Positions 1-24,335 of a DNA stretch of 24,335 bases are shown piece by piece. The DNA comes from Candidatus Helarchaeota ASGARD archaeon Hel_GB_B (GTDB lineage Archaea > Asgardarchaeota > Lokiarchaeia > Helarchaeales > HEL-GB-B). The notes under the pieces were generated by a model, which worked only from the letters and a program-made list of their open reading frames with translations, made no database searches and had not been told where the DNA came from. A program made the position numbers and the translations under genes. Where the stretch lies: positions 1 to 24,335 of the forward strand of contig SUPR01000050.1 of the NCBI GenBank assembly GCA_005191425.1. The letters run 5' to 3'. Numbering within the stretch: position 1 is the stretch's first letter; every line of letters begins with the position of its first letter.

Positions 1-8719: not shown

Positions 8720-9979
8720 TCATCTTGGGAGATACAATTTAACAATAACTTCTTCATTTTTATCAATGCCCTCTAAATCTTCAGAAATTTCTATTATACC
8801 CGATGCTCGAACTACAGAGCTAATGATCCCGGATCCACTGCTCCGAATTGGTTCAGCAAAAAATTTCTTTTGTTCTTTATCAAAAGTTAATTTTACTCTG
8901 ACAAAATCTCTTCTACCAAGTCTTGAAGGTATTTGTCTTTTTAATACAGCTTTAACAAAAGGTCTTGGGTCTAATCTTTTTGCATTCATCATTTTTCTTA
9001 TAGTGTGACCAATAAAGGTTTCGAAGCCGATCATTGCAGCAACTGGATATCCAGATAGACAGAAAACAGGTTTATCCCTAACAATTGCAATAGCGGTGGG
9101 AGATCCAGGTCTCATAGATATACCATGAGCTAAAATTTCACTATCGTTTCTATTTTTAATTAAATAAGGAATTAAATCATATTCACCAACGGACGATCCA
9201 CCAGTAAATATTATTATATCATATTTTAATGCTTGCTCAAGAATATCAGCCAATAATTTTTCGTCATCTTTAATTATACCTAATCGAGTAGGATCAGCCC
9301 CATAAATTTGACATAATGAAGCAATCGAATAGCTATTGGTCTCAATAATTTGTCCAATTTTTGGTTTTTCACCAATTTCTACTAATTCCGACCCAGTTGG
9401 GACAATTGCAACCCGGGGTTTTTTATATACTTCAATTTCTAAGATATTGCAAGCAAGTAATAAAGTCAATTCTTGTGGACGGATGATAGTCCCTTTTGAA
9501 ATAATAATTTCATCTTTTTTTACATCTTCGCCCTTTTTTGCTACGTTCTTAAAGGGTGAAATCGGGAAATAGACTTCGATATAATCGTCATTTTTTTTGG
9601 TATCTTCAAATTTGATTACGCTGTCCGCGCCTTCAGGAACAGGGCCACCAGTTGGGATTTGAACTGCTTCATTCTCTTTAACTATTTTATTAGAAGTTTC
9701 ATTTATTTTTATTTTATCAATTATCTTAAAATGTTTGGGAGCTCTTAAACTTGCGCCAAAAGTATCTTTTGATCTAACCGCATATCCGTCCATTGCAGAC
9801 CTTGGAAAATGAGGTAGGTCTATAGGAGATATTACATCGGATGCGATTATACGGCCTAGTGCAGAAATAGTTTTGATTTTTTCTATTGGCATTATTTTGA
9901 TTTTCTTATCTAATAAAGCAAGCACTTCGTCTATAGGAGTAAATTGTTTAAAACCTTTCAATCGTATATCATCATGCAA
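8720..9979 (-). CDS. moeA: Molybdopterin molybdo/tungsto-transferase MoeA, paralog 1
   Basis: PHFPRSAMDGYAV, IPTGGPVPEGADSV, PTGSEL, TGGSSVG, MRPGSPT, LSGYPVAA, GRRDFVRV. Confidence 0.95.
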   Translation of the reverse strand: MHDDIRLKGFKQFTPIDEVLALLDKKIKIMPIEKIKTISALGRIIASDVISPIDLPHFPRSAMDGYAVRSKDTFGASLRAPKHFKIIDKIKINETSNKIVKENEAVQIPTGGPVPEGADSVIKFEDTKKNDDYIEVYFPISPFKNVAKKGEDVKKDEIIISKGTIIRPQELTLLLACNILEIEVYKKPRVAIVPTGSELVEIGEKPKIGQIIETNSYSIASLCQIYGADPTRLGIIKDDEKLLADILEQALKYDIIIFTGGSSVGEYDLIPYLIKNRNDSEILAHGISMRPGSPTAIAIVRDKPVFCLSGYPVAAMIGFETFIGHTIRKMMNAKRLDPRPFVKAVLKRQIPSRLGRRDFVRVKLTFDKEQKKFFAEPIRSSGSGIISSVVRASGIIEISEDLEGIDKNEEVIVKLYLPR

Positions 9980-9986
9980 AAATAAT

Positions 9987-10526
9987 TCACCTCAACATAG
10001 CAATAGAATGACTAGAAACAGGGATAATTATTTCAAGTAAGCCCAATTTAACAGCCTCAGGATTTCCGGGTAGATTAAATATTAGTGTATTTCGGTAGAT
10101 ACCAGCAGATGCACGAGATAATATTGTAATAGGGCCGATTTCTTTATAACTTAAACTTCTAAATAGTTCTCCAAAACCAGGAAGTTCTTTACTATATAAT
10201 TTTAGCATAGTTTCAATAGTTACATCTCTTTTACTTATCCCGGTTCCGCCTGATGTAATGATAATGTCAGGACTTAATTTTTCGATTATTAAGTCAACCT
10301 TATTCTTAATTTGTTCTGGATCATCCGGAATAATATCGTCTGAGATTACATTATGTCCTTTTTTTAATAAAATTTCCCGAATAAGGGGTATTGTAAGGTC
10401 CTCTACCTTCTTATTTTCTTTTAATTGCTTATATCTTGAATCGCTAATAATGATTATAGCGAAATTAAGATTTTTATACAAATGGTCATGTTTTTTATGT
10501 TCTAAAGTCATGGAATTACCCAACAC
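9987..10526 (-). CDS. moaB: MoaB/MogA molybdopterin adenylyltransferase
   Basis: IIIISDSR, ITSGGTGISKRDVT, LPGFGELFR, SRASAG, FNLPGNP. The likely start is the ATG at 10511. Confidence 0.94.
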   Translation of the reverse strand: MLGNSMTLEHKKHDHLYKNLNFAIIIISDSRYKQLKENKKVEDLTIPLIREILLKKGHNVISDDIIPDDPEQIKNKVDLIIEKLSPDIIITSGGTGISKRDVTIETMLKLYSKELPGFGELFRSLSYKEIGPITILSRASAGIYRNTLIFNLPGNPEAVKLGLLEIIIPVSSHSIAMLR

Positions 10527-10541
10527 AAACTTTTTATAAAA

Positions 10542-11009
10542 TTAAATGGACATCTTTTTCTTTTCTATAACCATAATATCTGTGATTTTAGTAGTCGGAT
10601 ACTGCCCTTGTTCATTTTTTTCAAGATATTTAGTAAAATCCCAGATGGTCAATAGACCAATCATTACTCCGGTCAGTGCTTCTAGTTCGACTCCGGTTTT
10701 AGCAATAGATTTTACAATAACTTTACAGGAAATTGATGAATCATCAGTATTAATATTAAAAGAAACATTGACCTTCATTATTGGTATTGGATGAGCCAAT
10801 ACAATTAAATCAGGTGTTTTTTTAACCGAATTAATTGCAGCTAATTCTGCAGCCGTTAATACATCGCCTTTTTTAATGTCCTTGTTGATAATTTTTGATA
10901 TAGTATCTGCTTTTAAGTAGATTTTTCCTTCGGCTACAGCTGTCCTTAAAACATCTGATTTACTGGAAATATCAATCATTTCTATATTTGATTTTGACAT
11001 TTTTTTCAC
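10542..11009 (-). CDS. moaC: Cyclic pyranopterin monophosphate synthase MoaC
   Basis: MIDISSK...RTAVAEG, KKGDVL, KKTPDLIVLAHP, KTGVELEAL, LLTIWDFTK. A Cys in CHP and Met residues in VEME and DMxK are replaced here. Confidence 0.94.
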   Translation of the reverse strand: MKKMSKSNIEMIDISSKSDVLRTAVAEGKIYLKADTISKIINKDIKKGDVLTAAELAAINSVKKTPDLIVLAHPIPIMKVNVSFNINTDDSSISCKVIVKSIAKTGVELEALTGVMIGLLTIWDFTKYLEKNEQGQYPTTKITDIMVIEKKKMSI

Positions 11010-11578
11010 ATTGAAATATTATTGTCCCAGAATAAGTTAAATTTTATTATATATAATGATAATTTACCCCAAAAAAAATCATTTAATTAAAAAATTTTTA
11101 GGTAATATTAGACATTCGTCAATAATTTGAGATATTTGAGATGTGCATTATATTTAAACTTGAATTACAGATATTAATTTATTCTTAATTTAAAGATTTT
11201 GGAAATCAGATAGAATTGCATTATATTTCTAAGTTTAAAATTTTCTATATCGTTAATTATAGATAATATAAAAATTTAAAAATAATATTTAACTCAATTT
11301 TATTCTATTCAATAAAACTAAAAGAAATATTTTTTCAATTTAATATATTTAAATAAACATTAGGTAAAATAGTATGATTTTTGATCGGATTTTTATATAT
11401 TTCTTTAATTTCTAATTATTTTTCAATATTAAATTTCAGTTCAACGAATGCTTTTGAAAAACCAATATATTAAATAGAAAAAATAATATTTTATCAATGA
11501 TTAATATTTGGTTATTTAAGTAAATTATTTACATTTTTAGCATTTAAGATTTAAAAAATGAATGAACTATTATAATTT

Positions 11579-13339
11579 ATGGAGATCTATATGACAAATT
11601 CGACTACTAGAGAAAGTTGGAAGGTGATTTTAAAAGCTAGTACATATAAAAAAATTTTGTTACATTGTACTAGGTTTGCAAATTATAATATACCCCAAAC
11701 GGAATGGAAAGAAGTTTATGGATTTTTAACCGGTAATTTTGAGGGAGAAAACGTGGTCTGTAATGATGCAGTCCCAATGACACATGGTGGGTCAATAGAT
11801 GTTGAGTTTAATGAACAGAACTATATTGAAGCTGCAATGTTAAATGAAAAACTTACTGAAAAAAATGAATTTATAGTTGGGTGGTATCATTCGCATCCAG
11901 GACTTAATATCTTTTTGAGTACAACAGATATCAGAAATCATATTGGATATCAAGGGATAAACCCAAAAGCTATTGCATTGGTATTTGACCATACAAAGCT
12001 TCGAGGTGGATTTCTTGGGTTTAAGATATTTATTCTTGATGACCCTATGACAGAAAATACGGGATATCATACAGTGGACTGGATTATCCCGGACCTCGAT
12101 GAAAAAGTTTTTGCAGAAAGTTTATTCGAATTATCACATAGGATTTCTGCGGGTAAACCAGTAATTGAAGAATATGGGGAGCTTCAACAAATAGAACGAC
12201 CAATTCAATTATCTGATGGACAAAAACAAAAATTGCCGGAAGATGAGCCGGTAGAACTTGTAGTAGTCGATAATTTAGAGGAAAATGTTAAAGCCCAAAA
12301 AAATTTAGAGAAATCTCTTGAAATGGAAAAAAAAGGCGATTTTATTGAAGCTATAAGGTATGGAATGCTAGCGGGGAGAGAATTTGAGAAAAATAATCTT
12401 ATTGGACGTTCTACAGATGCATATCTCCAAGTAGGGAGATATCTTTATGAATTATGGGAATTAATTCAATCCCGTAGATATCAGATATTTCTACATCAAC
12501 GGCCTATAACTGAGGAAGATATAAAGTATTTTGAGAAATTAGCTCGGGCATTGTATTTAGTTTCTAAAGAAAAGAAGTCAGAAGATATTGGATTAATTTT
12601 AGAAATTAAAGATAATAAAGGGGAAATGGTAAGAGTTCAAGATGAAAAAATTCAAATTGGAAATATTTTAATGGAGGCAGCTCAAATTTGCGAACTTAAA
12701 CTTGAGGAAGATTTAAATAACATTAGCCTCGAAAAACAGAGTGAACTTTGTTTAAGAGGGGCAGCTTTTCTCAGTACTGCAATTATTTTTGCTAGAAATG
12801 TAAGAAAACAGAAAGAATTGTCCAGCCAAATCTTTAATTTTGATAAATTATCTTATAAAATAAATGAATTTTTAATTAAAAACCAAGAAATATATGCTAA
12901 AATTTCTGAGGATAAAAATGATTATATAAATGCAGCTCAATTTTATAAAGGAGCGTCAATAATAGCTAAAAATACCGCTGAAAGTTTATCAGAAGAGGAA
13001 CTCATAAAGAATGCTATTGGTCTAGCTAATTATTATCTTGGAAGAATGTGTATAGCTCTTGGTGATCATGAAAAATATAATAATAAAAATTTCTGCGCTG
13101 CAGCGCCTTATTATGAAAAAGCCATGAGTTTTTTCGAAAAATCAAAAAATGCATATCCAGATTTTTCTATCAATGAAATAAATGCAGCTAATTTGTTTTT
13201 AGAAGAAGCAACTAGTCAATTTGAACTTGCTAAAAAGGAATGTTTGGACAAAAAACTTGAATTAAAAAAATTGCCTGAAAAATTAAAGGTTAAAACTAAA
13301 ATAATTCAAGATATACCTGAACCAATTTTTTATCCATAA
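11579..13339 (+). CDS. JAMM/MPN+ (Mov34, Rpn11/CSN5-like) metallo-isopeptidase domain fused to a TPR/SNAP-like alpha-helical region
   Basis: KEVYGFL (E45), IVGWYHSHPGLNIFLSTTD (H104, H106, S114, D117: complete JAMM motif), AIALVFD. The C-terminal ~350 aa are Ala/Tyr-rich helical repeats (AAQFYKGA, AAPYYEKA). Confidence 0.88.
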   Translation: MEIYMTNSTTRESWKVILKASTYKKILLHCTRFANYNIPQTEWKEVYGFLTGNFEGENVVCNDAVPMTHGGSIDVEFNEQNYIEAAMLNEKLTEKNEFIVGWYHSHPGLNIFLSTTDIRNHIGYQGINPKAIALVFDHTKLRGGFLGFKIFILDDPMTENTGYHTVDWIIPDLDEKVFAESLFELSHRISAGKPVIEEYGELQQIERPIQLSDGQKQKLPEDEPVELVVVDNLEENVKAQKNLEKSLEMEKKGDFIEAIRYGMLAGREFEKNNLIGRSTDAYLQVGRYLYELWELIQSRRYQIFLHQRPITEEDIKYFEKLARALYLVSKEKKSEDIGLILEIKDNKGEMVRVQDEKIQIGNILMEAAQICELKLEEDLNNISLEKQSELCLRGAAFLSTAIIFARNVRKQKELSSQIFNFDKLSYKINEFLIKNQEIYAKISEDKNDYINAAQFYKGASIIAKNTAESLSEEELIKNAIGLANYYLGRMCIALGDHEKYNNKNFCAAAPYYEKAMSFFEKSKNAYPDFSINEINAANLFLEEATSQFELAKKECLDKKLELKKLPEKLKVKTKIIQDIPEPIFYP

Positions 13340-13345
13340 TAAAGG

Positions 13346-13921
13346 GTGATTACTGATATGGAAAAAATAAGGACCTTTATCTGTATTGAAATTACTAATA
13401 AAAAAATTATTGATAAGATAGTAAATGTTCAGAAAGAATTTGAGTCTCTAAAAGGAAAGATTAAAAGTACTGAAAGAGAAAATATTCATATAACATTAAA
13501 ATTTTTAGGCAATATCTCAACCCAAGACAGTGAAAAAATAATTAATTTACTTAATAATGTAAAATTTAGACCATTTGATTTGAATTTAGCAGGAATAGGA
13601 TGCTTTCCAAATCCATACAGGCCCCGAATAATTTGGGTGGGAACGAAGGCAGGGGCTGAAAATGTAAAAAATATACATGACCAAATTGATTCTCAATTAA
13701 AGCCATTTCATTTTAAAAAAGAAAAATTCCAAACACATATTACAATTTCAAGGATTAGATTTTTAGACAGGTCGTCTTTGACTAATTTTAAAAAATTATT
13801 GGATGTTTTTCAAGATAAAGATTTTGGAACTATAAAAATTTCATCATTCCAATTTAAAAAAAGTATTTTAACGCCAAAAGGCCCGATTTATACCACTTTA
13901 AAAGATTTTAATATGACTTAA
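13346..13921 (+). CDS. thpR: RNA 2',3'-cyclic phosphodiesterase (2H family, '2'-5' RNA ligase')
   Basis: RTFICI, two HxT motifs (HITLKFLG, HITISR), PRIIWVG, SILTPKGPIY. The likely start is the ATG at 13358. Confidence 0.95.
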   Translation: MITDMEKIRTFICIEITNKKIIDKIVNVQKEFESLKGKIKSTERENIHITLKFLGNISTQDSEKIINLLNNVKFRPFDLNLAGIGCFPNPYRPRIIWVGTKAGAENVKNIHDQIDSQLKPFHFKKEKFQTHITISRIRFLDRSSLTNFKKLLDVFQDKDFGTIKISSFQFKKSILTPKGPIYTTLKDFNMT

Positions 13922-14247
13922 TTTTAGGTTTCCTAATTTCTTAAAATAAAAATTTCAAAAATTATTTTGATTATAAGATTAGTATTGTCTTAATTACAGG
14001 TAATCAATAGATAATAATAATGTCCGACGGATTAAAATATATTATAATTAGGTTTTTTATTAAATGGAGTGTTTAAATATAAATTTTTAACATTATTTAA
14101 TTGTTCCGCTGTTGAATATTATCAATTTTATGCAATAAATATTTTCAAAGGTGAAAAAAACGATCAATATAGTTAATTTAAAATAAATTTCTATAGAATA
14201 ATAAAATATTAAAAATAATTCATCCACACCACAAGTGGAGAATAAAA

Positions 14248-14712
14248 ATGACTGAATTTGGAAAAAAAGTTATGGCATTTGGGACTTTTGATATTCTGCA
14301 CTTAGGACATGTCAAATTATTGACAAATGCCAAAAAAGTTGGGGGAAAAAATGCCAAATTAATCGTTATTGTGGCTAGAGATCAAAATGTGATAAAGGAG
14401 AAAAACCGAAAACCGGTTTTCCCGGAGTCTCAAAGGTTAGAAATGATTAAGGCATTGAAGGTTGTAGACGAAGCTTATCTTGGAAATTTAGGAGAAGATA
14501 AACTTAAAATTATAGAAAAAATTCGGCCGGATATTATTGTTTTAGGTTATGACCAAAATATAAAAGAAAATGAGATATATCAAGAACTAAAAAAGAGGGG
14601 ATTAACACCAAAAATCAAGCGTTTAGAAAAATATGGAAACGAGTCATTTAATAGTTCCTCTAAAATAATAAAAAGAGTAATGGAGAAGTTCGCAGACGAG
14701 AATAATCATTAA
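14248..14712 (+). CDS. ribL: Archaeal FAD synthase (cytidylyltransferase family)
   Basis: FGTFDILHLGH (HxGH), VARD, QRLEM, RPDIIVLGYDQ, SSSKII. It is convergent with ribK. Confidence 0.87.
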   Translation: MTEFGKKVMAFGTFDILHLGHVKLLTNAKKVGGKNAKLIVIVARDQNVIKEKNRKPVFPESQRLEMIKALKVVDEAYLGNLGEDKLKIIEKIRPDIIVLGYDQNIKENEIYQELKKRGLTPKIKRLEKYGNESFNSSSKIIKRVMEKFADENNH

Positions 14713-14721
14713 ATTTACGAA

Positions 14722-15429
14722 TTATTTTTCATAGAGAATTTCCAACTCGACCTCATCACCATCTTTGAGGCCTAATTTTTCTCTTAAAAAAGTTGGAGCA
14801 ATGATTTCTAGAATAGGGGCGCCGTGGTGAGTTCTTTGGATAAAGAGAAGGGCGCCAATAATTTTTCCATTGATTAGAACTTTTAAAGCGTCAACTGGTC
14901 CAAAAGTCCTCTTTCCGTCTTTGAATCCATTAATTCTTATTTTTGGAAAATCTGACTGCTCCAATATCCTTCTTTTTCTTAATTCTATTAATGAATTTAA
15001 TTTAAGATTTAAGGTCCCGGGATAAGGCTTGAAGTTCAACTTTTCAATAAATTGGTTTGCATATCCGTCCAAAGAAATATAATATGCGCCTTCACCCAAT
15101 CCGGTATAGACTATCCCTTTAATTTTATCAGGAAAATCTATAGGCAATTTTGGGGTTTTAGTTTCGACTACCATCTTTAAAGTTTTATACATCTTTTTTA
15201 TTATCTTTTTCCCTTTATTCGTGATTTGGACAATTCGATATTTTCCATAGGGGTCTCTAACGATTAATTCCAATTTTTCCAATTCAATTAGTCTTTGGGA
15301 TGCTGTCTGCTGACTTATATTTAATAAACTACCTAGATCACGAGTTGAAACTTTAATCTTTTCATCATACGCCCCAAGTTTTGCTAATTCTATTAAAGCA
15401 ATTAGGTGGTCGCATTTAAAATTAGGCAT
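14722..15429 (-). CDS. ribK: CTP-dependent riboflavin kinase with N-terminal winged helix
   Basis: HTH ISQQTASQRLIELE, TGLGEGAYY, PYPGTLN, RTHH, EIIAP...LREKLGLKDGD. Confidence 0.94.
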   Translation of the reverse strand: MPNFKCDHLIALIELAKLGAYDEKIKVSTRDLGSLLNISQQTASQRLIELEKLELIVRDPYGKYRIVQITNKGKKIIKKMYKTLKMVVETKTPKLPIDFPDKIKGIVYTGLGEGAYYISLDGYANQFIEKLNFKPYPGTLNLKLNSLIELRKRRILEQSDFPKIRINGFKDGKRTFGPVDALKVLINGKIIGALLFIQRTHHGAPILEIIAPTFLREKLGLKDGDEVELEILYEK

Positions 15430-15591
15430 AATAGCAACACAATTGAAAGTTATTTAGAACATGTTCTATTTTAAATTTTTACCATTTTTAACTTTTATTA
15501 TGTATTATTCTTAAAACATAAGGATAATCATATTTCAATCATATTGATATTATTTAAGTTCATTAATCAATTTTACCGATAAAAAATTGTT

Positions 15592-15798
15592 ATGAAAAAA
15601 TTAGATTTAGAATTAATTGGAACCGAAATGCTCGGGGAATTAAAGGAAAAAATCAATACATTGGAAGAATCATTCAATGGAGGTGCATTTCAAGATTCAA
15701 TGGATAGTGTTTCTAATGTTTTAGCTCTATTAAGTAATATGAAACGAGTTATTATTGGTTTAGAGCTATATCATGAGATATATTCAATAGGTGAATAA
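15592..15798 (+). CDS. Small hypothetical helical protein (68 aa)
   Basis: The ORF fills the gap between ribK and sepS, has an ATG start and amphipathic composition, and stops 2 nt from the sepS stop. No family was recognised. Confidence 0.6.
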   Translation: MKKLDLELIGTEMLGELKEKINTLEESFNGGAFQDSMDSVSNVLALLSNMKRVIIGLELYHEIYSIGE

Positions 15799-15800
15799 CC

Positions 15801-17351
15801 TTAAACTATTCTGCATGTAATTCCAATAAAAATTGGACCTCTAATATCTATTTTTTTATTTTTAGAGTTTATGAAATATCTAATTGAATCATTGATATGT
15901 AAATTTATTTCAGATGGTCTTTTTACCATTTTGATCCTGAATTTAAGCTCTTTTTGGTCATTTAATTCTTCGATTTTCCTAGCTACGAGTGCTGCTATTG
16001 AGTCTATATAGCGTATACCGGTATAAATACCATGTTGAGGTTTTTCAGCACCGGGTTTTAGACCTAAAATTTTGCCTTCATTAATCCATATTTCATTAAA
16101 TGCAGCAGGTCCCAATAACTTTACTCCTTCTTCATTTTCCCATATCATAATTTCGACTTTTTTTCCAAATATTTTACCTTTCCAAGCCACTATTTCTAAT
16201 GGTGCCATATCATCTTTATGTCGTTCTAATGTCTGAATAATTGCATTCATAATTTCTTTACCTACTTTAGTCATGGGTTCATTTTCAAAACATATTCCCT
16301 CTGCAATTTCTTGGTCACTAAAAATTATATCTTTATAAAAATAGGGATAAACTAAATTTCTGATGTCGTCTTCTTTTTCTTGGATCATTAGAAACCGCTC
16401 GACTCCCATTCCAAAATTGAACACAGGAAATTGGATTGAGAATTTAGCGCATGAAACTGGAGAGTAAAATCCGCCATCACCAATTTCTAGCCAATTATTA
16501 GTAATGGGGTGTTTGATAAATACTTCAAATTCCATTTGAGGTGCATAATATTTGGATGTTGCTTTTTTAATTTCAAATTTAACGTCCTTATATCCAAATT
16601 TTTCGAGGATATTTTTTGTAATCCCCATACCATCTTCTAAAGTTATTTCATCATGCATAATAACGCAAGATATTGTATTGGAGGTATAAAGATGTGTTTT
16701 ATCTAAATTCTGCTCTCTCCGAAATTTAGGACCGATATGAAATAATTGTATGGGTAATTCTTTTTTACCCTGTAAGGCTGATAAGACAGGAAACCATAGT
16801 GCAGTGGTATGAGATCTTAATGTTAAATTTGTAGGGATGGGCTTTAATATTTTAAATTCTGTAAATACAGAATCAACTAATTTGGTAGCATTTTCCTCTT
16901 TGATTTTTAACCTTAAAACAAGGCTCTCAATTAAATCGTCAGCTTCAATTTTTCCGAGTTTAAATTCTCTCAGTATCTTTTTAAGCTCATTTAAATCGAT
17001 TGAACTATCAATTTGACGAATCATTTGCTCTTTTTCTGCTGAAATCCCAATGTCAGGACGAGGTAGACCCGCAAGATAAAATAATCTATCCAAGATAAGC
17101 GGAGCTTCAGGCCCATACTCTCTATAAACATGAGATGCCTCAATTATCATTGGTAATACTATTTCTTCGAAACCCATTTGAATCATAATAGCCCTTGCAT
17201 TTTCAATAAACTCATAAAGGGGATGAGGTCTTCCTTTATTTATTAGTTTAAATTTTTTACCATTTTTTTCAAGATACTTTGCACTTTCGATCCATGCTTT
17301 TTCATAATCGACGTTTGCAAGTTCTAGGATTTTTTTGATATCAAATTTCAT
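15801..17351 (-). CDS. sepS: O-phosphoseryl-tRNA(Cys) synthetase (SepRS)
   Basis: YEKAW...HPL, YGPEAPLILDRLFYLAGLPRPDIG, TLRSH, FRREQ, SKYYAP, FGMGVER, GPAAFNEI, KRPSEIN. Confidence 0.95.
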   Translation of the reverse strand: MKFDIKKILELANVDYEKAWIESAKYLEKNGKKFKLINKGRPHPLYEFIENARAIMIQMGFEEIVLPMIIEASHVYREYGPEAPLILDRLFYLAGLPRPDIGISAEKEQMIRQIDSSIDLNELKKILREFKLGKIEADDLIESLVLRLKIKEENATKLVDSVFTEFKILKPIPTNLTLRSHTTALWFPVLSALQGKKELPIQLFHIGPKFRREQNLDKTHLYTSNTISCVIMHDEITLEDGMGITKNILEKFGYKDVKFEIKKATSKYYAPQMEFEVFIKHPITNNWLEIGDGGFYSPVSCAKFSIQFPVFNFGMGVERFLMIQEKEDDIRNLVYPYFYKDIIFSDQEIAEGICFENEPMTKVGKEIMNAIIQTLERHKDDMAPLEIVAWKGKIFGKKVEIMIWENEEGVKLLGPAAFNEIWINEGKILGLKPGAEKPQHGIYTGIRYIDSIAALVARKIEELNDQKELKFRIKMVKRPSEINLHINDSIRYFINSKNKKIDIRGPIFIGITCRIV

Positions 17352-17357
17352 TTTATT

Positions 17358-17984
17358 TCACTCATTTTTATCTTCAGAATTTTTATATTCAATAGAAAAA
17401 ATATGACTACTATCTAAGTTGCTGATTTCCTCATCAGTTAAAGTTTCTTCCGTTAAGTTTTTTTCACTAATTATTTTGGAAACCCCGAGTGGGTCCTCAA
17501 TTATTAATTTAAGTGGTGTCAGACCGTTTAATACATTCATTAAAAAATCTAGTTTTTTGGTAATTTTTTTCATCTCTTTTGGAGAATCAGAACTTCTCTT
17601 CATCATAATAAGTACAGATTTAATTCTCAATAAGATGCCCTCAACATTTGTTATAAATCCTTCGGATGCTGGTCCTGGAGTAATATCTATATCTAATTCG
17701 GGTATTTTGATAGTACAACTGGCACCTTTTATAATTTTTGCATTTAGGTCATTTTGTGTTTTAATTTGTAAAATGTATCGTTTTGGAGTTTTTGCTTCTA
17801 GATTATAAATATCATTAAATTTATAATTACAATCATTACAGACTACGGTTAAAAGTAAAATTCTACCATAATAAGGTATATTTTTTATTTCCTTTAATAC
17901 ACTTACGTTATCTGATTTACAAACAGGACAGCTAATTTTAAAAATTATATTACCATTTTCGCCGAAATTTGACATTAAATTCAC
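17358..17984 (-). CDS. Archaeal ZPR1-related zinc-finger protein
   Basis: CPVC...IPYYG...CNDCNYK, DLNAKIIKG, IPELDIDITPGPASEGFITNVEGIL, LIIEDPLGVS. Confidence 0.93.
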   Translation of the reverse strand: MNLMSNFGENGNIIFKISCPVCKSDNVSVLKEIKNIPYYGRILLLTVVCNDCNYKFNDIYNLEAKTPKRYILQIKTQNDLNAKIIKGASCTIKIPELDIDITPGPASEGFITNVEGILLRIKSVLIMMKRSSDSPKEMKKITKKLDFLMNVLNGLTPLKLIIEDPLGVSKIISEKNLTEETLTDEEISNLDSSHIFSIEYKNSEDKNE

Positions 17985-18011
17985 TTATAGAGAATGATAG
18001 AACTCCCACTA

Positions 18012-18494
18012 TTATACTGGAACAATATCTTTTTCCTTCAAATTATTAAATAGTCTTTGAAATAAATTTTCAATATTATTATTTCCCCATGTTATAGGTA
18101 ATTGGAGATGAATTTTCCTCGTAATTTGGTTTAAATTAATTTTCAAATCCACAAATTCTGGTAATTGATTTAATTCATTGCTAATATTATCTCGCGACAA
18201 TAAAATTATCTCCTTAATTTCGTCCAATTCATTTTCGATTTCACCACAATCAATGATAATATTTATCCAATTCAATTTTTCTAGTTCATTATAAATTATT
18301 TCCTCTACGTCTAAAAGTGCGCGGTCTAAACAATATTTAGCAGTACTTTTTATTGTATCTAAATTAAATTCGGTTTCAATTTCATCATAGATTTTAGTAA
18401 ATCTATCTTTTATTTCATCTAAAACTGATTTCAATGTTTTGATTTTTTCAGAGGCGACTATATTTAGATCAACTGTCATCGAATTGACCACCAT
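18012..18494 (-). CDS. Hypothetical acidic helical protein
   Basis: 160-aa ORF co-oriented and tightly linked with ZPR1 and sepS. No family was recognised. Confidence 0.75.
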   Translation of the reverse strand: MVVNSMTVDLNIVASEKIKTLKSVLDEIKDRFTKIYDEIETEFNLDTIKSTAKYCLDRALLDVEEIIYNELEKLNWINIIIDCGEIENELDEIKEIILLSRDNISNELNQLPEFVDLKINLNQITRKIHLQLPITWGNNNIENLFQRLFNNLKEKDIVPV

Positions 18495-18615
18495 ATCTTT
18501 TTGATATTAAATTAAATTGACATTATAAATTTATAAGATTTGTCAAGTTTCAATTATTTTCACTCTTTAATTATTTTCATTATATTTAATCTTGACAGTT
18601 TAAATTTTTTTGTAA

Positions 18616-19167
18616 TCAGATAACAAAATTAATTTGTTCTTTTCCCCCAATAACCTGGTCTTTGTTAGCCCAGAAAATTATATGATTCCCCATTATTTCA
18701 TATAGCATTTTGGTATCTATTCTTATTATTCTAGTGTTTTCAGGAAATGACCAGATTGACCTACAATTATATTCTAATTTTTCTTCGGGAGTGATAGCCT
18801 TATAGATATTAAGCCCTTTTTTAAATTTGCCGGAAAATTCAATGACCCATGTAATAAAGGGCATGGTATCAACCTCACCCCTAAAACCGATATCGATGAG
18901 TTTAACTTCTGGGTAAATTTGTTGTTCATTAATTATATTGGTCTCCTCATTTAGGAATATTTGCATATTCGTAGATAATTTTGTCAACTCTCTATCAAGC
19001 TCTTTTTCATTTGATATCAAATTCTTGTAGTAACACTCAGGGTCATAGTAATCGAACTGTAGAATTTGTTTGATAACACCACTTTTTGAGCCACAGAAGA
19101 ACGTTTGAGCAAACAATGGTCTGACATTATCATTCACTTGTTCCATAATGATTACTATCATCTTCAA
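18616..19167 (-). CDS. Conserved archaeal hypothetical protein
   Basis: 183-aa ORF with globular beta-rich composition (FDYYDP, NMQIFLNEE, WSFP). The true start is probably downstream of the TTG at 19167. Confidence 0.75.
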   Translation of the reverse strand: MKMIVIIMEQVNDNVRPLFAQTFFCGSKSGVIKQILQFDYYDPECYYKNLISNEKELDRELTKLSTNMQIFLNEETNIINEQQIYPEVKLIDIGFRGEVDTMPFITWVIEFSGKFKKGLNIYKAITPEEKLEYNCRSIWSFPENTRIIRIDTKMLYEIMGNHIIFWANKDQVIGGKEQINFVI

Positions 19168-19559
19168 TTTAAAATATATTTCCTAAAAATCGAATTATCA
19201 AACTGGTCGAACATTTTGGGATGGAAGTTAAAATTATCAACTATTTTTGAAAAATAAATATTTATTAAAAAAATTAGATATGAATAATTGAAAAAAATAT
19301 TTTAAGACCGTAATTTTTATTTTTTAATTGGACAAATATTCCTTTTTTTTTTCTTGCAGGTCTATTATAATTTGGCAACAATCTAAAATGACCTGAAGCA
19401 ATGAATAATGATTAAAAAGTTAGTGATGATAAATATGAGATTAATTTTTTATTACAGAAAAATTTAAATAAAATCTAAATATATTTTTTAAAAATAATTT
19501 AAGAACAAAAAATAGTATCGAATTAAAAGGTACACAACAATAAGAAGGATTGCAATAAA

Positions 19560-19658
19560 ATGAATAAAAATTTTGTAAAAGAATTGGATAAATCATTACT
19601 TTTAAATCAGATAGTAGTCCTTCTTCTTGTTGTAATAATTATTCTTCTTTTAATCTAA
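19560..19658 (+). CDS. Unannotated small ORF MNKNFVKELDKSLLLNQIVVLLLVVIIILLLI (32 aa): candidate Ile/Leu/Val leader peptide or small membrane peptide
   Basis: ATG 19560 to TAA 19656-19658, with purine-rich AAGAAGGA 10 nt upstream. The last 15 codons are exclusively I/L/V. Confidence 0.55.
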   Translation: MNKNFVKELDKSLLLNQIVVLLLVVIIILLLI

Positions 19659-19660
19659 TT

Positions 19661-19689
19661 GCCCCGGCGTTATTTAACGTTGACGGGGC
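19661..19689 (+). promoter_or_regulatory. GC-rich RNA hairpin between the small ORF and porG
   Basis: GCCCCG (19661-66) pairs with CGGGGC (19684-89). Inner GCGTT/AACGT, loop ATTT, bulge TGA. It is the only GC-rich island in a very AT-rich intergenic region. Confidence 0.7.
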
Positions 19690-19734
19690 GTTGGTTAGGT
19701 TTCTTTTAAAATATATTTAAAAATATTGATAAAA

Positions 19735-19740
19735 GGAGGT
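19735..19740 (+). promoter_or_regulatory. Shine-Dalgarno GGAGGT of porG
   Basis: Lies 6 nt before the in-frame TTG at 19747. Confidence 0.75.
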
Positions 19741-19746
19741 AACTGC

Positions 19747-20334
19747 TTGGCAAATGAACGGATCTATGAAATAAGATGGCATGGGCGTGGTGGTCAAGGT
19801 ACTGTCACTGCGGCTAATATAGTTTCAGAAACAGCATTTAATGATGGTTATCTTGGAGTCCAGTCCATACCTTTAATTGGAGCTGAGCGGCGAGGTTCAG
19901 CTTTAACTGTATTTTCAAGGCTATCAAAAAAGCCTATAAATTTAATAAGTCAAATCTATGAACCAGATATTGTCGTATGTATTGACCCTAGCCTTTTTAA
20001 AAAAAATAAAGAGATGGTCGTTTCCGGTATTAAAGATAAAGGTACATTAATTGTTAACACAGTTTCTCAACCTGACGAAATCACCATTGAAAATAAATCA
20101 ATAAAAATTTGTACTGTTGATGCTTCAGGTATTTCAGTTAAGTTGGGACTTCATATTGGTGGTAGTGTTGTTGTGAATTCGCCTATGTTAGGTGCATTCA
20201 TTCGTGGGACAGGACTCATTAAATTAGACACGTTAATAAAAGTTCTTGAGAAGAAATGGAAAGGTGAATGGGGACAAAAGAATATTGAAGCAATTAAAAA
20301 AGCATATGATGAATTAAAAATTAAGGAGGCATAA
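19747..20334 (+). CDS. porG: 2-oxoacid:ferredoxin oxidoreductase gamma subunit (POR/VOR)
   Basis: EIRWHGRGGQGTVT, GAERRGS, IYEPDIVV, NSPMLGA. The start was moved from 19726 to TTG 19747 because of the SD. Confidence 0.93.
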   Translation: MANERIYEIRWHGRGGQGTVTAANIVSETAFNDGYLGVQSIPLIGAERRGSALTVFSRLSKKPINLISQIYEPDIVVCIDPSLFKKNKEMVVSGIKDKGTLIVNTVSQPDEITIENKSIKICTVDASGISVKLGLHIGGSVVVNSPMLGAFIRGTGLIKLDTLIKVLEKKWKGEWGQKNIEAIKKAYDELKIKEA

Positions 20335-20337
20335 TTT

Positions 20338-20649
20338 TTGGAAAAAAATAAGTATAAACCTTGGAGATCAATCCCAGATGATATAAGATTTGAAGATTTG
20401 CCGACCTGTCCGCTTGCTATTTCAGATAAAGGTAGTATTGGTAATACAGGAGAATGGAGGACATTCAGGCCAGTAATAAACAAAGAGAAATGTACTAAAT
20501 GTATGACTTGTTGGACTTATTGCCCTGAGGGAGTTATTTATGAAGATAATGATGAGCTGTTTATAGATTATACGTATTGTAAAGGGTGTTTAATTTGTTA
20601 CAGTGAATGTCCAGTTAATGCAATTGAAAAAGTGAGGGAGGAAATATAA
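20338..20649 (+). CDS. porD: 2-oxoacid:ferredoxin oxidoreductase delta subunit (2x[4Fe-4S])
   Basis: TGEWRTFRPVI, CTKCMTCWTYCP, CKGCLICYSECP. SD AGGAGG. Confidence 0.94.
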   Translation: MEKNKYKPWRSIPDDIRFEDLPTCPLAISDKGSIGNTGEWRTFRPVINKEKCTKCMTCWTYCPEGVIYEDNDELFIDYTYCKGCLICYSECPVNAIEKVREEI

Positions 20650-21894
20650 ATGAAGGAGCATCTTAAAGAATCTGTAAAAATTATATCTGGGAACAGTGTA
20701 GCAGCTTGGGCTGCAAGATATGCAAGAGTCCAAGTTATTTCAGCCTATCCAATAACGCCGCAGACTACTATTGTTGAAAAATTATCAGATTTTGTTGACT
20801 CAGAGGGCTGGGACTGCCAGTATATGAGGGTAGAAAGTGAGCACAGTGTTATGGCATTCCTTATAGGCGCAAGTTTTGCAGGAACGAGGACCTTTAGTGC
20901 TACAAGCGGTCAAGGACTTTTCTACATGAATGAGATGTTGCATTGGGCTGCGCCTTCAAGACTACCTATCGTATTAACTGTTGCAAATAGAGGAGTAGCA
21001 CCAGGGTGGAACATTTGGGCAGACCATCAAGATGTAATTGCGTCCCGAGATACTGGGTGGTTGATTCTGTTCGCTTCGTCACACCAAGACATTTTCGATA
21101 CAATTATTCAAGCTTATAGAATTGCAGAAGACCCGCGCGTGTATCTACCAATAATGGTATGTTTAGAAGGATTTCAGCTCAGTCATACAATTGAACCAGT
21201 TTATTTTCCAGACCAATCACTTGTAGATGAATTTCTGCTCGATTTACCCAAGAATGGTTGGCCACATACTTTTTTAGACCCAAATAGACCGATTACTTTT
21301 GGAAGTCTTCAAATTCCAGGTGGTAAAGTTGCAACGCCATCTTCAATGTATTTTGAATTTAGAGCGAGTATAGAAAAGGCTATGCTTAATGCTAGGACAG
21401 TCATAAAGGAAGCGGCTCAAGATTTCAAAAAGATTTTTGGTCGCGATACAGGAGATTTAATTCAAAAATATAAATGTGATGATGCAGAAGCTGTCATTGT
21501 ATGTGCTGGCAATATGGCTAGACAAGCTATAGCAGCTGTTGATAAATTAAGAAGTGAAGGTTTAAATGTAGGAGCTGTCAAGTTAAGGTCGTATAAACCA
21601 TTTCCAATTCAAGAATTTCAAGAACTTGCAAATAATGGAGTTAAGGGATTTGGAGTCTTGGAACGTAATATGGCATTCAGTTTGAACGGGGGCGCTGCAT
21701 CCGTTGACTTAAAATCTGCTTTTTATGATATGGAACCTAGTCCTTATGTGGTCCCTTTTATCGGTGGTGTCGGTGGAAGAGATATTACAATGGATGACCA
21801 GTGTAATATCTTGAAAAGAGTATTAAATGTAATTAAAAATAAGGAACGAAATGTTAAAGTAGAATATATTAACTTTCATGGGAGGTTTGAATAA
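20650..21894 (+). CDS. porA: 2-oxoacid:ferredoxin oxidoreductase alpha subunit
   Basis: AYPITPQT, VESEHS, SATSGQG, NRG, RDTGW. Its ATG abuts the porD stop (TAAATG). Confidence 0.94.
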   Translation: MKEHLKESVKIISGNSVAAWAARYARVQVISAYPITPQTTIVEKLSDFVDSEGWDCQYMRVESEHSVMAFLIGASFAGTRTFSATSGQGLFYMNEMLHWAAPSRLPIVLTVANRGVAPGWNIWADHQDVIASRDTGWLILFASSHQDIFDTIIQAYRIAEDPRVYLPIMVCLEGFQLSHTIEPVYFPDQSLVDEFLLDLPKNGWPHTFLDPNRPITFGSLQIPGGKVATPSSMYFEFRASIEKAMLNARTVIKEAAQDFKKIFGRDTGDLIQKYKCDDAEAVIVCAGNMARQAIAAVDKLRSEGLNVGAVKLRSYKPFPIQEFQELANNGVKGFGVLERNMAFSLNGGAASVDLKSAFYDMEPSPYVVPFIGGVGGRDITMDDQCNILKRVLNVIKNKERNVKVEYINFHGRFE

Positions 21895-21895
21895 A

Positions 21896-22801
21896 ATGTC
21901 TTTTAAGAAAATAGCAAAAGAAGCACCTAAAGAATATTTTTTACCAGGAAATTCTGCATGTGCTGGTTGTGGTCTTGAACTTAGTTTAAGATGGGCACTT
22001 AAAGCTCTTGGTCAAAAAACTATTATGGTAGCTCCAGCATCTTGTACTAATGTAATTGTGGGACTATATCCAAAAGGCGCACCTGCAATCCCATTTACTA
22101 ATATGGCATTCGCTGCAGGTTGCTCTTCAGCTTCGGGAATTCGTACAGGACTTCAAGCTCGAGGTATCAATGATGTTACGGTCGTTTGCTGGTCGGGAGA
22201 TGGCGGTGCATTTGATATTGGACTTCAATCCGCTAGCGGGGCTGCTGAACGAAATGATGATATTCTATATATTTGTTATGATAATGAAGCATATATGAAT
22301 ACCGGTACCCAGAGGTCTGGTGGGACTCCCTATGGAGCATGGACTACTACTACTCCCGAAGGAAAAAGACAGCATAAAAAAGACCTTGCAGGAATTTTTG
22401 CATCTCATAATATCCCCTATGTTGCTACTGCCTCTGTTGGGTATCCAATTGATCTATATAACAAAGTCAAAAAAGCAAAAAACATCAAGGGATTTAAATT
22501 CATTCACATTTTTGCGCCGTGTCCACCAGGCTGGAGATTTGAAACTGAAAATATGATTAAGGTCGCAAAAAATGCAGTTGCATCTGGTATTTGGGTACTT
22601 TTTGAGATTGAACATGGTAAAAAAACATTATCTGCACCTTCTGAAAAGTATAGAGATAAGTCTAAGAGAATTCCATTAAAAGAATACCTTCAATTACAAG
22701 GTAGGTTTAGTAAAATGACAGACAAAGAGATTAACGAGTTACAACGTTGGATTGATAATTATTGGGAACATTTAGAAAAAGAATTGGCATGTTTTGGTTA
22801 A
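21896..22801 (+). CDS. porB: 2-oxoacid:ferredoxin oxidoreductase beta subunit (TPP-binding)
   Basis: ACAGCG, SGDGG...YDNEAYMNTG TPP motif, APCPPGW. ATG 21896 with SD GGAGGT at 21881-86 is preferred over 21878. Confidence 0.94.
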   Translation: MSFKKIAKEAPKEYFLPGNSACAGCGLELSLRWALKALGQKTIMVAPASCTNVIVGLYPKGAPAIPFTNMAFAAGCSSASGIRTGLQARGINDVTVVCWSGDGGAFDIGLQSASGAAERNDDILYICYDNEAYMNTGTQRSGGTPYGAWTTTTPEGKRQHKKDLAGIFASHNIPYVATASVGYPIDLYNKVKKAKNIKGFKFIHIFAPCPPGWRFETENMIKVAKNAVASGIWVLFEIEHGKKTLSAPSEKYRDKSKRIPLKEYLQLQGRFSKMTDKEINELQRWIDNYWEHLEKELACFG

Positions 22802-22815
22802 CAAATTGATTTTTT

Positions 22816-24009
22816 TTAATTATCTTCTAATTGGTCCATAATTTTTTTCCTTTTTTCTTTCATTTCCAGAATGAAGTTTCTTACTTCACCCTCCGGAAAT
22901 AACGATGCAGTTTCTTCCATAGCCCTTAATATTCGCTCTTCATTACTCAATTCAGGTTCTACGATCTTTTCTTTTTCTATTACTTTATTTTCTATGAGTT
23001 TTTTAGGAATTTGAGGTATCCTTGGCGAATTTTTGTTAATTTCAGCTTCGTGTATTTCATCTTTAACTGGACTTGGTGCAACTTCTTCGGGTTTGTTTAA
23101 CAATTCTTTTAATTTTGTTTGTAAATTTTGATTATTGACTTCAATTTGACCTTTTACTTTTTGATGAGAACTTTCATCCATTTTAGGTTCTAAAGTGTTA
23201 TTTTCCGTCTGATTGTCAGGAGAAGTAATTTTTTCATTTTTAGTATCACCGACTAATGCAATTTCGTTTATTAGCTCATCAAGATTTTGTATTTTTAAAT
23301 TGCTATTTTCAATCGAGACTTTATTACCTTCAGGCGTGGTTTGTATTTCAGTACTATTTTTAGTATCAATCTGATTTTGTTGCGGTTTAATTTGGTCTGT
23401 TTGAACCTTTAACATATCTGGAAATGGGATTTCCTTTATTGCATCAATTTTAAGTACATCTTCTACCTTAATTGGTTGTGGTAATATATTTTGCTTTTTA
23501 GAAGATATATTATTAACTTCACCTAATGAATCATTTGTTTTTTCAACTATTTTATCTTTTACTACTTCAATTTCATTATTAACATTATCTATTCCATTAA
23601 TTTGAACATCTTTTGATGAAGATTCCTCTTCCATAGATTTAGTGACTTCCTCAAGTTCTTCGACAATACTTTTAGTCCCATGAAACTCAATATCATCTAA
23701 TTTTTCGTTTAAATTAGTATTTTCAAGGACATTATCGGTAAATGCCACTTTATTTAATATTTTTTTATCTCGGTCAAATAACATCGAATCCACTGAAATA
23801 AAAAACTTATTTAAATCATTCCATTCTTCTTGGGTAAGCGGAATAGAAATAATATTTTCTTCCTTTTCCACGGAAAATTCGATTGTAATATCTTGGTCTG
23901 CCTCTTCAATACTTTTAATAGTAATTGCTATTTCTTTTCCCTTTTTCTTCTTAAACATTTTTTCAATTCTGCGTATTTCCTCCCAAGGTTTCTGATTTTT
24001 TGATGACAT
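22816..24009 (-). CDS. Hypothetical protein: small N- and C-terminal folded domains joined by a long acidic/Asn-Gln-Pro-rich low-complexity linker
   Basis: 397-aa ORF. The central ~250 aa are E/N/Q/K/P-rich and depleted of aromatic residues. Confidence 0.82.
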   Translation of the reverse strand: MSSKNQKPWEEIRRIEKMFKKKKGKEIAITIKSIEEADQDITIEFSVEKEENIISIPLTQEEWNDLNKFFISVDSMLFDRDKKILNKVAFTDNVLENTNLNEKLDDIEFHGTKSIVEELEEVTKSMEEESSSKDVQINGIDNVNNEIEVVKDKIVEKTNDSLGEVNNISSKKQNILPQPIKVEDVLKIDAIKEIPFPDMLKVQTDQIKPQQNQIDTKNSTEIQTTPEGNKVSIENSNLKIQNLDELINEIALVGDTKNEKITSPDNQTENNTLEPKMDESSHQKVKGQIEVNNQNLQTKLKELLNKPEEVAPSPVKDEIHEAEINKNSPRIPQIPKKLIENKVIEKEKIVEPELSNEERILRAMEETASLFPEGEVRNFILEMKEKRKKIMDQLEDN

Positions 24010-24117
24010 TTTTTATTACTCACATTAATTAATTAGTCGTTACAATCTTCTTTTATAAAAATATATAAATTTCTTAGTAATTTAAACCTTTACTTTTATT
24101 AACTCTATTAAAATTGT

Positions 24118-24138
24118 TTTTCAGTTTAAAACTGAAAA
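24118..24138. promoter_or_regulatory. Palindrome TTTTCAGTT-TAA-AACTGAAAA (possible regulator site)
   Basis: Perfect 9-bp inverted repeat with a 3-nt spacer, about 110 nt upstream of the 24009 start. Confidence 0.3.
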
Positions 24139-24335
24139 CATTTTAATATTTCTAATTTAATACTTACTATAGAAAAACATTTCTTTTTATTAACGGCAGA
24201 ATTTCTGACAAGTTATAATTCTAAAATTATTTTTATTAGTTTTAATAAAATAATATATGTTTTTTTAAAATACCACGGTGAAGATATATATCAAAAAGTT
24301 AAAAATATAGAATATTGCGATTTTTAGATAAAATG

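Follow-up and report, generated by a model that had tools for sequence, protein, structure and literature searches.

In bacteria, attenuation by leader peptides is textbook knowledge. In the enterobacterial ilvGMEDA (ilvL), ilvBN (ivbL) and leu (leuL) operons, a leader ORF of ~30 codons dense in Ile, Leu and Val codons stands ahead of branched-chain genes, and RNA helices overlap or abut this ORF so that the position of the ribosome picks the helix. In the multivalent ilvL, all three amino acids are represented. In the E. coli pyrBI and tna leaders, the ribosome itself is the obstacle: a pyrBI ribosome moving at the pace of the polymerase, or a tnaC ribosome at the leader stop, physically blocks termination just downstream. 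pyrBI responds to UTP through polymerase pausing, and TnaC detects free Trp within the ribosome, blocking Rho; tna is a catabolic operon, switched on by amino-acid abundance. Type I toxin peptides (Hok, TisB, Ibs) are also encoded by small ORFs; they have 30-40 residues, are very hydrophobic and are made from mRNAs whose ribosome-binding region is covered by a long-range fold, and hok- and tisB-type mRNAs are inhibited by this folding back. Upstream small ORFs with cognate codons control operons in the actinobacterial ilvB leaders and in the mycobacterial polycysteine short-ORF attenuators (PMC11857589, PMC10272879, bioRxiv 10.1101/834739). No described example of leader-peptide attenuation in archaea was found in our literature search.

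An Ile/Leu/Val-dense leader ORF ahead of a POR/VOR-family operon

The stretch of DNA analyzed here (the window) has 24,335 nucleotides and comes from contig SUPR01000050.1 of the Candidatus Helarchaeota archaeon Hel_GB_B (GCA_005191425.1). The elements in and around the small ORF are the following.

19456-19470, + strand: predicted BRE/TATA-like promoter (AGAAAAA + TTTAAATA), ~95 nt 5' of the small ORF
19534-19549, + strand: strand A (5') of a long-range helix, purine-rich, containing the small ORF's SD-like AAGGA; 15 of 16 bases pair
19560-19658, + strand: 32-codon leader ORF, ATG to TAA (stop codon 19656-58)
19611-19655, + strand: uninterrupted run of 15 Ile/Leu/Val codons up to the stop, read from the sequence
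19618-19633, + strand: strand A' (3') of the long-range helix, within the Ile/Leu/Val codons, pairing with 19534-19549
19661-19689, + strand: GC-rich hairpin B, starting 2 nt 3' of the stop (GCCCCG 19661-66 with CGGGGC 19684-89)
19700-19707, + strand: T-/U-rich tract TTTCTTTT / UUUCUUUU, seen in the sequence, 10 nt past hairpin B
19735-19740, + strand: porG Shine-Dalgarno (SD) sequence GGAGGT, 6 nt before the TTG start at 19747, conserved in family f1
19747-22801, + strand: porG-porD-porA-porB operon for a four-subunit POR/VOR-family 2-oxoacid:ferredoxin oxidoreductase (Pfam and NCBIfam)

The locus recalls ilvL, ivbL and leuL in the length and Ile/Leu/Val density of the ORF and in the helices that overlap or abut it, and ilvL in representing all three amino acids. 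Unlike them, it is archaeal and precedes a POR/VOR-family operon rather than biosynthetic ilv/leu genes, its Ile/Leu/Val run reaches the stop codon, it has one conserved hairpin with neither a universal terminator/anti-terminator pair nor a hairpin followed by a U run, it has no sequence or Rfam relationship to them, and its logic is likely inverted, the operon being on when amino acids are plentiful. With the actinobacterial and mycobacterial attenuators it shares cognate-codon small ORFs in a setting where the classical enterobacterial terminator logic is not fully valid. Those systems, however, are found in bacteria, regulate biosynthetic operons and differ in structure, and in none of them does a hairpin next to the stop accompany a helix around the start of the ORF, as in the Asgard leader.

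The small ORF and its biased end, first reported in an initial annotation of this DNA, were confirmed on the sequence: 18 of the 20 C-terminal residues and all of the final 15 are Ile, Leu or Val, and CTT supplies six of the ten Leu codons. The statement that the ORF lacks Phe holds for the tail but is wrong for the whole ORF, because codon 5 is TTT. In the six frames of the 3.5-Mb genome, Ile/Leu/Val runs of at least 15 residues occur twice, in the leader tail and in one low-complexity (IIL)n frame. Scans of the same genome for GC hairpins next to a stop and for uninterrupted His, Trp, Cys, Thr and other residue runs gave no convincing further leader-like small ORF, and its ilvB-like and ilvC genes have no upstream Ile/Leu/Val leader. 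The leader peptide matched no family in Pfam (sub-threshold noise) or in the Atlas, where the top score was 0.79, to unnamed clusters. A tRNA search found none, no slippery frameshift-type site was seen by eye before hairpin B, and the contigs from four DNA runs showed no variants.

The GC-rich hairpin past the leader stop was likewise borne out, with a folding energy of -16.2 kcal/mol (z -2.9). Among the 66 GC-rich hairpins of this 28% GC genome, it is the only one directly 3' of a biased small ORF. A K-turn in its internal loop was considered and rejected, the loop not being conserved. The domain closed by helix A:A' (19530-19640) folds with -26.7 kcal/mol (z -4.6). Rfam gave no match to the leader at the gathering score, and permissive E-values returned chance-level matches only. 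The U-rich tract noted at 19700-07 is present but does not reach significance when 36% of the genome is T, and relatives have it at varying positions; it is a possible archaeal termination signal. A terminator scan found no bacterial-type terminator (hairpin with an immediate U run) before the por genes.

The four downstream ORFs form a single operon and were all matched by Pfam/NCBIfam, as gamma, delta (2x[4Fe-4S]), alpha and beta (TPP) subunits, with Pfam matches to POR, Fer4, POR_N/PFOR_II and TPP_enzyme_C across the operon. The POR/VOR assignment is what links the Ile/Leu/Val codons to the pathway of the operon, but VOR itself, acting on branched-chain 2-oxoacids, is only suggested by the profile scores. 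PorB scored 430 bits against a cut-off of 405 in the NCBIfam VOR-beta subfamily and, against the PorB equivalog, 380, which is below cut-off; the alpha subunit scored highest with PorA_Arch, yet under its cut-off. A leaderless paralogue and the Lokiarchaeales orthologues are similarly ambiguous between VOR and POR in their NCBIfam scores. An internal porG promoter may also be present, because the AT-rich spacer between hairpin B and porG holds TATA-like sequences and, in family f2, one such element ~50 nt before porG is conserved.

Conservation of the leader in two Asgard orders

Our search near related por/vor operons recovered the Ile/Leu/Val small ORF together with covarying stems, and the unit of leader ORF, stop and hairpin stands before the por operon at 26 Asgard loci in two orders. 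In Helarchaeales, it lies upstream of the orthologous porG in all seven species genomes and on two metagenome contigs. The 17 Lokiarchaeales loci fall in three genera (10 of 10 genomes in g13, six of seven in g12 and the one examined in g15). A covariance model of the Helarchaeales leaders, run on 151 genomes of the class, matched only the seven Helarchaeales genomes; the Lokiarchaeales leaders were found through a scan of upstream regions. Each genome has one copy. In a PorG tree, the leader-bearing operons of Helarchaeales and Lokiarchaeales are sister groups, and the leaderless paralogue from the same genome as the window branches outside them. The Lokiarchaeales genera g7, g9 and g10 have retained the operon with a degenerate or absent leader, part of the leader sequence being left in g7 without a start codon.

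What is kept within the unit is an open frame at a constant place. All 25 leaders tabulated have a frame of 31-38 codons there, each with its ATG, against averages of 6.2 and 1.3 stops in the other two frames. The gap between stop and hairpin is 0-2 nt in all nine Helarchaeales leaders and a few nt in Lokiarchaeales. The promoter motif aligns and is conserved in eight of the nine Helarchaeales leaders, a similar motif lying closer to the ORF in the remaining genome, and the Lokiarchaeales leaders have an equivalent BRE/TATA-like motif upstream. In Lokiarchaeales, the tails show a conserved Gln and an 'NSILLL' stretch, which could reflect a function of the peptide, and the N-termini are rich in Lys and Arg.

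Both helices are supported by comparison. RNAalifold, unaided, recovered A:A' and hairpin B, and the A:A' duplex was better than shuffles in all nine Helarchaeales leaders. Across the Helarchaeales helices, 88.9% of the cells were paired versus 42-64% when the partners were slid, and two-sided changes were seen in 11 of 18 pairs, a level reached by none of 500 shuffles; the arms of hairpin B and the A:A' pairs both covary. Lokiarchaeales show the same architecture with wholly different sequences (84.9% paired versus 43-55%). Family f2 has an extended hairpin fold of ~95 nt. On one contig (L095), the Phe and Gly codons of the tail sit exactly where helix A:A' stays paired. Taken together, the small ORF, helix A:A' and hairpin B make up one conserved 5' leader of ~250 nt.

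Neither of the two switches that the initial annotation proposed is supported. Its alternative helix (19674-81 with 19687-94) exists, but four of the eight pairs are G-U, its energy is -5.5 kcal/mol versus -16.2 for the hairpin, and it is not conserved, being missing by eye in a same-genus relative. Masking of the porG SD by the last sense codons (19643-52) fared no better: the pairing is real (-9.4 kcal/mol) but at chance level, because, among 294 other gene starts with an SD in this genome, 26% pair equally well with the same segment, and it is absent from the folds of relatives. Ribosome-constrained folds gave no consistent change in the accessibility of the porG ribosome-binding site. No mutually exclusive terminator/anti-terminator helices are conserved over all lineages, where only hairpin B and A:A' are universal. 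A universal partner for the 3' arm of the hairpin ("segment C") was tried and rejected, since it was significant in family f2 only, where the 3' arm pairs with a downstream copy of the 5' arm; RNAalifold suggests segment C pairing in Lokiarchaeales, without covariation. The attenuator originally proposed thus loses both of its switches and keeps its core, a translated, cis-acting Ile/Leu/Val leader with an adjacent hairpin before a POR/VOR-type operon, to which the 26 loci, the covarying helices, the Ile/Leu/Val purity and the codon constraint in the tail beside a free N-terminal half all point strongly.

Selection on the tail and competing explanations

The composition of the tail is unusual even for a hydrophobic segment. 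Over the last 18 residues of 23 leaders, Leu makes up 36%, Val 25%, Ile 23% and Phe 1.2%, whereas membrane-like 18-mers of the same proteome (n=1648) have 27% Ile, 18% Leu, 8% Val and 11.6% Phe; Phe is thus depleted about tenfold and Val enriched threefold. Ile, Leu and Val together account for 72-94% of these residues, with all three present in every leader, and Phe, Ala, Gly, Met and Ser are avoided. In the leader of the window they fill 16 of the 18 positions, and the maximum among the 1648 membrane-like segments is 15, so that the tail is not typical of the organism's membrane helices. At the nucleotide level, codons for the same residue are ~86% identical in the tails versus 45-60% for porG when the same pairs of genomes are compared, and CTT supplies 71% of the tail Leu codons versus 17% genome-wide. 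The N-terminal half of the ORF is almost unconstrained. Because this half drifts and the synonymous sites of the tail exceed porG in conservation, these comparisons favor a translated leader acting in cis over a functional peptide; the signature of selection on a peptide, with residues conserved and synonymous sites free, was not seen in the leader ORF.

These comparisons bear most directly on the possibility that the small ORF is a gene of its own, encoding a hydrophobic micro-protein that is anchored by its tail, has one membrane helix and a polar, often basic N-terminus, and would act together with the oxidoreductase or close to it; in that case the hairpin would be a 3'-end or stability element and the porG promoter would lie in the spacer. 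We regard this as unlikely, although several observations agree with it. The frame is open in all 25 leaders, a tail of 15-21 residues suffices for a membrane helix, and the Lokiarchaeales leaders have basic N-termini and a conserved Gln/Ser pattern in the tail. The TATA-like sequences between hairpin and porG would suit a separate porG transcript, and in genera g12 and g13 porG has no canonical SD, though the operon-internal genes have one, as is usual for a first gene whose leader is short or absent. A micro-protein would nonetheless have to go beyond all 1648 membrane-like segments in composition, avoiding Phe, Ala, Gly and Met with Val threefold up, and it would have no residues flanking the helix at its C-terminal side. 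The free N-terminal half and the conserved synonymous sites are the opposite of protein-level selection, the stop-to-hairpin spacing is fixed at 0-2 nt in Helarchaeales, and the peptide has no Pfam or Atlas family. Hairpins are, moreover, dispensable for archaeal 3' ends (PMC8716108).

Nucleotide-level conservation of the tail and covariation in both helices would also suit a structured RNA (A:A' and hairpin B, with the extended hairpin in some lineages) as the functional unit, be it a leader that binds a protein or a metabolite, an element for processing or stability, or a small RNA. In that case the ORF would be translated only to open the structure, in a uORF-type coupling, and the supply of Ile, Leu and Val would be irrelevant. 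The ~95-nt hairpin of family f2, the partial sequence that genus g7 retains without a start codon and the coincidence of the L095 Phe and Gly codons with preserved A:A' pairing are in line with this explanation. We nevertheless consider it improbable. Pyrimidine-rich strands would allow Phe and Ser codons, yet both are avoided; all 25 leaders retain the frame and its ATG; and no Rfam family matches. Because A' spans just 5-7 of the 15-20 Ile/Leu/Val codons, structure cannot account for the composition of the rest of the tail.

A type I toxin-like module, in which a toxic hydrophobic peptide is silenced by a long-range mRNA fold over the ribosome-binding site, is very improbable: the peptide is short and very hydrophobic, as are Hok, TisB and Ibs, and in Helarchaeales A:A' lies over the ORF's SD-like region much as hok- and tisB-type mRNAs fold back, but the element is strictly single-copy, co-oriented and directly upstream of the same metabolic operon in two orders, unlike mobile multi-copy toxin loci, no antisense RNA partner is evident, and an unconstrained N-terminal half is joined to a codon-constrained tail.

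A proposed ribosome-position sensor with probable catabolic logic

The reading that we favor, at somewhat short of an even chance, is that the leader senses branched-chain aminoacyl-tRNA supply through the position of the ribosome, probably with a catabolic logic. The leader would be transcribed from the conserved upstream BRE/TATA element and, judging from its anatomy, a ribosome would load on the small ORF before the Ile/Leu/Val codons are transcribed. Once these codons have emerged, A:A' would close over the ribosome-binding region of the ORF, so that mainly the first ribosome, coupled to RNA polymerase, would read the leader. By analogy with ilvL, ivbL and leuL, its transit across 15-20 Ile, Leu and Val codons would depend on charged tRNA. 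A ribosome that is not delayed would get to the stop and, because the base of the hairpin lies 0-2 nt beyond it, would have to melt the 5' arm of hairpin B, staying close behind the polymerase. A delayed ribosome, from this geometry and known ribosome footprints, would leave hairpin B intact and the polymerase uncoupled.

Expression of the operon would then be set by the state of the hairpin and by coupling. The output could be termination that depends on FttA/aCPSF1 and acts on uncoupled U-rich RNA, or else processing of the RNA or a block of downstream translation. In archaea, U-tracts are bound by aCPSF1, its Lokiarchaeota orthologue included, termination needs no hairpin, and hairpins are not known as its drivers (PMC8716108). 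FttA has been proposed to police transcription-translation coupling (PMC11616081). A catabolic logic, with the operon on when Ile, Leu and Val are plentiful, is favored because the one conserved hairpin, at the stop, lacks a universal anti-terminator partner and because the genome has its own ilv genes. The E. coli pyrBI and tna leaders would be the closest in working principle, although the presumed signal differs, being tRNA charging over a long Ile/Leu/Val run, as does the terminating factor, which, if there is one, would be FttA/aCPSF1.

In its most specific form, which we put forward more tentatively than the sensor itself, the proposal is of an archaeal tRNA-charging attenuator, ancestral to the Asgard class Lokiarchaeia and of inverted, catabolic logic, in which an undelayed ribosome invades the stop-adjacent hairpin, keeps the polymerase coupled, protects the transcript from FttA/aCPSF1 and so switches on a branched-chain 2-oxoacid oxidoreductase.

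Asgard archaea are the closest prokaryotic relatives of eukaryotes. The compact, conserved leader of ~250 nt offers a concrete test object, with clear predictions on the start codon, the Ile/Leu/Val codons, how far the stop lies from the hairpin, and the arms of that hairpin; it may also be present in cultured Lokiarchaeales. If the proposal is true, it would link a POR/VOR paralogue that is otherwise ambiguous with the branched-chain amino-acid metabolism of amino-acid-fermenting Asgard archaea.

A small I/L/V ORF and hairpin upstream of porGDAB

The operon encoding the 2-oxoacid:ferredoxin oxidoreductase (POR/VOR family) of the Helarchaeota genome (3.5 Mb, 28% GC, 93.7% complete, 182 contigs) is preceded by a compact set of elements:

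19560-19658, plus strand: leader ORF of 32 codons with an ATG start (from sequence)
19611-19655, plus strand: run of 15 Ile/Leu/Val codons, the last 15 of the ORF (from translation)
19661-19689, plus strand: GC-rich hairpin, 2 nt past the ORF stop (fold, -16.2 kcal/mol, z -2.9)
19700-07, plus strand: U-rich tract (from sequence)
19735-40, plus strand: strong porG Shine-Dalgarno (SD) sequence, GGAGGT (from sequence)
19747, plus strand: porG start codon, TTG (from sequence)
3' of the leader, plus strand: porG, porD, porA and porB, encoding the four subunits of the oxidoreductase (from domain matches)

The ORF with its all-I/L/V end, the hairpin and the U-rich tract had been described in the initial annotation, and each was recovered at the coordinates claimed. 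The absence of Phe, also claimed there, holds for the I/L/V-rich tail of the ORF but not for its whole length, as codon 5 encodes Phe. No variants were found in the contigs of four DNA runs.

Runs of at least 15 I/L/V residues occur twice in the six frames of the 3.5 Mb genome, and one of these is the leader tail. The other, of 17 residues (contig C65, about 233-283, minus strand), belongs to a low-complexity (IIL)n-like frame that spans 20 codons, has no start codon and resembles simple-repeat DNA. GC-rich hairpins are rare in this genome (66), and only the one at 19661-19689 adjoins a compositionally biased small ORF. A scan of the genome uncovered no further amino-acid-run leaders, and none was present before its ilvB-like and ilvC genes.

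PorB passes the cut-off of the VOR-beta subfamily (430 bits vs. 405), and by score the substrate specificity (POR or VOR) is ambiguous for the alpha subunit, for the paralogue without a leader and for the orthologues in Lokiarchaeales. Two additional POR/VOR-like operons are found on contigs C50 (locus L164) and C128 (locus L165): one has the standard four-subunit set and is leaderless, and the other is divergent: its first ORF (315 aa) matches PorG, and its beta-like subunit has 372 aa. Convergent on the end of porB is a gene for a 397-aa Glu/Lys/Asn-rich low-complexity protein without a Pfam match (22816-24009, minus strand). On the other side, well upstream of the leader, genes for O-phosphoserine--tRNA ligase (SepRS, TIGR00470, 510 bits; 15801-17351, minus strand) and a ZPR1-type zinc-finger/jelly-roll protein (17358-17984, minus strand) adjoin. 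The leader's own upstream neighbor encodes a protein of 183 aa that matches nothing in Pfam or NCBIfam (18616-19167, minus strand). Because its homologues in genomes G005 and G004 also lie 5' of the leader but are co-oriented there, this gene has been inverted in the window genome, and the leader has kept its place next to porG.

Distribution and conserved helices

Orthologous porG genes (47-81% identity) were found in all seven Helarchaeales species genomes examined, each with a co-oriented small ORF of 32-38 codons directly 5' of it, ending in an I/L/V run and followed by a hairpin that begins 0-2 nt past the stop; metagenome contigs add two more distinct versions. A covariance model of nine Helarchaeales leaders, searched against 151 genomes of the class Lokiarchaeia (Asgard archaea), matched once in each Helarchaeales genome and nowhere else. 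A direct scan of upstream regions revealed the same architecture before the orthologous Lokiarchaeales operon, in AU-rich sequence wholly unlike that of Helarchaeales, so that the small I/L/V ORF sought before related por operons is kept in Helarchaeales and in the Lokiarchaeales genera g13 (10/10 genomes), g12 (6/7) and g15. The leader of genus g7 has lost its start codon and only partly kept its sequence: loci L015-L018, L020 and L029 retain some of the helix sequence and a frame rich in I/L/V, which lacks an ATG, GTG or TTG start and is followed by no more than a weak hairpin. Leader-type ORFs were not found in the upstream regions scanned in genera g9 and g10. In the PorG tree, the operons of Helarchaeales form the sister group to those of Lokiarchaeales, and the second, leaderless paralogue of the window genome falls outside both. 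Taken with the distribution, this makes the leader probably ancestral to the class, with several later losses.

A purine-rich tract just 5' of the ORF start (19534-19549) pairs at 15 of 16 positions with I/L/V codons at 19618-19633, forming a helix, A:A', that encloses a domain of -26.7 kcal/mol (z -4.6). Its equivalent was better than shuffles in 9/9 Helarchaeales leaders, and RNAalifold independently found both this helix and the stop-adjacent hairpin. In the Helarchaeales alignment, 88.9% of cells pair, compared with 42-64% when the partners are slid. Both helices covary there, as the initial annotation had proposed checking, with 11 of 18 pairs changed on both sides, which none of 500 shuffles equaled. 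In Lokiarchaeales, 84.9% pairing is seen for these two helices (43-55% in slid controls), with modest covariation because the sequences are close. Between the two groups both strands of both helices wholly differ, whereas the architecture is common to both.

In one Helarchaeales family, f2 (loci L006, L007 and L008), the hairpin is followed, within 0-100 nt of the stop, by a diverged second copy of its sequence. The 3' arm thereby has a possible second partner in the downstream copy of the 5' arm (z -2.2 to -6.1), and owing to this duplication the minimum-free-energy fold is an extended hairpin of about 95 nt (segments 1:4 plus 2:3) that replaces the local one; an A-run pairs with a U-run at its tip. 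This four-segment arrangement is not universal among the leaders.

Regulatory leader versus functional peptide

The frame is open in 25/25 tabulated leaders, while the other two frames average 6.2 and 1.3 stops. The last 18 residues of 23 leaders comprise 36% L, 25% V, 23% I and 1.2% F, with Ile, Leu and Val all present in every leader. The 1648 most hydrophobic 18-mers from the long ORFs of the genome, used as a membrane-like reference, comprise 27% I, 18% L, 8% V and 11.6% F; none reaches 16 I/L/V residues, the maximum being 15, seen twice. The tail thus differs in composition from a membrane helix of this organism, and homologous leaders scarcely admit Phe. Phe avoidance is not a by-product of the helix strand, as Phe codons are equally pyrimidine-rich as the codons used; strand A' spans only 5-7 codons of the run.

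The N-terminal half evolves nearly freely (in f2, 11-14 of 16 codons differ non-synonymously), and in the tail the codons themselves are conserved: same-residue codons are identical in about 86% of cases, compared with 45-60% in porG of the same genome pairs. CTT supplies 71% of Leu codons in Helarchaeales tails and 17% in the long ORFs of the genome. The leader peptide matches no protein family. A translated regulatory leader would be expected to show an open frame, a neutral N-terminus and a codon-constrained tail; a functional peptide would not.

Proposed mode of action

Neither switch of the initial annotation was supported. The last sense codons can pair with the porG SD (-9.4 kcal/mol), but this is at chance level: when 294 other gene starts with an SD were taken from the genome, 26% paired equally well with that segment. 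The pairing is also absent from the folds of relatives, and with a ribosome modeled at the stop, mid-run or early in the run, the porG ribosome-binding site did not become consistently more or less accessible. The alternative helix, formed by 19674-81 and 19687-94, is possible but weak (-5.5 kcal/mol, four G-U pairs) and, by eye, is missing from a same-genus relative.

An internal promoter may serve porG, as the AT-rich spacer before it contains TATA-like sequences, a TATA-like element some 50 nt 5' of porG is conserved in f2, and porG lacks a canonical SD in g12/g13, where internal genes of the operon have one of the GGAGGTGA type. In these two genera (L174-L189; e.g., L162:600-640), a motif AAAGTTGG(G/A)A lies 5-8 nt before the starts of both the small ORF and porG and could be a second kind of ribosome-binding site or a regulator-binding site.

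When the stop codon is in the A site, the ribosome occupies about a dozen nucleotides past it, so that termination requires the hairpin's 5' arm to be melted; if the ribosome instead stalls at an earlier point of the run, the hairpin stays folded. The I/L/V run would tie ribosome transit to charged tRNA. Helix A:A', which encloses the initiation region of the ORF, would limit reading mostly to the first, coupled ribosome, whose arrival or non-arrival at the stop would decide what becomes of the operon. In Archaea, transcription is coupled to translation, and termination proceeds via U-tracts bound by aCPSF1/FttA with no need for a hairpin (PMC8716108); according to one proposal, FttA terminates polymerases whose ribosome has been lost (PMC11616081).

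The leader resembles enterobacterial ilvL, ivbL and leuL in its sensor part and pyrBI and tnaC in its likely read-out, where termination is blocked by a ribosome that sits at the stop codon or follows the polymerase closely. However, classical attenuators are defined by an intrinsic terminator and by terminator and anti-terminator helices that exclude each other; the archaeal leader lacks both (a terminator scan gave none of bacterial type) and has no sequence relationship to them, which sets it apart as a variant, not a member. No described archaeal leader-peptide attenuator was found in literature searches.

Starvation could switch the operon on, its enzyme then acting as a 2-oxoisovalerate synthase. 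We favor the opposite sign, a catabolic logic in which the operon would be on when Ile, Leu and Val are plentiful, because one hairpin invaded by an undelayed ribosome would suffice and only that is conserved, and because the genome also carries its own ilvB-like, ilvC and ilvE-like genes.
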